Notes under the pieces: model-generated
Told to the model about the DNA's origin: nothing
The model's input: the letters and a program-made list of their open reading frames with translations, nothing else
Database searches by the model: none
Translations under genes and position numbers: made by a program
Virus record (IMG/VR): IMGVR_UViG_3300030390_001073
Direction: 5' to 3' (one strand)
DNA from: an uncultured virus (IMG/VR IMGVR_UViG_3300030390_001073)
Lineage: Duplodnaviria > Heunggongvirae > Uroviricota > Caudoviricetes
Length of the DNA: 64,000 nucleotides
In this document: piece by piece, positions 1 to 64,000 of the stretch
How positions within the stretch are numbered: the stretch's first letter is position 1
How the letters are laid out: the number at the start of each line of letters is the position of its first letter

Positions 1-2424
1 CAATTGCATTGCCCACTCTACAGGGTCGTTTTGTATTACATTAAATATTTCTTCCCATGATTTTGCTTTGTTCCATGCTAACATAGTTCTTGTATCTCCC
101 ATAGCAGCTTTGTTTCTAACTCCCTCTACAATAGCTCTTGCTACAGATTTAACGTCATTAGGGTCAACAGTAGAACTTCCAAAATCTAAGAAATCCATTC
201 CTAAACTATATTGTAAAATAGCGTTTAAGGAATTACCTTGTTCAATTCCTTTACCTCCTTCTAAGAAAAATCCATTAAATTCGTTGTCTTCATAGCCGGA
301 TGCTTGAACAGCTTTGTTTTCCATTCTATTGAAATACAAATAAGAACTATCAAATTCTGCTCTAGCCATTTTTTTCTGCATCTCAAGATTTAAATAACCT
401 GTATAAAGTTTAACAGCATTTTGCTGTTGACTTGGTAATGTTATTGTAGATGCTATTTTAGGGATGTCATAAACTTTAGCCTGAAATTCTAATAAAGATT
501 CTTTATCTATGATTTTTTCTTGTTCAACAATATCTAAAATTTTACCTCTAGCTACCTTTGATTTTTTATCAAATTGCTTTCTCAAGACAACATCAAAATC
601 TTCTCTTGTTTCTCTAATGTTATTTCTGTCTAAAGTTTCATTTAATATACTTCTTCTGTCTTTTAAATCTTCTTGATATTTTTCTAAATCATCTATTATA
701 TATCCACCGCTAAATAAATGAGCATATTTTTTTTGTTGTTGTTTATTTAAATCAGAAATTTGTGTTGTTAGATATGCTGTTTCATCTTTTCTTCCAAACA
801 AATCTTTTTGGTCTTCAAATATAGTATCGATAAAACTAATTTCATCTGATAATTTATCATAGTTATCTTCTCCTTCTTTAATTGAAAAATAATCTAATCC
901 TCTTTTTTGATAATACTGATTTGCTTCTAAATCAATTAAATCTACGTTCTTCCATGAACCCATTGCAAATTTATCTGCTTCTTCTTTGGTATCAAATACA
1001 AATGTTTCTCCTCTTTCTGTAGCTAAATCTAACGCATCCTTTCCTGATAATTCAACCCATGAAGATTGGAATCTAGATTGATTGTCATTATCTTTAGGAA
1101 ATAAAGTAGGTGCTACTATATACTTACCATCTGATTCAAATGTAGCCATAAGGTGAGATGATTGAGTACCATCATTGTTTGTTCTAGCACCTTTTCTTAT
1201 ATTATTTGCACGCTGAACTTTAGTTAAAAATTCTTCTTCTTCTTCAAAGTTTGAAGTTGCAGGATATGCATTTTCTAAAACAAATTTTTTCAAATCATTT
1301 GATTCAGATATATCAGAAAAGAATGAATCTATATCTATTTTCATTGTAGATTCTCCATCAGATGTACTTACATGCATACCACCACCAAAATATGATTTAG
1401 TAAATATTAATCCATATTTACCAAACTTTAAATTCATTTCTTTTATTGTCTCGTCATTGTCGCTTTGACCAACAAATTCAGGAGTTATAGACTCAATATC
1501 TTGTTGTAATGTTTCAAATTCCTTTTCTTTAAAAACTTGGTCAAAAGTTCTTAAACCTTTTTCTTTTAGATTTTTTTCTACATTAATATTATAATCATCA
1601 TCAGCTTTATTTTGAACTATATCTTGTACACCCTTATATATTACAGGACCTTCCTTTGGTCCATACTCATCTAAATAATACTCTTCTGTTAACCTTCTAT
1701 CGTCACCTCTTAAACCATCTTTTCTCATGGCTTCAAATTCATTACTTATCTTGAATTTTCTTTCATCAGCTTGAAGCTCAGGCATGTCTCCGGGAGTATC
1801 TATTTGAGACAATGCAAATTCATCTTCAGTAGGCATAGGAACTTTATCAGCTTCCCGGTTCATTATTTCATTTTGAATTTCCATGCCCGGACCATCATTA
1901 TCAAAATAGTCAACGCCTTTATCAAGCAACGCTTGATTTGTTAGTCTAATAGTTTCTTCAGTCCAAGCATTTACTTTAGTTCTTGCTGCTGTGATTTCAG
2001 GAGTATCAAATTCTACAGCTTCACTATAACCCGGTGAGTCTATTCCAAAGGGTTTTGATGTATCTGAAGGGTCTCCAAAATTGACATTTGCACTTGGCTT
2101 TTCGTAGTTGGGTAAGTTCGGGTCTGTTGATTGTGTCTCTACATTTTTTTGGATTTCGATGTTCCCCAAAGGTGTGTAAAAAGTGTCGGTCTCCTTCTCC
2201 ACCACTTCGACTTCTTCTTTTTTTTTTTCTACAGGTACAGTTACGCCTACTAATTCTGCAAACTGATTTTTATCTCCATCGTAACCTGTATTTACAAAAG
2301 CATCATATCCTTGTGTAAAGGCTTCTTTATTATTAGACATCAATTCTATGAACTGATTTCTATCTCCATCGTAACCTGTATTTACAAACTCTTCGTAAAG
2401 TTGTTTGAACGCTTCTTCATTCAT
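1..2424 (-). CDS. N-terminal part of a giant putative internal/ejected virion protein (truncated at left window edge; missing from ORF track)
   Basis: ATG at 2424 (MNEEAFKQLYEEFVNTGYDG...). By my manual translation the frame stays open for 808 codons to position 1. It directly follows the other putative core-protein genes. Confidence 0.85.
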   Translation of the reverse strand, partial: MNEEAFKQLYEEFVNTGYDGDRNQFIELMSNNKEAFTQGYDAFVNTGYDGDKNQFAELVGVTVPVEKKKEEVEVVEKETDTFYTPLGNIEIQKNVETQSTDPNLPNYEKPSANVNFGDPSDTSKPFGIDSPGYSEAVEFDTPEITAARTKVNAWTEETIRLTNQALLDKGVDYFDNDGPGMEIQNEIMNREADKVPMPTEDEFALSQIDTPGDMPELQADERKFKISNEFEAMRKDGLRGDDRRLTEEYYLDEYGPKEGPVIYKGVQDIVQNKADDDYNINVEKNLKEKGLRTFDQVFKEKEFETLQQDIESITPEFVGQSDNDETIKEMNLKFGKYGLIFTKSYFGGGMHVSTSDGESTMKIDIDSFFSDISESNDLKKFVLENAYPATSNFEEEEEFLTKVQRANNIRKGARTNNDGTQSSHLMATFESDGKYIVAPTLFPKDNDNQSRFQSSWVELSGKDALDLATERGETFVFDTKEEADKFAMGSWKNVDLIDLEANQYYQKRGLDYFSIKEGEDNYDKLSDEISFIDTIFEDQKDLFGRKDETAYLTTQISDLNKQQQKKYAHLFSGGYIIDDLEKYQEDLKDRRSILNETLDRNNIRETREDFDVVLRKQFDKKSKVARGKILDIVEQEKIIDKESLLEFQAKVYDIPKIASTITLPSQQQNAVKLYTGYLNLEMQKKMARAEFDSSYLYFNRMENKAVQASGYEDNEFNGFFLEGGKGIEQGNSLNAILQYSLGMDFLDFGSSTVDPNDVKSVARAIVEGVRNKAAMGDTRTMLAWNKAKSWEEIFNVIQNDPVEWAMQL
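2261..2388. repeat. 38-bp direct repeat, 2 copies with 1 mismatch, 90-bp period, encoding FVNTGYDGD(R/K)NQF
   Basis: aactgattt[t/c]tatctccatcgtaacctgtatttacaaa at 2261-2298 and 2351-2388. Confidence 0.9.
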
Positions 2425-2435
2425 AATAATCCTAG

Positions 2436-4367
2436 TTATTTATCCTGTTGTACCTGATTGAACATACTTCCCTGTACACCTCCTGATGTATTACTTCCTC
2501 TACCTGTTATAGATTCATCTCCTTTACCACCATTATAAGCGTCATCTAGTGCTTGTCCACTTAGTCCTGTACCTCCTTCAAATGTGCTTTTATCAATACC
2601 AAAATCTGCAGGTGTAAGTACTTCTCCTTTACGTTTCGCTAGTTGAATTCTCATAAGGATGTTTGCAACAGGTTTACCACCCTTGTTTCCCTTAATAACT
2701 ATAGGTGCAGTTGTAACACCCGGTACATTAATAACTAACCAATCCTTAGCACCAAATTTTTCAGGGTCTCCTTTACTAACACTAGCATCAGAGATACCTG
2801 AAGCTTCAAATTCTGCTTGTATAAGACTAATTTTTTCATTGGTGTCTGTACCCTTGTCAAAATCTTCGTTAAACACATCAATTACTTTAACAATTTGTTC
2901 TTTACCTTTTTCATCTATTGTAAGTGTCTGTCTGCTCATAATAGGTTCTATCGGAACAGGAGCTGAAGTCATTGTAGATGAAAAGGACGTATCTGATGGT
3001 AAGTTTGTATAATTACCATTATTCCTTTTACTCCATGTATCATATGCATCTGTTCCTTTCAATTGTGCTAAATCAAAATTACCAATTTGTTTGCTCATTT
3101 GAGTTAAGAAATTTTCAGGACCAAAGTTTCTATCTAATGTTCTAGTGATTTTACCACCTTGACCATCAGTTACACTATATGAAAATTTAGAACCATCATC
3201 AGTAACATTTAACTCACTAATTTGAGCATTATTTCCTTCAAAGAATACTAATGCTGATTTTAAATCCTGAACATCACCATTATATATATTACCTATTTGT
3301 TCAGCAACAGTTTCTATATTTTGTTTTTCGTCTTTTATTTCACCAAATGTTTTTATTTCTGATGCTGAATAAGGAGTTTCTTTTCTACTCATTGCACCTC
3401 TTGTCATTTCTGTCAACTTGGTAACAGACTCGTTAACGATTTTCTTACCTTGTGCACTATCCGAATCAAATGTCCAACGCCCATTAATTTGAACTAAAGG
3501 AATCTGATTACCCTTAGCTTTTTTATCACCTTTTAAAAATGCATATTCATAACCTTGTAAATACTGACCTGCAAATCCTGATGCAAAATCAGGGTTAACT
3601 AAATCAGCTCTAATTTCAGCTTCTATTAATTTTCTAAAGTTTTTGTTATTCCATGCGTCATCTACAGTTTTAAATCCACCTCCTGATGTTTGCCATGTTG
3701 TTCCTGCTAAACCTGCATATCCTTCTACCTTCTTACTAAAATCTTCTTGTTTTAATATTTGACCCATGTTTGCTCTTGCACCTTTAATACTATATGTATC
3801 TTCAGGGTTAGTAGAAAAAGATTCAACATCGACACCTGTAACATCATCTGTTATTTTAATTCTTTTAGCTAAATATGGATTTCCAAATTCATCTAACTGA
3901 ACACCAAAATTATTTAAATTTTCAAATTGTTCATTGTATTTTTTTACAGCAACCGATTGTGGATTTATGTTTCCACTTTGAACTAACTCATGAAAATCAG
4001 AATCTATTTTTATTTTAGATTTATTCATTTCGCTAATATTAGCGACACCTTGTTTAAGATTATTTCTTTGAATAGTATAGTCTCTAAGTTTTAAAGAACC
4101 ATTTTGTAGTGCATTGTCTTGACGCAATCTTGCTTCAGAAACCAAATTAGCTACACTTAACATTTCAGACGCAAGGTCTGCGTTATCACTATCAATATTA
4201 TCAAAAATTTGTGTATCTAATGCAGAAGAATCTGCAGCTATATCATCTTTAATCGTTTGCCTTCTATCTACCTCAGCTTGAAATGTATCGATTGCGTTTT
4301 TACCAACCTCTTGCCAATTTACTCTAGCGTCTTGGTCTCTTCTTATATATCCAAAATTTGTTCCCAT
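2436..4367 (-). CDS. putative internal virion (ejection) protein
   Basis: 643 aa; helical N-terminus; lies between tail genes and the giant gene, as in podovirus-type gene order. Confidence 0.55.
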   Translation of the reverse strand: MGTNFGYIRRDQDARVNWQEVGKNAIDTFQAEVDRRQTIKDDIAADSSALDTQIFDNIDSDNADLASEMLSVANLVSEARLRQDNALQNGSLKLRDYTIQRNNLKQGVANISEMNKSKIKIDSDFHELVQSGNINPQSVAVKKYNEQFENLNNFGVQLDEFGNPYLAKRIKITDDVTGVDVESFSTNPEDTYSIKGARANMGQILKQEDFSKKVEGYAGLAGTTWQTSGGGFKTVDDAWNNKNFRKLIEAEIRADLVNPDFASGFAGQYLQGYEYAFLKGDKKAKGNQIPLVQINGRWTFDSDSAQGKKIVNESVTKLTEMTRGAMSRKETPYSASEIKTFGEIKDEKQNIETVAEQIGNIYNGDVQDLKSALVFFEGNNAQISELNVTDDGSKFSYSVTDGQGGKITRTLDRNFGPENFLTQMSKQIGNFDLAQLKGTDAYDTWSKRNNGNYTNLPSDTSFSSTMTSAPVPIEPIMSRQTLTIDEKGKEQIVKVIDVFNEDFDKGTDTNEKISLIQAEFEASGISDASVSKGDPEKFGAKDWLVINVPGVTTAPIVIKGNKGGKPVANILMRIQLAKRKGEVLTPADFGIDKSTFEGGTGLSGQALDDAYNGGKGDESITGRGSNTSGGVQGSMFNQVQQDK

Positions 4368-5306
4368 TTATGATATTTTTAATGCTGCTAATTGTCTTTC
4401 TAATTCTGCAATCATCTCTGCTTGTGTTTTTTGACCACTATTCATTCCTGCATCAGAAAACATTTTTCTATATTGATTGCCTGTAGTTGGTGAAAAAGGA
4501 TTGGCATTACCTGTTGTTTTATCCATTAAGAATTTCATGTTAGCACCCGATAGATTACCTCTAACATAATCCTCTAAATCATTACCTTTTAAATTACTTA
4601 TATTGCCTAAATCAGCAGAAGAAATAGAACCAAAACCTTTACCATCTAAAGATTTTACAAAATCTGCATCACCTAACTTAGCTTGTATTCCTTCAAGTCC
4701 TACTTTATCTCCAAATTCAAAACCTTCTATTCCTTTTGTTTGAGCATTTTTACCAAACACAGGAGCAAGTGTAGAAACTGCAGCCATAGCTGTTTGAGGA
4801 AGTTGTGTCATGAAATCAGATTTATATTTTTGTGCTAATTCACCTGCATCTGCGGCTGCTTTTTGTGCACCTGCAACTTCACCTAAATCTAATTGTATAC
4901 CTATATCACCTTTTCTTGTAGCTTCTTCTGCTTGAACTAAATCTAAATCTTGCAATTCTTTTACTTCTTTTTCAGTAATAGATGTATTGGCTTTATTTAC
5001 TGAATCAACAATTTGTTGAATACCTACATTTGGTCTGTCTGATTGTTGTGCGTTTTCTATAAGTGCTGCACCAACTTTAGAAAGCTCTTCTCTTTGATTA
5101 TCATAAACTAATTTATTGATACTCAATTCATCATATTCATTTACGTCAAGCTTATCTCTAGCGTCTTTCATAAATCTGTCTGCATCTGCTTCAGCTCCTG
5201 CTTGAATTTTTCGTTGTTTTGCTGATGCTGCACCTGATGCTATTGTAGTTCCGGCTGACATTGCTAAACTTGCTATTCCTATAATTGCGGCTGTTTCTAA
5301 TCCCAT
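4368..5306 (-). CDS. putative internal virion/ejection protein
   Basis: Ala/Gly-rich hydrophobic N-terminus (MGLETAAIIGIASLAMSAG) followed by a coiled coil, typical of the first small ejection protein. Confidence 0.6.
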   Translation of the reverse strand: MGLETAAIIGIASLAMSAGTTIASGAASAKQRKIQAGAEADADRFMKDARDKLDVNEYDELSINKLVYDNQREELSKVGAALIENAQQSDRPNVGIQQIVDSVNKANTSITEKEVKELQDLDLVQAEEATRKGDIGIQLDLGEVAGAQKAAADAGELAQKYKSDFMTQLPQTAMAAVSTLAPVFGKNAQTKGIEGFEFGDKVGLEGIQAKLGDADFVKSLDGKGFGSISSADLGNISNLKGNDLEDYVRGNLSGANMKFLMDKTTGNANPFSPTTGNQYRKMFSDAGMNSGQKTQAEMIAELERQLAALKIS

Positions 5307-5713
5307 TATAAATTTTTTATTAATTCTGTACTTTTATTTCCTTTTAAATATCCGTTAGCTAAAAATGTCTTAATTAAATTGGTGTTATTATTGTGAGCAT
5401 ATACATATTTATATTTTGTTTTTTGAGCTACATCTGTTAGTGTTTGTATTAACAAATTAAGTCCGTCTTTTCTGTGAGGTTTTTCCCTAAATTTTTTATT
5501 AGATACTATCCAATCAACCCAAGCAACTTTACTGTTTGTATTATAAATAAAACCGGCACAAACAGGAGTTCCATCCCACTCAACAATTAAACCTCCTACC
5601 CCGTCTAAAGGTAAAAAATCTTTAACAGGAGGAGTCCATCCCCAATCTTTCCACCATCCAACTAAGATATCATCATAGTCGTTTTCTTTAAGTACCCTTA
5701 CATTAAATTTCAT
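5306..5713 (-). CDS. GNAT-like acetyltransferase-fold protein
   Basis: 135 aa with GNAT-like strand pattern (LIVEWDGTPVCAGFIY...AWVDWIVSN...LANGY); position before ejection genes parallels T7 gp13-like genes. Confidence 0.55.
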   Translation of the reverse strand: MKFNVRVLKENDYDDILVGWWKDWGWTPPVKDFLPLDGVGGLIVEWDGTPVCAGFIYNTNSKVAWVDWIVSNKKFREKPHRKDGLNLLIQTLTDVAQKTKYKYVYAHNNNTNLIKTFLANGYLKGNKSTELIKNL

Positions 5714-5719
5714 TTAAAG

Positions 5720-5727
5720 CAAAGATA
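5720..5727 (-). promoter_or_regulatory. Bacteroidota-type -7 promoter element (TATCTTTG)
   Basis: caaagata on the + strand in the intergenic gap upstream of the ATG at 5713. Confidence 0.6.
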
Positions 5728-5733
5728 CTAATT

Positions 5734-6564
5734 TTAAGGATAACTTTTCATAACATCTGACTCTACAGCAAATAACTCAGTAGCTGTAATATCGGTATTA
5801 GTTAATTTAAATCTACCATAGTGTCCTAATATGCCATATGACTCTGCAACTTGGTCTTTAACTGCTGCAAAATATAACGTTCCTGCAGGTATAACAACCG
5901 CACCGGTCGCATCTATTGTTATTGAAACAATACCATTAATAGGTGAATAAGCTATAGATTGTATTTTTCCTGCATAAACCAATTCGTTATTTCCTGTTAA
6001 ATCACTCCAATAAATAAAATCATTTACATTTATTTGTGGATTTATGTAAGAAGCTAAACTAGAATTTATTCCAATATCAAATTGTATAATAGGATTAGCT
6101 ACAGTACCTCCTCTAGTAAGGCTATTCATAATACCCATAATAGAACGTAAAGGATATTGTTCGCTATCAATAGGAGTTCCTGTGCCTGCAACAGAACCTT
6201 CAGTTCTTAAATATGCAAACCAAGCTCCTTCTTTTTTTACAAATGATGTGCTGTTTATATATCCTGTAAGTTGTATATCACTCGTAAAATCTACAGACCA
6301 TGCAGCATCAGACTCTAAATTAATAGTTTTAAATAATTTGTTTTCTAAAGGCGATTCATTGAATACACTTGTAATGGTAGAATTATAATCAACTCCATAA
6401 TAACTGTTTCTTCTTTCATTGCTGTTATGACGGTAAAGATTACCTCCATCAAAAGAATAGAAGTAATTATTCATACCTATCATATAATTAGGATGATATG
6501 AATAAAAAGAAGGAAATCCTTTTACACCATCACTATAACTTACTGTTTGATTTGTACAACTCAT
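5734..6564 (-). CDS. tail structural protein, resembling the C-terminal part of tail stabilisation/nozzle proteins
   Basis: TVSYSDGVKGFPSFYSY...FNESPLENKLFKTINLES...KKEGAWF motifs. Confidence 0.55.
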   Translation of the reverse strand: MSCTNQTVSYSDGVKGFPSFYSYHPNYMIGMNNYFYSFDGGNLYRHNSNERRNSYYGVDYNSTITSVFNESPLENKLFKTINLESDAAWSVDFTSDIQLTGYINSTSFVKKEGAWFAYLRTEGSVAGTGTPIDSEQYPLRSIMGIMNSLTRGGTVANPIIQFDIGINSSLASYINPQINVNDFIYWSDLTGNNELVYAGKIQSIAYSPINGIVSITIDATGAVVIPAGTLYFAAVKDQVAESYGILGHYGRFKLTNTDITATELFAVESDVMKSYP

Positions 6565-6574
6565 ATTTTAAATT

Positions 6575-7528
6575 TTAAGGAGGACATGTGCCTACATCGA
6601 TTACTACTCCATTACTATCTACCTGCATATATCCTGTACTTATTTTATAATATCCTGCACCTACAGCTGAAGTTCCAAATGTATTTGTAAACGCATAAGA
6701 AAATTTAGTAGGAAGTATACTTGTGAATAATGCATTTGTACCGTTAGCAATAAAAACACTATCAGTTGTTCCTGAAGCATTACACGCATCTACAGGATTT
6801 GGAAAAACTGTAGCATTATAAGGTGTTGCAGCTAATAATGCTGAACATACAGGAGAGAAAATAATATTTGTATTAGTACCTGAAACTGAAGAAGGTGGAA
6901 TAAAAACTGTAATTTGTACTGTTGAATTCGCTGCCACAGTTTTAGAAAATACTGCTAATTGATATAAGTCTTGTGTTGTTGTATAATTTGTTGTAGTGTT
7001 AACTGAATATCCAATATTAGTTGGTGCTTGTACCCATGTATTACCATCCCATGTAAAATTAGGTTGGTTCGTTACTGTAGTTCCTGCAGTTAAAGTAACA
7101 TCTCCCATCCAAATAGCATTATTATTTCCCGGTGATTTATATCCTTCACCTGTAATCCAATCATTAGTTATAGCAGAATCATGTATTATTTGAATACCAT
7201 AACAATCATTACTATTAGGACCAAGAAACATTTTGCTAATTCCTGCAGCTGTACCTGTATCGATTGTTAAATTATAAACACCCGGACCTTCTGTAGTGCT
7301 TCCCATAATATATGAAAAGCCTGATAAAAATGGGTCTGCTGAACACGCTTGATTACAAGAAGGACATATTATAACACCACCTAAAGTTCCACCTGTTTGT
7401 CTTCGTACTCTATTATCAAAAGAATACCATCCATCAGGAGCTTTTGTAGTCAAACCGGTGTCTGTAAAAACAGCTGTCGCTGTTTGAAAATCGTTTGTAT
7501 CTAAAAAATAATTTACTGTTATTCCCAT
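6575..7528 (-). CDS. virion structural protein (beta-rich, Cys-containing)
   Basis: 317 aa, Thr/Gly-rich; APDGWYS and GAGYY motifs; in the tail module. Confidence 0.5.
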   Translation of the reverse strand: MGITVNYFLDTNDFQTATAVFTDTGLTTKAPDGWYSFDNRVRRQTGGTLGGVIICPSCNQACSADPFLSGFSYIMGSTTEGPGVYNLTIDTGTAAGISKMFLGPNSNDCYGIQIIHDSAITNDWITGEGYKSPGNNNAIWMGDVTLTAGTTVTNQPNFTWDGNTWVQAPTNIGYSVNTTTNYTTTQDLYQLAVFSKTVAANSTVQITVFIPPSSVSGTNTNIIFSPVCSALLAATPYNATVFPNPVDACNASGTTDSVFIANGTNALFTSILPTKFSYAFTNTFGTSAVGAGYYKISTGYMQVDSNGVVIDVGTCPP

Positions 7529-7539
7529 TTTATTTTATT

Positions 7540-10500
7540 TTACGAACACCCGCAACAAGCGTCTTGTTCACCTGTAGGTGAATAACACATTTGTAATCTA
7601 AAGGTTGATGTTAAATCATATACCAAATATAAAAAATCTAAGTCATTGTTTGGCATAGTAAATTCTCCAAAATATTTTTGCGGAGCTAATGATGTATTTG
7701 TAGTTAACCAACCTGATGAATTAGTAATATCTGTTATTAAATTATTAATGTCAGATGTATTATTATTGTAGTTTGTTGCACTTCTTAAATACCCAAATCT
7801 ATCAGAAGTTGTATCAAACACATAATCATCTGAAGGTTTAAACAAAGAACCTAATTGTACTGTAGAGCTGTCTGTTGGTATTGTATTAATACCTTGACCT
7901 CCTGTAACTTCTACAAAACTAGAAACTACGGGATTTGTACCACTTAAAAACTGAACAAATTGACTTGTTTGCATTGAAGAAAAAGATGCATCAGTATATT
8001 GATAATAAGTATGTATTAAAGAACCTGAACTCAAATCGCTTGTTATAACAATAGTTTTAACTGTAATTTGGTCTGCTTGCGGACAACTAACCGAGAGTCC
8101 TAAATTTGCTATATAACCACCTGCTGCAGATATAGTAATTGTAGCTTCGTTAACAGTTAAGTCATTTTTCTGAAACGTTAAAGTACCTCCTGTTGTTACG
8201 TCTCCTGTATTAGCAACCTCGACTCCATTGTAATTTACTTTAATACTAAAAGTAGTATTAAAATCAAGAAGAGGTGCAGTATAAGTTATTGCTACTTGAC
8301 CTAATGGCTGTCCTAGCCTTACAATAAATGATTGTGGATTTGATGCATTTATTAGTCCATAGTTTAAAGATATTCCACAATTTTCTATTTGAGGAGAAGT
8401 AGGTAGTGCAATACAATTGTTTGACAATACATACTCATTCATATAAGGGTCATAACCACCTAGTTTTTGTGTGTCAAAAGAATTAATAAATAAATCTCTA
8501 AAAAACCCACGCATTCCGCTTTCTGATATTACAGACAGCTGTTCATTTTGCATACTTGTACCACGCATTTGTAACACAGCACCTCTTTTAGAATCTGTAA
8601 AATATTTGTCAGCTCCATAACAAACAAAACTTTCAGGGTTGTTACTGATACCATACACTTCTTTTCTAGCTATTTGAGTTCCTAAAACTTCAGGAACTGA
8701 TGCTACAACTCCTCCTCCTGTAGAATCAGATAATAAATTCTTACCTGCTAATACATATGAAATTTTATCTTCTTGTAACACTAAAACATCTGTTTCTCTA
8801 CCAAATAATTTTGCGACAGGACCAAATGAATCTTCTAATATTTTATAATTAGCTAAACTAAAATTAAATTCATTTAATTTATTAATATTTGAAAAATCAC
8901 TATACCTGCCACTATATGTTAAATCAGCAAATCTATGTGCTTGTTTATATTCTTGATTAGCTGTTGTTGTAACTCTATTACCAATTTGTAATTCTTGTCC
9001 TCCAACAGAATCTAATATTTTAAAACTTTCTACTCCGTTTCCAAATGAATAACAATTAAATAATGTTGTTTGTATTTTACCTGAAGTTGCTGAAGTTTGT
9101 GTTCTATTTCCTGCAAGAATTTGTGCTGCTGTTCCACCGCCATGTAATCCTGTAGCTGAAATAATAGGATAACTTTGGTCTCCTTCATAAAACACATCAG
9201 GTAATGCATCTTGTGGTTCACTTTCAAAAACTATAGTATCTTCACTTCTAAACACAGTTACTTCAATTTTAGAACATGAACGTCTTCTAGTTCGTTGTCC
9301 AACACCTGAACAACTTTCTGTACCTGTAGCACATAGCCATAACCCATTATCTGTTGAACTTCTTACAAGTCTAAAAAAGTTTGTTGTTATACTATTTGCA
9401 GTCATGCCTGCATCAGATTCTGTCGGTCTGTTATCAAAAGCAGATGTACGATTAGACAATAAAGTATTTGTTGGAGGATTTCCTGCTGATGTACTTCCGC
9501 CTGTCCATAACCCATCATCAAGTCTTAATTCAATGTTATCACCATCAAACCATTCTTGAAAATTATCATAGTTTGCTGAAGAAACTAAATCTAAATCTAA
9601 TTCATAAATTCTTCTTTCACATTTATTGTTACCATCACCTGTTCCTAAACGTCTAAATCTAAAATATAATTTAATACGACTACCTTCAGGAATAGTATAA
9701 TCACTATATAAATAACCTGTTGGCTGACCCGATGAGGTATCTCCTCTATTAACTCGACATGCAGCCATAGGAGAGTTACCTGAAGTATCTGTACATTCTT
9801 CATTTTCTTGAAACTGAACAGCTCCCTCATCTAATACTACATTAAAGTCATTAGGAACTACACGCATGTAAGTTCCTGCAGGTGCGTCTATGGCAGTAGA
9901 TGAAAAAGAAGAATCAAACGTTATAAAACCTGAAGGCTGAGATACTTTTTCTAAAACTGTAGCAACTGCACAATTATTAACTGCACCTGACGTATCAGCT
10001 TTAACTTGAAGTCTTTGACCTTCTGATATTTTTTCTATATTTTCACCTTCTAACAAAAACCAATATCCTATTTGTGTAGGGTCATTAATAAATAAATTAC
10101 TGTATATAGTTTCATATGTAGTCTGAGATGGTTTTATAACAAACTTATATCTTTTCGCCCAAGAAGGAGGAAGCATGTTTGTAGGTATTTCTACATTAAT
10201 ACTATTTTTAAAATCTGAATTAGAACAAGGTACATGAATTGATGCATCAGATGCTAATAAAGCTGTGGATGAACGACCAAAATCATCCATATAAACTATA
10301 CCAATAGCATAATCTCTATTACTATGTAAACTTTCTGTATCACTTATTTTTTGAAATGTTGCTTCGCTAGTTTGAATTCTAAAATATTCTGTAATTGTTA
10401 CAGTAGGTGTTCCTGTATTATCAACCCATTGCATAGCAGGAAGTTGAATAATAATATTGTTTCCTGAAGCAATCCCTGTTATTGAACCAACAGCAGGAAA

Positions 10501-12045
10501 AGTAACAGGACCTATTCCTGATGTATAAGCAACTAAAGAACCTAAAACGTTAGGCATTAAACAGTTATACTCATCTGTCCATGTTGTTCCTGCACTACAT
10601 GCTGTAAGGATAGTTTCACCCGGACCTAATGCTGATTGAAATTCTGTAGAATTTACTAAAGAAGTAACAGAATTATAATTTGTTGGTAATGTAAAAGTAA
10701 ATGATAAATCTAAAGATTCTACGGTTTCACTTGGTACAGGACTTCCTGTAAATGAAAAATGCACAAGTCTTATATCAAAAGATATTTGTGCTCCAACTAC
10801 TAAATCAAAACCACTTAAATCTAAAGTAATATTAGAATCAGTTATTGTTTGTGTACCTGCTGATGTATCTATTGTATACGTTCCGTCACTTAATGTAGTA
10901 GTTATATCAGTTAATCCAATAGCTTTATTTACAAGAGATACAGTATAGTCTAAATTAATAGGGTCTCCATTAGATGATGTTAAATCATATCCTTCAACAT
11001 AATTACCATAAATTATTCTGTTCCCCATTAAAGTTTGCGTCTTTGCTTTTAAAGGCACAGCATCATATAATCTACCAAGTTGGTCAGAATTTAATATTGT
11101 AAAAATCTGATTGCTATCGAATTCAATTGTTACATCTTGATTGTCAACAAAACCATTTTCGTTTTTATTAAATTTATCTATTACGTTTATAGTATTTTTA
11201 TTTGATTCTTTAAATAAAACTTCAATAGATTTTACTAAAGAACCACCGGTATTATAAGTTACAGAAACACCATTTCTAGCATTTTCCATACCATTATTTA
11301 ATTTATCATCAACACCTATAGAAAAAGTTTTAGGTAAAAAAGCAGGCTTTGACCATTGTGAGGTAGCCGAATAATCATCATCTTGATATTCAAATCGATA
11401 TGCAAAACAAATAAGTTTATTTTCTAAATAATTATTTTCTTGAGGTGAAGTAAATAAAGAAAACGCAGGACTTGTTGTAGGTGGTTTTTTTATAACCAAC
11501 AAAGACTCAGCAGTAATTACATCAATGTTATTAAAAGGTTGTTGATAATTTCTAGTAACATTTATAAAACGAGGTTGATTTGTGTTGTCTGTAAAAAACA
11601 ATAAATCTTCAATTTTATTTATAGAATGAATTAAAAAACTTGGGTCAAAATTTAAAGTAGTATTAGTGCCACTTGCTCCTTCTTTCATTGAAACCACATG
11701 ATAAGTAGTTATATCATTTTGTTCATCAAATGAAACAATTAAATCAAGTTTACCTGTAGTTCCTACAGTATAAGAAGGGTCGTGTACAAAAAAGTAAATG
11801 GTCTCATTAGAACCGTCTTCATACGCACCTATACATCTTGCATCTGCACTTAAATCAGTTCCATTAAACTCAAGTGTAGTTATTTTCTCATTACCCTTTG
11901 AGTTTTCTACTGACCCAATTTCTGATGCTTCGGTAGAACCTAATCTAACATTTAAAGCATCTATATATTGACCATTAGGAATTAAGCGTTCATCAACGCT
12001 TTTATTCATTTTACCTTGTATAAAATTCTTTTGTATATTTGCCAT
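7540..12045 (-). CDS. tail stabilisation/nozzle (muzzle)-like protein
   Basis: 1501 aa starting NFIQGKMNKSVDERLIPNGQYIDALNVR; contains LFFTDN...PR and YGISNNPESF motifs, as in Bacteroidota phage tail tube B/muzzle proteins. Confidence 0.7.
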   Translation of the reverse strand: MANIQKNFIQGKMNKSVDERLIPNGQYIDALNVRLGSTEASEIGSVENSKGNEKITTLEFNGTDLSADARCIGAYEDGSNETIYFFVHDPSYTVGTTGKLDLIVSFDEQNDITTYHVVSMKEGASGTNTTLNFDPSFLIHSINKIEDLLFFTDNTNQPRFINVTRNYQQPFNNIDVITAESLLVIKKPPTTSPAFSLFTSPQENNYLENKLICFAYRFEYQDDDYSATSQWSKPAFLPKTFSIGVDDKLNNGMENARNGVSVTYNTGGSLVKSIEVLFKESNKNTINVIDKFNKNENGFVDNQDVTIEFDSNQIFTILNSDQLGRLYDAVPLKAKTQTLMGNRIIYGNYVEGYDLTSSNGDPINLDYTVSLVNKAIGLTDITTTLSDGTYTIDTSAGTQTITDSNITLDLSGFDLVVGAQISFDIRLVHFSFTGSPVPSETVESLDLSFTFTLPTNYNSVTSLVNSTEFQSALGPGETILTACSAGTTWTDEYNCLMPNVLGSLVAYTSGIGPVTFPAVGSITGIASGNNIIIQLPAMQWVDNTGTPTVTITEYFRIQTSEATFQKISDTESLHSNRDYAIGIVYMDDFGRSSTALLASDASIHVPCSNSDFKNSINVEIPTNMLPPSWAKRYKFVIKPSQTTYETIYSNLFINDPTQIGYWFLLEGENIEKISEGQRLQVKADTSGAVNNCAVATVLEKVSQPSGFITFDSSFSSTAIDAPAGTYMRVVPNDFNVVLDEGAVQFQENEECTDTSGNSPMAACRVNRGDTSSGQPTGYLYSDYTIPEGSRIKLYFRFRRLGTGDGNNKCERRIYELDLDLVSSANYDNFQEWFDGDNIELRLDDGLWTGGSTSAGNPPTNTLLSNRTSAFDNRPTESDAGMTANSITTNFFRLVRSSTDNGLWLCATGTESCSGVGQRTRRRSCSKIEVTVFRSEDTIVFESEPQDALPDVFYEGDQSYPIISATGLHGGGTAAQILAGNRTQTSATSGKIQTTLFNCYSFGNGVESFKILDSVGGQELQIGNRVTTTANQEYKQAHRFADLTYSGRYSDFSNINKLNEFNFSLANYKILEDSFGPVAKLFGRETDVLVLQEDKISYVLAGKNLLSDSTGGGVVASVPEVLGTQIARKEVYGISNNPESFVCYGADKYFTDSKRGAVLQMRGTSMQNEQLSVISESGMRGFFRDLFINSFDTQKLGGYDPYMNEYVLSNNCIALPTSPQIENCGISLNYGLINASNPQSFIVRLGQPLGQVAITYTAPLLDFNTTFSIKVNYNGVEVANTGDVTTGGTLTFQKNDLTVNEATITISAAGGYIANLGLSVSCPQADQITVKTIVITSDLSSGSLIHTYYQYTDASFSSMQTSQFVQFLSGTNPVVSSFVEVTGGQGINTIPTDSSTVQLGSLFKPSDDYVFDTTSDRFGYLRSATNYNNNTSDINNLITDITNSSGWLTTNTSLAPQKYFGEFTMPNNDLDFLYLVYDLTSTFRLQMCYSPTGEQDACCGCS

Positions 12046-12048
12046 AGA

Positions 12049-12972
12049 TTATTTTATCCATTTATTTTGACCTCTCATGTTTTGGATAAGACGACCCGGA
12101 TGAATATTACTTATTCTAATCTTGGCGTTTCTTAGTAGTGATGATTTTCTTTTCTGAGCTCTTTTAACTATATATTCTTGAACACCAACCTTGCTGTTTA
12201 ATATTGCATATTCTATATATGCATACATATAATCTTCAAATAACTTGTTAACTGAAACTAAAGAATCATCACCATTCTCCATACCATCAGATATATATTC
12301 TAATATAGCTAATTTATCATTCATAGCAGAACTAAAATTAATTACTCCTGCTTTTTTATCTATACGAAATGTAGGATTAGCATTTGCTGTTTCTGTATTT
12401 AATCCCCAAGACGTTCCTATAGCCATATCAAAAAACCATGCACCATCTACTTCCCATCCCCAATAACCATTGTAAGGAGCGTTTTGATTTAAATATTGTG
12501 TCCTTTGTGTGTTTTGTAATCTTTCTTTTGTAAACTCTGAATTTTCAGGTTTTAAAATATTTCCATTTTGGTCAAATAATATATTACCTGAATTATCTTG
12601 TAGATAAGCACTAGCACTATTTATTTGTACATTTTCAACTAACGGTCTTAATAAACCATTATAAGACAAAGAGATACGAACCCAATTAACATAGTCAGAT
12701 GGTAATACATAACGTAAAGTATCACTAATCTGAAGCTCTAATACTTTAACCTCGTTAAATGCATCGTAATTTAATTCTTGTATTGCTCTTTTTGCGTGAA
12801 ACAATACTTTATACCTTTCTTCATTATTAACTAAAGAATGGTTGCCATTATACATTAATAAAAAATTAGTAATTATATCTTCTAAACTAATATATTGATA
12901 TGAACCCCAATTTTCATCCTGTGGAGTAGTTTCATTATTTGTATAATATTGATATTCTGATATATATGCCAT
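12049..12972 (-). CDS. tail ring/adaptor structural protein
   Basis: LPSDYVNWVRIS and LEYISDG motifs; located between capsid and nozzle genes. Confidence 0.6.
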   Translation of the reverse strand: MAYISEYQYYTNNETTPQDENWGSYQYISLEDIITNFLLMYNGNHSLVNNEERYKVLFHAKRAIQELNYDAFNEVKVLELQISDTLRYVLPSDYVNWVRISLSYNGLLRPLVENVQINSASAYLQDNSGNILFDQNGNILKPENSEFTKERLQNTQRTQYLNQNAPYNGYWGWEVDGAWFFDMAIGTSWGLNTETANANPTFRIDKKAGVINFSSAMNDKLAILEYISDGMENGDDSLVSVNKLFEDYMYAYIEYAILNSKVGVQEYIVKRAQKRKSSLLRNAKIRISNIHPGRLIQNMRGQNKWIK

Positions 12973-13709
12973 TATTGTTCGTCTTGAGTTTCTTTTTGGT
13001 CTTGTCCTAAAGCATACTGTACAACTTCAGTTTCTCTTATTTCCATTCCCGCAAATTGTAAAATTTTATTTACTAAATCCTGAAAGTAATCAAGGGGTAA
13101 TTCAAAGTCTTGATAACTTGGCGTAATACTAAATTGCGGTTGTTGTGCCGCACCCAATGACACATATGTCCATATAGGCGTTTCAGGGTATCTTATGTAT
13201 TGTGCTTGAACTTGACCTTGTGCAACAATTGATACAGGAAATACTGTTAATATACTTCCTTGTGTAGTGTAAGCAGGGAATGTTGTTGTAGGTGCAGTAT
13301 ATAAAGAATTGTTTAGTAATGTTATTTTACCTTGACTAACTCTTTCTGCTTCACCTGTATACGTTACTCCATCAGCTTTAAAACATAATATTTTATTTAT
13401 AAAATAAAAATCAGAACCTGTTGTTACAACAGATGGCATTTGGTATGTATTGTTAGCACCTGTAGTTAAAGGAGCTGTAATAGAAAACATATCTATTACT
13501 TCTACTAATCCTTTTTTAATATCTGCATATCCTGTTCCTGACTGTCTTACATTTTCTTTGTTAAGTTGATAATTGAATTGATAAAAAATATCTTCAAATA
13601 AATCTAACTGAGCTTGTTGAGCGTATAAATTAAAATCAGAAGGAGATAAATATCCGTAATTATTTTTATTTAATATAGCAAGAACAGCTTCATAAACTTG
13701 TTGTATCAT
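12972..13709 (-). CDS. tail ring/head-tail adaptor protein
   Basis: NKNNYGYLSPSDFNLYAQQAQLD and YIRYP motifs; gene position. Confidence 0.6.
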   Translation of the reverse strand: MIQQVYEAVLAILNKNNYGYLSPSDFNLYAQQAQLDLFEDIFYQFNYQLNKENVRQSGTGYADIKKGLVEVIDMFSITAPLTTGANNTYQMPSVVTTGSDFYFINKILCFKADGVTYTGEAERVSQGKITLLNNSLYTAPTTTFPAYTTQGSILTVFPVSIVAQGQVQAQYIRYPETPIWTYVSLGAAQQPQFSITPSYQDFELPLDYFQDLVNKILQFAGMEIRETEVVQYALGQDQKETQDEQ

Positions 13710-13724
13710 CTGTATTATTTTCTA

Positions 13725-13732
13725 CAAAGATA
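13725..13732 (-). promoter_or_regulatory. Bacteroidota-type -7 element (TATCTTTG)
   Basis: caaagata immediately downstream of a terminator and upstream of the 13709 start. Confidence 0.6.
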
Positions 13733-13735
13733 AGC

Positions 13736-13770
13736 AAAAAAAAAAGAGGTTAATTTTTTTAACCCCTTTC
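13736..13770 (-). terminator. intrinsic terminator
   Basis: GGGGTTAA/TTAACCTC stem followed by a long U tract on the minus strand. Confidence 0.7.
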
Positions 13771-13777
13771 TAATTTC

Positions 13778-14524
13778 TTATTTATCTAAACGTTTTTCTA
13801 GCAATTTTAATGCTTCAACGCCTTCATCTGATTGAAGATAAGAAGATACTATATATAACGAATCTTCACCATATGGTATTGTAACCATTCGTTTTTTATT
13901 AGATGATGTGTTAAAATGTACATCTCTTTTGTTGTTTTTGTAAATTAACAATTTATTATCAAAAAACATTTGAACTTTAGATTGTAGTTTTAACATAGGG
14001 TCATTAACCATATTAATTAAATCTGCAGGATTATTTCTTGCAAAAACTAACATATCTCTTTTTAATTCTGCTGTAGTCATTTTATTAACATCACCAAACA
14101 AAACTCTACCAATCATTTCTAATTGAGAAATTGTCATTTGTCTAGCTAAAATTAAAGCATCAACCTCAGCATACATTATTTCAACGTCTTCAGCTGCTTC
14201 TCTTCCTTTGTTAACTTCTTCAAACAAACCACCATTTTGTGGATGTAATGCTAAAAACTTTTGTAACACTTGATTTTCTTTAATCACACTTAACATGCCA
14301 TCTTCAAATATTATTGGTTCTAGTATAACATTACCATCTTGTTCGTCTACAAAAGGAGACTTTTGGTTTCTTGCATAACGTAAAGGTTTATTAACTCCTT
14401 CACTATTATCAAAATGCATTAAGGGAAATCTTTTACTATGTTGAGAAGCTAACATAAAAGCTAAAGGAGCTTTATCTCCTTTTAGTCTGTAGACTCTGTC
14501 TACGAATTCTTGTTTATTTTTCAT
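13778..14524 (-). CDS. hypothetical phage protein downstream of the major capsid gene
   Basis: 248 aa ORF with A-rich leader. Confidence 0.6.
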   Translation of the reverse strand: MKNKQEFVDRVYRLKGDKAPLAFMLASQHSKRFPLMHFDNSEGVNKPLRYARNQKSPFVDEQDGNVILEPIIFEDGMLSVIKENQVLQKFLALHPQNGGLFEEVNKGREAAEDVEIMYAEVDALILARQMTISQLEMIGRVLFGDVNKMTTAELKRDMLVFARNNPADLINMVNDPMLKLQSKVQMFFDNKLLIYKNNKRDVHFNTSSNKKRMVTIPYGEDSLYIVSSYLQSDEGVEALKLLEKRLDK

Positions 14525-14547
14525 TTTATTATAATTTAATTTGATTT

Positions 14548-14580
14548 AAAAAAAAAAGGGAGGAGGTTAATCCTCCCTCT
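14548..14580 (-). terminator. intrinsic terminator after the major capsid gene
   Basis: GGGAGGA/TCCTCCC stem plus a T10 tract on the minus strand. Confidence 0.8.
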
Positions 14581-14595
14581 TAATATATACTCTTA

Positions 14596-16050
14596 TTATG
14601 ATTTAAATAAGAAGAAGTTGTTAGCTCCTAGAGTACAAACACATCTTTCAGATAGGAAGTTAACTTCCATTGCATCTAAATCTTTGTTGCTTGCTCCACC
14701 TGCAGAACCTGTAATCCAAGACTTATAACGTCTGTCTTCAGCTTCTGATGCTCTATATCTAACATGTAAGAAAGGTCTCTTAGCGTTTTTACCAAGTATT
14801 TGGTCATAAACAGTAGTTGAACCTGCAGGAACTAAAAGTCCGTTGATTGCACCACCTATTAATCCACCTCTCATTGTTGGGTCATTTAAGTATTTCCACT
14901 CAGACTTGTAGAAGTCGTAACCTCTTCTGAATCCTGTGAAACCTAAATTTAACGCCATCTCCTCATCGTTATCAAATAATCCATAAGATGAACCACCTGC
15001 TCCATAAGAATTCTGAGCTGCTAACATATCATCAATATCAAAAGAGAAGTCTCTATTTACGAAAATTACATTTTCTTCAATAGAACCTTGCTTATCTAAT
15101 CTTGAAATAATGCTATCAAATCCTGCTAAATCAGTAGGATTACCTGCACCCCAAACATTTCCTCTAGCTTCTACTACATAGAATACACCTTCAGAACCTT
15201 TGTTACCTGCATCTGCATAAACTGCTTGAGTAGCAACACCTGAACCTGCTTCTGCCGGTACAGCTTCTACCATAGCTGTTTCTAAGTAATCATCGAAACG
15301 TAATCTAGTTTCGTGCTCAGATTTTAGATACCACATGTATCCGCTAGCTCCATCTTCAGTTTGAATTTCAATCCATCCGATTTGTGCCATATCAGAACCT
15401 GATACTTGATACTTATCTTTTAAGATAATTGGAGAGTTTTCAAAGATGAAATCATTGGAAATTAATCCACCTTCCATTCCATTAACTCCTTTTTTGAATT
15501 CAGAACCATAAATAAATACAGATACTGTTCCTGCGTAAGCTGCTAATCCTGCTGCTTCGTAGAAGCTAACAGTAAATGTAGTAGCTGTTACAGCTGTTAC
15601 GATACCTTTATTATTTAATGCTGAACCTGCTGTATCATCAGAAATCATTACTGTTTGACCTTTTCTGATACCGATTTGTCCTGCTGCTCCTAATGGAGCT
15701 ACTGAACCTGATGGTTGTCTTGCCGGGTCAACTTGAGCTGCGGGAACTGTAAACACTTCCGCAACTGCACCTGCACCTGCACCACCTAATACACAATTTA
15801 CATATTTAATATGTAACCTTCCTTGCTCTGCCCATTTGATAAGGTCTGAGTTAGAAGGCATTTCAGCACCAACCATTCTTAAGAATGATGATACTGTTCT
15901 ATTACCATATCTCTCAAACTCTTTTTCATAAGTATCCGGTAGATACTGATTTAAAAAGTTAAATTGAGTATTGGTAATATAGTTTGACGACAACGCTACT
16001 TGCTGAGCACTTGGCTGCAATTGAAACGTTGGAGCTGCTAATACTGCCAT
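14596..16050 (-). CDS. major capsid protein
   Basis: 484 aa after portal and scaffold; WAEQGRLH, YGSEFKKG and PFLHVRYR motifs; followed by a strong terminator. Confidence 0.85.
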   Translation of the reverse strand: MAVLAAPTFQLQPSAQQVALSSNYITNTQFNFLNQYLPDTYEKEFERYGNRTVSSFLRMVGAEMPSNSDLIKWAEQGRLHIKYVNCVLGGAGAGAVAEVFTVPAAQVDPARQPSGSVAPLGAAGQIGIRKGQTVMISDDTAGSALNNKGIVTAVTATTFTVSFYEAAGLAAYAGTVSVFIYGSEFKKGVNGMEGGLISNDFIFENSPIILKDKYQVSGSDMAQIGWIEIQTEDGASGYMWYLKSEHETRLRFDDYLETAMVEAVPAEAGSGVATQAVYADAGNKGSEGVFYVVEARGNVWGAGNPTDLAGFDSIISRLDKQGSIEENVIFVNRDFSFDIDDMLAAQNSYGAGGSSYGLFDNDEEMALNLGFTGFRRGYDFYKSEWKYLNDPTMRGGLIGGAINGLLVPAGSTTVYDQILGKNAKRPFLHVRYRASEAEDRRYKSWITGSAGGASNKDLDAMEVNFLSERCVCTLGANNFFLFKS

Positions 16051-16076
16051 AATTTTAATTTTTTTTTGTTAGACTA

Positions 16077-17165
16077 TTATTTTCGTTTTACACTTTTAAT
16101 CTTTAAACCTCGACCTGAATCGGTATTTAAAGCTCTTACTCTCATTCCTCCTTTAGTAGTTCCTACTTCGGGTGTGTTTCTGACTCTCATATTTATATTT
16201 TTAGTTTTACGAACTACGTCAGTTACACCATCCGATTGACCTTGTTCATAAAAGAACTTGGCAAACTTTTCAGGATTCATGGCAAGTGATAAAGCTCTGT
16301 GGTATCCGTATGCATCATTAATTTGTCCTTGACCATCCATGAATTTATTTATAAAATTCAAAACATTAGATTGTTTAGACATTAACTCTGATGCATCTCC
16401 CGGACTATAAGTGACATCTTTATCACCTAATTTAAACTCAAAACCTTTGAACTCATTGGAAAAAACTTCTTTGGTCTTTTGTTCAAATACCTCAGAATTT
16501 CTTCTAGCCGTTTCCTCTTTGCTTTTCGCACTCTTTGCAAATTGTTTATACTCTTCTAGCTCTTTACTATTTTCAGAACCAACAACCGGTCTTGACTCAA
16601 GGGGTTGTTTATATTGTTCTTTCTGTTCGTTAAAATACTTTCTAGCTTTAACAACTGCTCTTTTCTTTGCTAACTTTCTTTTCTTTATTATCTGAGCGTC
16701 ATCTACATCTTCATCAAATCTGTAGTCATCTAATAATGCATCTACATCTTCTGAGTCAATAGCTTCGTCAGTTGCTAAAAAATATTCAGCTAACAAATTG
16801 TCAGGTTGCATGTCCTCAAAGTCTCTGTTTAATTTAACATAGTCATTGATTCCTCTACCTGTTTCTTTTTTATATTTTAAAAAGGAAGAAACATCTTCCG
16901 GTAATTCCGGCTGCTCTTCTCTTTCTTTTAATAAATCTTCAAATGAATCGATAGACTTATTATATCTTTTTTCTAAATAATCTTTTACTGAACTATCCGT
17001 CAGCTCAACATTATTTTCTTCTTTTTCCTCAACCTCTTGTGGCTCTACACTTTCAGCTGTGGTTTGATTTTGTAGAACACTCTTATCCAAAAGCTCTTGT
17101 TCAATTTCGGCTTTGCCCTTTTCAGGTGCAGAAACCTCTCTTACTTTAATGTTTTCTAAATTCAT
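16077..17165 (-). CDS. putative capsid scaffolding protein
   Basis: acidic, coiled-coil, basic C-terminus; between portal and capsid genes. Confidence 0.65.
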   Translation of the reverse strand: MNLENIKVREVSAPEKGKAEIEQELLDKSVLQNQTTAESVEPQEVEEKEENNVELTDSSVKDYLEKRYNKSIDSFEDLLKEREEQPELPEDVSSFLKYKKETGRGINDYVKLNRDFEDMQPDNLLAEYFLATDEAIDSEDVDALLDDYRFDEDVDDAQIIKKRKLAKKRAVVKARKYFNEQKEQYKQPLESRPVVGSENSKELEEYKQFAKSAKSKEETARRNSEVFEQKTKEVFSNEFKGFEFKLGDKDVTYSPGDASELMSKQSNVLNFINKFMDGQGQINDAYGYHRALSLAMNPEKFAKFFYEQGQSDGVTDVVRKTKNINMRVRNTPEVGTTKGGMRVRALNTDSGRGLKIKSVKRK

Positions 17166-17187
17166 TTGATTTAATTTTAATTTATTA

Positions 17188-17195
17188 CAAAGTTA
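17188..17195 (-). promoter_or_regulatory. Bacteroidota-type -7 element (TAACTTTG)
   Basis: caaagtta in the gap upstream of the scaffold/capsid genes. Confidence 0.6.
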
Positions 17196-17223
17196 CACAT
17201 TTACTTTCACTTTTTTTAATGTA

Positions 17224-19659
17224 TTATCTAGGGTCAAATTCTGACAAATCAAATCCATCTAAACTATCCTCGTTAGACTCAAATGATTGAGGAGGTAAAT
17301 TATTTTTCTTTTGATTTATTAAATTTGATTGTTGAGAATTTTGTTGACTAATTCTTGATGCCTTTGCTGATTCTCTTTCTTTTTCTCTAGCACCTAATGC
17401 TTCAGATTCTTGACCTTTTATTTGCATATTATATTGAAACTCTTTATCCATTAGTTGAGCTTTTAACTCAGCTTCTATTTTCATTTTATCAATTTCAAAA
17501 GCAATGTCAGCTTGACGATATTGCATTTTAGCTTGAGCTTCAGCTTGTATTTTTTGCATAGATATTGCAGCGGCAGCTTGTTGAGATTTCATATTAACAT
17601 TAGCTTGCATTTGCATTTTCATTGCTTCTTTCTTTTGGTCCTCTTCAGCTTTTTGTCTACGCTTTAATTTTAATAATTGATTAGCTAATTTTATATTTCT
17701 TAACTCTCTAATGTCAATTGCATCTTCAAGATTAATATCTGACTTAGACAATGCCATTTGTATGTTTTGTTCTAACATAGCTTTTTGTTCTTCATCAGGC
17801 GAAACTTCAATAAAAATTCCAAAGTCATATATATATAACTCAGATATTTCACCCAATATAGAAGTATTGTATTTTCCTATTTGATTTATAAGTTCATCTT
17901 TAAAATCTGAATATTCTAAAACATCAGCAACTCTGTAAGATAATGCTTCAGCTAAAGTTCTATAAACATACAATGCACCTTCTAAAATATGTCTTGTTGC
18001 TACATTAGAATTTAATGCTGCTAATTTTTGTACACCAACTAATGCATCAGGACTAGGAGTAGAACCATCTCTTGCTTCATTTAATCCTGTTACAGTTCTA
18101 ATCATATCCATATAATGATTATAATTAGTAATTAACATTTGTGTTTTACTAGCTCCACTATTAGAAGTAAGTTGTTGAATAGGAACTCTAGCATTATTAA
18201 ACTCACCATCTTGAGTATAACTTCTACCTACAACACTACCTGTTTGAAAATATAATCGTAAAGCATCTTCCGGATTGTATGCATTACCTGTACCTAAATC
18301 AACTTCACTTAATCCATCAGCATCTATAAAAACACCATCAGGAACTACTCTAGCAATTACTTGTTGTAATTTTAAATGTGTAATTTGAATTAAATCTGCA
18401 AACGGAATCATTCTTCTAGTTAATGATTCTATGTTTCCTTTATACATTCTAGGTGCTACTGCTACATAATTAGAAATAGCATGCTGAGAAGCAGACTTTG
18501 GTCTAACCATATTTTCAGCTAACTCCCATTTCAATATAAAGTTTGTTCCCATAACCATAACTCCTTCATACCAAACATCAATTCTTTTGCTTACTTTTTC
18601 AAAATTTCCTTCCTCCATTACTTCGTCAGGAGGATTAAATTGGTCATCTTTTTCTATTACTCTTGAACCACCACCATCTAATATTTTTTTCTTATAAACA
18701 TATTCTTTTGTGGTTTTATAATTAAAATACATCAAAGTTGCTGTATCTCTATAAAATATACTGTTTTGAAAATATTGTGCTGTATTAAAATAATCGTACC
18801 AAGATTGTCCGTACTTACTTATTTCTTCTAAATCTTCATTAGTTAAACTAGGGTCAATTTTAATTAACTCTGTAATAGCTACAGTTTTAATTTCTCCCCA
18901 ATAAAAACAATCTTTAAAATGTTTATCTTCTGTATAACTATAAACTAAATTTGCAGGGTCTACATAATTAACTGTAACACCACTCCCTTCTAAAAATTCA
19001 TGTTTAGCACAACCTATTCCTAAAACTGTAATATCATAATCAATTCTTTTACGAGTATCTTGATAATGATTTTCTGCAAACAAAGTATTAATAGCTTCTT
19101 CTTCAGCAATTTCTACTGCAGGCTTATAATTTAAATTCATGTATAATGAAAGTTCTTCGTCATTTTCAGGAAGACTATCGGGTTCACTAATAAAAGGGTC
19201 AACACCAAAATCTTTTTGTATATCTAACAGGATATCTTTACCTGCCATTTGACCTTGAATTACATCTTGATATTTACTTCTATTTTGTTGCGACATTGCA
19301 TCTTGAGCATAAGCTTCAACTTTAAAAAGTCTATCTGACATACCATTAACTACGATGTCTACAAATTTTGGAATAACAGGAACTATAGACCAATCTAAGT
19401 TTAAATAACTTAAATCACCATCTACAGCTAATTCGTTTTTATACTTACCAATATTTTGTTCTCCTCTTGCATATAGCCTAAGTCGATTAAAATTTTCCCA
19501 TTGGCTATAATATCTACTACCAACTCCATCTCTTCTAAACCATTCATATTGAATAGCTTGTCCTATTTGTAAACCAAACTCAGCAGTTGCTTTTTCTGCG
19601 TCAGAAGCAAACTGACTTGGGAATCCTGCAGAGGTTATATCTATCTTAATATCTTTCAT
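17224..19659 (-). CDS. portal protein
   Basis: 811 aa after terminase; LDWSIVPVIPKFVDIVVNG and TGLNEARDG motifs; Gln-rich coiled-coil C-terminus. Confidence 0.85.
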   Translation of the reverse strand: MKDIKIDITSAGFPSQFASDAEKATAEFGLQIGQAIQYEWFRRDGVGSRYYSQWENFNRLRLYARGEQNIGKYKNELAVDGDLSYLNLDWSIVPVIPKFVDIVVNGMSDRLFKVEAYAQDAMSQQNRSKYQDVIQGQMAGKDILLDIQKDFGVDPFISEPDSLPENDEELSLYMNLNYKPAVEIAEEEAINTLFAENHYQDTRKRIDYDITVLGIGCAKHEFLEGSGVTVNYVDPANLVYSYTEDKHFKDCFYWGEIKTVAITELIKIDPSLTNEDLEEISKYGQSWYDYFNTAQYFQNSIFYRDTATLMYFNYKTTKEYVYKKKILDGGGSRVIEKDDQFNPPDEVMEEGNFEKVSKRIDVWYEGVMVMGTNFILKWELAENMVRPKSASQHAISNYVAVAPRMYKGNIESLTRRMIPFADLIQITHLKLQQVIARVVPDGVFIDADGLSEVDLGTGNAYNPEDALRLYFQTGSVVGRSYTQDGEFNNARVPIQQLTSNSGASKTQMLITNYNHYMDMIRTVTGLNEARDGSTPSPDALVGVQKLAALNSNVATRHILEGALYVYRTLAEALSYRVADVLEYSDFKDELINQIGKYNTSILGEISELYIYDFGIFIEVSPDEEQKAMLEQNIQMALSKSDINLEDAIDIRELRNIKLANQLLKLKRRQKAEEDQKKEAMKMQMQANVNMKSQQAAAAISMQKIQAEAQAKMQYRQADIAFEIDKMKIEAELKAQLMDKEFQYNMQIKGQESEALGAREKERESAKASRISQQNSQQSNLINQKKNNLPPQSFESNEDSLDGFDLSEFDPR

Positions 19660-21903
19660 TTATAAAATTTTGCTAAAAGTTCCTGTGTTAGTGTATGTTG
19701 CAAAGTTAATGCTTATTTTTGACTCTTTTTTGGTAGGTAAATAAAGGTGTTTTTGATTAGCCATAATAGCTAATCCTGAGCTAATTGTAGCATCAAATTT
19801 AGTTCTATTTGATATATCAAATTTTGCCCAATCTTCTAGTGTACGAATAAAAGGCATTATACCCATATCTTCACTATCTCTAAACGTTCCTTCAAAATCC
19901 AAACCAACATGTTTTTCAATATAAGACTCTATAGCAGATGCATGAGATTGTTTTACATCCTCACTTGAGTTAGGTATTCCGCCTAATTCTCTTTCTGTTT
20001 TTGATAACTTATTAAATACTTTGTCAGGTCTATTCATACTAAAACCTCTATATCCTCTGTTTTTAAAATGATACAAAAGACGAGGTTTATTATTTTCACA
20101 TAATAAAGGCATACCATAAAATACACATGCCATTAAAACATCTTCAAAAAATATCTCAGCTGTTTGTGGTCTCGCTACATATTCTAGAAAAAATTCGTTA
20201 GATGGAGCATCGTCCATATTAAATTTAGTCATACCATGTAAAGCTCCATTAGAACCTCCTCCTCCTACAACTCCTGAGATATCGTAACTATCACAACCAA
20301 AAGAACCTATGTGTTCATTAGCAGGATATTTTTTTCCATTCTTTATATAATATCTGTTTTGTAAAGATTTTTTTGGTGTCCACCCTACCATAAATCTTCC
20401 GTTTCTATCCGGTCTGAACATTACCAAAGAATCTTTAATTCCATCTTTCCAATAAAAACTTCCCTTAGTAACATGATGTTCTATAATTAAAGAATCATTG
20501 TAATCAATTTGTTGATATATTTTTGTTAAATTAAATAGCGATTGCTTGCTTTCATCACGAAAAGCATGAGACTCTGTTCTAGGAAATTGTCTATAATATT
20601 CGTTTAATGCGTCAGGGTCTGATTTTAATGAATCAACTTCATTTTGCCAATACTCGATAGCACCTATTTTAATCATTGCATTATCTATTCCTAACAAAGG
20701 TTTTTTAGGTGTATCTAAAACAGGCATACCATATCTATCAATAAATCCTTCCATATTCCATTCCATAGGAATAAACAAATTATATAATCCTGATTTTGTT
20801 TGACCATTCGCATTTCGTTTTGTAGGGTCAGAATCTTCATAAAGATTTTTAAAATTTCCTCCACCTTTTGATAAAGCATTAGAAGTAGAACCCATCATAC
20901 ATTTACCAATTATCTTACTACCTAATCGTAAACAAGTTTTAGTAACTCTCCAATTGTTTAAAATGTTATTAGGCTTTAACCATTTACCACTTTCATCATG
21001 AACCAATAATAATAATTTTTCTCCATCATATGAGTTATCATCTGTATTTTTCCAATCTATTGTAGTATCTAATCCGTCAAGTTCTTCATCCTCAACATTA
21101 TACATATTTTTTTTGGTAATCTTAGAAGCAGGAACTCTAAAAGCTAATTCAGTTTTAGGTTTATCCATACCATCTTGAATAGGTTTGAAAAAGAAAGGTA
21201 AATTAGTTCCTATTGGAACAACCTTGTCTGTAAACATTTTTTTTGCATCAGAACCTGTTTTAGATAATATTCCTACTCTCGCATCTTTTGCTAATGTTCC
21301 TGTATTAATACATTCAGAAGAACCCATAAAAGAAAATCCCGAACGTCTTATTTTTAAATAACACAATCCAAAACTTCTTATGTCAGCTTTACATGCTTCC
21401 CAATAAATAAAAAACCATCTATTAGCTTCTCTATAATCAGGAAAACCAATATCAATTTTAGTCCATTGTAAATAAACATAATGTGAACCTGTAATGTAAG
21501 TTGGGTTACCGTTATTATAAAACCAATGCCCATCTTCTCTGCTATCAAATTCTCTTTCAATGTAATCTACCCATTGATTTTTAAATACAGAAGGCATATC
21601 ATTCCATTGAAATATAGATGTAATTCTTTTTAACACCTTTGGATATTCTTCTCTTTCCCAATATTGTTGAGATTTATCAGTATGTCTTTTAGTAATAACT
21701 TGAGGTTGTAATGGCAACGCTATATCTACGCCATTGATTTGTATAATTTCTCCTATTTGACCTGTGCGAGAAATTATAACTATACCATACTTTTCATTGA
21801 ATCCATACTCCCAAGTTTTTGCTCTATTTTTATTTGTAAAAACAGATTTAGGAATAATATCTACAAGTGTAGTATATATTTTATTTAGACCTTCGTTCTG
21901 CAA
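19660..21903 (-). CDS. terminase large subunit
   Basis: KIRRSGFS Walker A-like motif, LLVHDESGKW Walker B, GSTSN coupling motif, and a C-terminal nuclease domain (GCDSYD...FDATIS). Confidence 0.9.
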   Translation of the reverse strand: MQNEGLNKIYTTLVDIIPKSVFTNKNRAKTWEYGFNEKYGIVIISRTGQIGEIIQINGVDIALPLQPQVITKRHTDKSQQYWEREEYPKVLKRITSIFQWNDMPSVFKNQWVDYIEREFDSREDGHWFYNNGNPTYITGSHYVYLQWTKIDIGFPDYREANRWFFIYWEACKADIRSFGLCYLKIRRSGFSFMGSSECINTGTLAKDARVGILSKTGSDAKKMFTDKVVPIGTNLPFFFKPIQDGMDKPKTELAFRVPASKITKKNMYNVEDEELDGLDTTIDWKNTDDNSYDGEKLLLLVHDESGKWLKPNNILNNWRVTKTCLRLGSKIIGKCMMGSTSNALSKGGGNFKNLYEDSDPTKRNANGQTKSGLYNLFIPMEWNMEGFIDRYGMPVLDTPKKPLLGIDNAMIKIGAIEYWQNEVDSLKSDPDALNEYYRQFPRTESHAFRDESKQSLFNLTKIYQQIDYNDSLIIEHHVTKGSFYWKDGIKDSLVMFRPDRNGRFMVGWTPKKSLQNRYYIKNGKKYPANEHIGSFGCDSYDISGVVGGGGSNGALHGMTKFNMDDAPSNEFFLEYVARPQTAEIFFEDVLMACVFYGMPLLCENNKPRLLYHFKNRGYRGFSMNRPDKVFNKLSKTERELGGIPNSSEDVKQSHASAIESYIEKHVGLDFEGTFRDSEDMGIMPFIRTLEDWAKFDISNRTKFDATISSGLAIMANQKHLYLPTKKESKISINFATYTNTGTFSKIL

Positions 21904-22156
21904 ATCCTTGATTGGTATTAGTTTTTGTTTTTACTCCTTCAGTTTCTAATGCGTCTCTTTCTATTTCTATTCTATTCAATATTTCAAAAGCATCAAATAT
22001 GGCTAATTTTTTTGTAGCTGCTGCATTTTTTAATCTATCTGCAGATAAGTCATCTTCTGTTCCTGTAACTATTTTTTCTTTTGCTACATTAATTAATTCT
22101 TCTACAGCTTTTTCAGCTGCATCAATTATTTTTAATTTAACATCTTTGTTGCTCAT
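21881..22156 (-). CDS. putative terminase small subunit
   Basis: 91 aa helical protein overlapping the terminase large subunit start. Confidence 0.45.
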   Translation of the reverse strand: MSNKDVKLKIIDAAEKAVEELINVAKEKIVTGTEDDLSADRLKNAAATKKLAIFDAFEILNRIEIERDALETEGVKTKTNTNQGFAERRSK

Positions 22157-22716
22157 AGTTTTACTGTTATAAATTTAGACATTATTCTGTAAAGAAGAAC
22201 ACCATCTACAGTAAATTCATATTCACTATCAGGCTGAAAGGCAACTTCATCACCTGCCTTAACTCCATGATTTATAAGCTCTTGATTTGGATATTTAATT
22301 TTTCCAACTAAAGGTTCGTATTTAACGACTTTATCTAAATAATAATCTTTAGATTTTACCGGTTCAACAAAACAATATTTATCATGAGCATACCACTCAT
22401 CTCCTGATTTATATAAAAAAAATTGGTCGTTATCTATTAAAAACAAATTATCTTTAAAATAACTTTTACCACTTTTTTCATATCCTTTCATGTCATAATA
22501 TATTTTAAATACATTATGATGTACTAACAAAAGGTCATTTATTTTTATAGGTCCACAATAATTTAAAGGTAAAGAATTTACTTTAGCGAAACGATTTGAA
22601 AACTTATGGTCTTCTTGAGAAGTGCTTACTATAAAATCTACCTCTCCTAATTTCTTTGTATTATCGTAACGTTTTCCTTTTAATGGTTCTACAATAAAGC
22701 TGTGAGGTGATTGCAT
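22153..22716 (-). CDS. GroES-like fold protein (tandem domains)
   Basis: Two GroES-like segments (FIVEP...KINDLLLVHHN; FVEP...VKAGDEVAF...EYEFTVDGVLLYRI). Confidence 0.5.
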   Translation of the reverse strand: MQSPHSFIVEPLKGKRYDNTKKLGEVDFIVSTSQEDHKFSNRFAKVNSLPLNYCGPIKINDLLLVHHNVFKIYYDMKGYEKSGKSYFKDNLFLIDNDQFFLYKSGDEWYAHDKYCFVEPVKSKDYYLDKVVKYEPLVGKIKYPNQELINHGVKAGDEVAFQPDSEYEFTVDGVLLYRIMSKFITVKL

Positions 22717-22730
22717 GTGATTTCATTAGA

Positions 22731-22955
22731 TTAAAAATTTATATTATATTCGATTGATATTGGCATAGTTTGATTAAAAGACTTCCAAAGTTTTACTTCT
22801 TCTTTCTGAATTATGTAAATAAAAAAAGTTTGATTTTTTAAATCATGTTTAATTAAATGAATAACATAGTTACCACCTAAAACTTCTTGACCTACTAAAT
22901 AATGCATAGCACCTGACTTATAATCAGGACCTACAGAAATCTTTCTTATGTCCAT
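22731..22955 (-). CDS. hypothetical phage protein
   Basis: 74 aa (IRKISVGPDYK...MHYLVGQ), in operon context. Confidence 0.65.
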   Translation of the reverse strand: MDIRKISVGPDYKSGAMHYLVGQEVLGGNYVIHLIKHDLKNQTFFIYIIQKEEVKLWKSFNQTMPISIEYNINF

Positions 22956-22967
22956 TATATTAAATTA

Positions 22968-25967
22968 CTAGAATGCGTCTTCTATTCTGTATTTAACTTT
23001 AAAAGTTAAAGTACCACCTCCCTGTGAAGGATTTCCTGATGCTGTAAAAAACAATGCATTGTTTACTAAAATTTGACCATTAGCATTTCCTTGACTTTGC
23101 ACCGGAGGTACAGCTTGATAAAAATCAGCACCACCATTTACAATTCCATTATCAAAAGCTCCAAAAGGTCTGTATTGTGTATTAGCTCCACCTAATTCAT
23201 ATCTGATAAAAGGGTCAGCTGAGAAATCAAAATTTGGAGTAGCAAAGTCTAATTTCCATAAACATTCTACTACAGCAATTAATTTATTTGCACCCGGAGA
23301 AGGAGCAACCTGTACAGGTGTTGTTTCAATAGCTAACATTTGAGCATTGGTTATTGTAGTAGTAACTTCTAATATATCGTAATTACTATCTTTCCATTCT
23401 AACCCTGTATTACCTACATTCTTAGCTAATATTTGATTAGCTGTTCCAAAATTGTCAGTTGCATCAGCTATGTTTTCAGTAAAGAAGTTTTGCCATCTAT
23501 TAGCTGAGCTTCCTAGATTTGTGGTTTTATCACTAACCGGTATAATTATACCTGTACTACTTAATTGTCCTTTAGTTATTATATCTGTTGGAAAAGCAAT
23601 TGTTAAAGATTGGTCAACACCAACAGTTACAATTTCATTAGCAGTTCCAAGAATTGATAAACTTTGTGAGTTTAAATCTACTGTCGGAGTTAAAGTATTA
23701 GTATCACCTAAAAACTCTAAAGTAGGAGCTAACGTAGGTTGATTAATCCATTCCAATCCTGTATTAGCAGAATCTTTAGCTAAAACTTGTCCTGCAGTTC
23801 CACCTGTAGTCCACACTAATTTATCTGCCGCAGGAACGTTTGTTAAAAGTTGAGCCGCTCCACCTACTGAATCATCTTTATCTCTTATTTGACTTACAAA
23901 TAAATTTAACCATCTTTTATTTGAATCACCTAAACTAAATGTTACATCGGTTGTTGGAAGAATTTCACCTCCACTATTAATTCGACCCGGTGTAGTTATG
24001 TTAGTTGGAAAACTAAAAGTTAATGTTCCGCTACTATTAATTACGCCTATTTGATTAGTTGTGCCTGCAAAAGTAACAGTATCTGCATTATTTATTACTG
24101 TTACGTTTGGAGTAGATTCAGAATCTGAAATTTTAAAACTTGATACAACAGGTGTAATCCAATCTAAATCATTATTTGAATCTTTTCCAAGATATTGACC
24201 TACAGCTCCTGTTCCATCATCAAAGGCTGCAATCTGTGTTGGAAAAAATGTTCCCCACTTGTTAGCTATTCCTCCTAAATTGTTAATTCCATCTGCTACC
24301 GGTAATATTGCACCTCCACTATTAAGTTGACCCGGTGTTGTTATATCTGTTGGAAAAGCAAATGTTATAGATTGGTCAACAACTACAGCGTCTATTTGAA
24401 GAGCTGTTCCTAATATAGAAAAAGTTTGAGATGGTAAATCTATACTTCCTGCAGTACCATCTAAATCAACTATATTTAATGTTGTAGAATTAGCATCATC
24501 TAGCCATCTTAATCCTGTATTTGCATTATTTTTACCAAGAACTTGTCCGGCTGTTCCAAAATCACCGTTAAAATCTGCAATATTTGTAGTAAAGAAGTTT
24601 TGCCATCTATTAACTGTACTTCCTAGATTTTGAGAATCGTTTGTAGTTGGTATAATAGGTCCTAAAGAATTTAACTGACCTCTTGTTAATATGTTTACAG
24701 GTAAATTAAATGCTATAGTTTGAGCAACAGGATTTGTAACTTCAATTGCATTAGCTGTTCCTATTAAAGTAAGTTTTTCTGTAGGTAAATCTACAGATGT
24801 TGCTGTAGCACCACCTGATACTATAGAAATATTTAATGTGTCAGATGCTCCATTAGTAATCCATAATAGACCTGAATTAGCTGCATTTTTAGCAAGAACT
24901 TGTCCGGTTGTTCCAAGAGAACCACTAGAATCTACAATATCTTTTGTAAAAAAGCTTCCCCACCTGTTTCCATTACCACCTAAATTAGTATTTTGGTCTG
25001 TAATAGGAATTATTTTTCCTAGTGAATTTAACTCACCTCTTGTTCTTATATCTGTAGCTAATTGTATAGATGCTGTATTACTTCCTGCATCTAAAACTTC
25101 AATTTCATTACTTGTACCTATAATTCCTAAACTTTGAGTTGCTAAATCTACAGTAAATGTAATTGCAGGATTAGTTGTTAATCTTACTCTTAAATCTTCA
25201 TTAGGAGGTTCTTTCCACTCTAAAGCTGTATTACTTGCATTCTTACCTAAAAATTGTTTAACTGAACCTAAGCTGTCGGTTTCATCTGCAATATTTTCTG
25301 TAAAGAAATTCTGCCATCTTTGAGTTGTAGAGCCTAAATCTATATCTTTATCTGTAACAGGAAATATAATACCTGTACTAGCTAATCGACCCGGTATAGT
25401 CATGTTAGTTGGAAAAGCTATCTGCATTGTTTGTGCAGCATCACCTGTTGTTGTGATTTGATTAGCTGTTCCTAATATTCTTAATGATTCTGTTGGTATA
25501 TTTACTGATGTAGTACTTACATCATATGAACCACCTAAATCATCAACAGTTCCTATGGCTGTATCTACATAAGTTTTTATTGCAAGTGTGCTCGCAATGT
25601 TTGTGTTTGAAGCTCCTGATAAAGTAGTAGCTGTTATTAATGATGAACCACTAACCGCTCCGCTAAGCACAAAACTTGTTGGAACAGTTAGTGTTATTAT
25701 TTCTCCTACATCAGCTCGCAAATCATCAATACGAGCAACACCATCGATATATAAATCTCTCCACTCTTTAGCAGCAGAACCGATATCATATGTATCATCA
25801 AGTGCAGGAATTAGCGAACCCGGTATATTCCCAAATAAATAAACACCAAGATTTTCTACAGTAACTGTTTTTGTTGCTAAGGCAGAATCCTTGTCTGTTA
25901 ATATTAAATAATCATCACCAACCGGTGCGATTGAGGGATAACTCGTAGTGTCGCTAATTTTTGCCAT
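22968..25967 (-). CDS. repeat-containing fibre/structural protein
   Basis: 999 aa with about six ~120-aa repeats (ILGTANQI...FPT.I.T.G.L.S.G.I.P...LG...RW..FF). Confidence 0.7.
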   Translation of the reverse strand: MAKISDTTSYPSIAPVGDDYLILTDKDSALATKTVTVENLGVYLFGNIPGSLIPALDDTYDIGSAAKEWRDLYIDGVARIDDLRADVGEIITLTVPTSFVLSGAVSGSSLITATTLSGASNTNIASTLAIKTYVDTAIGTVDDLGGSYDVSTTSVNIPTESLRILGTANQITTTGDAAQTMQIAFPTNMTIPGRLASTGIIFPVTDKDIDLGSTTQRWQNFFTENIADETDSLGSVKQFLGKNASNTALEWKEPPNEDLRVRLTTNPAITFTVDLATQSLGIIGTSNEIEVLDAGSNTASIQLATDIRTRGELNSLGKIIPITDQNTNLGGNGNRWGSFFTKDIVDSSGSLGTTGQVLAKNAANSGLLWITNGASDTLNISIVSGGATATSVDLPTEKLTLIGTANAIEVTNPVAQTIAFNLPVNILTRGQLNSLGPIIPTTNDSQNLGSTVNRWQNFFTTNIADFNGDFGTAGQVLGKNNANTGLRWLDDANSTTLNIVDLDGTAGSIDLPSQTFSILGTALQIDAVVVDQSITFAFPTDITTPGQLNSGGAILPVADGINNLGGIANKWGTFFPTQIAAFDDGTGAVGQYLGKDSNNDLDWITPVVSSFKISDSESTPNVTVINNADTVTFAGTTNQIGVINSSGTLTFSFPTNITTPGRINSGGEILPTTDVTFSLGDSNKRWLNLFVSQIRDKDDSVGGAAQLLTNVPAADKLVWTTGGTAGQVLAKDSANTGLEWINQPTLAPTLEFLGDTNTLTPTVDLNSQSLSILGTANEIVTVGVDQSLTIAFPTDIITKGQLSSTGIIIPVSDKTTNLGSSANRWQNFFTENIADATDNFGTANQILAKNVGNTGLEWKDSNYDILEVTTTITNAQMLAIETTPVQVAPSPGANKLIAVVECLWKLDFATPNFDFSADPFIRYELGGANTQYRPFGAFDNGIVNGGADFYQAVPPVQSQGNANGQILVNNALFFTASGNPSQGGGTLTFKVKYRIEDAF

Positions 25968-26251
25968 TATTCTACTTTTTCTAGAGGTTTATTTTCTTTT
26001 GCTTCTTCATCTGCTTTTACTTCATCAGCACTTTTTACCTCACCGGTTTCCATGTTGATGCTGCTATCTTGCCCGTACTTCTTTATTAAATCTTGTTCTA
26101 ATACTGCAAAATCAGCCTTGATAACATCGATTTCTTTAATAATAGCTTGCTGCTGTAAAGCATTGTCAGCTAATTGCATTTTGCTTTTATTAAAGTTAAG
26201 TTGTGCGTCTTGAATTGACTTTAATTCTTGTTCTTCTAATTGTTTTGACAT
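25967..26251 (-). CDS. small coiled-coil protein, possible fibre chaperone
   Basis: 94 aa ending in a KKYG..SINMETGE motif, next to fibre genes. Confidence 0.55.
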   Translation of the reverse strand: MSKQLEEQELKSIQDAQLNFNKSKMQLADNALQQQAIIKEIDVIKADFAVLEQDLIKKYGQDSSINMETGEVKSADEVKADEEAKENKPLEKVE

Positions 26252-26291
26252 TTGATTAAATTTTAATTGTTTAACATTATTTTATATTTTA

Positions 26292-26299
26292 CAAATATA
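26292..26299 (-). promoter_or_regulatory. Bacteroidota-type -7 element (TATATTTG)
   Basis: caaatata in the intergenic gap upstream of 26251. Confidence 0.55.
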
Positions 26300-26311
26300 A
26301 GACTTTTAAAA

Positions 26312-27001
26312 TTAAATCCCTGTGACTGTTGCAATGTTAGTTTTTGGTAATCCTATGATACGAGAAATGTTTTGATTAAGAACTCCTGCAACATTATTTC
26401 CATATCCGGGAGCTACTGCAGTAAAGCTTAAATAAGGAATAGTTCCAAAATTTTGATAACCATTCTGAAACCCTGTAGTTGATGGTGTTGTATTAGTATA
26501 ATCTTGATACCATATAACACAAACTTTAAGATAAGATGTTTCAAAAGCTGAAACAGCATTTGCATTTAAGTCAAAATAACTTAATGAATTACTATCATTC
26601 CAATATATGTTAGACCCTCCTCCATAAAGTGTATTGAAATCTAAATTATTCCAATCTTCTTTTACCAAATTTTCATCAGCATCACCTTGTGCTGTAGACT
26701 TAACTATTGCAATAGGGAAATTAGTTGTAGTGCTTGTTGTTGGGTCGTAGTATAATCTTAAATTTGTAATAGTATCAGAAGCGTATGTACTTACATCAAA
26801 TGCCCACCAACTCCTTCTTAATTTCCACTCACTACCTTTCCCACCTGTACTAAATCCTCTTAAAACAGCTTGTGCATTAGATTGTGAAGGTTGGTTTGCA
26901 GGATTAAAAGGAAAAGAAGTTGTTTCGCTTCTAAGATTAGAAAAACTTATTGTGGATGTGTTATCCATGTACCCATATTTTCCTGCGTTTACTGTTGGCA
27001 T
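26312..27001 (-). CDS. beta-sandwich protein (DNRLRE/carbohydrate-binding-like), possible receptor-binding accessory
   Basis: RRSWWAFDVSTYASDTITNLRLYY resembles the DNRLRE-type R..(L)xFDxS...I....L.L pattern; follows a fibre gene. Confidence 0.4.
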   Translation of the reverse strand: MPTVNAGKYGYMDNTSTISFSNLRSETTSFPFNPANQPSQSNAQAVLRGFSTGGKGSEWKLRRSWWAFDVSTYASDTITNLRLYYDPTTSTTTNFPIAIVKSTAQGDADENLVKEDWNNLDFNTLYGGGSNIYWNDSNSLSYFDLNANAVSAFETSYLKVCVIWYQDYTNTTPSTTGFQNGYQNFGTIPYLSFTAVAPGYGNNVAGVLNQNISRIIGLPKTNIATVTGI

Positions 27002-27002
27002 A

Positions 27003-30000
27003 TTATGTAATTTTAACCCAAGTATTATCAGGTTTGAAATAAATATGATTAGAATCTATAACATAAGCTACAACTCTTGCTACGTCATTTGTTCCTGAAG
27101 GAGCTGAAAATTGCATTTCTCCTTCAACAGTTGATAAGTAAAAAACACTTCCTGCTGCAAAAAAACTTGGATAGTGAACTATTCCTTCAAGCACCATTCT
27201 TCCTACACTTGCAGTACCTGATGATTTTGCAAATGCTAACAATCCTTTACTTTTAGTTTCACTATCTGCATCTGTTTGAGTCCAACCTCCATCCCAATAA
27301 TAAACTTTTCCTGCTGTAACTGTAGTATTTCCAATAGGTAATACTGTACCTGAAGATTGATTAGAAGAAAGTGCAGCGTCTAATTGAATGTTTGTGTCTG
27401 AATTAAATTGTATTCTTCCACCCTCCATTTTAAAATTAACACCTGAATTAATAATAACCTCACCATCGTCAACGGTCATTTGTGTAGCTCCCGCTGTTTT
27501 AAGTTGAATTTGACTTACACCGTCTGACTCAGCAGCATCACCTATTAACAATGTGTCTGAAGCTGCAGCATTACTCATAACCTCTTCACCATTTGCTGCA
27601 AAATTTCCTTGTGTAGAAGTAATAGTTCCTCCAACTGTTAAACTTGAACCATTAAAGGTTAAATCAGAATCTGAAGTAATTCCTGAAGATGAGTTCCAAA
27701 AAGCTACTCTATTTGATGCACCACTACCCGTTACAGTTCCTGTATTTGTAGTGTATCCTGCTCCGTTAGTTATTTGGGAATTGTTTATTGTAAAACTTAC
27801 ATTACTTAATCCTGTTCTATTTAATGTTACTGTTCCACTTGTTACATTACCTCCTGTTACAAAGTTATTAGAACCTGTGCTAGTAACATAACCTGCATCG
27901 TTAGTCCATTGAGATATGTTACCTGATTTATTGGTAAATGTCTGTGTATTTGAAGCAGTAGTTGTTCCTGTATTAGTCGTATAACCTGAGTTATTAGACC
28001 ATTGAGATATATTACCGCTTTTGTTTGTAAACGTCTGTGTATTACTTGCAGTTGTAGTTCCTGTGTTAGTAGTATAACCCGCACCATTAGTTAATTGATT
28101 ATTATTAGTAATAGTACAATTTAATGTAACAGTACCTGATGTACCACCACCACTCATATTTGTACCTGCAGTAACGCCTGTAATATCACCTACACTTGTA
28201 GTATAACCCGCACCATTTGTAAGTTGATTATTATTAGTAATAACAGGTACAGTACAATTTAATGTAACTGTTCCACTTGTACCGCCACCACTCATTCCCG
28301 TTCCGGCTGTTACTCCTGTAATATCACCAACGTTAGTTGTAAATCCTGCGTCATTATTAAATATACTTAACCCTATTTCACCTGCACGCTTTCTTCTTTC
28401 AGCACTACTATCTAATACTATGAATTCATCATTAGTATTCATTGTCGCTGTCATGTCAGTAAGTTCTGATAAATCTAATGTAACAGCAAACAATGAAGCA
28501 CCGGATTGATTAGCTCCAAATACAGCACCACCGTCAAGACCTGTGCTTGTAGTCATTGTAAGTACACCATCATTAACAGTTGGTAATGAAGCTGAAGTTA
28601 TATATCCACTATTGTTTGTCCATTGACTAATATTACCACTCTTATTTGTAAACGTTTGTGTGTTAGAGGGTGTTGTTGTTCCTGTATTAGTCGTATAACC
28701 TGCTCCGTTAGTTAACTGATTATTGTTAGTGATAGTACAATTTAATGTAACTGTTCCACTTGTACCACCGCCACTCATATTTGTGCCTGCAGTTACACCT
28801 GTTATGTCTCCTACATTAGTTGTGTATCCTGCTCCGTTAGTTAATTGGTTGTTGTTTGTACATGTGTTAGTTATTCTTAAAGTTCCTCCACTTGTAGTAG
28901 AAACAAGTTCAGTTTCTAAAAGTCCGGCTTGAGAAAAAGTTACAGTCTCTCCATTAGTTACTGTAGATGTTTCTGAACCATTACCCTCTTTAAGAATCCA
29001 AGAAGACATAGACCCTCCTGATGATGTTACATATCCACTATCATTAGTCCATTGAGATATATTTCCTCCTTTATTTGTAAACGTTTGTGAGTTGGATGCA
29101 GTTGTTGTTCCCGTATTAGTTGTATAGCCTGCTCCGTTAGTTAACTGATTATTGTTAGTAATAGTGTTATTAAATATTACAGTCTCATTAGAAGCTTGAT
29201 TTAATGTAATAGTACCTCCTCCCGAAAGTCCTGTTCCTGCAGATAATGTAATAGTTGCATTATTAACTGTTGGTAAAGAACCTGCTGTTATATATCCTGA
29301 GTTATTAGTCCATTGACTAATATTACCGGATTTGTTAGTAAAGGTTTGTGAATTACTTGCATTAGTAAATCCTGTAGCTGTTAATGTACTTAATCCTTGT
29401 CTAGTTAATGTTAATGTTCCTCCTGATTGGGATGCACCTGTAACGTAATAATTATCATTATCATCATTAGGATTAAATGTAATTGTATCTGTGGTAGCAT
29501 TTGTAGTAATAGTCATACCGCCTGAAGCAACCAAAGTTAAAGTATCATTGTTACTATCAGCGACAACTGTAGACTGTCCACTTACTGCAATATTTTTATA
29601 TATGTTTTGTGATGAACCTTTATCTGCGTTAGTTAAAGTTACAGCTCCACTTGTACCACCACCTGACATACCACTTCCTGCAGATACCGCTGTAATATCT
29701 CCTACATTTGTAGTATATCCTGCACCGTTAGTTAACTGATTGTTATTGGTTATTGTATTATTTAATGTTACGCTACCTGAAGTTCCTCCTCCACTTAGTC
29801 CTGTACCTGCTACTACTGCTGTTATATCTCCTACACTTGTAGTATATCCTGAATCATTTGTCCATTGACTAATATTACCTCCCTTATTAGTGAAAGTTTG
29901 TGAGTTAGAAGCGGTAGTTGTTCCTGTGTTTGTGGTATAACCTGCTCCATTGGTAAGTTGGTTATTATTAGTTATTGTATTGTTTAATGTAACACTACCT

Positions 30001-31184
30001 GACGTACCTCCTCCACTTAACCCTGTTCCTGCTACTACTGCTGTTATATCCCCTTGAGGTACACCTGCAATAGCATTATCTACATAAGTTTTATTAGCTG
30101 CATCTGTACCTACTGATACTGTATCTATACCTTTTATTCTACCTGTAGCTCCTAAAGATATAATTCCTCCATTTATTATTAATGTTCCTGCAGTGTCTAT
30201 AGACATTCTTTCATTAGGCTCATCATTCATAAAAAAGTCTAATGTCTCACTGCTTGAATCAAATTTAATTGCAGCTCTTTGGGAAGTTCCTGCTTGTGTA
30301 TCAGAAAAAACAATCCCTGCTTGAGTTTCTGCTGTATTGAAAATGTTTAAATTTTTTGTGGCTCCTGATATTGTAACATCGTCACTAAAAGTTTTAGCAC
30401 CACCTATTGTTTGTGTACCCGTAGTTCTTACAACCGTACTATCTAATTGAATAGTTCCTGTTGATGTTATTGTACCACCTGTAATACCGTTTGTAGTAGC
30501 AACAGATGTTACACCTTGAGCATCACTACCGCTTGATACAGATGTTACATGACCTGTAGCATTTACGGTTACATTGGCGTTTGTATAACTTCCTGCACTT
30601 GCTCCTGAATTAGCATGAGCAATAGTTACAGAACCACTTGACCCACCGCCTGTTATTGGTGAGGTTGTACTTACATTTGTTATATCACCTTGAGGTATTG
30701 ATGGAAAAGTAATAAGATTACCTGCTCCATTAATATACTGTGAAGAAGTACCAACTACATCAATTGCTAATGTTCCACTTGCTGTTATTGGAGAACCACT
30801 AACATCAAAAGCATTACCTGCATGTGTTTGTGATACACTTGTAACTGTGCCTGTGTTTGTGGTATAATTTGCTCCATTGGTTAACTGATTGTTATTAGTT
30901 ATGGAGTTATTAAACGCAACCGTTTCATTAGAAGATTGATTAAGAGTTATTGTTCCTCCTCCGGTCAAACCTGTACCTGCAGTAAAAGTTATTGTTGCAT
31001 TATTAACTGTAGGTAAACTACCTGAAGTTATATAATTTTGGTCTTTCACCCATGCAGTAGAAGGAATTCTTGTAGAATCATCACTTGTTGATGGTGCGGA
31101 CACAGTTGCTGCTGCAAGAGTCGTAGTACTACTAACAGATAAAGTACCTGTTATTGCCTGACCCTTTAAAAATCTTATAGCCAT
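27003..31184 (-). CDS. long tail fibre with modular repeats
   Basis: 1393 aa, T/G/N/S-rich; repeats TITNNNQLTNGAGY, QTFTNKSGNISQWTN and GDIT.V.AGTG.SGGGTSG.VTL. Confidence 0.75.
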   Translation of the reverse strand: MAIRFLKGQAITGTLSVSSTTTLAAATVSAPSTSDDSTRIPSTAWVKDQNYITSGSLPTVNNATITFTAGTGLTGGGTITLNQSSNETVAFNNSITNNNQLTNGANYTTNTGTVTSVSQTHAGNAFDVSGSPITASGTLAIDVVGTSSQYINGAGNLITFPSIPQGDITNVSTTSPITGGGSSGSVTIAHANSGASAGSYTNANVTVNATGHVTSVSSGSDAQGVTSVATTNGITGGTITSTGTIQLDSTVVRTTGTQTIGGAKTFSDDVTISGATKNLNIFNTAETQAGIVFSDTQAGTSQRAAIKFDSSSETLDFFMNDEPNERMSIDTAGTLIINGGIISLGATGRIKGIDTVSVGTDAANKTYVDNAIAGVPQGDITAVVAGTGLSGGGTSGSVTLNNTITNNNQLTNGAGYTTNTGTTTASNSQTFTNKGGNISQWTNDSGYTTSVGDITAVVAGTGLSGGGTSGSVTLNNTITNNNQLTNGAGYTTNVGDITAVSAGSGMSGGGTSGAVTLTNADKGSSQNIYKNIAVSGQSTVVADSNNDTLTLVASGGMTITTNATTDTITFNPNDDNDNYYVTGASQSGGTLTLTRQGLSTLTATGFTNASNSQTFTNKSGNISQWTNNSGYITAGSLPTVNNATITLSAGTGLSGGGTITLNQASNETVIFNNTITNNNQLTNGAGYTTNTGTTTASNSQTFTNKGGNISQWTNDSGYVTSSGGSMSSWILKEGNGSETSTVTNGETVTFSQAGLLETELVSTTSGGTLRITNTCTNNNQLTNGAGYTTNVGDITGVTAGTNMSGGGTSGTVTLNCTITNNNQLTNGAGYTTNTGTTTPSNTQTFTNKSGNISQWTNNSGYITSASLPTVNDGVLTMTTSTGLDGGAVFGANQSGASLFAVTLDLSELTDMTATMNTNDEFIVLDSSAERRKRAGEIGLSIFNNDAGFTTNVGDITGVTAGTGMSGGGTSGTVTLNCTVPVITNNNQLTNGAGYTTSVGDITGVTAGTNMSGGGTSGTVTLNCTITNNNQLTNGAGYTTNTGTTTASNTQTFTNKSGNISQWSNNSGYTTNTGTTTASNTQTFTNKSGNISQWTNDAGYVTSTGSNNFVTGGNVTSGTVTLNRTGLSNVSFTINNSQITNGAGYTTNTGTVTGSGASNRVAFWNSSSGITSDSDLTFNGSSLTVGGTITSTQGNFAANGEEVMSNAAASDTLLIGDAAESDGVSQIQLKTAGATQMTVDDGEVIINSGVNFKMEGGRIQFNSDTNIQLDAALSSNQSSGTVLPIGNTTVTAGKVYYWDGGWTQTDADSETKSKGLLAFAKSSGTASVGRMVLEGIVHYPSFFAAGSVFYLSTVEGEMQFSAPSGTNDVARVVAYVIDSNHIYFKPDNTWVKIT

Positions 31185-31204
31185 AAGGTGTTAAATTAAA
31201 TTAT

Positions 31205-33556
31205 TTACGCCACCTTAGTCACTAAACATCTTGCTCCGTTAGACGAAATTGCTGATGTACTTAATAATGTTAAGGCATTCGTGCTTGTTCTTTGAACTTC
31301 TAAATACAATGTATCATAAGGTGATGCTGTATCGTATACCTGTACTATCACATCTCTTGTTCCAAAGTTGTGAGATACTGTATAAGTTGTAGCAGAACCA
31401 TTACCAATATTCTGTGCATACTGATGGCTTGAAGCAATACATGATTCAACAGCTGTACAGAAATCAGATACTTGTGATGCTGTAATGCTTATTGCAGTTG
31501 CTGACATTGCAGTAACTAAACCTTTAGCATTTACTGTCGCACTTAGTGTATTTGATGCACTTCCGAAACTACCAACATTACCGTTTACAGTTGCTAGTGT
31601 TAAACCTGAAGATACGCTAGCAGAACCATCAAAATTTACTGACCATGAACCGTCTCCCGTAAGAGATATTGACCTAGAATTAGCAAGTTTAGTTGCTGTG
31701 TCTGCGTTACCTGTAATTGTACCTTCAACATCTGCTATTAATATTCCTTTATTTGCTATAGTTGCTGTGCTTCCCGGTTTAGTTGTAGCATTACCTAATC
31801 TAAATTTAGGAGCTGATGCACTTGTAGATGCTGATGCATCATAAAACATAGCAGGATAGTAGTCAACACTTGATATTACATAATTACCGAACCAACCAAT
31901 ATCAACTGAATTAGCACCACCACCGGCAACGTCATTGCCATTAGCGTACTCCATCATATTATCTTTGATAGATACTGTTGTACTATCTATAGTTGTTGTT
32001 GTTCCATTAACGGTTAAGTTACCTGAGATAGTTACTGTTGAACCATCATCTGTCATTAGGGAGTTAGTTAACTGATTGCTAGTATCATCCCATTTCATTA
32101 TCTTGTTAGCACTTAATGAAGCAAAATTCTTTAGACTTAAACTTCCTGAAGTAGTTATTGTACCTCCTGTTAATCCACCTGTTGCAGGTGTTGCTATAGA
32201 AGTTACTGTACCGCCTGAAGCATCAAAAGGTAAGTCAGAAACTAAACCTTTTTTAATATTATTATCTGTAGCATCAGAGAACCAAATAGTATCTGCACCT
32301 ATAGGGGTAGCAGCAGTTGCAGCTAAAATTGCGTTGTCTGTTCCTGAGTAGTCTATTTGTAAATCATTAATAGCGACTGACCCATTATATGAAGACATAG
32401 TTAAACCTGTAGAAGCTGTAAGAGTTTTTAAAACTCCTCCTAAAGCAATACCACTAATAGTAGAGTTTGCTAGTCTGTCGTTTGCTATACCTCCTGCAGA
32501 AATTCCAAATGCTAAAGTTCCTGAAGATGTTATTGGAGAACCTGATACTGTTAATCCGTTTGCTCCTGTTGCAGCAACGGAAGTTACTGTACCACCACCA
32601 ATCGCTGATTGTAATTGTGATACTGTTATTCTTCCAACATTACTGTCAGTAACGTCACTCAACATTATTAGGTCTGTAGAAGCTACAGTTATTGCAGTTT
32701 TATCTGCTGCAGCTAATATAATGTTATCATTCCCTATATAATCAACACCTAGAGTTACCGTACCTGAAGTTCCACCACCACTTAAACCTGTTCCGGCTGT
32801 TACTCCTGTAATGTCTCCTTGTGTTGATGCATTAATTGTTACCGCTCCTGTTCCTCCACTAATTGTAACATTAGTACCTGCAACAATAGAAGTTACACCT
32901 GTATTAGATAGTGATATTGTTCCTGAAGACGTTATAGGTGAACCTGTAACTCCAATTCCTGTTCCGCCTGTAACCGCAACACTTGTTACTGTTCCTGACG
33001 TAAGAGTTGGGAAAACAACTAAATTACCTTCTCCATCTATATAGTCTGTTGAAGCACCATTCATTGTAATAGCAAGAGTTCCTGAACTTGTAATAGGAGA
33101 ACCTCCTACTGAAAATGCATCACCTGCATGTGTTTGAGCTACACTTGTAACTGTACCACCGCCAATAGCTGCACTAAGTTGTGATAAGTTTACAAACTTA
33201 ACATCAGTATCTGTAGCATCAGAAATCATTACTTTATCTGAAGTTGCTAATGTTAAAGCTGTTCCATCATCTGCAGATAATATTATGTTATTTGCACCTG
33301 CATAATCTACAGCAAGAGTTACGTTACCGGATGTTCCACCACCGCTTAGACCTGTGCCTGCAGTTACACCTGAAATATCACCTGTACCATCTAAACTAAT
33401 CCAACCTGTACCATTATAATATTTAAAGGTATTGGATGTAGTGTTAAATATAAACTGACCCGCATATCCTGAAGGGTCAGATGCTAGGTTTTGAGCTTTA
33501 ACGTTTTGTATTTCGTTTGTGCCTAAATCTAAGTTGTTTAAAAATCTAATTGCCAT
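31205..33556 (-). CDS. tail fibre protein
   Basis: 783 aa; GTVTSV and GGGTSG repeats; LTVNGTTTTIDST..SIKDN motif; C-terminal HNFGTRDVIVQVYD domain. Confidence 0.75.
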   Translation of the reverse strand: MAIRFLNNLDLGTNEIQNVKAQNLASDPSGYAGQFIFNTTSNTFKYYNGTGWISLDGTGDISGVTAGTGLSGGGTSGNVTLAVDYAGANNIILSADDGTALTLATSDKVMISDATDTDVKFVNLSQLSAAIGGGTVTSVAQTHAGDAFSVGGSPITSSGTLAITMNGASTDYIDGEGNLVVFPTLTSGTVTSVAVTGGTGIGVTGSPITSSGTISLSNTGVTSIVAGTNVTISGGTGAVTINASTQGDITGVTAGTGLSGGGTSGTVTLGVDYIGNDNIILAAADKTAITVASTDLIMLSDVTDSNVGRITVSQLQSAIGGGTVTSVAATGANGLTVSGSPITSSGTLAFGISAGGIANDRLANSTISGIALGGVLKTLTASTGLTMSSYNGSVAINDLQIDYSGTDNAILAATAATPIGADTIWFSDATDNNIKKGLVSDLPFDASGGTVTSIATPATGGLTGGTITTSGSLSLKNFASLSANKIMKWDDTSNQLTNSLMTDDGSTVTISGNLTVNGTTTTIDSTTVSIKDNMMEYANGNDVAGGGANSVDIGWFGNYVISSVDYYPAMFYDASASTSASAPKFRLGNATTKPGSTATIANKGILIADVEGTITGNADTATKLANSRSISLTGDGSWSVNFDGSASVSSGLTLATVNGNVGSFGSASNTLSATVNAKGLVTAMSATAISITASQVSDFCTAVESCIASSHQYAQNIGNGSATTYTVSHNFGTRDVIVQVYDTASPYDTLYLEVQRTSTNALTLLSTSAISSNGARCLVTKVA

Positions 33557-33569
33557 ATTTTTTTATTTA

Positions 33570-34289
33570 TTAATTTAAAAATGCTTTTCCTGTAAATGCA
33601 GCTGAAAACAATATTGTTAACTGATTTGCACTATCATATGTTACTGAACCAAATCCTACCGCAAACGGTGTGTTAGCTGAATCAGTAACAGTAACCGATG
33701 GAAACGAATTTAAGTTATGTGTTATCGTCCATGTAGCTGACGCTACATTTTGTGGATGAATATACGTTGTCGCAGGGTCACCTTTATATGTTAGCAAAGA
33801 TATGAAATAATCTTTACTATCTTCGAGACTACCAAAACCTGTAGAATAGGTAACATCTATGTTCCAAAAATTAGGTTCAGCACCATCTTGATTTGCTGCA
33901 TCCCATTCAAACAACCCGAAGGTAGAAGGGTCAGAACACTTAGATATTAATACCGTTGACTGCACTAAAGGATTAGTATAATATGTACTAACATCTACTG
34001 CATTATTAATTTGTTGTTTGCTTAATTTAAACTGTGTTAAACCACTAAAAGGAACTGTTCCTGTATTTAACGCATCAAAAGTTATAGTTCCTGCTAATCT
34101 TACATCACCTGCTTCCATATCTTTATACTTATATCTCAAAGATTGACTTTCAATCTTATTATATTCATTAATAAAAACTGAAACCGCACTTGCTGAAAAG
34201 TTTTTAGTTGCTTGTTGTGCGTCTGTTCCAATCCATTTATCTGAACCTACTACAGGTGTTGATAAAGGATATGTACTAATTTTTGCCAT
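33570..34289 (-). CDS. structural protein (fibre-associated)
   Basis: MAKISTY N-terminus shared with the 22968 ORF; C-terminal WTITHNLNSFPSVTV domain. Confidence 0.55.
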   Translation of the reverse strand: MAKISTYPLSTPVVGSDKWIGTDAQQATKNFSASAVSVFINEYNKIESQSLRYKYKDMEAGDVRLAGTITFDALNTGTVPFSGLTQFKLSKQQINNAVDVSTYYTNPLVQSTVLISKCSDPSTFGLFEWDAANQDGAEPNFWNIDVTYSTGFGSLEDSKDYFISLLTYKGDPATTYIHPQNVASATWTITHNLNSFPSVTVTDSANTPFAVGFGSVTYDSANQLTILFSAAFTGKAFLN

Positions 34290-34692
34290 TTTGTTTTATT
34301 TTATTAGCTTTTTCATATGACCTTCCTCCAAAGTATGCTGCAGTAATTGTAATTAACAGCATTTTTAAAAGTTCTTTCCATTCATCGTCAACTGCAAAGT
34401 TAATAAATCCTGAGTCAACAAAAATAAGCAAAACTGTTGATACAAATAAAAATATTAATGTTATTGGACGGACTGATTTTGAAAGTTTATTATCACTTGT
34501 CATATCTGCCTTCCAACGTTCAGTTACATTTTTTTGTTGTTCAGCTTCTGCATTAATAAATATTTCTGTCATTTCTTTTTCAAATGCAGCTTTTTCGTCT
34601 TTTGTTCTTATAAATTTATCGGCAATTCCCGTAAGAGAACCTGCAATGTTTTTTGCTCCACCGCCAAAAAGTTTTGTTAGTATTTCTATCAT
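34276..34692 (-). CDS. putative holin (3TM/GTA-holin-like)
   Basis: RWKADM.SD..LSKSVRP followed by hydrophobic segments and AYFGGRSYEK; adjacent to the endolysin. Confidence 0.75.
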   Translation of the reverse strand: MIEILTKLFGGGAKNIAGSLTGIADKFIRTKDEKAAFEKEMTEIFINAEAEQQKNVTERWKADMTSDNKLSKSVRPITLIFLFVSTVLLIFVDSGFINFAVDDEWKELLKMLLITITAAYFGGRSYEKANKIKQNGKN

Positions 34693-35147
34693 ATTTCTTT
34701 ATATTTAGTTTTCCTATCTTCTTTATACGCTTTTAAACATCTTCCTCTATTTTCTTCTTTTGATACATAAGAAACATGAATCCAATTAGGGTTCATGTCT
34801 GTACCAAACTCCCATATCAATTGGTCAAAGTCACAATTTTCTTTTACAAAAAAATACATTTCTGCATTACTTTTATATCCATAAACATCATCTAAATCAA
34901 TCGCTTGACCTTTGCAATGCTGTGACGTACTTACACCACCAATAGCTTCATTCAAAGGAATCGACCTGAAAAAAGAATTTACTTTTATAGGTCCTCCGAC
35001 CCATTCTCTTAATGGTTCAAATATTTTTTCAGCTGTTAGTTTCATGGTATCAACCTGTGTTGGATTTGGAGTATTGTCTATTCTTTTTCTTTTTGCTGTA
35101 TTAGAATGTATAGCTTCAGCATATGTTATATGTTTGCTTATTTTCAT
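34689..35147 (-). CDS. endolysin, peptidase M15 family
   Basis: SFFR...N..IGG...SQHCKGQAID...WIHVSY zinc-binding motifs. Confidence 0.88.
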   Translation of the reverse strand: MKISKHITYAEAIHSNTAKRKRIDNTPNPTQVDTMKLTAEKIFEPLREWVGGPIKVNSFFRSIPLNEAIGGVSTSQHCKGQAIDLDDVYGYKSNAEMYFFVKENCDFDQLIWEFGTDMNPNWIHVSYVSKEENRGRCLKAYKEDRKTKYKEI

Positions 35148-36412
35148 AATTCAAAATTTAATCCTACTGTTGAGTTAAAGATTTCTGTATCCCAAAATTT
35201 AGTGTATTCACCTTCTACAAATATACCTAATTTAGAAGTAAGTTTCCATCCCATAATTAATCCAAACTGATAGTCTTCCCATTGTTCTAATTCCGAATCT
35301 TCTATCAATCCACCTAACCCCCAATTGTTTCTATTTAAATAACTAAAAGCTTCATCACCTTTAAAGTATTTATGATAAGGAAGTATGTAATTTGCATAAG
35401 CATGCATCCACATTTTTTCATTATAAGTATAAAAATCAGCTCCTACAATTGGAGCTATCTCAGCAAAATCATCTAATAAATCCCATTGCTCTCTATTAAA
35501 TCTGTTCATTAAATCAGCAAAAACTGTTTCACGAAATTCTAAATCTGTATTAGCTACAACGTTCCCTTCAGAGTCTACCCATTGCCAATCTTGCGTTTGA
35601 TTTCCTGACTCATCTGTTAATGTATAAAAAACATCGTCATACCCATATTGGAATCCTAAAGTGTACCAAGCATTTGCTGCATACTCATATGAATTTCCTT
35701 CAGGGTCAATATATTCTGTTGTTTCATTTAACCAAATTTCTACAGGATTATATCCAAAAGCTTGTTCATGTGTACGAGCAATAACTCCTGCAGATATACT
35801 AAACTTTTTACCAATAGGTAAACGAGCTCTTATTTCTGCCGAACTGTATTTAAACCCTACATTACCTTCTTCTCTTGATTCTATTTTTGCAATGTGATGC
35901 TTACCTGTATGCCTAAGAAAGTAACGATGGTTTGTAAATACCTCACCTCTCTCTCTTTCTTTTTCCCAATGAAACATATATTCAAATCCACTAAATGCTG
36001 CAGTTGGAGCTGACAAGGCTACGTTTTTTTCTGTACCATCATAGTAAGCTTTTTCTTTATTCTCATAATCAAAACGAGCAATACGTCTTAACCCAAAGCC
36101 ATAACGATAATCAAAAGGGTCATAATTAGTTGCATTTTCAACAACAGGAACATCATATAAACTTCCGCTAGGATTTGTTCTTACAATATAATCTATAGTT
36201 TGTTTTTGATAAGGATTATTAATATTTCCTGCAACATAAAAAGTACCGTACTTTAAAAAGTCGTCATATACTTTTTTAAAAAATTTTTGTTTTTCTAAAA
36301 CTTCAGATTCTTGTGCTTGCAAATTAAATGTAAATATTGATAATATTGAAATTATTATTATATACATAATTGTATTGACTGCAAATTTTTCTGTTTTTTG
36401 TTTTCTATTCAT
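35144..36412 (-). CDS. putative outer-membrane beta-barrel protein
   Basis: N-terminal signal peptide (…FNLQA); alternating aromatic strands; C-terminal STVGLNFEL resembling a beta-signal. Confidence 0.55.
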   Translation of the reverse strand: MNRKQKTEKFAVNTIMYIIIISILSIFTFNLQAQESEVLEKQKFFKKVYDDFLKYGTFYVAGNINNPYQKQTIDYIVRTNPSGSLYDVPVVENATNYDPFDYRYGFGLRRIARFDYENKEKAYYDGTEKNVALSAPTAAFSGFEYMFHWEKERERGEVFTNHRYFLRHTGKHHIAKIESREEGNVGFKYSSAEIRARLPIGKKFSISAGVIARTHEQAFGYNPVEIWLNETTEYIDPEGNSYEYAANAWYTLGFQYGYDDVFYTLTDESGNQTQDWQWVDSEGNVVANTDLEFRETVFADLMNRFNREQWDLLDDFAEIAPIVGADFYTYNEKMWMHAYANYILPYHKYFKGDEAFSYLNRNNWGLGGLIEDSELEQWEDYQFGLIMGWKLTSKLGIFVEGEYTKFWDTEIFNSTVGLNFEL

Positions 36413-36415
36413 AAT

Positions 36416-36751
36416 TTAAAATTTACTTTTTATTATTTTATTTATATGATATTGTATAGTGTCTAAAGTGTTTTCCGGTAATTGTAATGAAATATTACTT
36501 TCTACTCGTATAACAGTTTTTCTATTATGATACAAGATAACAGTTGGTAAATAAACTATGTTATTTTTTTTAAATATTTTGGGATGGTCGGTTAGATAAA
36601 GACGAATTTGGTCAGCTCCTTCAATGTCATCAAGATTTACTTCTGCGGCTTCTACAAAACTAGCTGTATATTGTATTACTACAATACCATCTTTATATTG
36701 TGCTTGTGCAGAAAAAGTAAATAGAATTAATAATACTGTCCATAGTTTCAT
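36416..36751 (-). CDS. secreted thioredoxin-like protein lacking CxxC
   Basis: signal peptide (…SAQA); VVIQYTASF and NIVYLPTVILY thioredoxin-fold motifs; no cysteines. Confidence 0.5.
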   Translation of the reverse strand: MKLWTVLLILFTFSAQAQYKDGIVVIQYTASFVEAAEVNLDDIEGADQIRLYLTDHPKIFKKNNIVYLPTVILYHNRKTVIRVESNISLQLPENTLDTIQYHINKIIKSKF

Positions 36752-37053
36752 CTGTCTTTTGTTAGTGAATAAAGACGAGCATCCATTTTGTCAAGTTGTT
36801 GTTTTATTTCACTAACGTCTTCTTTAATAGAAGACATATCGGATTCTACCTTTTCAATGGTTGCTCTAATTATTTGGTCTTTATAAGAAAATTCTATTTT
36901 AGTTATCTCAGGTTCAGGCAGTTGTGCTGCATTAGCAATGTCAGCCTTTAATGTAAAATACATAGTAGCAAGAGATATAGTGAAGCCAACAATCATTCCA
37001 ATTGTTTTTAAATCTAATGTTATGTTAGTTTCCTCACCAATCTTAGTTGCCAT
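36748..37053 (-). CDS. membrane-anchored coiled-coil protein
   Basis: One TM segment (TIGMIVGFTISLATMYFTL) and a C-terminal heptad repeat. Confidence 0.6.
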   Translation of the reverse strand: MATKIGEETNITLDLKTIGMIVGFTISLATMYFTLKADIANAAQLPEPEITKIEFSYKDQIIRATIEKVESDMSSIKEDVSEIKQQLDKMDARLYSLTKDR

Positions 37054-37056
37054 TAA

Positions 37057-37125
37057 TTACATTTTTTTATAAACGTATGTAAACGTTATATCTTCTGACC
37101 AAGTATTTGATTGTATGTATATCAT
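37057..37125 (-). CDS. possible 22-aa peptide
   Basis: MIYIQSNTWSEDITFTYVYKKM fills the intergenic gap and has an A-rich leader. Confidence 0.35.
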   Translation of the reverse strand: MIYIQSNTWSEDITFTYVYKKM

Positions 37126-37143
37126 TTGATTTTATTTTATTTA

Positions 37144-37989
37144 TTACCAAAGAGCTACAAGCCTTTGATTAGCTACAGATGGAGTAGCAAATACTTGTAC
37201 AACTTGTACCGGTAATACTTCACCTACAGGAAAATTATTAAATACTATATCTTGACCTCCAACAGTTTTAACTTTTACATTAACATATCTTGGGTCATTT
37301 GTTCCGTCTGTTGAATTATCTATATCTTGTGTGATTTCAGTAGTTGTTCCCACATACAACAAGCACCCTTGAGCTTGTGATGGGTTTACTCCTGCACCTT
37401 GTGGAGGATTAGCTGCATAAATTTCATACTTTTCATTATTAGTTAAAAATATGTCATTTAATATTCCGATATTTTGGTCATTCAATACTGACGTTACTGT
37501 TGTTATTTTTAAAGTATCTCTATTAATTACAATGTCTCCAATTTGTACATTGTATTTAGACACAAATCCTTCACCATAAATTTCATATGCTTTAGCTGAA
37601 GGTACTGTAGGAGAAACTAATAATGCATCAGACTTTGCTGCGTTAGGGTTTTTTACACCACTAACAATATGGTCTGTCGTATCTGTTGTATTAACAATAA
37701 AGTTTCCTTTTTTAACAAATTTACCTGAACCTATTATTCCTCCTGCTTGAGCTTGAGTAGAGTTTAGAATAAAATTCTCTGAAGAATCTATTAACTCTCC
37801 TGCTAATGCACTATCAGTAGTTCCTTGCCATATCTTAGGCGTTAAAGTAGAATCTACTAACTTACCTGTAGCGTCTAGTGTTTGCACACCTTTAACAATT
37901 AAATGAGCCGGCTTAGGAATGTATATAGTATCACTTGGAACTATCTCCAAAGCGGACATACCACTAATCATGTTTTTCAAATACGACAT
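37144..37989 (-). CDS. hypothetical structural protein
   Basis: 281 aa; C-terminal LYVG...G.VLPVQV..V.AT motif. Confidence 0.5.
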   Translation of the reverse strand: MSYLKNMISGMSALEIVPSDTIYIPKPAHLIVKGVQTLDATGKLVDSTLTPKIWQGTTDSALAGELIDSSENFILNSTQAQAGGIIGSGKFVKKGNFIVNTTDTTDHIVSGVKNPNAAKSDALLVSPTVPSAKAYEIYGEGFVSKYNVQIGDIVINRDTLKITTVTSVLNDQNIGILNDIFLTNNEKYEIYAANPPQGAGVNPSQAQGCLLYVGTTTEITQDIDNSTDGTNDPRYVNVKVKTVGGQDIVFNNFPVGEVLPVQVVQVFATPSVANQRLVALW

Positions 37990-38005
37990 GTTATTTATTT
38001 ATTTA

Positions 38006-38113
38006 TTAATACTTTCTAGATTTGACTTTCAAACCTTTTTTCTTTGCGGCTTTTTTAGCTGCTGCTTTTCCTTTTGGAGTATAAGCGTATGATTTATTTC
38101 CTACTTTAGGCAT
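38006..38113 (-). CDS. small basic protein (35 aa)
   Basis: MPKVGNKSYAYTPKGKAAAKKAAKKKGLKVKSRKY, manual translation. Confidence 0.7.
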   Translation of the reverse strand: MPKVGNKSYAYTPKGKAAAKKAAKKKGLKVKSRKY

Positions 38114-38132
38114 AATTTATTTTATTTAATTA

Positions 38133-39047
38133 TTAAAATGTAGCTATATCTACTTTCTTCCATGTGTTTGTTGCTACACATACATAAACTGCGTCTGATG
38201 CAAATACTATAGCTCCTGCTGTACCTACTGCAGTTGCTGATGCCGGTGCTGTTTGTAGTGCAGTAACATTAAATTCAGGTGAAGTAACTGATGTATTAGC
38301 TACAATTCCATCTGCGTCTACAGACATTTCATCATTAACTCCTAAATTTCCACTTCTTGAAATTTTAAATTTGTTTGCATCTCCTCTATCAATTCCAATT
38401 GAAATATCAGCTGCTCCTTGAGTTTCGAAAGAAATTTTCGCATCTGCGTCAGCTCCTGTATTTTGATTGTGAATTAACATTCCGATTGCTAAGTTTCCTT
38501 TATCTTGTTGTACATTGATACCTACAGGGTTTTCTCCTGTAGCATCTCCTACTAAAAGATTTCCGGATGCTACCATATCTACAGCTCCAACATTTCCACT
38601 AAATGTTCCTGCTACTGCAGCTACATTTCCTGAAGCAGTCACATTAACTGCTGTTACATCTCCACTAAATGCTCCGCCTACTGCTGCTAAGCTTCCTGAA
38701 AGTAGTAAATCAACTGCTGTCATATTTGAAGCTGATGCAATAATATCGCCTGAACTTGTAAGACTATTACATTGTATTTCTCCTGTTGTGTTTAATGCTC
38801 CTGTTAGAGTAATTAAAGCTGCAGTTTCTGCCATGATAGAATCACCAAGTGTATTAGCATCTACCCATTTAGATATTTGCCCTGCAGTTCCTGAACCGTC
38901 AACACCCCCACCTACTGTTACAGTATCTAGGATGTCTTGCATTGTGAAAACTTTTCTTTGTGCATTTAATACAGTTGAACCTCTGTTCTCTGTATCAACC
39001 GTACCTGCTACAGTATGGAATTTTTGACTATTTGGTATTGTTGCCAT
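38133..39047 (-). CDS. fibre-like structural protein
   Basis: short beta-repeat core; C-terminal APASATAVGTAG...YVCVATNTWKK motif seen in phage fibre proteins. Confidence 0.55.
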   Translation of the reverse strand: MATIPNSQKFHTVAGTVDTENRGSTVLNAQRKVFTMQDILDTVTVGGGVDGSGTAGQISKWVDANTLGDSIMAETAALITLTGALNTTGEIQCNSLTSSGDIIASASNMTAVDLLLSGSLAAVGGAFSGDVTAVNVTASGNVAAVAGTFSGNVGAVDMVASGNLLVGDATGENPVGINVQQDKGNLAIGMLIHNQNTGADADAKISFETQGAADISIGIDRGDANKFKISRSGNLGVNDEMSVDADGIVANTSVTSPEFNVTALQTAPASATAVGTAGAIVFASDAVYVCVATNTWKKVDIATF

Positions 39048-39076
39048 TTTTTTTTATTTTAAGGGTTTTGTTTATA

Positions 39077-39241
39077 TTAGTTTTTTTTATAAGGAAACAT
39101 TCGATTTAAAGAATCTTTTCTACTATTACATCCACAATCTTTTATTCCTACAGCTTTTGTTGCAGCACCTACAAGGTGTTTGATTCCGGTTGCTTGAGTA
39201 ATTTTTTCTATAGTATCTCCTACTCCTTTACTTTTTGTCAT
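39077..39241 (-). CDS. small protein (54 aa) with GDTIEKIT..TGIK...DCGC motif
   Basis: manual translation MTKSKGVGDTIEKITQATGIKHLVG...DCGCNSRKDSLNRMFPYKKN. Confidence 0.75.
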   Translation of the reverse strand: MTKSKGVGDTIEKITQATGIKHLVGAATKAVGIKDCGCNSRKDSLNRMFPYKKN

Positions 39242-39374
39242 TACATGTACATAATTTATTTGGACAGTTTTCTACTTTGAAAGATATCTCTAGTAATAAA
39301 GAATTCCAACCGCATTGAAATCTGCACCATAAAGAGCTTATTTTATTTCCTAACCAAACTAAAGCTTTTCCCAT
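39228..39374 (-). CDS. small Cys-rich protein (48 aa)
   Basis: MGKALVWLGNKISSLWCRFQCGWN...NCPNKLCTCNDKK; translationally coupled to its neighbours. Confidence 0.6.
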   Translation of the reverse strand: MGKALVWLGNKISSLWCRFQCGWNSLLLEISFKVENCPNKLCTCNDKK

Positions 39375-39568
39375 TACTTTTTAAAATTTCTTGAATTAGA
39401 ACCTAAATGTTTTTCATACTTCATACTATGGTCTCCGCCATAAGCATGTCCTCCTTTTTTTGACATTGCTTTAGATTCATCTCTTCTACTTTTCATACTT
39501 TGTGACTTCTTGCCATTTCTAGCTCCCATTGAATCGTCTAATCTGTCGTTATAACCTTGATGTGCCAT
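39374..39568 (-). CDS. small basic protein
   Basis: 64 aa, QGYNDRLDDSMG motif. Confidence 0.7.
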   Translation of the reverse strand: MAHQGYNDRLDDSMGARNGKKSQSMKSRRDESKAMSKKGGHAYGGDHSMKYEKHLGSNSRNFKK

Positions 39569-39590
39569 TTTTTCTTTTTTATATTATTAA

Positions 39591-39746
39591 TTAAGCATTT
39601 CTACTTCTCATTCCTGCTCGAGCTTTTCTTGCCATTCCACTTTTACCGTATTTATTTACGCCAATAGAATAAGCAATCTTTTTTGCTGCTGTCTCAGACT
39701 TTCCTTGAGACATCAATTTTTTTACCATTTTTTTAAATGCACTCAT
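39591..39746 (-). CDS. small basic protein (51 aa)
   Basis: MSAFKKMVKKLMSQGKSETAAKKIAYSIGVNKYGKSGMARKARAGMRSRNA, manual translation. Confidence 0.7.
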   Translation of the reverse strand: MSAFKKMVKKLMSQGKSETAAKKIAYSIGVNKYGKSGMARKARAGMRSRNA

Positions 39747-39763
39747 CGCAATAATTTATTTTA

Positions 39764-39771
39764 CAAAGATA
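39764..39771 (-). promoter_or_regulatory. Bacteroidota-type -7 element (TATCTTTG)
   Basis: caaagata upstream of 39746. Confidence 0.55.
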
Positions 39772-39792
39772 CTATTATTTTTCTATATTGTT

Positions 39793-40074
39793 TTAACACT
39801 TCCAACGTCTTCTCGCTTGTCTAATTCTAGAGTTAGGGTCATTTCTTGTGGCAGCACTACTATTTTTTAATTGACCTAAACTTCTTGCACAATAAGACTT
39901 TCTTCTTTTAGAAGCTTTACTTCCTTTTTTAACCTTTCCTGTAACAGCTGTTTTTAACTTAGAACCGGGATTTGCTTTACGATAAGCGGCAACTCCTTTC
40001 TTTGTCATTCCTGCTCCCTTCTTTGTCGGTCTATAATTTGCTCCTTTACCTTTAGTGGTTTTTCTTATAGCCAT
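39793..40074 (-). CDS. small basic phage protein (DUF6321-like)
   Basis: GMTKKGVAAYRKANPGSKLK...RRKSYCAR...DPNSR...RRWKC. Confidence 0.75.
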   Translation of the reverse strand: MAIRKTTKGKGANYRPTKKGAGMTKKGVAAYRKANPGSKLKTAVTGKVKKGSKASKRRKSYCARSLGQLKNSSAATRNDPNSRIRQARRRWKC

Positions 40075-40193
40075 TACTTTTTCTTATGCGTATATCCTTT
40101 TTTCTTTAACGCTAAATGTTGCTTCATGGTTGTAGCTTTTTTTACTAAACCTGTTTTACTGTACATGTTATGTACTTTAAATTTTTTTGCCAT
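40074..40193 (-). CDS. small basic protein (39 aa)
   Basis: MAKKFKVHNMYSKTG...HLALKKKGYTHKKK; TAATG coupling on both sides. Confidence 0.7.
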   Translation of the reverse strand: MAKKFKVHNMYSKTGLVKKATTMKQHLALKKKGYTHKKK

Positions 40194-40303
40194 TACTTTT
40201 TCTTTTTAGGTACACAGTTAGGTACTTGCTTACCGCCTTTTCCTTTCTTCATCCCGTAAGCGATAAATCCTTTCCAACAAGGATTCTTCATTTTTTTTGC
40301 CAT
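40193..40303 (-). CDS. small basic protein (36 aa) with CWKG...VPNCVP motif
   Basis: MAKKMKNPCWKGFIAYGMKKGKGGKQVPNCVPKKKK. Confidence 0.75.
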   Translation of the reverse strand: MAKKMKNPCWKGFIAYGMKKGKGGKQVPNCVPKKKK

Positions 40304-40359
40304 AGTTTTTTATTATGTAAAATTAATAATAAAATTAAAATTTATTTTAAGCACAATCA

Positions 40360-40638
40360 TTATGCTTTTCTAGTATTTGACCTAGAACCTCTGTTTCTTA
40401 TTGAACCTCTTACTCTTGACCTAGTATCTCCTATATTTCTAAGACCTGATACTCTTTTTCTAGTTTGCTTGTTCTGATTTAAAGAAGATAAATTTATTGG
40501 TTTTGTTGATTTGTCATTAATATCATTCTCTTTATCTTTATCTTCTTGTTGTGATTTTAAATAATTAGCAATAAGTTGTGAAAAATTATTATCGTTATTA
40601 TCGTCACCTGTTTTAGGATTTTCTGTTTGGTCTGACAT
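40360..40638 (-). CDS. hypothetical protein with acidic N-terminus and Arg-rich C-terminus
   Basis: likely start MSDQTENPK at 40638, downstream of the promoter element at 40666-40673. Confidence 0.6.
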   Translation of the reverse strand: MSDQTENPKTGDDNNDNNFSQLIANYLKSQQEDKDKENDINDKSTKPINLSSLNQNKQTRKRVSGLRNIGDTRSRVRGSIRNRGSRSNTRKA

Positions 40639-40655
40639 AGTATGATTTTTATTGT

Positions 40656-40673
40656 TACTTTTGAACAAAGATA
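40656..40673. promoter_or_regulatory. adjacent, oppositely oriented -7 elements (TACTTTTG on +, TATCTTTG on -)
   Basis: tacttttg at 40656-40663 and caaagata at 40666-40673, between divergent genes. Confidence 0.55.
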
Positions 40674-40686
40674 CAAATTTAATTAA

Positions 40687-41118
40687 ATGCAAAAAGATTA
40701 TTTAAAATATTGGAGAGTTGTTCGTTATTTTGTAAAATCAAAATATGAAATATCTACCGGAGAACTAGACATGTTGTTGTTTTTATATTCTGAAAAATAT
40801 TTTGGAAAAGATAAATTTAAAGAATTTGATGAGCTGTTAAGTTGGAATGTAAATCGTTTTGACCAACTACTCAAACGAGGTTGGATAGAAGTCTTTCGTA
40901 AAAGAGTAGGTAAAAATAAAACGCTCTACAGTTTAAGTTTTAAAGCAAACAGAATGATACATTCTATTTATGAAAAACTAGAAGGCGGTGCTATTCCTGA
41001 ATCTCCTACATCAAATCCTATGTTTAAAAGTAATGTGACTTATACAGACAAGGTCTATCGCAATCAAATAAAAGAGATGAACAAAGTTATACAACAACAA
41101 CAACGTCTTGCTCCCTAA
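40687..41118 (+). CDS. putative winged-helix DNA-binding regulator
   Basis: ISTGELDMLLFLY...QLLKRGWIEVFR...LYSLSFKA resembles a MarR-like wHTH; the only + strand gene in the late block. Confidence 0.5.
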   Translation: MQKDYLKYWRVVRYFVKSKYEISTGELDMLLFLYSEKYFGKDKFKEFDELLSWNVNRFDQLLKRGWIEVFRKRVGKNKTLYSLSFKANRMIHSIYEKLEGGAIPESPTSNPMFKSNVTYTDKVYRNQIKEMNKVIQQQQRLAP

Positions 41119-41344
41119 TAATAGTACAAGCAGTACCTTCAAGCACCATTTGATATCCTGCACGCTTGTCATAGTATATTATATCATTACTATTAATTGA
41201 CTTTACTTCTGTGCCGGGAGTTATAACTTTAGCTTTTTTATATCTAAATTGGTCAGCGTCTTGTTCAGACAATAATAATCCTGACTCTGTCTTTAGTTCT
41301 TCTTTAATGTTTTCTACTATAAGGTATTTATTAATTGCTATCAT
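41087..41344 (-). CDS. groES: co-chaperonin GroES-like
   Basis: KTESGLLL mobile loop, AKVITPG and IIREQDVVVV motifs; directly downstream of GroEL. Confidence 0.85.
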   Translation of the reverse strand: MIAINKYLIVENIKEELKTESGLLLSEQDADQFRYKKAKVITPGTEVKSINSNDIIYYDKRAGYQMVLEGTACTIIREQDVVVVV

Positions 41345-42950
41345 TTGATTCGTATGTTCTTGCCATTGTTATAATAGCGTTAGTAGATAATATAGTTACT
41401 GCTACAGAAACTGCATTTTGTAAAGCGTTCTTAGTTACTTTCATTGGGTCAATGATTCCCATGTCAATCATATTTCCATACACTTCATTCTTAACATCAT
41501 ATCCTACTCCATTATGTTTTCCTGACTCATATTTATCTTGTATGGTGCTTCCTGCGTTTTCTAGTATTTGTGAAAGTGGTGCAGATAGTGCACCATATAA
41601 AATTGCGTCAGCAATTTTTTGCGAATTTTTTTCTTTTTTTGATGTGTATGCAATAGCTATATCATACAATGCTACTCCACCACCCGGCAATATACCCTCT
41701 AATAGTGCGGAACGTACTGCACAGACTGCGTCATCTACTCTGTCATAGAGTTCTTTTTGTTCAATGTCGGTTTGACCTCCTACATATATAACTCCGATAC
41801 CACCGCTTAGTGCAGCTATACGAGATAGTAAAAAATCTTTATCATTTTTATTTGTAGCATTTTCATGTGCTTGCCATAATTGTAAAACTCTATCTTCTAC
41901 GTTAGCAACATAGTCAGTTGATTTAATCAATATACTAGACTCTTTACCAATTATACATTTATCAGCATGACCTAAGTCGGCAAACGAAATTAATGATAAG
42001 TCGTCACCTGTTTTTTCAGAAAAGTAATTTGCTCCAACCGATACTGCAATGTCTTGCATAAGCTCATGTTGTTTGTATCCAAACTGTGGAGGACCTATAA
42101 CACAAACTTGTAAACCATTCTTGACTACGTTTGCTGCTAAAGTATTTACAACATTAACAGACATAGGTGCAATGATTAATAATTTCTTCTGCTCATTAAT
42201 AATTGGCTTTAGAATATTCTCAATTGACAATACGTTTGATATCTCTGCATCACTTACTAAGACATGTACGTTTTCTAATATACACTCGTCCTTCTTTTGG
42301 TTATTAATAAATAAAGGCGATGTCCACCCTCTCTCAATTTTAATTCCGTTTGTGGTCTCGCCATAAGTATTACTTGATTCTGATTTTTCTACAGTAACTA
42401 TTCCGTTTTTACCAACCTCTTTATATGTGTCAGCAATAACTTTACCAATTACTTTGTCATTGTTCGCTGATATAACAGCTACATCAAGCAATCTTTTATT
42501 AGTAATTTTTTTAGAAGCCTTTTTTAATTTGTCTATTACTACCTCAGTTTCTTTTACTATCTCTTTTAATACCTCAGCTCTGTTTGTGGTCTCATCCATC
42601 AAGGCATCGCCTTGCTTAACTAATGCTTCAGTAAGAACAATAGCAGTAGTTGTACCATCACCTGCAGAGGTAGCAGTATTATCAGCTGCCTGTTTCATCA
42701 TACGAACCGCAAGGTTCTCTACAGGGTCTAATAAATCTACAGCCTTAGCTACGGTTACTCCGTCTTTAGTTACGGTTAACCCGCCCGTTACATATTGTGA
42801 TTCGATGAGGACTGTATTACCTCTAGGACCTAATGTGCTTTTAACTGCGTTTGCTATTTGTGTAATACCGGAGATAAGTTTTCCTCTTCCGTTTTCGCCA
42901 AAGGATAATTCTTTGGGATTAAAGCCTGATGGCATTTTGATTTGATTCAT
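41331..42950 (-). CDS. groEL: chaperonin GroEL-like
   Basis: TLGPRG, TKDGVTVA, AGDGTTTA, GILPGGG and GIIDP motifs. Confidence 0.95.
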   Translation of the reverse strand: MNQIKMPSGFNPKELSFGENGRGKLISGITQIANAVKSTLGPRGNTVLIESQYVTGGLTVTKDGVTVAKAVDLLDPVENLAVRMMKQAADNTATSAGDGTTTAIVLTEALVKQGDALMDETTNRAEVLKEIVKETEVVIDKLKKASKKITNKRLLDVAVISANNDKVIGKVIADTYKEVGKNGIVTVEKSESSNTYGETTNGIKIERGWTSPLFINNQKKDECILENVHVLVSDAEISNVLSIENILKPIINEQKKLLIIAPMSVNVVNTLAANVVKNGLQVCVIGPPQFGYKQHELMQDIAVSVGANYFSEKTGDDLSLISFADLGHADKCIIGKESSILIKSTDYVANVEDRVLQLWQAHENATNKNDKDFLLSRIAALSGGIGVIYVGGQTDIEQKELYDRVDDAVCAVRSALLEGILPGGGVALYDIAIAYTSKKEKNSQKIADAILYGALSAPLSQILENAGSTIQDKYESGKHNGVGYDVKNEVYGNMIDMGIIDPMKVTKNALQNAVSVAVTILSTNAIITMARTYESNDSN

Positions 42951-42972
42951 AGTAAAGTATATTTGATTTATG

Positions 42973-42980
42973 CAAAGATA
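42973..42980 (-). promoter_or_regulatory. Bacteroidota-type -7 element for groEL
   Basis: caaagata upstream of the groEL start. Confidence 0.6.
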
Positions 42981-43000
42981 AAAAAAAGAATTAAGATTTA

Positions 43001-43172
43001 TGTCGTTATGTTGTTTTTTGTTTAGCTTTACTCTCTCTCTCTATTTTTACTAAACGCATATAATAAATTATTATTGCAGTTGCTTTTTCATTTTAACATT
43101 TCAACATTTATTTTTATAACTTATTGATTTATAATTATTTATATATTTTATTATCAACACTAAATCAACACT
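43001..43172. repeat. TCAACA/TGTTG repeat region with IHF-like site (origin-like element A)
   Basis: tgtcgttatgttg, a (ct)n tract, aacatttcaacat, a WATCAANNNNTTR match on - near 43117-43130, and tandem atcaacact-aa-atcaacact. Confidence 0.45.
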
Positions 43173-43192
43173 ATATTGTTATTATATAACAT

Positions 43193-43224
43193 AAAAAAAG
43201 AGGATTAATTAAAATCCCCTCTCT
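43193..43224 (-). terminator. intrinsic terminator
   Basis: GGGGATT/AATCCTC stem plus a T7 tract on the minus strand, downstream of the 43258 ORF. Confidence 0.65.
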
Positions 43225-43257
43225 TCATCAACACACATACTAATCAATCACTATACT

Positions 43258-43482
43258 TTAAAGCTCATAAATATTTCTATCACCACTCATTCTCATCTTA
43301 GCTCTTTCAATTCCGTCAGCTATACAATCTATTTTGTATTGCTTTTTCATTTGCTGTCTATACATTGCAGCTTGTGCAATCCCTGAAACTCCATCAGGTC
43401 TGTTGTTAACCTCTCTGCCATTTCTCATGCCTAGTCCGTCAACATTTTCTGAGATTGAATTATCTCTACTTAAATTTTTCAT
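43258..43482 (-). CDS. hypothetical protein (74 aa)
   Basis: likely start MKNLSRDN at 43482. Confidence 0.6.
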   Translation of the reverse strand: MKNLSRDNSISENVDGLGMRNGREVNNRPDGVSGIAQAAMYRQQMKKQYKIDCIADGIERAKMRMSGDRNIYEL

Positions 43483-43540
43483 AGCCTTGTTTTTTTTGTA
43501 AAGGTACAAAATTTTTTGTAAGATATGTGTAGTATTTAGA

Positions 43541-43750
43541 CTCCCCCCCCTCACACGCAAACCTTCGCCAAAAGAAAACGCAAAAAAAAAGCTGACCCCC
43601 CCTAAACCTTTTAATATTTTCTTTCGGATTTTTTAGGAAAACGCCTGACCCCTGTCACCCCTACCTCCTCCCCCCCTCTGTCATCCTGTTGCGTAGCTTT
43701 GTCGTTACACACACCTCTACCATCTACCCTATACCACCTACCTTCCCCTC
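43541..43750. other. C-rich (G-rich on -) non-coding tract at the strand switch; candidate packaging/terminus region
   Basis: many C runs (ctccccccccc, gacccccc, ctcctccccccctc) in an otherwise AT-rich genome, between the divergent late and early blocks. Confidence 0.45.
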
Positions 43751-43990
43751 ATTACATGCATATATAATCTTATAATCTCATTACAAGCTAAGAGATATAA
43801 GAGTGCATCCCCTCTGCCTAAGTTTGACATAAATAAATCGTAGTGAAATGTGCTGTGCTAACACGCTAGTTATCAATGAGTTACAAAGACAACTAATAAA
43901 TAAATAAAATATTATACTAAAATTGTACGATAATTAAAATAATAGTTGTAGTATTGCATTATATTAATATTTAAATAAATAAAAAACATT

Positions 43991-44947
43991 ATGAAAAAAT
44001 TTAATAACAAATACCTACCAAAAATCAAAAAAATCAACGTCTTCGAAGCTGTCAACAAGCAAGTTACAGACGGGTTAAAAAAAACAGGTATGTCTTGGTT
44101 CAAAGCATGGACAGACTCAAACGGAAACATTCAAGACCCTATTAACAGATGTACTAAGAGAGGTTACAACGGAGTAAACATCTTTATCTTAAACGCTACT
44201 GCTTCAGTAGAAGGTTATCCATCCAACGAATGGGTTAGTTTTGCTGAAGCTAAGAAGCTAGGCAGTAACGTTAAGAAGGGAGAGAAGTCAACTATGATAG
44301 TATATTGGAACATAGCTTTCATGGTTAAGGACAAATGGTTTCCTAATCTAACTGCACTAAACAAGGCAGGGTATACGGAAGATGATGCTAAAAAACTATT
44401 TACATTAAAACAATTCAGAGTATTTAATATTGCACAATGTGAAAATCTAACAGCATGTAGAGAGATACCAACAGAGAGTGAAGATAACCTTGACATTCAA
44501 CCAATAGAATCGGCTGAAGCTATTGTAAACGGATACAAGAATGCTCCTAAGATAATAGAGAGACCACAAGGTAGTGCTTACTATACTCCTATGAGAGACA
44601 TCATAACAATGCCAACAAGAGAGCAGTTTGTTGAGCGTACTTCGATAGATGATTTCTATAAGGTTTTATTTCATGAGATGATTCATTCAACAGGACATTC
44701 ATCTAGATTAGATAGAAAACTTGTAGGTGTTACAGCTGACAAAGTATCTTATTCAAAGGAAGAATTGATAGCTGAGATAGGTGCAATGTATTTAACTTCG
44801 ATTGCTCACTTGAACCCTCAAGACCATGAGAGACAGAGTCAAGCGTATATCAACGGATGGATTAAGTTCATTAAATCTAGCCATGAGAAGGCATTGATAT
44901 CAGCAATGACCAAAGCTAGACAGGGTGTTGATTTAATCCTTAAGTAG
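43991..44947 (+). CDS. ardC: ArdC-like anti-restriction protein (ssDNA-binding domain plus zincin metallopeptidase domain)
   Basis: N..TKRGYNGVN...W.SF..AKKLG..VKKGEKS; VFNIAQ; AYYTP..D.I.MP; HEMIHSTGH..RL.R; YSKEELIAE. Confidence 0.9.
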   Translation: MKKFNNKYLPKIKKINVFEAVNKQVTDGLKKTGMSWFKAWTDSNGNIQDPINRCTKRGYNGVNIFILNATASVEGYPSNEWVSFAEAKKLGSNVKKGEKSTMIVYWNIAFMVKDKWFPNLTALNKAGYTEDDAKKLFTLKQFRVFNIAQCENLTACREIPTESEDNLDIQPIESAEAIVNGYKNAPKIIERPQGSAYYTPMRDIITMPTREQFVERTSIDDFYKVLFHEMIHSTGHSSRLDRKLVGVTADKVSYSKEELIAEIGAMYLTSIAHLNPQDHERQSQAYINGWIKFIKSSHEKALISAMTKARQGVDLILK

Positions 44948-44949
44948 TT

Positions 44950-44979
44950 TACTATCCTGAGCAAGATACCAAACTGCTC
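44950..44979 (+). ncRNA. small H-type pseudoknot motif, copy 1
   Basis: TATC-CTGAGCAA-GATA stem-loop; the loop GAGCA pairs with downstream TGCTC; near-identical copy at 45624. Confidence 0.65.
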
Positions 44980-45028
44980 TCTGTCGATAGGTGTGTACCT
45001 ATCCTGATGAAGCGAAAGCAGAAACAGA
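44980..45028 (+). ncRNA. type III hammerhead ribozyme 1 (predicted cleavage after GUC at 44985)
   Basis: TCTGTC / stem I GATAGGT-gtgt-ACCTATC / CTGATGA / A-GC-GAAA-GC-A / GAAACAGA closing stem III. Confidence 0.8.
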
Positions 45029-45053
45029 AACATTAATTAAATATATAAACATT

Positions 45054-45578
45054 ATGCAATTTACAAGAGAACAATTATCACAAATGGATTCACTAGACTT
45101 CCTAAAACTTATGGGATACACTATCGAGACAGGTAGCTGTGTATGGAACGGAAACGGACACGCTGACAAGTATGCTTTTACCGAGACTACTAAAGATGGC
45201 TATGACCTATTTGTATTTACAGATAACCCAAACAAACCACCACAAATATGTCAAGGCATTTTCTATGATGAGGATGGATTTTGGGATGGGTTGAAAGAAT
45301 ACATTATTGAAGATGGTACAGGAGAAGAGGTTATTGCCATTGAAGACCATGTCATGGAAACCATGAGTGATTGGTTTCTAGATGAGGATGAGATGGTTGA
45401 GATAGCTACAAACCTCGACATGTTTGTAGAACTACAGACTGAAAACGGATTAGATGTAGATGAGGTAAAAGAGTATTACCTGAATTCAGGATTTCCTCAA
45501 TACGATGCAGAACCATACAAATCGTATACGGATGAAGATTGGATTGACCACGCAAATGAAAACGAATTAGAAAGATAG
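45054..45578 (+). CDS. acidic early hypothetical protein flanked by hammerheads
   Basis: ATG at 45054 after an AAACATT leader (MQFTREQLSQ...); very Asp/Glu-rich. Confidence 0.75.
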   Translation: MQFTREQLSQMDSLDFLKLMGYTIETGSCVWNGNGHADKYAFTETTKDGYDLFVFTDNPNKPPQICQGIFYDEDGFWDGLKEYIIEDGTGEEVIAIEDHVMETMSDWFLDEDEMVEIATNLDMFVELQTENGLDVDEVKEYYLNSGFPQYDAEPYKSYTDEDWIDHANENELER

Positions 45579-45591
45579 CCAACAGGAGTGA

Positions 45592-45623
45592 TTTGGTAGT
45601 TTCGTTTATTTTTCGTACATTTG
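45592..45623 (+). promoter_or_regulatory. Bacteroidota sigma-A promoter (-33 TTTG, -7 TACATTTG)
   Basis: TTTG at 45592-45595, 20-nt spacer, TACATTTG at 45616-45623. Confidence 0.8.
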
Positions 45624-45653
45624 TACTATCCTGAGCAAGATATTAAACTGCTC
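45624..45653 (+). ncRNA. small H-type pseudoknot motif, copy 2
   Basis: tactatcctgagcaagatattaaactgctc differs from copy 1 only in the unpaired linker (cc to tt). Confidence 0.65.
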
Positions 45654-45702
45654 CTGTATCGAGATGAGTGTCTCGGCTGATGATTCCAAAAGGATGAAAC
45701 AG
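45654..45702 (+). ncRNA. type III hammerhead ribozyme 2 (predicted cleavage after GUA at 45658)
   Basis: CTGTA / stem I TCGAGA-tgagtg-TCTCGG / CTGATGA / T-TCC-aaaa-GGA-T / GAAACAG; stems differ in sequence from copy 1 but keep pairing. Confidence 0.85.
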
Positions 45703-45723
45703 AAACTTTAATTTAATAACATT

Positions 45724-45969
45724 ATGAGAAAATTAAGAAAATTACACATTTACTTTATGAATGCAATTACGTTTGCAGTAGCATTAGGAGTAATAGGTAT
45801 GGTAGGCAACTTGCTTGTACACCTAGTTAACAATGACATCACAGGTGTTGGGGATTTCCTAGCATGGATGGTGGCAGTAGGAATTTACTTAGCAGTAAGT
45901 TATTTAATATTTGGTCTTATCATTTTATCACACAAAGATGACATGAGAGACTTTAACTTAAACAACTAA
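45724..45969 (+). CDS. small two-TM membrane protein
   Basis: two hydrophobic segments; AACATTATG leader. Confidence 0.7.
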   Translation: MRKLRKLHIYFMNAITFAVALGVIGMVGNLLVHLVNNDITGVGDFLAWMVAVGIYLAVSYLIFGLIILSHKDDMRDFNLNN

Positions 45970-45973
45970 AACT

Positions 45974-46129
45974 ATGGTAACTGAACTAACAGAGATTACA
46001 AAGTATATAAGAATATACAATAATCCATCAAACGAAAAAGCGTATAACGAAGCATGTGAATACCTACTACAGGTTCACAGAAAGTGGGGTACATGCGATG
46101 TTTCACTAATTAAAAATCTATTAAAATAA
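45974..46129 (+). CDS. hypothetical protein (51 aa)
   Basis: MVTELTEITKYIRIYNN...SLIKNLLK, manual translation; fills the gap. Confidence 0.6.
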   Translation: MVTELTEITKYIRIYNNPSNEKAYNEACEYLLQVHRKWGTCDVSLIKNLLK

Positions 46130-46135
46130 AACATT

Positions 46136-46513
46136 ATGAAAAACTTATTAAAACAATTAAAAACTAGAGTAAAGATTGAACATCATAAATCTCAAGTTCA
46201 ATTATTAGAATCCATTTGGCTAGATGAACTAGCCAATCATCATCGAGAGAAGACACATTGGAACAGAGAAGACACAGAAGAGTCTTGGGATAATGTTGAA
46301 GAACTTTACAAAGAGATGAGGATGTATAAAATAGAACATCGAGAAATCCTTAAGCTAGATAATGATACTCGACTAGCTCATAGCATTGTTAATGACCTTG
46401 TAATGACATCTAATTGGCATACAAACTTCATTGACTACGTTCAGGGAGATAATAGTAATTTGTATAACACAGCATGTGAATTCGCTGATAAAATCGAAAG
46501 CTATGAAAGTTAA
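46136..46513 (+). CDS. hypothetical early protein
   Basis: 125 aa; AAACATTATG leader. Confidence 0.7.
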   Translation: MKNLLKQLKTRVKIEHHKSQVQLLESIWLDELANHHREKTHWNREDTEESWDNVEELYKEMRMYKIEHREILKLDNDTRLAHSIVNDLVMTSNWHTNFIDYVQGDNSNLYNTACEFADKIESYES

Positions 46514-46778
46514 AATACAACAACGAAGTGTCTATCACAAATTTGCTGAGATAGAAATAGAAATACCTGATGTTGTTGCACCAAGTGATGAGTGTGACAT
46601 TCAAGATTATCTCTACGACAACGAACATTTATGGGTAGATAAAATTGACCATAAAATTAATGAATCTGAGTTTGTTTTTGGAACAGGCTTGTACGACATT
46701 GAAGGAATGGATGATGCAGAGTCTGATTCTGAATGGAGATATGATTGTCCACAATTAAAGATAGGTGGACATTTATAA
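46503..46778 (+). CDS. acidic hypothetical early protein
   Basis: likely start MKVKIQQRS at 46503. Confidence 0.65.
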   Translation: MKVKIQQRSVYHKFAEIEIEIPDVVAPSDECDIQDYLYDNEHLWVDKIDHKINESEFVFGTGLYDIEGMDDAESDSEWRYDCPQLKIGGHL

Positions 46779-46779
46779 C

Positions 46780-46823
46780 GGATAGCATGGTGCAAGGGGG
46801 GTTCGATTCCCTCCTATCCACAA
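46780..46823 (+). ncRNA. minimal tRNA-like element (acceptor stem, mini D hairpin, T arm; no anticodon arm)
   Basis: GGATAG/CTATCC stem; CATGGTG mini-hairpin with GG; GGGGG-TTCGATT-CCCTC T arm; then ACAA. Confidence 0.65.
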
Positions 46824-46855
46824 TAGCAATATTGCTAGAGTTTAAATTAAATATT

Positions 46856-47116
46856 ATGAATAAATATGAAATAGAATATTGGTACTTAAACTTTGTCGGA
46901 GAAGATGACATGGGTTATGATACCGAAACAATAGAGCTTGAAGCCAATACTGATGCTGAAGCAATAGCTAAAGCTAGTAGAATGACTAGAGGTAAAAACT
47001 ATAAAATAATAAATAAATACAATAAGAGAACGGAATCTAAATACAAGATGATGTTATGGTCAATGATAGGATTGATAGTCTCTATGTTATTTATAGTAAT
47101 ACATTCTTGCTCATGA
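46856..47116 (+). CDS. hypothetical protein with C-terminal TM segment
   Basis: likely start MNKYEIEYW at 46856. Confidence 0.65.
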   Translation: MNKYEIEYWYLNFVGEDDMGYDTETIELEANTDAEAIAKASRMTRGKNYKIINKYNKRTESKYKMMLWSMIGLIVSMLFIVIHSCS

Positions 47117-47298
47117 CTCTCTCAGAATACCTAATTCAATCGATGAAAGAAGTCAGAGATATGAATGAAAAACAGAAACAAAATATTATTGAGATGAATG
47201 ATTTTTTCAGGGTCAGCGACAAAACCGAAATAGATTCGAAACTAACTGAATTGATTCCTGAATATCGTAAACCGAAAAAATATAATTCCAAGCATTAG
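47113..47298 (+). CDS. hypothetical protein
   Basis: likely start MTLSEYLIQ, ATGA overlap with the previous stop. Confidence 0.6.
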   Translation: MTLSEYLIQSMKEVRDMNEKQKQNIIEMNDFFRVSDKTEIDSKLTELIPEYRKPKKYNSKH

Positions 47299-47318
47299 GA
47301 ATTGTAATTTTATTATAC

Positions 47319-47326
47319 TATATTTG
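47319..47326 (+). promoter_or_regulatory. Bacteroidota-type -7 element (TATATTTG)
   Basis: intergenic, upstream of 47360. Confidence 0.6.
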
Positions 47327-47359
47327 TACTAATTATAAATCAAATCAAATTTAAATATT

Positions 47360-47620
47360 ATGAAAAATCCTTATTTTGATATCTTTGCACCAAGTGGAAT
47401 AGATGTCGTATTCAATTCAAACAATTCAATCACAATTAAAAAGAAAGGTGCAACGCATATCCTGTGTGAAATCTCAACGACAGAACATTTTGAGAGAGCA
47501 ATGCAGAAAGACCATGACAACACACCAAACATCGACTTACATGAAGTAACTTTAGTAAACGAAGAGCCTGCAAAACTAGGCATTCCTGAAGTTTACGCAT
47601 ACGATGATTTACCATTTTAA
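47360..47620 (+). CDS. hypothetical protein with SSB-like acidic tail (DDLPF)
   Basis: 86 aa ending YDDLPF. Confidence 0.7.
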   Translation: MKNPYFDIFAPSGIDVVFNSNNSITIKKKGATHILCEISTTEHFERAMQKDHDNTPNIDLHEVTLVNEEPAKLGIPEVYAYDDLPF

Positions 47621-47640
47621 TTAACTGAATTCTAACTTAG

Positions 47641-47665
47641 AGGAGACTTATGTCTCCTTTTTTTT
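47641..47665 (+). terminator. intrinsic terminator
   Basis: AGGAGAC-ttat-GTCTCCT followed by a T tract. Confidence 0.8.
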
Positions 47666-47675
47666 TACATAAATT

Positions 47676-47858
47676 ATGGATAATAAAATTTTTACAATGT
47701 ACTTAAATCAAGTAAAAGAAAATAAATTGTTGCGTAAGTATGTGCAACAACAAAAATTAAAAAAGTATCAAAAGCCTGTTTTTAACAATTGGGATCAAAT
47801 CGACAAAAAACTAATCGATGGTCAATGGTGGGTTAAATCTAAAGATGCATTAAAATAA
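47676..47858 (+). CDS. hypothetical protein
   Basis: 60 aa ORF in the early operon. Confidence 0.55.
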   Translation: MDNKIFTMYLNQVKENKLLRKYVQQQKLKKYQKPVFNNWDQIDKKLIDGQWWVKSKDALK

Positions 47859-47865
47859 ATAAACT

Positions 47866-48270
47866 ATGAATATATTAAATCAAGATGTGCTTAACGAGAA
47901 GCTACAAAAGAAACCTAACAAGTCTTACATACAGAAGGTGCAACAATTCAATTGTGCAAAGAAGCCAATGTCATTTCTTAAGTTTAAAGAGACAGGCAGA
48001 AAGATGAAACCATCTGCTTATCTTAAAAACTATTACAAGTCTGACATATCAATTACTGACATGGGATTGGTAATTGAAAAAGATGCGTCAGCTATATATA
48101 GATATGTAGGAGGTTTTGTTATTCAAGAACTAGGAAAGAATTTTTACATGAGATATTACAACAACTTTAATTCTTATAAAACTAAAAGTGAAGCAGAAAA
48201 ATTTCTGTATGAATTTGCTTCTGAATTACTTGTATTTTCATATGCTAAAGACCCAACTAATCAACAATAG
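47866..48270 (+). CDS. hypothetical protein
   Basis: 134 aa ORF in the early operon. Confidence 0.6.
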   Translation: MNILNQDVLNEKLQKKPNKSYIQKVQQFNCAKKPMSFLKFKETGRKMKPSAYLKNYYKSDISITDMGLVIEKDASAIYRYVGGFVIQELGKNFYMRYYNNFNSYKTKSEAEKFLYEFASELLVFSYAKDPTNQQ

Positions 48271-48272
48271 AT

Positions 48273-48554
48273 ATGAAACATAAGAATCCAAACGAAGAAA
48301 AAATAAAAGAAGTATCAGCAAAAGTATATCATATGCTATTAGAAAAAAATAGTGCTTATGGTAACTCAGCATTAACGCCTGTCAACATATTTGCAAAGGG
48401 AAATGCTGTAGAAGGAATATCAGCTAGAATAGATGACAAGCTATCTAGAATAAAGAACAGAGGATTGTCTGATGCTACAGAAGACACCTTGTTTGACTTA
48501 TGTGGATATTTAATTTTATTAATTATTGCCCAAGAAAATTTGCACAAGAAATAA
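48273..48554 (+). CDS. DUF1599/nucleotide-modification-associated domain protein
   Basis: KNSAYGNS...RIDDKLSRI...EDTLFDLCGYLIL. Confidence 0.75.
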   Translation: MKHKNPNEEKIKEVSAKVYHMLLEKNSAYGNSALTPVNIFAKGNAVEGISARIDDKLSRIKNRGLSDATEDTLFDLCGYLILLIIAQENLHKK

Positions 48555-48570
48555 ACAATTATTATATTTG
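48539..48570 (+). promoter_or_regulatory. Bacteroidota sigma-A promoter (TTTG ... TATATTTG)
   Basis: TTTG at 48539-48542 and TATATTTG at 48563-48570. Confidence 0.7.
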
Positions 48571-48586
48571 CAATTCATAATGTTGG

Positions 48587-48654
48587 TTAGTAAGAGGGGT
48601 TACATTAAGGAATGTTTATTTAAGAATTTTTCATCCTTAGTAACCCCTCACTAA
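48587..48654 (+). other. long imperfect RNA hairpin in a 5' leader
   Basis: TTAGT..GAGGGGTTAC..TAAGGA pairs with TCCTTA-GTAACCCCTC-ACTAA; no substantial U tract. Confidence 0.6.
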
Positions 48655-48674
48655 TTTTAATCCAATCAAATTCA

Positions 48675-48983
48675 ATGAATTATAAAAAAGATGTATTTAA
48701 TCAGTACGCACAAAGTGTAGCTAAGGCACACGATATTTCTACAAAACAATTATTTACAAAAGATAAATCTAAACCTGTAGTGGATGCTAGGCATATGCTA
48801 TATTACTTATGTAGTAAAAGACCAATGCGTATAGCATACATAGAAACATACATGAAAGATAGTGGGTATCAAATTACTCACTCATCTATTATACATGGAT
48901 TAAAATCCGTTGACCAAAATAAAATAAAGGATAAAGATTTTATGGCTGTTTGTAATAAAATAGAAGAATGTGTTACTCTCTAG
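48675..48983 (+). CDS. DnaA C-terminal-like HTH protein
   Basis: K.KPVVDARHMLYYL...HSSIIHG motif. Confidence 0.7.
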   Translation: MNYKKDVFNQYAQSVAKAHDISTKQLFTKDKSKPVVDARHMLYYLCSKRPMRIAYIETYMKDSGYQITHSSIIHGLKSVDQNKIKDKDFMAVCNKIEECVTL

Positions 48984-49372
48984 AACAAATATTCCAACAA
49001 GCCAAAGATGACCATTACACAGCTTCGTTAGATGGCGATGGAAGAGAAGCAAGAATATTGTATGGAATCAGAATTGAAAAAATAAATCTGTCAGGAAAGA
49101 TATCTATTCACAATACAACTAAAGGAGGAGATTATTATACTCTAGCTGAGACAGATGCAGTAGAAATTTTTACAGAAAAAGGGTGGAGGTATGGAGTTTT
49201 TTCATTAGCTTTGTCTAATTATCGTTCAAAACTAGATATAATAGAACGTAAGATACGAGAGGAAGTGAATACTCGTAAGAACGCAAAACATATTCAAAGT
49301 TTAAAATCAAACAGACAACGAATATTAAATCGTTTTTCAAAAGTTTCACATAAATTTAATTCAATCAAATAA
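48968..49372 (+). CDS. hypothetical protein
   Basis: 134 aa in operon. Confidence 0.6.
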   Translation: MCYSLEQIFQQAKDDHYTASLDGDGREARILYGIRIEKINLSGKISIHNTTKGGDYYTLAETDAVEIFTEKGWRYGVFSLALSNYRSKLDIIERKIREEVNTRKNAKHIQSLKSNRQRILNRFSKVSHKFNSIK

Positions 49373-49377
49373 ATATT

Positions 49378-49917
49378 ATGAAATTAAAAACAATTAAAAT
49401 TCAAGGTAAAGATTACGTTGAAGTACACGAAAGACTAAAGTATTTTAGAAACACCTACAAAGACTTTTCATTAGTCACAGAGGTTGTAGAGAAAACAGAA
49501 ACAAGTATATTACTTAAAGCTATCATTACAAATGAAGTAGGTAAAGTAATAGCTACAGGTCTAGCTGAAGAAATTAAAGGTGTAGGTTTTATTAATAAAA
49601 CATCTCACATTGAAAATTGTGAAACATCTGCATGGGGTAGAGCGTTAGCTAACTTTGGAATTGGTATTGATTCAGGAATTGCATCTGTACAGGAAGTTAG
49701 AAATGCGAAAGACAAGCAACAAGATTTAAATACAAAACCTGTTCCTAAACCTAAACCTAAATCTAAAGAAAAAAGAGATATAGATATTCCAATGTTTTTA
49801 AAATGGATTGCTTCATTAAGTGTTGAGGATAAGAACATGGATTTTATTCTTAAATATTTAGATGAAAATCACTACAACTATACTAAGAAACAAGTAACCT
49901 CTTTAATAAAAAGCTAA
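49378..49917 (+). CDS. single-strand annealing protein (Rad52/Sak-like)
   Basis: GKDYVEVHERLKYF...ATGLAEE...ENCETSAWGRALANFGIG; paired with an exonuclease gene. Confidence 0.7.
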   Translation: MKLKTIKIQGKDYVEVHERLKYFRNTYKDFSLVTEVVEKTETSILLKAIITNEVGKVIATGLAEEIKGVGFINKTSHIENCETSAWGRALANFGIGIDSGIASVQEVRNAKDKQQDLNTKPVPKPKPKSKEKRDIDIPMFLKWIASLSVEDKNMDFILKYLDENHYNYTKKQVTSLIKS

Positions 49918-50639
49918 TGGATATTCTAGAACAACTTAAAGATGACAATGAATATTACAATGGTGTAGGTAAAAAGTATTTATCTAATTCAAACATTGGT
50001 CAACTATTAAAACATCCTGCTCTCTTTCAAAAAAATGAAGGAGATAATAAAAACTTTCTAGCAGGTAGATACTTTCATCAACTAATATTAGAACCTCAAA
50101 AGGCAAAAGAGTTTCCAATCATTGATGTATCATCAAGAACAACTAAAGCGTACAAGGAAGCAAGTGCTGATGGTAATATGTTATTGTTACAGCGAGAAGC
50201 TGAAGAAATAAAATCATGGGTCAATACAATAGATTCAAACAAACACTTTGCATCTTTAATATATGACCCTGCCAACGAGTATGAGATTCCTGCTGTAGCT
50301 GAGTTACATGGCAATCTTTGGAAAGGAAAAGCTGATATAATTACTAAAGACTATGTTATAGATTTAAAAACATCAAGCGATAGTTTTAAATTTAAACGTA
50401 ATAGTTTTTATTATAACTATGATAGCCAAGCATATATATATCAACAGCTGTTTGGCAAACCTGTAAAGTTTTTAGTAATTGACAAAAATCATAAAGTTTT
50501 ATCTTGGTGGGATGTTAGTGCTGAAGCATTAGTAAACGGAGAAGAGAAAGTAAAAAGAGCAACTGAAATTTATAACAAATATTATTCTGATGACGCAACT
50601 GAAAAAATTAATGAGTTTTTTGTGGAAGATTGTATCTAA
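49917..50639 (+). CDS. PD-(D/E)XK exonuclease (RecE/DUF3799-like)
   Basis: LSNS...G.YFH..ILEP...KGKADII...IDLKT...Y..QAYIY. Confidence 0.8.
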   Translation: MDILEQLKDDNEYYNGVGKKYLSNSNIGQLLKHPALFQKNEGDNKNFLAGRYFHQLILEPQKAKEFPIIDVSSRTTKAYKEASADGNMLLLQREAEEIKSWVNTIDSNKHFASLIYDPANEYEIPAVAELHGNLWKGKADIITKDYVIDLKTSSDSFKFKRNSFYYNYDSQAYIYQQLFGKPVKFLVIDKNHKVLSWWDVSAEALVNGEEKVKRATEIYNKYYSDDATEKINEFFVEDCI

Positions 50640-50781
50640 ACATATTCCTAAAAAGACTCCAAAAAATACTATGATGTGGATAGAAGTTCCAATATTCGCA
50701 AGTAGTTTAGATGATAAAACAAATTTTATTGTCGCAACAATCAATCATTTGGAACACAAAATAAAAATTAAAAAATTATGA
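50623..50781 (+). CDS. small hypothetical protein (start uncertain)
   Basis: ORF track gives 50590-50781, which overlaps the upstream gene; fills the gap before the putative SSB. Confidence 0.4.
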   Translation, partial: WKIVSKHIPKKTPKNTMMWIEVPIFASSLDDKTNFIVATINHLEHKIKIKKL

Positions 50782-51044
50782 ACAAAGAAAAGTATGTACA
50801 CAAGGCAGGTTCAGGAAGTCTGTTTAAGAATCAGTATAAAGATTCTGATGCAAAACCTGACATGGTAGGTTCTGCTACAACATTGAATGGAGATGTTGTA
50901 GAATTAGCAGGATGGACATCAACAACACAAGCAGGAGAAAAATATGTTAGCATAAAGATGTCTCCTCCATATGTAAAAGATGAAGGAAATGCTCCACAAC
51001 AAAGTAAACAAGAATCTAAAGTAGAGACTGATTTACCATTTTAA
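50778..51044 (+). CDS. putative ssDNA-binding protein
   Basis: GSLFKN...PDMVG...LAGW...GEKYVSIK OB-like pattern; C-terminal DLPF tail. Confidence 0.7.
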   Translation: MNKEKYVHKAGSGSLFKNQYKDSDAKPDMVGSATTLNGDVVELAGWTSTTQAGEKYVSIKMSPPYVKDEGNAPQQSKQESKVETDLPF

Positions 51045-51067
51045 ATAATGCTTAGGGAGTTAAATTA

Positions 51068-51091
51068 GGGGGGAGAAATCCTCCTTTTTTT
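51068..51091 (+). terminator. intrinsic terminator
   Basis: GGGGGA-gaaa-TCCTCC followed by a T tract. Confidence 0.7.
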
Positions 51092-51101
51092 AGCTTTTTT
51101 T

Positions 51102-51262
51102 TGTGTTGAAATGCTAATTTAATCCTCTTCTATAGAGCTATATAGACTTTTTAATATTATATTTATTTTCTCTGACTCCTAAAAACTAATATATACTACA
51201 TTTTCGACACTTATACTGATAATCAACGACTTATCAAAATTTAATCAACATAAAATCAACAT
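51102..51262. repeat. TCAACA/TGTTGA repeat region with IHF-like site (origin-like element B)
   Basis: gtgttgaaatg ... cattttcgacac inverted pair, aatcaacgactta at 51221-51233, tandem aatcaacat-aa-aatcaacat directly before the primase ATG. Confidence 0.5.
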
Positions 51263-51266
51263 TAAA

Positions 51267-53687
51267 ATGACACACAAAGTAACAATCTTCAAAAATATCA
51301 AAGAAACTATTGCACCTTACCATGTAGAAATCGATGTTATACTAAACAGAATAAGGGAAGGGTCTGATTCTAAGGCACTTGTGCAACAAATAAGAAAACT
51401 AAAGAAAAAAGCTGAAAGAAACGAGATAAAAAAACTATTACCTGCGATTTGTTTTTCAGGTGTTTTTAACAAACGTACTGATGCATCAATCGTTCAGCAT
51501 AGTGGATTTATCTGCTTGGATTTTGATGGCTATCCTAACTTTAAAACACTAATGCAAGACAAGGAAAGTTTATCCAACAACAAATTTGTGTACGCTGTAT
51601 TTATATCTCCATCAGGAAATGGATTAAAAGTTTTAATTAAGATTCCTGCTGATGCAGAGAATCACACTAAATACTTTAACTCATTAGAGAAGTATTTTAA
51701 CTCTGAATACTTTGACAAGACTTGTAAAAATATATCAAGGGTTTGTTATGAATCATATGACCCAATAATTTTCATCAATAAAAATTCTAAACTTTGGGAT
51801 AAGATTGAAGAAGAAGAATATGTAGAGGTAAATGTAAACAAAGACCCATTGACAATTCCTATTACTGATGAAAACAAAATAGTAGATATATTATTAAAGT
51901 GGTGGACTAAAAAATATCCTATGTCATCAGGGCAAAGAAATCAAAACACTTTTGTTCTAGCATCAGCTTTAAATGATTTTGGAATAAATAAAAGTTTAGC
52001 TTCTTATGTGCTTGGACAATTTAGTACAAAAGATTTTCCAACAAGAGAGATAGAAAGAACTATTGACTCAGCTTATTCTAATACAGCTAATTTTGGAACT
52101 AAGTTTTATATGGATGAGGATAGGGTTAACTCTGTTAAAGCAAAACTAAGAAGAGGTGTATCAAAAAAAGAAATTAGAAATCAATTAGAAGAATCTAATT
52201 TAGACTCAAAAATTATAGACTCAGTATTAAACAAAGCTGAAGAATCTAACAACAATCAAACTTTTTGGGTTAAAAACGATAAGGGAACTATAAAAATAGT
52301 TCATGTTTTATTTAAAGAATACTTAGAAGATAATGGGTTCTATAAATTTTGTCCTGAAGGTAGTAAAAATTACGTCTTTGTTCGAGTACAGAACAACCTC
52401 ATAGACCATACTACTGAAAAAGAAATTAAAGATTTTATATTAAGTGGATTGATTGAGTTGGATGATTTGTCGATTTATAATTATTTTGCTGACCAAACAA
52501 GATTTTTTAAAGATGAATTTCTTACACTTTTATCTTCTGTTAATATATATTTTATAGCCGACAGCAAAGATACTTCGTATTTGTATTATAAAAATTGTGC
52601 TGTTAAGATAACTAAAGGTTCGTTGACTATGATAGACTATATTGATTTAGGAGGTTTTGTTTGGAAAGACCATGTTATTGATAGAGACTTCAACGAATGT
52701 TCTATTGATAGCTGTGATTATAAAAAATTCATAGAAAACATATGTGCAAAGAATGAAAGCAGAATAAAATCTATGGAATCTACAATTGGATTTCTAATGC
52801 ATGGTTATAAAAACTTATCATTTTGTCCTGCTGTAATTCTTAATGATGAGGTAATTAGTGACAATCCTGAAGGAGGAACAGGTAAAGGGTTGTTTATGAA
52901 TGCATTATCACACATGAAAAAATTAGTGACTATTGATGGTAAGAGCTTTACATTTGAGCGTTCTTTTGCATATCAATTAGTTTCAGCTGATACACAGATA
53001 TTATGCTTTGATGATGTAAAAAAATATTTTGACTTTGAAAGGCTGTTCAGCTTAATTACTGAAGGTCTTACGCTTGAGAAGAAAAACAAGGATGCAATTA
53101 AGATACCATTCTCAAAGTCACCTAAGATAGCCATCACTACGAACTATGCAATTAAGGGAGCAGGTAATTCATTTGCAAGAAGAAAGTGGGAATTGGAACT
53201 ACATCAGTATTATAACAAAGCATTCACTCCTTTAGATGAATTCGGAAAATTAATGTTTGGTGATTGGGATGAAGATATGTGGTGTGAGTTTGATAACTAT
53301 ATGATTAAATGTTTACAGCTTTATTTAGAAAACGGATTAATGCAGTCTGTGTTTGTTAATCTTAAAGTAAGACAGCTTTCAGCTGAAACTTCTCATGACT
53401 TTATAGAATGGTGTGGACTGATTACAGGGCATGAACCAAACGATTTATTAAGAACACATGTGCAAATTCGTAAGCAAGACTTATACTTTAATTTTATAGA
53501 GGAGAATCCTGACTATGGACCTAAAGCTAAAATGACAATATCACGAACAAGATTTTATAAATGGCTAACTGCATATGCAATTTTTAAGCAAGGTGTTCCT
53601 CCTGAAGAAGGAAGAGATGCAGCAGGCAAGTGGATTAGATTTAGAAACAAACATGAATTAGAGTATAATGCAAAAATAGATATATAA
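51267..53687 (+). CDS. primase-helicase (BT4734/VirE-N-like primase domain plus SF3-like P-loop helicase)
   Basis: LPAICFSG...ICLDFD...FISPSGNGLK; GQRN PriCT-like motif; GGTGKG Walker A, FDD Walker B, ITTN motif C. Confidence 0.85.
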   Translation: MTHKVTIFKNIKETIAPYHVEIDVILNRIREGSDSKALVQQIRKLKKKAERNEIKKLLPAICFSGVFNKRTDASIVQHSGFICLDFDGYPNFKTLMQDKESLSNNKFVYAVFISPSGNGLKVLIKIPADAENHTKYFNSLEKYFNSEYFDKTCKNISRVCYESYDPIIFINKNSKLWDKIEEEEYVEVNVNKDPLTIPITDENKIVDILLKWWTKKYPMSSGQRNQNTFVLASALNDFGINKSLASYVLGQFSTKDFPTREIERTIDSAYSNTANFGTKFYMDEDRVNSVKAKLRRGVSKKEIRNQLEESNLDSKIIDSVLNKAEESNNNQTFWVKNDKGTIKIVHVLFKEYLEDNGFYKFCPEGSKNYVFVRVQNNLIDHTTEKEIKDFILSGLIELDDLSIYNYFADQTRFFKDEFLTLLSSVNIYFIADSKDTSYLYYKNCAVKITKGSLTMIDYIDLGGFVWKDHVIDRDFNECSIDSCDYKKFIENICAKNESRIKSMESTIGFLMHGYKNLSFCPAVILNDEVISDNPEGGTGKGLFMNALSHMKKLVTIDGKSFTFERSFAYQLVSADTQILCFDDVKKYFDFERLFSLITEGLTLEKKNKDAIKIPFSKSPKIAITTNYAIKGAGNSFARRKWELELHQYYNKAFTPLDEFGKLMFGDWDEDMWCEFDNYMIKCLQLYLENGLMQSVFVNLKVRQLSAETSHDFIEWCGLITGHEPNDLLRTHVQIRKQDLYFNFIEENPDYGPKAKMTISRTRFYKWLTAYAIFKQGVPPEEGRDAAGKWIRFRNKHELEYNAKIDI

Positions 53688-53935
53688 TGGATGATGATGA
53701 AATGGTACATAAAGCCATGTTAAATTCATATAATTTAATTATCAATGATATTTATATAGATGTAAAAAACATATCAAAAGATGGTTGGTTTGCTCATGAT
53801 GTAAATAATCCATTAAAAAAAGATGTATTAGAAAACATGTTGGAGTATTTTATGGAAGTAGAAGAATATGAAAAGTGCCAAGACATTAAGATTGTTTTAG
53901 ACGATTGGACAAACAATAAGTATAGAAAAATATGA
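53687..53935 (+). CDS. small protein with UvrB/UvrC-like motif
   Basis: YFMEVEEYEKCQDIK. Confidence 0.55.
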   Translation: MDDDEMVHKAMLNSYNLIINDIYIDVKNISKDGWFAHDVNNPLKKDVLENMLEYFMEVEEYEKCQDIKIVLDDWTNNKYRKI

Positions 53936-55161
53936 AACTCAGACCATATCAAAAGACAATCATAGAGCTTGGAAAACAAACTCTTTTAACTAAGGGTTTT
54001 GTATACCTAGCTATGGAAGTTAGAACAGGTAAAACTCTTACAAGTTTAGGAATTGCTGAGAAAGTAAAAGCAAAAAATGTTTTGTTTATTACTAAAAAAA
54101 AAGCAATCTCAAGTATAGAAGATGACTTTCAGCTTTTAAAACCTAACTATGATTTAACAACTATTAACTATGAAAGTTTACACAAATTACCTAAAATTAA
54201 ATGGGATGTTATTGTATGTGATGAAGCTCATTCAATGGGAGCTTTTCCAAAACCAAGCAAAAGAGCTAAACAAGTTAAGGTGTTAATTCAAGGATGTAAT
54301 CCTTATGTTATTTTATTGTCAGGAACTCCAACTCCTGAATCTTTTAGTCAGATGTATCATCAAGTCTTTGGAATACCAAACAATCCTTTTTCTAAATACA
54401 AAAATTTTTATAGGTTTTCAGATGACTATGTTAATGTTGTTGTAAAACCTATTGGAGGTTTACAAATTAGAGACTATTCTAAAGGTCATGAAAACATAAT
54501 CAACAAAATGCAACCCTGTATGATAAATTTTTCACAAAAAAATGCAGGGTTTAAAGTTGAAACAACCGAAGAAATTTTGTATGTTAGCTTACAGGAATCA
54601 ACTTACGAGTTAGCAAAGAAATTAAAAAAACATTTAGTAGTAGAAGGAAAGACAGAAACGTTAATGGGAGACACACCTGTAAAACTTATGTCAAAACTTC
54701 ATCAGATTTACTCAGGAACTGTTAAATTTGAAAGTGGTAACTCAATGGTTCTAGACTTATCTAAAGCAAGATTTATTAAAAATAAATTTGCAAATAAAAA
54801 GATTGCTATCTTTTATAAGTTTAAGGAAGAACTAAATGCTATTAAGGAAGTTTATGGGGAGACCATTTCAACGGAATTAAGCGTTTTCAAAGAAACCGAT
54901 AAAAGTATAGCATTACAGATTGTTAGTGGGAGGGAAGGTATTAGTCTAAAGGAAGCCAATGCATTAGTTTACTATAACATTGATTTTTCAGCCACCTCCT
55001 ATTGGCAGTCTAGGGATAGAATGACAACTAAAAATAGATTAAAAAATAATGTGTATTGGATATTTTCTGACAAAGGAATAGAAAACAAAATATATAAAGC
55101 AGTAACCCGTAAGAAGGATTATACTTTAAAACATTTCAAAAGAGATTTCTTAAATTTGTAA
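53932..55161 (+). CDS. SNF2-like superfamily 2 helicase
   Basis: LRPYQ, EVRTGKT, DEAH, SGTP, EGISL and QSRDR motifs. Confidence 0.88.
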   Translation: MKLRPYQKTIIELGKQTLLTKGFVYLAMEVRTGKTLTSLGIAEKVKAKNVLFITKKKAISSIEDDFQLLKPNYDLTTINYESLHKLPKIKWDVIVCDEAHSMGAFPKPSKRAKQVKVLIQGCNPYVILLSGTPTPESFSQMYHQVFGIPNNPFSKYKNFYRFSDDYVNVVVKPIGGLQIRDYSKGHENIINKMQPCMINFSQKNAGFKVETTEEILYVSLQESTYELAKKLKKHLVVEGKTETLMGDTPVKLMSKLHQIYSGTVKFESGNSMVLDLSKARFIKNKFANKKIAIFYKFKEELNAIKEVYGETISTELSVFKETDKSIALQIVSGREGISLKEANALVYYNIDFSATSYWQSRDRMTTKNRLKNNVYWIFSDKGIENKIYKAVTRKKDYTLKHFKRDFLNL

Positions 55162-55162
55162 A

Positions 55163-55345
55163 ATGAGGTTCGTAAGGTTTTTGGTAATTTGGATAAGTCA
55201 AAACCTTGCAATTCCTTTTTGGGTAGTAGGTCATATACACCTATCAATCCATAACTACCATGATGCAATAGAAATTATATCATCACTTAGTATGAATATA
55301 ATTGTGTTTATTGGACTCTTAGAGGATTATAGAAAAAACGGATGA
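55163..55345 (+). CDS. small membrane protein
   Basis: 60 aa, hydrophobic, coupled to its neighbours. Confidence 0.55.
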   Translation: MRFVRFLVIWISQNLAIPFWVVGHIHLSIHNYHDAIEIISSLSMNIIVFIGLLEDYRKNG

Positions 55346-55584
55346 CTGAACAACAGATACAAAGTAAAAGAATAAAAGAACTCGAAGCAAAAGGATATTA
55401 TGTTTTAAAATTAGTGAAGACTAATAAAAACGGAATACCGGATTTAGTAGCAATACCACCTAATTCCCAAGTTTTGTTTAGTGAGGTAAAGACAGCGAAG
55501 GGAAGGCTGTCAACATTACAGAAATATAGATTAAAAGAATTAGAAGAACATGGATGCATCACAGAAGTTTTTAGAGGAGATTGA
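55342..55584 (+). CDS. VRR-NUC domain nuclease
   Basis: EQQIQ...GIPDL...FSEVK...GRLSTLQ. Confidence 0.85.
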   Translation: MTEQQIQSKRIKELEAKGYYVLKLVKTNKNGIPDLVAIPPNSQVLFSEVKTAKGRLSTLQKYRLKELEEHGCITEVFRGD

Positions 55585-55924
55585 ATATTTAATGCAAGAT
55601 GGCATCAGTCATTACGAATATGAAGATGAAGTTGCAGATGCATTACGAGATATGCCGGAAGATTATAGCATACCAATAATAGTTTTGTTGGAAAGCAATA
55701 TACATCTCCTTCCAAAAGTAGAAGGATACACACAAATGATATCCGGAGTATTACGCTACGAAGAACCTTATTTTTTTGAGATTGAATATATCAATCAACC
55801 AAATGAATTTCCTATATTTATAGATATTAATCCCATTAAAGTTGACAGGTACTTGGATTACATTAATTCAAATCAAATTTTAAAAGCAAATGAATCAATA
55901 CTACAAAGAATCTACAAAAGTTAG
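55550..55924 (+). CDS. acidic hypothetical protein
   Basis: 124 aa ORF in operon; start uncertain. Confidence 0.55.
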   Translation: MDASQKFLEEIEYLMQDGISHYEYEDEVADALRDMPEDYSIPIIVLLESNIHLLPKVEGYTQMISGVLRYEEPYFFEIEYINQPNEFPIFIDINPIKVDRYLDYINSNQILKANESILQRIYKS

Positions 55925-56426
55925 CATATATAAAAGAATTATAAAACAAGTTTTTAACATTAGTTTAGATACCAAAGGAAGAGTAAGAAATTTAGTAGAT
56001 GCTCGTATGGTTTTTACTAAATTAATGAGAGATGAAAAATCAACATATCAATCAATTGCATTTCATTTAAACCTAGAAAGTCATGCATCTGTTATTCATT
56101 ACTACAAGTCTATACAGTTTTTATTATCACACGACAAAGAGTTAAAAAGAAAGTACGATATGTGTGTTAGATTGTATAATTTAACAGACCCTGCACTTGA
56201 TATATTGAAACCTGACGAGCTAAAAAACAGATGTTTGAATTTGGAAGATAAAAATAAATTGTTATCTTTAGAGTTAGAGATACTTAAAAAGCAACTACAA
56301 GAAACTTCTAGTCAAGAAAAAAGGTTCAAAAGCCTGTTTGACATGATAAGGACTCGCACTAAACCTAATACAGAAAAGGTAATAGAAAAAAAATTAAATA
56401 CTATATTCAATGGGATATATGATTAG
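55890..56426 (+). CDS. DnaA C-terminal-like HTH protein with coiled coil
   Basis: RVRNLVDARMVF...YQSIA..L...HASVIHY. Confidence 0.7.
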   Translation: MNQYYKESTKVSIYKRIIKQVFNISLDTKGRVRNLVDARMVFTKLMRDEKSTYQSIAFHLNLESHASVIHYYKSIQFLLSHDKELKRKYDMCVRLYNLTDPALDILKPDELKNRCLNLEDKNKLLSLELEILKKQLQETSSQEKRFKSLFDMIRTRTKPNTEKVIEKKLNTIFNGIYD

Positions 56427-56442
56427 CAACATGGATTAAATT

Positions 56443-56631
56443 ATGCCTTTAAAAGGAGTAGATTTTGAACGTTTAAAACACATCAACTTTGTGATGAACG
56501 AAATTCATGACTCTAACAATGAAATATATGAGCTTCTCGTAGAACAACAATATCCTGAATTAAGAGTAGAAGTTTTAAATAACATTAGAATGTTGCGTTC
56601 TATATTAGAAAACATGGAAGATGAAATTTAA
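56443..56631 (+). CDS. hypothetical protein
   Basis: 62 aa helical ORF. Confidence 0.55.
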   Translation: MPLKGVDFERLKHINFVMNEIHDSNNEIYELLVEQQYPELRVEVLNNIRMLRSILENMEDEI

Positions 56632-57370
56632 TCAACCAACAGGAGACAAATATACTAATGATGAAATAAGACCACGACTAAGTGGAAACAAAAGATTATC
56701 CTATGAAAATTTAAACAGGGATGAAAGAAGAATTTTAGTTATAGGAGACTTACATGCTCCATTTGTTTTAAAAGGATATTTAGAATTTTGCAAAGAAGTA
56801 TATGCAAACTACAATTGCAACCAAGTAATTTATATTGGAGATATTTTGGATAATCATGCATTTTCATATCATGAGCCAACTCCGGACGGTTATTCAGCCG
56901 GCAATGAATTATCTTTAGCAATAGAAACAGTAAAGAAATGGTACAAAGCGTTCCCTGTAGCTGATGTTTGCATCGGAAATCATGATAGGATGGCTGCAAG
57001 GAAGGCAATGTCAGGGGGTATACCTTCGGCATGGATTAAGTCTTATAACGCAGTATTAGGCACTCCTAATTGGAATTGGGTAGAGTCTATTGCCTATGAT
57101 AATGTGCTTTATGAGCATGGAGAAGGAGGTCAGGCTGCTAGAAAGGCACAGCAAAATATGATGTCAAGTGTTTGCGGTCATACACATACCTCTGCTTATG
57201 TCCAATGGTTCGTTGGAAAAAACTTTCGAGTCTTTGCGATGCAATCCGGCTGTGGTGTGGACTCTAAAAGCTATGCATCTGCATATGCTAAAAATTTTAA
57301 AAAACAAGCTATTGGATGCGGAGTTGTTCTCGGTGGTCACACAGCTATAAGTAAAATGATGGAATTATGA
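56621..57370 (+). CDS. calcineurin-like metallophosphoesterase
   Basis: GDLH, GDILD, GNHD, HG and GHTH motifs. Confidence 0.9.
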   Translation: MKFNQPTGDKYTNDEIRPRLSGNKRLSYENLNRDERRILVIGDLHAPFVLKGYLEFCKEVYANYNCNQVIYIGDILDNHAFSYHEPTPDGYSAGNELSLAIETVKKWYKAFPVADVCIGNHDRMAARKAMSGGIPSAWIKSYNAVLGTPNWNWVESIAYDNVLYEHGEGGQAARKAQQNMMSSVCGHTHTSAYVQWFVGKNFRVFAMQSGCGVDSKSYASAYAKNFKKQAIGCGVVLGGHTAISKMMEL

Positions 57371-57531
57371 TATGTCCTAAATGTAAAGAAAAACTATTGT
57401 GGGGTGGCGAACACGACTCTGACTATGATGATGATGCAGGTGGCATAGTAGGTAACTATACCTGTACAAATGAAGAATGTGATGTAGATAGTGTATACAT
57501 ATACACTAAATTTGATATAGATGAGGTTTGA
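57367..57531 (+). CDS. small zinc-ribbon protein (54 aa)
   Basis: MICPKC...WGGEHD...YTCTNEEC, manual translation; ATGA coupling. Confidence 0.7.
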   Translation: MICPKCKEKLLWGGEHDSDYDDDAGGIVGNYTCTNEECDVDSVYIYTKFDIDEV

Positions 57532-57934
57532 AAATGAAAAAGATTTAGAAAGAGAGAAGAAAGCTATCAAGACATTTGTAACAGAATTTAATGGTAGCTT
57601 TAAAAAACTTGATGACAACGATATAGACTTTAAAATTTTTGATAGTAAAGGAAATCATATAGCTTATGCAGAAGTAAAAGGAAGATTAAAAAGTATAAAA
57701 GATGCCTACCCTTTACCTGTAGCAGCTAGAAAACTTGTAAAACTTGCTGATAAAAGATTAAATCCTGTTATGATTTGGAGTTGTTTTGATGGAATAATAT
57801 ACTGTCAAGTAAAACATATGAGAGGGTTAGTAACATGGGGAGGAAGAAAACCACGAACACATTCATATAACGACCAAGAACTAATGATTTATTTTAACAA
57901 GAAAGATTCTCCCTTTAAAATTATTTCTTTTTAA
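57521..57934 (+). CDS. putative PD-(D/E)XK nuclease
   Basis: IDF.....AYAEVKGR motif. Confidence 0.6.
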   Translation: MRFENEKDLEREKKAIKTFVTEFNGSFKKLDDNDIDFKIFDSKGNHIAYAEVKGRLKSIKDAYPLPVAARKLVKLADKRLNPVMIWSCFDGIIYCQVKHMRGLVTWGGRKPRTHSYNDQELMIYFNKKDSPFKIISF

Positions 57935-60900
57935 GTTTTTCTTTTAACTTTCTCTTTTCAGCATCTAAATTTTTAACTGTTTCATAAAGTTTTGGATTAA
58001 ACTCTTTAAGTATTTTCCTGCTTATTCCTTTGCCACTTCCCTTTTTAGTTCCACGCTTTCCTGATGCAGGTCTGCCACCTTGAGGTACACCCAATATATC
58101 ATAGATATATTGTTCAGTATCTTCGCCATTCATTATTATATTAACACCACCTTCAAAGAAGTCAAATTGAAATCCTGCCAAAAATTCTGCAGCAGGTTTT
58201 AAACCTTTTAATACCTCATTATCTCCAAACTGTCTCATCATTTCTCGAGTTATTCTTTCAACAGGTTCAACTGTAGATTGATTTCTCTCAAAAGCAGTCA
58301 TTTTTCTTCCTTTTACCATATAAAAAAGAAATGAATTTATTGTACCTCCTAATACAGGAACTTGTTCTAGTTGTGATGCACCATACATAGCTAATTTTAT
58401 TTTGTCATAAGCTTTTTCTTTCTCTTTGTCATCACCCCTCATTAAAACAAACATCTGTGATGCCATAACAAAGAACATAGGTGCTAAAGCTCCTGATAAT
58501 AATAATCCTCTGACATCTGCTTGATTTACTTTGTTTTCATTAGAAAAAGCTTCTTTAAAATTACCTTTTAGAATTTCTTCTCCTTGATTACGAAGACTTC
58601 TACTAATATTTCTAAATCTCATTGCATTTTCATTCAATAGTAAAAGTAGTGAACTTCCAAATGTAGTAAACAATCGTAATAAACCACCTTCCATTTGAAG
58701 ACCACCTTTATCCATATCTCTTCGAGATTGTTGAGTCATGTTGTATTCAACAAATCTCATGGTAGCATCTATTTCAGACATTCCGTTTGCAATGTCTTGA
58801 TTATATGTAGCTAAATAACCTAGCACACCCAATATATCTCCTATTGTAGTACCCGCTCCTAAAAAAGCATTTATTTTTTCACTTAATTGTCTTGGAGTAA
58901 GTTCTATTTTATTCAGTCCCGGCAATTTCATAACATACTTAATTCCAAATTCACCAAGAGCTACTTGTGTATTTAAACCGAGCTTTTGACCTGACTCTAA
59001 TTCTGCTATACTAGCTCCTGTTAAAGCATCAGCCATTCTTTTTTCAAATCCTGCTGATATTCTTTTAGCTGTTTTCATTCCACCTTCTTTTCCTAAAGCT
59101 GTCATAGCTAAAACTTGAGCATATCTAAACGTAAACATTAATGCATCTAAAGGAAGGGCAGGTAATTCAGCTGCTAAACCTGTAATTCCACCTTTTTTTC
59201 TAGCTCTTCCTAATGTACCTAAAGCTCCTTTTTGTTCTGTAGTAAAGTTAGTAAACGCCATTATAGATGATGTAAATTGTTTAGGTATTTGCATCAATTT
59301 TAAATTAAGTGTATAAGAGATAAATCCTCCCATTACAAAATTTATTAAAGCATTCATTTGTGTAGAATTACCAAGCGTACCATTAATAGAATAATTTAAT
59401 AATTTATTAACGAGGTCTGTAGTTCCTGTTGCATCTAATAAATTAGCTATAGATGGAGTATTTAAAAGTTTATTAAACAAAGAAACAGTATCGGCATAAG
59501 CTTTATACCTTTCCATTTCTTGAATATGATTGTTTAATTTATTTGTAAAACTAGAATTTAAATCAAGAGGACCTTTCTTTCCTCTTGTTTTTACACTACC
59601 CGGAGAATTGCCTTTAAATGCTGAACCATAATTATTAGGGTTTTGTAAATCTGCTTGTTGACTTTTTCTTGAATCAAACTGTACAGCTACAGGAAAATAA
59701 TCTTGTATTTTTTCAAGAGATACATCATTATTTTTTATATATACATTGTTGACACCTTCAAAATAAGTATTAGTCAACCACTCTACAACCCCGTCTACAT
59801 AGGCAACTAATTTATTTCCTAAATGTTTTTGTATTTGTTCTATAATTTCATCTGTTATGCCTTGTTCTTTTTGACGTTTTCTTGTGTCATTATTTTTACT
59901 ATAAGCATACATACTCATTAACATGTCAGCATCAAAAAGTTTTCTTTTACCGTCAATTACTAATTCTAAATTTGGTTTACTGTATATTTCTTGTGGTAAT
60001 CCTACAACTCTACCTTTAGTTATACCGGCTTTTTTTGCTATGTTATCTAATTCAGTATTACTATCTCTTATACCCTCTTCTCTATTAAAATTAGAAGTTG
60101 TCAATCTTTTTTGAAACACTCTAGTAAAGAATTTTCCTTTACGACCATCAAGCATATTAAATACTGTTCCTGTGTGAGATAATAGACCATCAAAGAATTG
60201 TCTTAACGTTACAGCCGGGTTCACACTTGCACCTATATTTTTATATCCACTAAAAAATTGTTCTGCATAATCTCTTGCAGTTTGCACAAATCCATTATCT
60301 TTTAAAGAAGTTAATATGTTTTTTCTATTATTATTAATTTCTTCAGGAGTTAATGGTCTACCACTTTCATCGAATAAAAAAGGATTGTCTGCTAAAATAT
60401 CTTTATCGGCTTCTCTTTCTAGTTTTGCAGCTTCTTTTCTTCTGTTATCAATTCTATCTAAAAGTTTCTTTCTAGATTCTTTTGTCTCTTCTTTTAAAGC
60501 TTGAAACATATCTTCGAGTTCAGCTAAGGACATTTCATTTACATTACCCATTCTTGAATATGCTTCTACTTCGGCTAAAAGTGTAACTTGGTCTGAATTT
60601 AAAATATTTTGAGAATTTAAATCGTCAGCCAAAGCTTCATCTATTTCTGATTCTTTTTTAGCTAGTTCTTCTTGTTTAGAATTTAATTCATCAGGTGTCA
60701 TCTGCATTAGTCTATCTACAGCTTTAAAAAACTCCATTCCTCTGTACTCAACAGTTCCTGCTTTAGGTTTCTTAGCACTTTTTTTAGCTTTACTTTTAGA
60801 TTTAACGTAATCTGAAATTTTATTTCTTAAATCTTTAATATCTTTTGCTATAATTACATCGGCTATATCTTGAACTTCTAATACAGTTGCTCTAAAGTTA

Positions 60901-63900
60901 TCTTCATTTACCTTAGCCATCTTTTTTATTAATCTATCTAACTTAGCTTTATTAATATTATCTGACTTAGGTATTAGTGCTTGTATTACGTTTTGTAATT
61001 TATTTCTAGTAGCTAAATTAACTTTGTCTTGTTTTTTACGACCTCTTAATTCAGAAAGAATTTCATTTATTTCTCTTTGTGTTTGCACACCTGCCTTGCT
61101 TCCTAACATCTTATCATAAGCAACAATCAAGTTTTGTCTGTCTAATTCAGATAAGCTTTTAAATTTTTCATTGCTTTCAATTTCTTTTTTCCTAGCTTCT
61201 CTCTCTGATTTATTATTAGTACGTTTACCTTCAGCTTTATCTTTTGCTTGTCTAGCTTCACGAACTTGGTCTAGTTCTTGCAGGATTTCTCTACCAACAT
61301 TTATACCACCTTCTATATTAGCAAACGCAGGAGGTACTTGTATGTTAATAGCCATATCATCTACTGCTTTTTTAGCATCTGTTCTAGACAATTTATTTCT
61401 TTTAACTAATACCTCAATTATTTGATTCTTTGTAAACCCTAATTGTCTTCCACGATAAATAACGTCTTCTACTGACAATCCTTTTCTAAATGCTAATTCA
61501 GGATTTTTTAAAGCTTTCTTTTGTATATCTGTTAAAGCTATTTCTTTACCACTAAATATATCTGCTAATGCAGTTCCAATAAACTTATCAAGATTCATGT
61601 CTCGAATCTCTTGTTCGGTCAAGTCTTTAGACATTTTAAATTGACTCTTGATATATTTCCACATACCAAATAACCATTCTTTAAATTTAGAAAGTAATGT
61701 TGAATTAGCTATAGTTTCGCCTTCGTTACCAATTAAAATAGCCATTGTTTCGTCAGCTGCTTTTTTAGAATCGCCATCAAACTTTTTTAATTGTTTCTTA
61801 TATTCATCTGTTTTGCTAACTAACTCTACACCTCTTGCATATATACGTTTGCCTTTAGCAGTTGTTTGTAAATAGTCAGTCCAAATGTGACCCATCTCAT
61901 GTATTGCTGTATTATATAAAGAGCTTTCATTATTATGTACATCAGGATTTATATATATATCTCCATTTTTAGTAACACCATATATTACTTCATTGCCTTT
62001 TAAATACTTTTGAGTACCGGGTTCATTGATAACTTGTTGAAACACCTCACTATCTACACTCATCATCACGCTAGGAAAAGATTTGTTAATGAAGTTTACA
62101 AGTTTATTAATATTGCTTTGGTTATAATTAGCTAACGCTCCTATGTAATCTTTAGAAGCTATGCCAATGCCAATGCCTGTTTGATTAGTTCTTAATTGTT
62201 TACCCGTAACTTTTGTGCTAGATTTTTTTACTGTTTTACCTTTTACTTTTTTCTTAGAAGGTGTTTGTTCTTTTTCTATTAAACTTCCTAAAGCTTTTTC
62301 ATATGCTATAGGATAAGCTTTCTCCATTGCCACCGGATTAGATAAAACCCCTATTGATTTTCCTTTAGGTGCAAACGGATAGTTAGGATGATTAGATTTA
62401 AGAACTTCAGGATTTAAAACATCTACACCTACAACACCAATTATACTTAACTCAGGCACATTTTTTAATTGTGGGTCGGTAATAATTTCTGCAATGCTTC
62501 CAATGTTAACTAATTTATTATTAGATTTATCTTGATTCTCCATTAAAGCTCTAGTAACTGTAGAGCTTTTAGCAATAGTACCGGCTTCTTTAGTTTCATT
62601 TGGTTTGTTAACCGTACCGTATCCTATTATTTTCATAAGATTAGCTCTAGCTCCAAGTCCTAATTTATCAACAAATGCAGGTGCTACTACATCATCAATA
62701 GAATTAAGGTTATCAGATTCTAACAATGCAATTATATCATTAAATGGTTTCTTTTTATCCGACTTATCTCTTCGGCTTATAATTTCTTCCTTCAAAGCTT
62801 CTAAAGCTTTTACTCTATTTTCTTCAGGTAACTTAGTAATATTGTCAGCCAAGACTCTAAACATAGCTTCATTAGATACAATACCATCTTCAGCCATTTT
62901 AACTACATTAACCATAACCAAGCCATTGTAATCAGGATTTTCTTCCCAAAATTTATCGTAAACTTCTTTATTGTTATTATATATATTTTGAGCTTTATTA
63001 ATCATTCCTTGAGCAGTCTTTTCATTAGTGCTTGCCCAAGCAGCGTTTTCATTTCCTACCGTACCATTAAAACCTATAGCTCCTTTTAAATTATCTATTG
63101 TTTTTCCTGTATTTGGATTGACTGTATTACCTGTTGTAAGTTGGTCAGATATAGTAAATGAAGTTGGTAAATCATTTACAACATCGAAAGTTGTTTCATT
63201 TAATTTATTATCTGTTCTGTTGTTTAATTCATCAACATCTATAGATACACTTTCTTCATCTCTTTCAATTTTAACATTTACGTTATCACTTTCTAATTCG
63301 TTAATTTTTGAAGTTATATTTTCTACTCTTTCTCTATTTGGTTCAGTAACAGCATCATCTTTTAATCTAAAATTAACTGACTCATCTACATCTAGTTGTT
63401 GTTCAAGTCTTTCTACAGCTTCCATGTCAACATCCTCAGTTGTTTCCGATTCATAAACAATTTCAAAAGTTCCGTCAGGATTAATTTTTTCTATAACAGA
63501 TACATCATCTAAAGTATAACCACCTTTTATATGACCATCAACGTCATTTTTCATTCTAAGTTTATTGTCAGGTAAAGCAGAATCTATTACATCTCCTTTA
63601 TAAGTTACTCTATATTCAGCATCTGTAGCTGTTGTAACTTTTTCTGAGTTGGTAACATCTACACCAAAGGATTTGTTTTTACCTTCAATAGTTTCATTAT
63701 TATTAAGAGCATCAACTTCAGATTGTCCTACAAATCTATAAGTAGGTTTAAACTTCCAATCAATTCCATACTTCTCAAATCTTTGTTGCATATCAACATC
63801 CCCTGCTCTTGCTTTTTCTAAATCACTTATTTCTTGTTGGTTACTTTCTCCGGAAGATTCTTGATTTTCACCGGGTACTTGTTCTTCCATTTGTTGAACA

Positions 63901-64000
63901 GGTCCTTTCGGTTGGCTGCTAGCCATCTCGCTTGTCTCTTGCTTTGTATCGGCATCGGTATCTATTTTTATTAATTCAGATGGGTTAAGGTCAATCCCTA
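57921..64000 (-). CDS. C-terminal part of a giant polyvalent-type virion protein (5' end outside window)
   Basis: The frame is open upstream of Met 63926 to the window edge (GIDLNPSELIKIDTDADTKQETSEM...). It contains a HEMGH zincin motif at 61887-61901 and a long helical C-terminal region. Confidence 0.8.
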   Translation of the reverse strand, partial: GIDLNPSELIKIDTDADTKQETSEMASSQPKGPVQQMEEQVPGENQESSGESNQQEISDLEKARAGDVDMQQRFEKYGIDWKFKPTYRFVGQSEVDALNNNETIEGKNKSFGVDVTNSEKVTTATDAEYRVTYKGDVIDSALPDNKLRMKNDVDGHIKGGYTLDDVSVIEKINPDGTFEIVYESETTEDVDMEAVERLEQQLDVDESVNFRLKDDAVTEPNRERVENITSKINELESDNVNVKIERDEESVSIDVDELNNRTDNKLNETTFDVVNDLPTSFTISDQLTTGNTVNPNTGKTIDNLKGAIGFNGTVGNENAAWASTNEKTAQGMINKAQNIYNNNKEVYDKFWEENPDYNGLVMVNVVKMAEDGIVSNEAMFRVLADNITKLPEENRVKALEALKEEIISRRDKSDKKKPFNDIIALLESDNLNSIDDVVAPAFVDKLGLGARANLMKIIGYGTVNKPNETKEAGTIAKSSTVTRALMENQDKSNNKLVNIGSIAEIITDPQLKNVPELSIIGVVGVDVLNPEVLKSNHPNYPFAPKGKSIGVLSNPVAMEKAYPIAYEKALGSLIEKEQTPSKKKVKGKTVKKSSTKVTGKQLRTNQTGIGIGIASKDYIGALANYNQSNINKLVNFINKSFPSVMMSVDSEVFQQVINEPGTQKYLKGNEVIYGVTKNGDIYINPDVHNNESSLYNTAIHEMGHIWTDYLQTTAKGKRIYARGVELVSKTDEYKKQLKKFDGDSKKAADETMAILIGNEGETIANSTLLSKFKEWLFGMWKYIKSQFKMSKDLTEQEIRDMNLDKFIGTALADIFSGKEIALTDIQKKALKNPELAFRKGLSVEDVIYRGRQLGFTKNQIIEVLVKRNKLSRTDAKKAVDDMAINIQVPPAFANIEGGINVGREILQELDQVREARQAKDKAEGKRTNNKSEREARKKEIESNEKFKSLSELDRQNLIVAYDKMLGSKAGVQTQREINEILSELRGRKKQDKVNLATRNKLQNVIQALIPKSDNINKAKLDRLIKKMAKVNEDNFRATVLEVQDIADVIIAKDIKDLRNKISDYVKSKSKAKKSAKKPKAGTVEYRGMEFFKAVDRLMQMTPDELNSKQEELAKKESEIDEALADDLNSQNILNSDQVTLLAEVEAYSRMGNVNEMSLAELEDMFQALKEETKESRKKLLDRIDNRRKEAAKLEREADKDILADNPFLFDESGRPLTPEEINNNRKNILTSLKDNGFVQTARDYAEQFFSGYKNIGASVNPAVTLRQFFDGLLSHTGTVFNMLDGRKGKFFTRVFQKRLTTSNFNREEGIRDSNTELDNIAKKAGITKGRVVGLPQEIYSKPNLELVIDGKRKLFDADMLMSMYAYSKNNDTRKRQKEQGITDEIIEQIQKHLGNKLVAYVDGVVEWLTNTYFEGVNNVYIKNNDVSLEKIQDYFPVAVQFDSRKSQQADLQNPNNYGSAFKGNSPGSVKTRGKKGPLDLNSSFTNKLNNHIQEMERYKAYADTVSLFNKLLNTPSIANLLDATGTTDLVNKLLNYSINGTLGNSTQMNALINFVMGGFISYTLNLKLMQIPKQFTSSIMAFTNFTTEQKGALGTLGRARKKGGITGLAAELPALPLDALMFTFRYAQVLAMTALGKEGGMKTAKRISAGFEKRMADALTGASIAELESGQKLGLNTQVALGEFGIKYVMKLPGLNKIELTPRQLSEKINAFLGAGTTIGDILGVLGYLATYNQDIANGMSEIDATMRFVEYNMTQQSRRDMDKGGLQMEGGLLRLFTTFGSSLLLLLNENAMRFRNISRSLRNQGEEILKGNFKEAFSNENKVNQADVRGLLLSGALAPMFFVMASQMFVLMRGDDKEKEKAYDKIKLAMYGASQLEQVPVLGGTINSFLFYMVKGRKMTAFERNQSTVEPVERITREMMRQFGDNEVLKGLKPAAEFLAGFQFDFFEGGVNIIMNGEDTEQYIYDILGVPQGGRPASGKRGTKKGSGKGISRKILKEFNPKLYETVKNLDAEKRKLKEKLKKK
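63827..63955 (-). CDS. 42-aa basic protein overprinted in another frame of the giant gene
   Basis: MPIQSKRQARWLAANRKDLFNKWKNKYPVKIKNLPEKVTNKK with an A-rich upstream context. Confidence 0.6.
   Translation of the reverse strand: MPIQSKRQARWLAANRKDLFNKWKNKYPVKIKNLPEKVTNKK

What the first reader, a model, noticed from the sequence alone, without database searches (positions are those of the whole stretch)
44950..45702. Duplicated pseudoknot-hammerhead cassette in the early region
Seen: two intergenic copies of a 30-nt element, TACTATCCTGAGCAAGATA(cc/tt)AAACTGCTC. It folds as an H-type pseudoknot (TATC/GATA; GAGCA/TGCTC) and is fused within a few nt to a type III hammerhead. The hammerheads keep the CUGAUGA/GAAA core and stem III, while stems I and II differ fully in sequence yet still pair, which suggests selection on structure. 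Established: hammerheads self-cleave to give 2',3'-cyclic phosphate and 5'-OH ends, and they occur in phage genomes. Inference: this is a modular RNA-processing unit that leaves each upstream product ending in a pseudoknot and gives the downstream early mRNA a 5'-OH end. I cannot assign the pseudoknot to a named family.
Basis: partly seen in the sequence, partly recalled or inferred. Interest (0 to 1): 0.9.

Follow-up and report, generated by a model that had tools for sequence, protein, structure and literature searches.

The report
Pseudoknot-plus-hammerhead mRNA cutting cassettes
Two gaps between early genes of this marine phage each hold a small knotted RNA followed at once by a self-cutting hammerhead ribozyme, which probably chops the long early transcript into single-gene messages whose new tail ends in the knot.

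Summary
A 30-nt element occurs twice (44950-44979, 45624-45653). Each copy is followed within 1-2 nt by a type III hammerhead (44980-45028, 45654-45702).

The hammerheads are not new in kind. Copy 2 shares its core and stem II letter for letter with 37 viral contigs. It is 93% identical over 45 nt to the hammerhead of LUZ24/PaP3-like Pseudomonas phages. Perreault et al. 2011 listed that hammerhead and reported the PaP3 one as active. Stems I and III covary strongly (98.5% of cells paired, against 36-42% in slid controls). Rfam misses both copies at its gathering score, because position 10.1/11.1 is U.U or A.A instead of G-C.

The pseudoknot is real and is a separate module. A strict pattern finds it in at least 129 viral and 119 prokaryotic loci, with covariation in both stems. 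It usually starts 4-8 nt after a stop codon. It is often followed 4-7 nt later by a tRNA, and only rarely by a hammerhead. No Rfam family matches it. Its core resembles the coremin/xrRNA-WCC knot of RNA viruses. This scan had already noted the same knot on other DNA.

Most likely reading: the ribozyme cuts 5-6 nt behind the knot, so the upstream message ends in a protective knot with a cyclic phosphate. The downstream message then starts with a 5'-OH and the ribozyme fold. Cleavage and protection are untested here. One metatranscriptome contig starts exactly at 44986.

The parts
43991..44947 (+). Upstream gene: ArdC-like anti-restriction protein (318 aa). Its TAG stop ends 5 nt before S1 of pseudoknot 1.
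   Evidence: Pfam ArdcN 4e-22 and MPTase-PolyVal 4.4e-27; PHROG anti-restriction 7e-58.
44953..44979 (+). Pseudoknot 1: S1 UAUC 44953-56 / GAUA 44965-68; L1 CU 44957-58; S2 GAGCA 44959-63 / UGCUC 44975-79; L2 A 44964; L3 CCAAAC 44969-74.
   Evidence: Sequence; exact repeat; model R2 42.2 bits; family covariation.
44980..45028 (+). Hammerhead 1 (type III): stem III 44980-84 / 45024-28; C17 at 44985, predicted cut 44985|44986; stem I 44986-91 / 44998-45003 with loop UGUGUA; core CUGAUGA 45004-10; stem II A-GC-GAAA-GC-A 45011-20 (A.A at 10.1/11.1); GAA 45021-23.
   Evidence: Sequence; model R1 65.4 bits; covariation; same core and stem II in 62 viral loci; RNA-library contig lies on 44986-45145.
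45054..45578 (+). ORF of 174 aa with no known family, flanked by the two cassettes. The stretch between the two predicted cuts is 673 nt (44986-45658).
   Evidence: ORF list; no Pfam or PHROG hit; homologue with 56% identity in syntenic L013.
45586..45623 (+). Conserved block between the stop codon and pseudoknot 2. It carries TTTG-N20-TACATTTG, which looks like a Bacteroidota-type promoter (consensus recalled, not tested).
   Evidence: Nearly identical in L013, while the flanking proteins are only 56% identical; TAnnTTTG alone is common in the window, 51 and 47 per strand.
45627..45653 (+). Pseudoknot 2: S1 UAUC 45627-30 / GAUA 45639-42; L1 CU; S2 GAGCA 45633-37 / UGCUC 45649-53; L2 A 45638; L3 UUAAAC 45643-48.
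   Evidence: Sequence; model R2 45.0 bits; variants in L013 and in run X5 are wobble-compatible, e.g. 45636 C>T gives G.U.
45654..45702 (+). Hammerhead 2 (type III): stem III CUGU 45654-57 / ACAG 45699-702; A17 at 45658, predicted cut 45658|45659; stem I 45659-64 / 45671-76 with loop UGAGUG; core 45677-83; stem II U-UCC-AAAA-GGA-U 45684-95 (U.U at 10.1/11.1).
   Evidence: Rfam Hammerhead_3 27.5 bits, E 0.0016; model R1 75.2 bits; 93% identical over 45 nt to 65 Pseudomonas phage records; PaP3 orthologue.
45724..45969 (+). Downstream ORF of 81 aa. Its start codon lies 21 nt after hammerhead 2. The A/U-rich leader has no Shine-Dalgarno sequence.
   Evidence: ORF list; homologues downstream of the same cassette in L013, L024, L030 and L037.

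Best explanation
Each cassette joins two independent RNA modules that lie between early genes of a phage of marine Flavobacteriia. Module 1 is a compact H-type pseudoknot that phages and bacteria place a few bases after a stop codon. Module 2 is a type III hammerhead of the LUZ24/PaP3 clade. While the early polycistronic RNA is made, each hammerhead folds and cuts itself, after C44985 and after A45658. The upstream RNA then ends in the knot, a 5-6 nt tail and a 2',3'-cyclic phosphate. The downstream RNA begins with a 5'-OH and the compact ribozyme body, about 20-25 nt before its start codon. I infer that the knot shields the new 3' end against 3'-to-5' decay. I also infer that the 5'-OH and ribozyme fold slow 5'-end-dependent decay, so each cistron becomes a separately stable message. 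Shown here: both structures exist and are under selection, and the knot is tied to gene ends. Shown by others: the PaP3 orthologue cleaves in vitro. Inferred only: cleavage of these two copies, and any protective role. The confidence of 0.5 is for the whole statement; taken separately I put about 0.85 on real self-cleaving hammerheads, 0.9 on a real RNA pseudoknot, and 0.45-0.5 on 3'-end protection as the knot's role.
For: Hammerhead. In 47 family members, stems I and III are paired in 98.5% of cells, against 36-42% when the partner is slid. Nine of 11 pairs change on both sides, and 0 of 500 shuffles reach the covariation score. The core, A15.1-U16.1 and H17 are intact. The core and stem II of copy 2 are exact in 37 viral loci, and those of copy 1 in 62. 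PaP3 carries the same U.U form. Perreault 2011 lists it among the active core variants and describes U10.1-U11.1 (passages; supplement hits). That paper also reports several hammerheads flanking genes in prophages, including ardA. Relatives L006 and L089 each hold two hammerheads about 330 nt apart.

Knot. In 119 sequences, 86.3% of cells pair, against 27-37% when slid. Pair 6-19 uses AU 50, GC 34, UA 23 and CG 10. Pair 11-31 uses GC 94 and AU 16. Pair 14-28 uses CG 87 and UG 32, so the structure is RNA on this strand.

Gene-end link. In 90 of 119 viral loci a frame of at least 60 codons ends within 40 nt upstream, against 10 of 121 in the opposite-strand control. The stop-to-S1 spacer is 4-8 nt in 62 of 89. 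The distance to the next ORF is broad, 18-146 nt.

Coupling to devices that make 3' ends. In 35 of 125 loci a tRNA starts 2-16 nt (mode 4-7) after S2. The window's cleavage tails are 6 and 5 nt.

Same slot as hairpins. Of 52 hammerhead contexts, 8 have the knot. Of the other 44, 21 have a hairpin of -12 kcal/mol or stronger ending within 3 nt of stem III, against 2 of 176 control windows. L058 and L060 carry the stem I of hammerhead 1 behind a 12-bp hairpin instead of the knot.

Selection. The block 45586-45710 is nearly identical in L013, although the flanking proteins are 56% identical.

RNA. A 165-nt contig of metatranscriptome run X19, with no differences, lies on 44986-45145. It starts at the first base after the predicted cut.
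Against: Neither copy reaches Rfam's gathering score, and copy 1 is not reported even at E up to 10. The A.A form at 10.1/11.1 was not seen described as active in the passages I read. Perreault says U.U is the best-tolerated mismatch, which implies that A.A is worse in minimal constructs. A contig of a 93%-similar relative in RNA library X20 runs across the cut site (44787-45015). This may be uncleaved RNA or carried-over DNA. Contigs cannot prove RNA ends, and X19 is one contig at depth 2. The knot's nearest known relative, coremin, blocks 5'-to-3' enzymes, which is the opposite direction to the one I propose. Copy 2 sits 48 nt after its stop codon, behind a conserved promoter-like block. Some transcripts may therefore begin at or inside the knot. 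Most knots (65 of 125) are followed by no recognisable 3'-end device. Many loci are related to each other, for example 29 of the 35 tRNAs are tRNA-Asp, so the counts are not independent events. In prokaryotic contigs the opposite-strand control was as high as the test (58 of 117 against 62 of 118, with 150-nt flanks and a 35-codon threshold).
Confidence: 0.5

Rival explanations
1. The knot is a true coremin-type roadblock. It stops 5'-to-3' exonucleases (RNase J) or ribosomes that approach from upstream, and so protects or regulates what lies downstream (tRNA, ribozyme, next gene) rather than the upstream message.
For: The core is shared with coremin and xrRNA-WCC: a UC/GA-closed S1, a one-nucleotide C bridge, an A-rich L3 ending AAAC-U, and a GAG/CUC pairing. 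Coremin stalls Xrn1 and scanning ribosomes (abstract and passages). The knot sits a fixed 4-7 nt before tRNAs.
Against: In this window the hammerhead would cut the knot away from the downstream RNA, so the knot could protect it only before cleavage. The knot is positioned relative to the upstream stop codon, not the next start. It occurs in genera such as Acinetobacter and Legionella; from memory, gammaproteobacteria lack RNase J. A tRNA 5' leader is removed by RNase P in any case.
Confidence: 0.12
2. In hammerhead contexts the upstream knot or hairpin is mainly a folding aid. It keeps upstream coding sequence from interfering, and it stacks on the weak 4-5 bp stem III so that the ribozyme folds fast and releases its 5' product.
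For: The structures end 0-3 nt from stem III in most contexts. Stem III is only 4-5 bp. Perreault notes that weak stems III are common.
Against: This does not explain why the same knot stands at gene ends without any ribozyme: 121 of 125 have no core match, and 2 of the 4 regex hits look false. It also does not explain the 4-8 nt lock to stop codons. The Pseudomonas phage members show no helix abutting stem III in the 42-nt fold; the gap is 13 nt.
Confidence: 0.15
3. The knot is a transcription signal, either an unusual terminator or attenuator or an RNA that binds polymerase or a protein. The hammerhead next to it is incidental.
For: In 22 of 125 viral and 18 of 118 prokaryotic loci, a run of five or more T follows within 25 nt. 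In prokaryotic contigs an opposite-strand ORF often ends nearby, as at terminators. The invariant loop letters suggest recognition by a partner.
Against: No T-run follows either window copy. S2 is only 5-6 bp and is not G+C-rich. Most loci lack a T-run. Where a tRNA or hammerhead follows, transcription must continue through the knot.
Confidence: 0.1
4. The pair of hammerheads excises the 673-nt ORF174 unit so that it can be ligated, into a circle or into a spliced product. This is possible because both ribozymes share the same stem III (CUGU/ACAG), so the ends can rebuild a hybrid hammerhead or serve as RtcB substrates.
For: Both copies have the same stem III. The ends would be 5'-OH and 2',3'-cyclic phosphate, which is established hammerhead chemistry. 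Perreault raises this possibility for clustered hammerheads.
Against: CUGU/ACAG is simply the family consensus (UA 38 of 47, CG 44 of 47), so the identity is not special. Perreault looked for such products and found none. No joint was seen in the laid runs (table 5), though these were contigs at low depth.
Confidence: 0.05
5. The hammerhead-like sequences are inactive relics or serve a role without cleavage, because the 10.1/11.1 pair is broken.
For: G10.1-C11.1 is the most conserved stem pair. Rfam scores are low.
Against: The core is conserved exactly, with compensatory stem changes, across very distant phages. The PaP3 U.U form is reported active. The RNA contig starts at 44986, which is the A.A copy.
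Confidence: 0.05

Closest known systems
Type III hammerhead of Pseudomonas phages LUZ24/PaP3 (Perreault et al. 2011, PMC3088659; Rfam clan CL00010)
   Same: Same architecture and loop I consensus. The core and stem II are the same, with a U10.1.U11.1 mismatch. Copy 2 is 93% identical over 45 nt to the LUZ24-like records. PaP3 itself differs further by one stem II loop letter, UAAA instead of AAAA. The element sits just before the first ORF of an early block.
   Different: The hosts are far apart (Flavobacteriia-type phage against Pseudomonas). Stems I and III differ through compensatory changes. Copy 1 uses another stem II (GC-GAAA-GC flanked by A.A). In the window a gene-end pseudoknot precedes the ribozyme; the Pseudomonas phages have a nested hairpin there.
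Clustered hammerheads flanking genes in prophages, e.g. the A. tumefaciens trio around ardA (Perreault et al. 2011)
   Same: Several ribozymes flank single genes of a phage transcript. An anti-restriction gene is next to a ribozyme in both cases. The proposed role is the same: cutting a polycistronic RNA into gene-length mRNAs.
   Different: Here the anti-restriction gene is ArdC-like, not ArdA. The passages I read do not mention a conserved structure placed just 5' of the cut.
Coremin motif (xrRNA-C) and its Watson-Crick variant xrRNA-WCC of eukaryotic RNA viruses (Dilweg, Olsthoorn and co-workers; PMC10520033, PMC10321173)
   Same: A small H-type knot. S1 is closed by UC/GA (GUC/GAC in coremin). 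A single pyrimidine bridges to S2. L3 is A-rich and ends AAAC followed by U. The GAG/CUC pairing of the WCC form lies inside the phage S2. Eight of 119 phage copies even read AAGACGUUAAACU as coremin does.
   Different: The loop is 8 nt (CUGAGCAA), not YGAD or YGNNAD. S2 is 5-6 canonical pairs, not 3. The conserved CUAC is replaced by CUGCUC. No obligatory hp2 is evident. The hosts are bacteria and phages, which lack Xrn1. The proposed direction of protection is opposite. No nuclease test exists.
MALAT1/MEN-beta 3' end: a triple helix next to a tRNA-like mascRNA that RNase P cuts
   Same: A compact protective structure lies directly upstream of a built-in cleavage device (tRNA-like element or ribozyme), so that processing leaves the structure at the new 3' end.
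   Different: The organisms, fold (U-rich triple helix with an A-rich tract) and scale all differ. The likeness is one of logic only.

Membership tests
Hammerhead ribozyme, type III (Rfam RF00008) | Conserved core CUGANGA ... GAAA with A15.1-U16.1 and a non-G at position 17 | tested here: met
   Both copies have CUGAUGA, GAAA, A15.1-U16.1 and H17 (C in copy 1, A in copy 2).
Hammerhead ribozyme, type III (Rfam RF00008) | Three helices around the core, with stems I and II closed by loops and stem III open, supported by covariation | tested here: met
   98.5% of cells are paired, 9 of 11 pairs change on both sides, and slid controls give 36-42%. Stem II was fixed by the search pattern, so it was not tested.
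Hammerhead ribozyme, type III (Rfam RF00008) | G10.1-C11.1 pair at the base of stem II | tested here: not met
   A.A in copy 1 and U.U in copy 2. U.U is a published natural variant. A canonical G-C version of the same ribozyme occurs in L089.
Hammerhead ribozyme, type III (Rfam RF00008) | Score at or above Rfam's gathering cut-off (48.5 bits) | tested here: not met
   No hit at gathering score. Copy 2 scores 27.5 bits, and copy 1 is not listed at E up to 10.
Hammerhead ribozyme, type III (Rfam RF00008) | Site-specific self-cleavage that gives 2',3'-cyclic phosphate and 5'-OH ends | not testable with these tools
   Indirect only: the PaP3 orthologue is reported active, and an RNA-library contig begins at 44986.
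Coremin / xrRNA-C | Short hp1 (GUC/GAC) with loop YGAD or YGNNAD | tested here: not met
   S1 is closed by UC/GA, but the loop is the 8-nt CUGAGCAA.
Coremin / xrRNA-C | Spacer of 8-10 nt with conserved ...AAACUAC, followed directly by a second hairpin hp2 | tested here: inconclusive
   UUAAACU is shared, but it continues GCUC rather than AC. The next hairpin (hammerhead stem I) starts 7 nt after S2, and in other loci a tRNA follows.
xrRNA-WCC (Watson-Crick coremin variant) | Canonical three-pair S2 (GAG/CUC type) between the hp1 loop and the spacer, with G at the bridging position | tested here: inconclusive
   A canonical S2 with covariation is present, but it is 5-6 pairs long and the bridge is C(U), not G.
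Coremin / xrRNA-C and xrRNA-WCC | Resistance to a 5'-to-3' exoribonuclease | not testable with these tools
   No assay was possible. My searches found no paper on such a test for phage RNA.
Any Rfam 15 family covering the pseudoknot | A covariance-model match over the 27-33 nt element | tested here: not met
   Nothing overlaps the knot in the window at E up to 10. Nothing overlaps it in 20 of the 129 viral knot loci at E up to 5.
Intrinsic (rho-independent) terminator | G+C-rich hairpin followed at once by a U-run | tested here: not met
   Neither window copy is followed by a T-run. T-runs follow within 25 nt in 22 of 125 viral loci.

The most novel reading that the evidence does not exclude
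The 27-nt knot is a general 3'-end cap for messages in bacteria and phages, and it shares its fold with the coremin/xrRNA-WCC knots of eukaryotic RNA viruses. Genomes pair it with whatever device makes a clean end a few bases behind it: RNase P at a tRNA, a terminator, or, as here, a self-cleaving hammerhead. The window's cassette would then be a fully RNA-encoded 'cut and cap' unit. It would be the prokaryotic counterpart of the MALAT1 triple helix with mascRNA.
Probability: 0.35. Interest if true: 0.85.

Novelty: new variant of a known kind. Interest (0 to 1): 0.62.

Why it matters
Hammerheads that flank phage genes have been known since 2011, but what they achieve has stayed open. This window places a second conserved module exactly at the cut. 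Comparison shows that strong hairpins fill this slot in other phages, and that the same knot elsewhere sits the same few bases before tRNAs. This turns a vague idea (the ribozymes process the transcript) into a testable design rule: structure, then a 5-nt tail, then the cut.

It also bears on the direction in which a very widespread, uncatalogued RNA knot acts. A knot that is cut away from the downstream RNA cannot be there to protect that RNA. If confirmed, the knot would be one of the most common small structured RNAs of phages, and a compact part for stabilising synthetic messages.

Tried and rejected
1. Promoter or 5'-leader reading of the knot. AT-rich TAAATAAA-like sequence upstream first suggested a promoter. 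The ORF test showed these are stop codons of upstream genes. A promoter-like block does remain before copy 2.

2. Stop-codon readthrough or frameshift stimulator. Rejected: TAA is the stop in 67 of 89 cases, and the in-frame extension has a median of 7 codons.

3. HDV-like 'theta', pistol or twister ribozymes, the preQ1-I riboswitch, and CRISPR-repeat mimics. These were considered from memory only. The order of helices or the sequence does not fit, and Rfam gave no such hit.

4. No hit in the window or in 20 knot loci.

5. Searching the window's own genome for more copies. No genome is held.

6. Literature. 'hammerhead' with 'LUZ24' gave 0 papers. The knot's letters occur only as unrelated primers (102 papers, 10 listed). 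'xrRNA', 'bacteriophage' and 'RNase J' gave nothing on phage knots among the 12 listed of 181. One search failed on syntax and was not repeated.

7. RNA-library cover. Only 4 of 30 bins in X19 and 8 of 30 in X20 have any depth. The uncovered parts say nothing.

8. Exact strings of the two stem II forms were not found in Perreault's supplementary text. The alignments may be broken by gaps, and one file was cut when stored. So I cannot say whether the A.A form is in their data set.

9. Synteny of hammerhead 1. No viral locus in hand carries an ArdC-like gene before the ribozyme.
Full report
WHAT IS THERE

The window is a low-G+C (about 32%) tailed-phage sequence. Structural and packaging genes lie on the minus strand up to about 43.5 kb. 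These include the portal, the large terminase subunit, virion proteins and a GroEL-like chaperonin. A block of anti-restriction, nuclease, primase and helicase genes lies on the plus strand from 43,991. Its terminase is 74.6% identical to that of an uncultured Caudoviricetes record. It is about 45% identical to those of Flavobacterium 'elemo' and Cellulophaga phages. Near-identical DNA occurs in marine metagenomes. 'Early region' is therefore a fair label by gene content, though timing was not measured.

The 30-nt element occurs exactly twice, at 44950-44979 and 45624-45653, with none expected by chance. Each copy is followed by a hammerhead-like core.

Read directly from the sequence, cassette 1 is laid out as follows:
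- The TAG stop of an ArdC-like gene is at 44945-47.
- A 5-nt spacer follows.
- The knot spans 44953-44979.
- Hammerhead 1 spans 44980-45028, with C17 at 44985.
- A 25-nt A/U-rich leader follows.
- The ATG of a 174-aa ORF is at 45054.

Cassette 2 is laid out as follows:
- The ORF's stop is at 45576-78.
- A 48-nt spacer follows.
- The knot spans 45627-45653.
- Hammerhead 2 spans 45654-45702, with A17 at 45658.
- A 21-nt leader follows.
- The ATG of an 81-aa ORF is at 45724.

Covariance models built from relatives find no further copy of either module in the 64 kb.

THE HAMMERHEADS ARE REAL, AND OF A KNOWN CLADE

Rfam reports nothing in the window at gathering score. In E-value mode only copy 2 appears (Hammerhead_3, 27.5 bits against a cut-off of 48.5, E 0.0016). 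The reason is position 10.1/11.1, which reads U.U in copy 2 and A.A in copy 1 instead of G-C.

A blastn search gave an unexpected match. Forty-five bases of copy 2 are 93% identical to an unannotated spot just before the first early ORF of 65 Pseudomonas Bruynoghevirus (LUZ24-like) records. No other part of the 2.7-kb query matched. In phage Clew-1 the start codon even overlaps stem III.

The exact 24-mer of copy 2's core and stem II occurs in 37 IMG/VR loci. The 22-mer of copy 1 occurs in 62. Of the matches, 34 lacked the type III layout, and I dropped them as 'other'; those I looked at are in a type I arrangement. I aligned 45 distinct type III members with the two window copies. Stems I and III form standard pairs in 98.5% of 517 cells, against 36-42% when the 3' partner is slid. 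Nine of 11 pairs change on both sides, all six pairs of stem I covary, and no shuffle out of 500 reaches the covariation score. Stem II was fixed by the search strings, so it says nothing. Position 17 is always A, U or C.

A canonical G-C version of the same ribozyme (CUGAUGAGUCCAAAAGGACGAAAC) stands in L089 and scores 47.3 bits in Rfam, still under the cut-off.

This clade is in print. In Perreault et al. 2011 (PMC3088659) I read passages, not the whole text. [quoted passage not shown] They note that this mismatch was already known to be the best tolerated. They report that stem II often has only two pairs and that weak stems III are common. [quoted passage not shown] Their supplement lists LUZ24 and PaP3 and a primer for a 'PaP3 phage potential type3 HH at end of genome'. 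PaP3 carries the orthologue at 45419-45483 of its 45,503-bp record, with U.U (66.7 bits with my model).

The same paper describes several hammerheads flanking single genes in prophages, including a trio around ardA in Agrobacterium. It proposes that long phage transcripts are cut into gene-length mRNAs. Two relatives in my set (L006, L089) also carry two hammerheads about 330 nt apart. The ribozyme half of the finding is therefore a pair of new members of a known kind. I did not see the A.A form of copy 1 described.

THE PSEUDOKNOT IS REAL, WIDESPREAD AND INDEPENDENT OF THE RIBOZYME

The strict pattern TCCTRAGYAAGANNNNAAACTGC hit 129 IMG/VR loci and 119 loci in the species-representative genome set. 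The genome hits span many phyla, including Saccharibacteria, Aminicenantes, Clostridia, Flavobacteriia, Acinetobacter, Legionella and Helicobacter.

I aligned 119 distinct copies, including the window's two. The positions not fixed by the pattern covary:
- S1 pair 6-19 is paired in 117 of 119 (AU 50, GC 34, UA 23, CG 10).
- Pair 5-20 is paired in 100 of 119, with six pair types.
- S2 pair 11-31 is GC 94, AU 16, GU 3.
- Pair 14-28 is CG 87, UG 32.

Overall 86.3% of cells pair, against 27-37% when slid. The frequent G.U pairs would be A.C on the other strand, so the fold belongs to RNA of this strand. The dimensions suit a compact H-type knot: S1 of 4 or more bp, a 1-2 nt bridge, S2 of 5-6 bp, one unpaired A, and a 6-nt A-rich L3.

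No Rfam family covers it, either in the window at E up to 10 or in 20 of the viral loci at E up to 5. Its letters occur in the paper library only as unrelated primers.

Only 4 of 125 distinct viral copies have a hammerhead-core match within 110 nt, and two of these look false. None of 118 prokaryotic copies has one.

WHERE THE KNOT SITS

My first guess was a promoter-proximal leader. That was wrong, and notes from earlier agents of this scan pointed to gene ends. I tested this.
- In 90 of 119 viral loci with enough flank, a frame of at least 60 codons ends within 40 nt upstream. The opposite-strand control gives 10 of 121.
- The spacer from the stop codon to the first S1 base is 4-8 nt in 62 of 89. 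Only one is shorter than 4.
- The stop is TAA in 67, TAG in 15 and TGA in 7.
- The frame stays open for a median of 7 codons beyond the stop, which rules out readthrough.
- The distance to the next ORF is broad, 18-146 nt with an interquartile range of 25-106.

In 35 of 125 loci a same-strand tRNA begins 2-16 nt after S2, most often 4-7 nt. Twenty-nine of these are tRNA-Asp, so many are related. A run of T follows within 25 nt in 22 of 125. In L106 the knot abuts the DUF2800 RNA motif.

The prokaryotic set is less clear. The test gave 62 of 118 and the control 58 of 117, with short flanks and a 35-codon threshold. The same sharp peak at 4 nt appears, however.

WHAT THE COMBINATION SHOWS

I looked at the hammerhead family in 52 distinct contexts. 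Eight have the knot directly 5' of stem III. Of the other 44, 21 have a hairpin of -12 kcal/mol or stronger ending within 3 nt of stem III, against 2 of 176 control windows from the same loci (listing). Twenty-nine of the 52 have a long ORF ending 19-75 nt upstream.

L058 and L060 carry a hammerhead whose stem I matches the window's copy 1 except for one loop letter. They carry it behind a 12-bp GUGUC...GACAC hairpin instead of the knot. The knot and a stable hairpin are therefore interchangeable in the slot 'after the stop codon, just before the cut'.

The window's cuts would leave tails of 6 and 5 nt behind S2. This is within the modal knot-to-tRNA distance.

The cassette is under strong constraint. 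In the syntenic relative L013 the flanking proteins are 56% identical. Yet the block from 45586 through the ribozyme is nearly identical, and its few changes are wobble or compensatory. The variants seen in run X5 behave the same way.

RNA EVIDENCE

Two metatranscriptome runs hold parts of the region, as assembled contigs only. In X19 a 165-nt contig without differences lies on 44986-45145. It begins at the first base after the predicted cut of hammerhead 1, with three unaligned letters beyond. In X20 a contig of a 93%-similar relative spans 44787-45015 and crosses the site.

Contigs cannot prove ends, DNA can be present in RNA libraries, and depth is low. I count the exact coincidence as a weak hint for cleavage. 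The bridging contig is equally weak evidence for uncut molecules.

MECHANISM

Established chemistry: a hammerhead cut leaves a 2',3'-cyclic phosphate and a 5'-OH.

Inferred: the upstream message (ArdC-like, then ORF174) ends in knot, short tail and cyclic phosphate. The downstream message starts with 5'-OH and the ribozyme body, 20-25 nt before the start codon. The knot shields the 3' end.

The 4-nt minimum spacer after the stop codon fits a structure that is set as close as a terminating ribosome allows without being unwound. The ribosome footprint used here is recalled, not tested.

The main alternative comes from the knot's nearest known relative. Coremin (GUCCGAAGACGUUAAACUAC) and its Watson-Crick variant share several features with the phage knot: the UC/GA-closed S1, a one-pyrimidine bridge, the ...AAAC-U linker and a GAG/CUC pairing. 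Both stall Xrn1 and ribosomes that come from the 5' side. The phage knot fails the loop consensus and has a longer S2, so I do not file it as a member.

In this window a 5'-side roadblock would be cut away from the RNA it is meant to protect. That is why the cassette argues for the 3'-cap direction.

Copy 2 adds a complication. A conserved TTTG-N20-TACATTTG block ends 3 nt before S1. If it is a promoter, some transcripts start at or inside the knot. TAnnTTTG alone is too common here to decide (51 and 47 per strand).

VERDICT

- The ribozymes are new members of a published clade.
- The knot is an uncatalogued but very common gene-end RNA that this scan has met before on other DNA.
- Their fusion is rare and informative, because it bears on which side the knot serves.
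- Self-cleavage of these copies, the activity of the A.A form and any protective effect are untested.

Noticed in passing
window 43480-43990: A gene-free stretch of about 500 nt lies between the minus-strand late block and the plus-strand early block. It has several long C-runs (for example ctccccccccctcaca, gaccccccccta, cctccccccctctgtc), followed by very AT-rich sequence. It may be an origin, a genome end or a promoter region.
   Followed up: no
window 45586-45623: The 38 nt before pseudoknot 2 (TTTG-N20-TACATTTG) are almost unchanged in relative L013, although the neighbouring proteins are only 56% identical. A similar TATATTTGTACTA stands before the ORF at 47360. These are possible Bacteroidota-type promoters.
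   Followed up: partly
window 41331-42950 (-): The phage encodes a full-length GroEL/Cpn60-type chaperonin (Pfam Cpn60_TCP1 9.5e-53; PHROG 1.6e-127).
   Followed up: no
window 57921-63926 (-): A 2001-aa ORF has no Pfam or PHROG match at the thresholds used. The frame is open to the window end.
   Followed up: no
L040-L101 (e.g. L041 401-470, L042): The same core and stem II string as hammerhead 1 also occurs in a type I arrangement (closed stem III, then GUC, then stem I). In some loci this lies about 60 nt before a tRNA gene. Rfam reported no hammerhead for these at E up to 0.1.
   Followed up: partly
L106 253-445: A gene-end pseudoknot directly abuts a DUF2800 RNA motif (RF02960, 159.9 bits). 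The knot therefore also precedes structured RNAs other than tRNAs and hammerheads.
   Followed up: no
window 45029-45053, 45703-45723 and relatives (L013, L016, L024, L054): The leader between the hammerhead and the start codon keeps a motif of the form AAC(W)UUAAUUUAAU in the Shine-Dalgarno-less relatives. Relatives with a GGAGG site keep AACUAACUUAAUU. It may be a translation-initiation or standby element.
   Followed up: no
L231 onward (genome contigs): The knot pattern is frequent in contigs binned as Saccharibacteria and Aminicenantes. One hit is in a Poseidoniales archaeon bin. I did not check whether these are prophages, contaminating phage contigs or chromosomal genes.
   Followed up: no

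Follow-up and report, generated by a model that had tools for sequence, protein, structure and literature searches.

Tandem pseudoknot-hammerhead cassettes as candidate RNA punctuation in the early region of an uncultured phage

We propose, with a probability of roughly 0.55, that nucleotides 45627-45702 of IMG/VR record IMGVR_UViG_3300030390_001073 form one of two tandem cis-acting RNA punctuation cassettes, in each of which a compact pseudoknot (PK) is joined to a type III hammerhead ribozyme (HH). The two cassettes lie in the same window, by which we mean the whole 64,000-nt stretch of viral DNA that was analysed. The purpose of phage hammerheads has been a standing question since the 2011 catalogue, and the proximity of a start codon, the stable structure that precedes the ribozyme and the double occurrence here lead to a testable model of terminator-independent mRNA punctuation combined with end protection. 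The hammerhead itself is already known, and what appear to be new are the pseudoknot motif, its fusion to a hammerhead and the tandem cassettes beside ardC. No description of any of the three was found in Rfam 15 or in those portions of the phage pseudoknot and structured-RNA literature that the search covered, among them parts of PMC10690425 and 10.64898/2026.10.21.760802.

Results

Layout of the two cassettes

The phage, of marine type, groups with phages of Flavobacteriia: 32 of the 36 records that match its primase-helicase carry Bacteroidota host names. Cassette 1 (PK1-HH1) occupies 44953-45028 and cassette 2 (PK2-HH2) 45627-45702, and we read both as sitting in the early, rightward operon of the phage, beside ardC (Table 1). 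The assignment of the ArdC-like gene is based on Pfam ArdcN (4e-22) and MPTase-PolyVal (4.4e-27) together with the PHROG anti-restriction protein family (7e-58). PK1 begins 5 nt past the ardC stop codon, and the two pseudoknot copies are 674 nt apart, each joined to its ribozyme. The 174-aa ORF that both cassettes bracket was assigned no family by Pfam, PHROG or Atlas.

Table 1. Features at and around the two cassettes, in window positions
Feature	Coordinates	Strand	Basis or context
ArdC-like anti-restriction gene	43991..44947	+	upstream neighbour of cassette 1
Pseudoknot PK1	44953..44979	+	descriptor scan, covariance model R2
Hammerhead HH1, type III	44980..45028	+	descriptor scan, model R1
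orf174 (174 aa, very acidic)	45054..45578	+	translation
Bacteroidota sigma-A promoter-like site	45592..45623	+	TTTG, 20-nt spacer, TACATTTG
Pseudoknot PK2	45627..45653	+	descriptor scan, covariance model, covariation
Predicted 31-nt 5' cleavage product	45628..45658	+	inference, promoter-initiated transcript
Hammerhead HH2, type III, PaP3/LUZ24 kind	45654..45702	+	predicted scission after A45658
First ORF 3' of HH2, 81 aa	45724..45969	+	ATG 24 nt past ribozyme GAAA

Both cassettes end in a type III hammerhead

The original prediction placed a hammerhead cut at 45658, and a hammerhead with that predicted cleavage position is borne out by a full core, an NUH triplet and covariation in 109 sequences. 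Helix III of HH2 is formed by pairing of C45654-U45657 with A45699-G45702 (4 bp), and the cleavage triplet is G-U-A with scission predicted after A45658. Helix I pairs 45659-65 with 45670-76 around a GAGU loop, and the core consists of CUGAUGA (45677-83) and GAAA (45696-99), where A45699 and U45657 provide the A15.1-U16.1 pair. Helix II, with its loop, reads UUCC-AAAA-GGAU (45684-95), its first pair being a U10.1.U11.1 mismatch. In HH1, helix III pairs 44980-84 with 45024-28, the triplet is GUC with predicted scission after C44985, helix I pairs 44986-92 with 44997-45003 and CUGAUGA lies at 45004-10; helix II reads AGC-GAAA-GCA, positions 10.1 and 11.1 forming an A.A mismatch, and the conserved core elements are complete. 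As judged by core, NUH triplet and open helix III, HH2 and HH1 are type III hammerheads, and the PaP3 relative of HH2 is listed among active variants.

A descriptor scan found these two type III hammerheads in the window, compared with a mean of 0.01 in 100 shuffles, and covariance model R1 scored HH1 at 42.2 bits (E 2.4e-8). Rfam gave 0 matches across the whole window at gathering score, and a permissive search (E<=10, 45400-45900) returned no hammerhead. This silence is accounted for by a relative of HH2 (locus L006), whose score on Rfam Hammerhead_3 (RF00008) is 35.4 bits where the gathering score is 48.5; points were probably lost to the short helix II and to the mismatched pair at 10.1-11.1, whether U.U or A.A. 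Minimum-free-energy folding of 45624-45720 was not better than that of shuffles (z -0.83).

The hammerhead belongs to a covarying phage family that precedes start codons

When phage records were searched by blastn, window positions 45656-45700 were 91-93% identical over 45 nt to 65 Pseudomonas Bruynoghevirus (LUZ24/PaP3) records; in phage Clew-1 the hammerhead lies at 1018-1062, immediately 5' of the first rightward ORF, and in phages of the LUZ24/PaP3 type generally it is about 1 kb from the genome end. The cultured Flavobacterium phage vB_FspP_elemoE_10-3D likewise has a ribozyme, at 28910-28972. Set side by side, HH2 and the Pseudomonas phage copy differ by compensatory changes in helix I and in helix III. 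The 23-base core together with helix II was matched exactly at 51 IMG/VR loci and in at least 121 metagenome stretches, and the 113 unique sequences holding this core among the matches listed were taken as the family set. Again among the matches listed, a helix I hairpin abuts the core in 109 of these 113 unique sequences, helix III reaches at least 4 bp next to an NUH triplet in 107 of the 109, and no triplet ends in G.

The three-helix model applied to the 109-sequence alignment left 95.5% of cells paired (69.7% after shuffling) and yielded 443 double-sided changes, compared with 105 in shuffles. Its covariation score of 0.722, against 0.191, was attained by none of 500 shuffles, and slid controls scored at most 0.094. 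Double-sided change was present at 11 of the 16 pairs; helix II was fixed by the core search and so shows no variation.

The first ATG falls 15-45 nt past GAAA in 109 of 130 hammerhead loci (median 26 nt), and we therefore regard the ribozyme as a 5'-UTR element. Its upstream side is structured as well. Across 131 loci, the 40 nt directly 5' of helix III fold with a mean of -9.6 kcal/mol, compared with -5.4 for a control segment (p 5e-9) and -4.9 for shuffles (p 1e-14), and at 75 of the 131 loci no more than 3 nt separate the end of a structure from helix III, compared with 37 in control segments. Among 69 clear cases, 55 have a tail of 4-5 nt between this upstream structure and the cut. Other family members bear ordinary hairpins where the pseudoknot sits here; since such varied structures precede helix III, the pseudoknot is one of several interchangeable structures at that position. 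Helix III averages 5.28 bp where an upstream structure is present and 5.74 bp where it is absent (p 0.02), a weak effect.

The commonest helix III in the family is CUGU/ACAG, and HH1 and HH2 have this register in common, as do the hammerheads of the closest related contig, so that a ligated junction would rebuild a complete hammerhead. This raises the idea that both ribozymes excise the RNA between the two predicted cuts (44986-45658, 673 nt), which would bear a 5'-OH and a 2',3'-cyclic phosphate, and that an RtcB-type ligase or hammerhead reversal would turn it into an exonuclease-proof circular mRNA; multiple hammerheads flanking a gene are known (PMC3088659). Because CUGU/ACAG is the commonest helix III, however, such compatibility is expected by chance, and the pseudoknot would be left with no obvious role. 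We accordingly give circularization next to no weight.

A compact H-type pseudoknot abuts each ribozyme

The sequence at 45627-45653 reads UAUC-CU-GAGCA-A-GAUA-UUAAAC-UGCUC. Stem S1 pairs U45627-C45630 with G45639-A45642 (UAUC/GAUA) and stem S2 pairs G45633-A45637 with U45649-C45653 (GAGCA/UGCUC), connected by loops L1 (C45631-U45632), L2 (A45638) and L3 (UUAAAC, 45643-48). PK1 adopts the same arrangement, with S1 pairing 44953-56 with 44965-68 and S2 pairing 44959-63 with 44975-79. S2 abuts helix III without a gap in both window cassettes and in relatives. The descriptor scan returned two pseudoknot matches in the window, compared with a mean of 0.08 in shuffles, and covariance model R2, which was built solely from the stand-alone copies of other phages, scored PK1 at 28.2 bits (E 3.5e-6) and PK2 at 28.0 bits (E 3.8e-6).

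Both stems vary in relatives that were found through their hammerheads, S1 as UAUC/GAUA, CAUC/GAUG, ACAC/GUGU, AUUC/GAAU or GGAC/GUCC and S2 as GAGCA/UGCUC, AAGCA/UGCUU, GAACA/UGUUC, GAGUA/UACUC or UAGCA/UGCUA. The 18 pseudoknot sequences of this kind display double-sided change at 6 of 9 pairs; because pairing was a condition for entry into this set, the 100% pairing seen in it carries no weight as evidence. A broader sample was provided by the unique IMG/VR pattern matches listed, among which S1 forms at least 3 consecutive bp in 79 of 95, compared with 21% for shuffled partners. The covariation count used all 95 of these listed matches (92 distinct rows), chance matches included, and gave 86.7% of cells paired against 73.5% after shuffling, 135 double-sided changes against 61 and a score of 0.334 against 0.112, which none of 500 shuffles attained. 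In the 92 rows from the matches listed, S1 columns 5-18 and 6-17 account for 40 and 37 double-sided changes, respectively, and the one free S2 pair for 19. The S2 variant GAACA offers a further comparison: where the compensating base is present, 9 of 12 loci have an S1 of at least 3 bp, and where it is missing, 3 of 14 do. The original prediction of a pseudoknot right behind the promoter thus stands, with PK2 starting 3 nt on, and the covariation identifies 45627-45653 as a true H-type pseudoknot of two interleaved, covarying stems.

The 27-nt consensus comprises a variable S1, CU, GAGCA, W, S1', NNWAAAC and UGCUC. The invariant letters of S2, L1 and AAAC exceed what stability needs, which hints at specific recognition by a protein, a ligand or a tertiary contact. 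These conserved letters are left unexplained by an end-cap or pure stability model and are the best argument for specific recognition. We also considered a read-through or frameshift role for the pseudoknot, which was rejected because the sequences lack a slippery heptamer and reach an in-frame stop within 5 codons.

The cassette in related phages

The same layout, two hammerheads with a pseudoknot ahead of each, recurs in G001 (64.7 kb), the closest related contig. In G003, three hammerheads lie within 2.2 kb, the first with a pseudoknot and the others with GUGUC...GACAC hairpins; no GTGTC...GACAC hairpin was found in the window. G005 has one hammerhead and one pseudoknot, and G002 and G004 each have a hammerhead without a pseudoknot. 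The pseudoknot starts 5-7 nt past a stop codon in 13 of 20 related pseudoknot-hammerhead loci, too close for a promoter to fit in between.

The pseudoknot also occurs by itself in phages

A degenerate pattern with S1 left free matched at least 119 IMG/VR loci, and among the matches listed CTGATGA follows within 45 nt in 2 of these at least 119 loci. The pseudoknot is thus an autonomous phage motif, mostly without a ribozyme. No Rfam family of any kind covers it, whether the window region is searched at E<=10 or 20 loci at E<=1. A same-strand ORF ends within 60 nt 5' of the pseudoknot in 41 of the 79 stand-alone copies listed (11 of 79 on the opposite strand), and an ORF starts within 60 nt 3' of it in 29 of the 79 listed (8 of 79 in the control); the latter position fits a 5'-UTR role equally well. 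A T4 run lies within 14 nt past the pseudoknot in 16 of the 79 stand-alone copies listed, compared with 2.8% of control windows, and the tail 3' of the pseudoknot is G-poor. At four loci (L191, L295, L294 and L304) the pseudoknot stands 3-6 nt before a tRNA 5' end, and at two (L209 and L210) just past a tRNA. Its downstream partners are very mixed, including DNA polymerase, tRNA, promoter and ribozyme, with no common gene class. What these settings share, in our reading, is that a compact structure comes to lie at or within a few bases of an RNA 3' end, which termination, RNase P or a ribozyme would generate.

These contexts bear on the notion that the pseudoknot serves the ribozyme alone, stacking on the 4-bp helix III so as to clamp the fold or insulate the hammerhead from upstream sequence, the cleavage product then having no role. 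The gapless junction of S2 with helix III in the window cassettes and relatives, the structures that abut helix III in 75 of the 131 hammerhead loci and the slightly shorter helix III beside an upstream structure all favor such a clamp. That length effect is weak, however, and a clamp leaves unexplained both the many pseudoknots without a ribozyme and those ahead of tRNAs, U-tracts and start codons. We consider a purely ribozyme-directed function possible and unlikely.

A second idea is that the pseudoknot is a riboswitch-like or protein-operated sensor whose fold gates cleavage, termination or downstream translation. Its H-type fold and A-rich L3 resemble small pseudoknot riboswitches, the loop and S2 letters are invariant and 29 of the 79 stand-alone loci listed precede start codons. 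A sensor would nevertheless have to act on very mixed downstream partners that share no gene class, its one-base L2 leaves little room for a pocket, and no match to Rfam riboswitches, preQ1-I included, was obtained (E<=10 in the window region; E<=1 on 20 loci). Gating by a sensor is in our judgment very unlikely.

The motif is rare in cellular genomes. A stricter pattern produced 74 matches in 596 billion bases of cellular genomes, where about 17 would be expected by chance, and S1 of at least 3 bp was present in only 26 of the 74; the matches include Saccharibacteria and Methanobrevibacter assemblies. For the host class, 151 genomes were sampled, and 3 of them matched the pseudoknot model under strict filters with the best candidates scored; only one of the 3 looks genuine. 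When five pseudoknot loci were compared by blastn with the phage collection, no cultured phage with the pseudoknot was found: L183, L198, L252 and L189 had no match, and for L255 the recombinase gene alone matched. No tandem pseudoknot arrays were found, with one match at every pattern-scan locus listed.

A conserved promoter-like site lies directly upstream of cassette 2

Bacteroidota promoters pair TTTG (-33) with TAnnTTTG (-7) across a spacer of about 19-21 nt. The original prediction had such a promoter ending at 45623, and TTTG (45592-95, at -33), a 20-nt spacer and TACATTTG (45616-23, at -7) are indeed found there, the site ending 3 nt 5' of PK2. The combined TTTG/-7 motif is not enriched in the window (6 occurrences, 5.1 expected; 38 of 100 shuffles reach 6), and single -7 boxes number 98 against 107 expected. 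The 40-nt intergenic spacer that holds the promoter is near-invariant in four relatives, in which the upstream coding sequence is far more divergent; because the spacer is more conserved than the flanking coding sequence, the promoter site before PK2 is probably functional. In one relative the box is TACATTGC, in agreement with TAnnTTGY, a variant known from Flavobacterium psychrophilum. The sigma-A box of F. psychrophilum is placed at -12 to -5 (PMC9723704), from which +1 would be at about A45628, the second base of S1. An RNA initiated at this promoter and cut by HH2 is predicted to run from 45628 to 45658, with 31 nt, a 3-bp S1 and a 2',3'-cyclic phosphate, and a discrete small RNA is probably made from the conserved promoter in this clade. 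No promoter box was found before PK1. Three metatranscriptome runs and one unlabelled run yielded 0 RNA contigs on the stretch, a result that bears on expression in neither direction.

It had originally been predicted that transcription liberates a pseudoknot RNA of about 30 nt with a 2',3'-cyclic phosphate and, more speculatively, that this RNA is a ToxI-like decoy for a host defence protein. The first part survives for this clade, as a 31-nt RNA if the promoter fires, and does not extend to PK1 or to the 13 of 20 related loci that are promoterless. The second part is unsupported, given the promoterless copies, the hairpin substitutes, the ribozyme-free pseudoknots and the mixed hosts, and the suggested comparison with type III antitoxins revealed no tandem repeats and no Rfam antitoxin match.

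Several observations nonetheless favor a trans-acting role, in which the pseudoknot-tailed RNA or the promoter-initiated RNA of ~31 nt would sequester, as a decoy or sponge, an RNA-binding defence protein or an RNA-decay protein of the host: the promoter places +1 at the pseudoknot edge and is conserved in the clade, the conserved pseudoknot letters suggest specific recognition, both cassettes sit in the early region beside ardC and the cyclic phosphate of the product resembles that of processed ToxI. A decoy is harder to reconcile with the lack of a promoter at PK1 and of room for one in 13 of 20 related loci, with the hairpins that stand in for the pseudoknot in many family members and with the presence of the pseudoknot in many phages without any ribozyme. 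The motif also forms no tandem arrays, with one match per locus, matches no Rfam antitoxin or other family and is rare in the host class (3 of 151 genomes matched, one apparently genuine). Its occurrence in phages of very different hosts makes a single host target unlikely. We regard a decoy as quite improbable, and take a similarly skeptical view of its generalized form, in which the pseudoknot would be a new widespread class of phage RNA, freed as a discrete small RNA with protected ends by hammerhead, by RNase P at a tRNA or by termination, whose target in trans would be a conserved host protein of RNA handling or defence.

Discussion

A model for RNA punctuation

In the cis-acting punctuation model that we prefer, HH2 would cut after A45658 and HH1 after C44985 during transcription, dividing the early polycistronic RNA into gene-sized pieces. 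Each upstream piece would close with the compact pseudoknot, from which a tail of 5 nt leads to a terminal 2',3'-cyclic phosphate. From what is established about 3' exonucleases and poly(A)-assisted decay, an end capped in this way, with its short tail and cyclic phosphate, should withstand both. Stacked on the short helix III, the pseudoknot may also aid formation of that helix and let the product leave fast. The downstream mRNA would begin at a 5'-OH, carry the folded ribozyme body 24-29 nt ahead of its ATG and, by virtue of this fixed leader, be independent of the sequence upstream.

The promoter inserted before PK2 in this clade would represent a second entry point for transcription, and the 31-nt pseudoknot RNA arising from it would most simply be a by-product. 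In read-through RNA, the same bases (45628-45658) would form the 3' end of the upstream mRNA. Whichever role applies, the pseudoknot is a good candidate for a new class of RNA element, whether it turns out to block exonucleases, to terminate transcription as a pseudoknot, to bind a protein or to act as a decoy.

Comparison with known systems

The closest counterparts of HH2 are the hammerheads of LUZ24 and PaP3, listed by Perreault et al. 2011 (PMC3088659); in that paper the PaP3 'type3 HH at end of genome' was cloned and placed among active variants, and a U10.1-U11.1 mismatch was remarked on. HH2 resembles the PaP3/LUZ24 hammerhead in its core, in loop 1 and in helix II with its loop (UUCC-AAAA-GGAU, including U10.1.U11.1), and both lie just 5' of an early ORF. 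In the Pseudomonas phages, however, the start codon is inside helix III and an imperfect long hairpin lies upstream, whereas HH2 has a 4-bp helix III, an abutting pseudoknot and an ATG 24 nt on.

The same source describes an Agrobacterium tumefaciens prophage in which ardA is flanked by several hammerheads, and a Legionella ardA located 3' of a hammerhead (PMC3088659). As in the Agrobacterium tumefaciens prophage, several hammerheads are here predicted to cut a polycistronic phage RNA beside an anti-restriction gene. Unlike the Agrobacterium and Legionella ardA cases, the gene here is ardC-like and the ribozymes are of type III, each fused to a pseudoknot.

With regard to the pseudoknot, compact H-type folds are exemplified by the BWYV-type luteovirus frameshifting pseudoknots and the preQ1-I aptamers. 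In common with these, PK has an S1 of 4-5 bp and a 2-nt L1 whose first base is C, together with a one-nucleotide junction and an A-rich L3 that spans 6-7 nt and closes with AAAC; unlike the BWYV element, it belongs to intergenic RNA of a DNA phage, past stop codons and with no slippery site. MALAT1 and MEN-beta carry a eukaryotic U-rich/A-rich triple helix, and their 3' end is made by RNase P at a downstream tRNA-like structure. The parallel that we infer is that a downstream ribozyme, or a tRNA as at L191 and L295, would likewise direct the cut that leaves a protected 3' end.

ToxI and phage pseudo-ToxI are small pseudoknot RNAs with a cyclic-phosphate end, tandem repeats and processing by a cognate endoRNase, and ToxI is among Rfam's families. 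PK would be like them a small phage-encoded pseudoknot RNA with a predicted cyclic-phosphate end, and is unlike them in having no tandem repeats, no cognate endoRNase processing and no sequence or Rfam similarity, and in occurring in phages of unrelated hosts.

Synthetic insulators of the RiboJ type place a self-cleaving ribozyme in the 5' UTR and thereby give a defined leader. In RNA-virus UTRs, hammerheads are needed for translation (PMC13725137). These cases are engineered or come from eukaryotic viruses and have no upstream pseudoknot; what the cassette shares with them is a 5'-UTR ribozyme that would set a defined leader for the downstream ORF.

Hammerhead cores and their neighborhood

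The 21-base core of HH1, one of the two type III hammerhead ribozymes in the window, is also present in GC-rich viral contigs (L394-L457) whose hammerheads have a different topology, with helix III closed as a hairpin, and therefore a single helix II module serves several hammerhead types. Both ribozyme core types share each of two IMG/VR contigs (L011 with L402 and L035 with L428) at a spacing of 0.9-1.3 kb, so gene-bracketing hammerhead pairs recur beyond the clade of the window. A cultured Flavobacterium phage carries an unannotated hammerhead as well (Table), placed 15 nt upstream of the start codon (ATG) of the gene that opens a leftward operon.

Recurrent near the hammerheads of related 60-kb phages is a palindromic hairpin with conserved arms, GUGUC...GACAC (e.g., GGTGTCTTCAAAGACACT). 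That the arms are conserved in sequence points to a site for a protein or to a hairpin of a special kind. We looked for this element across the window and found none there.

Table. Positions of features in the window and in other viral contigs
Feature	Position or locus	Details
GUGUC...GACAC hairpin	L005, L006, L007, L017, L033, L034, G003 (related contig with three hammerheads; L459:440-470 and 2205-2230)	Directly upstream of hammerheads
GUGUC...GACAC hairpin	L063, L064	Downstream of hammerheads
Type III hammerhead, unannotated	MT497078.1 28910-28972 (L467)	Cultured phage vB_FspP_elemoE_10-3D; core CUGAAGA, 36.1 bits
Pseudoknot before tRNA	L191, L295, L294/L304	3-6 nt
Pseudoknot after tRNA	L209/L210	~3 nt
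GroEL-type chaperonin, full length	Window 41331-42950 (-)	Pfam Cpn60_TCP1 9.5e-53; PHROG chaperonin groEL 1.6e-127
Intergenic region, ~1 kb	Window 43500-43760	Between leftward structural and rightward early modules
ORF, very acidic 174-aa protein	Window 45054-45578	Between HH1 and HH2; adjoins ardC

Pseudoknots beside tRNA genes

In several viral contigs the pseudoknot motif adjoins tRNA genes, on either side, so that RNase P or 3' processing would put the pseudoknot at an RNA end. At L175:150-200 a divergent second pseudoknot-like copy (CACCUGAGUAGGUGGCUAAACUGCUC) precedes the matched one by ~40 nt, the sole near-tandem pair seen among the matches listed.

Other features of the window

The window also encodes a chaperonin, and the + strand of its intergenic region holds tracts that are strikingly rich in C and poor in G, with runs of 6-8 C; this region might serve as an origin or in regulation. 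The acidic protein encoded between the ribozymes has no relative in Pfam, PHROG or Atlas, and a DNA-mimic anti-restriction role for it would be a guess only. The arrangement of this ribozyme-bracketed ORF beside ardC, the ArdC-like anti-restriction gene, resembles the hammerhead-flanked ardA reported in 2011 (PMC3088659).
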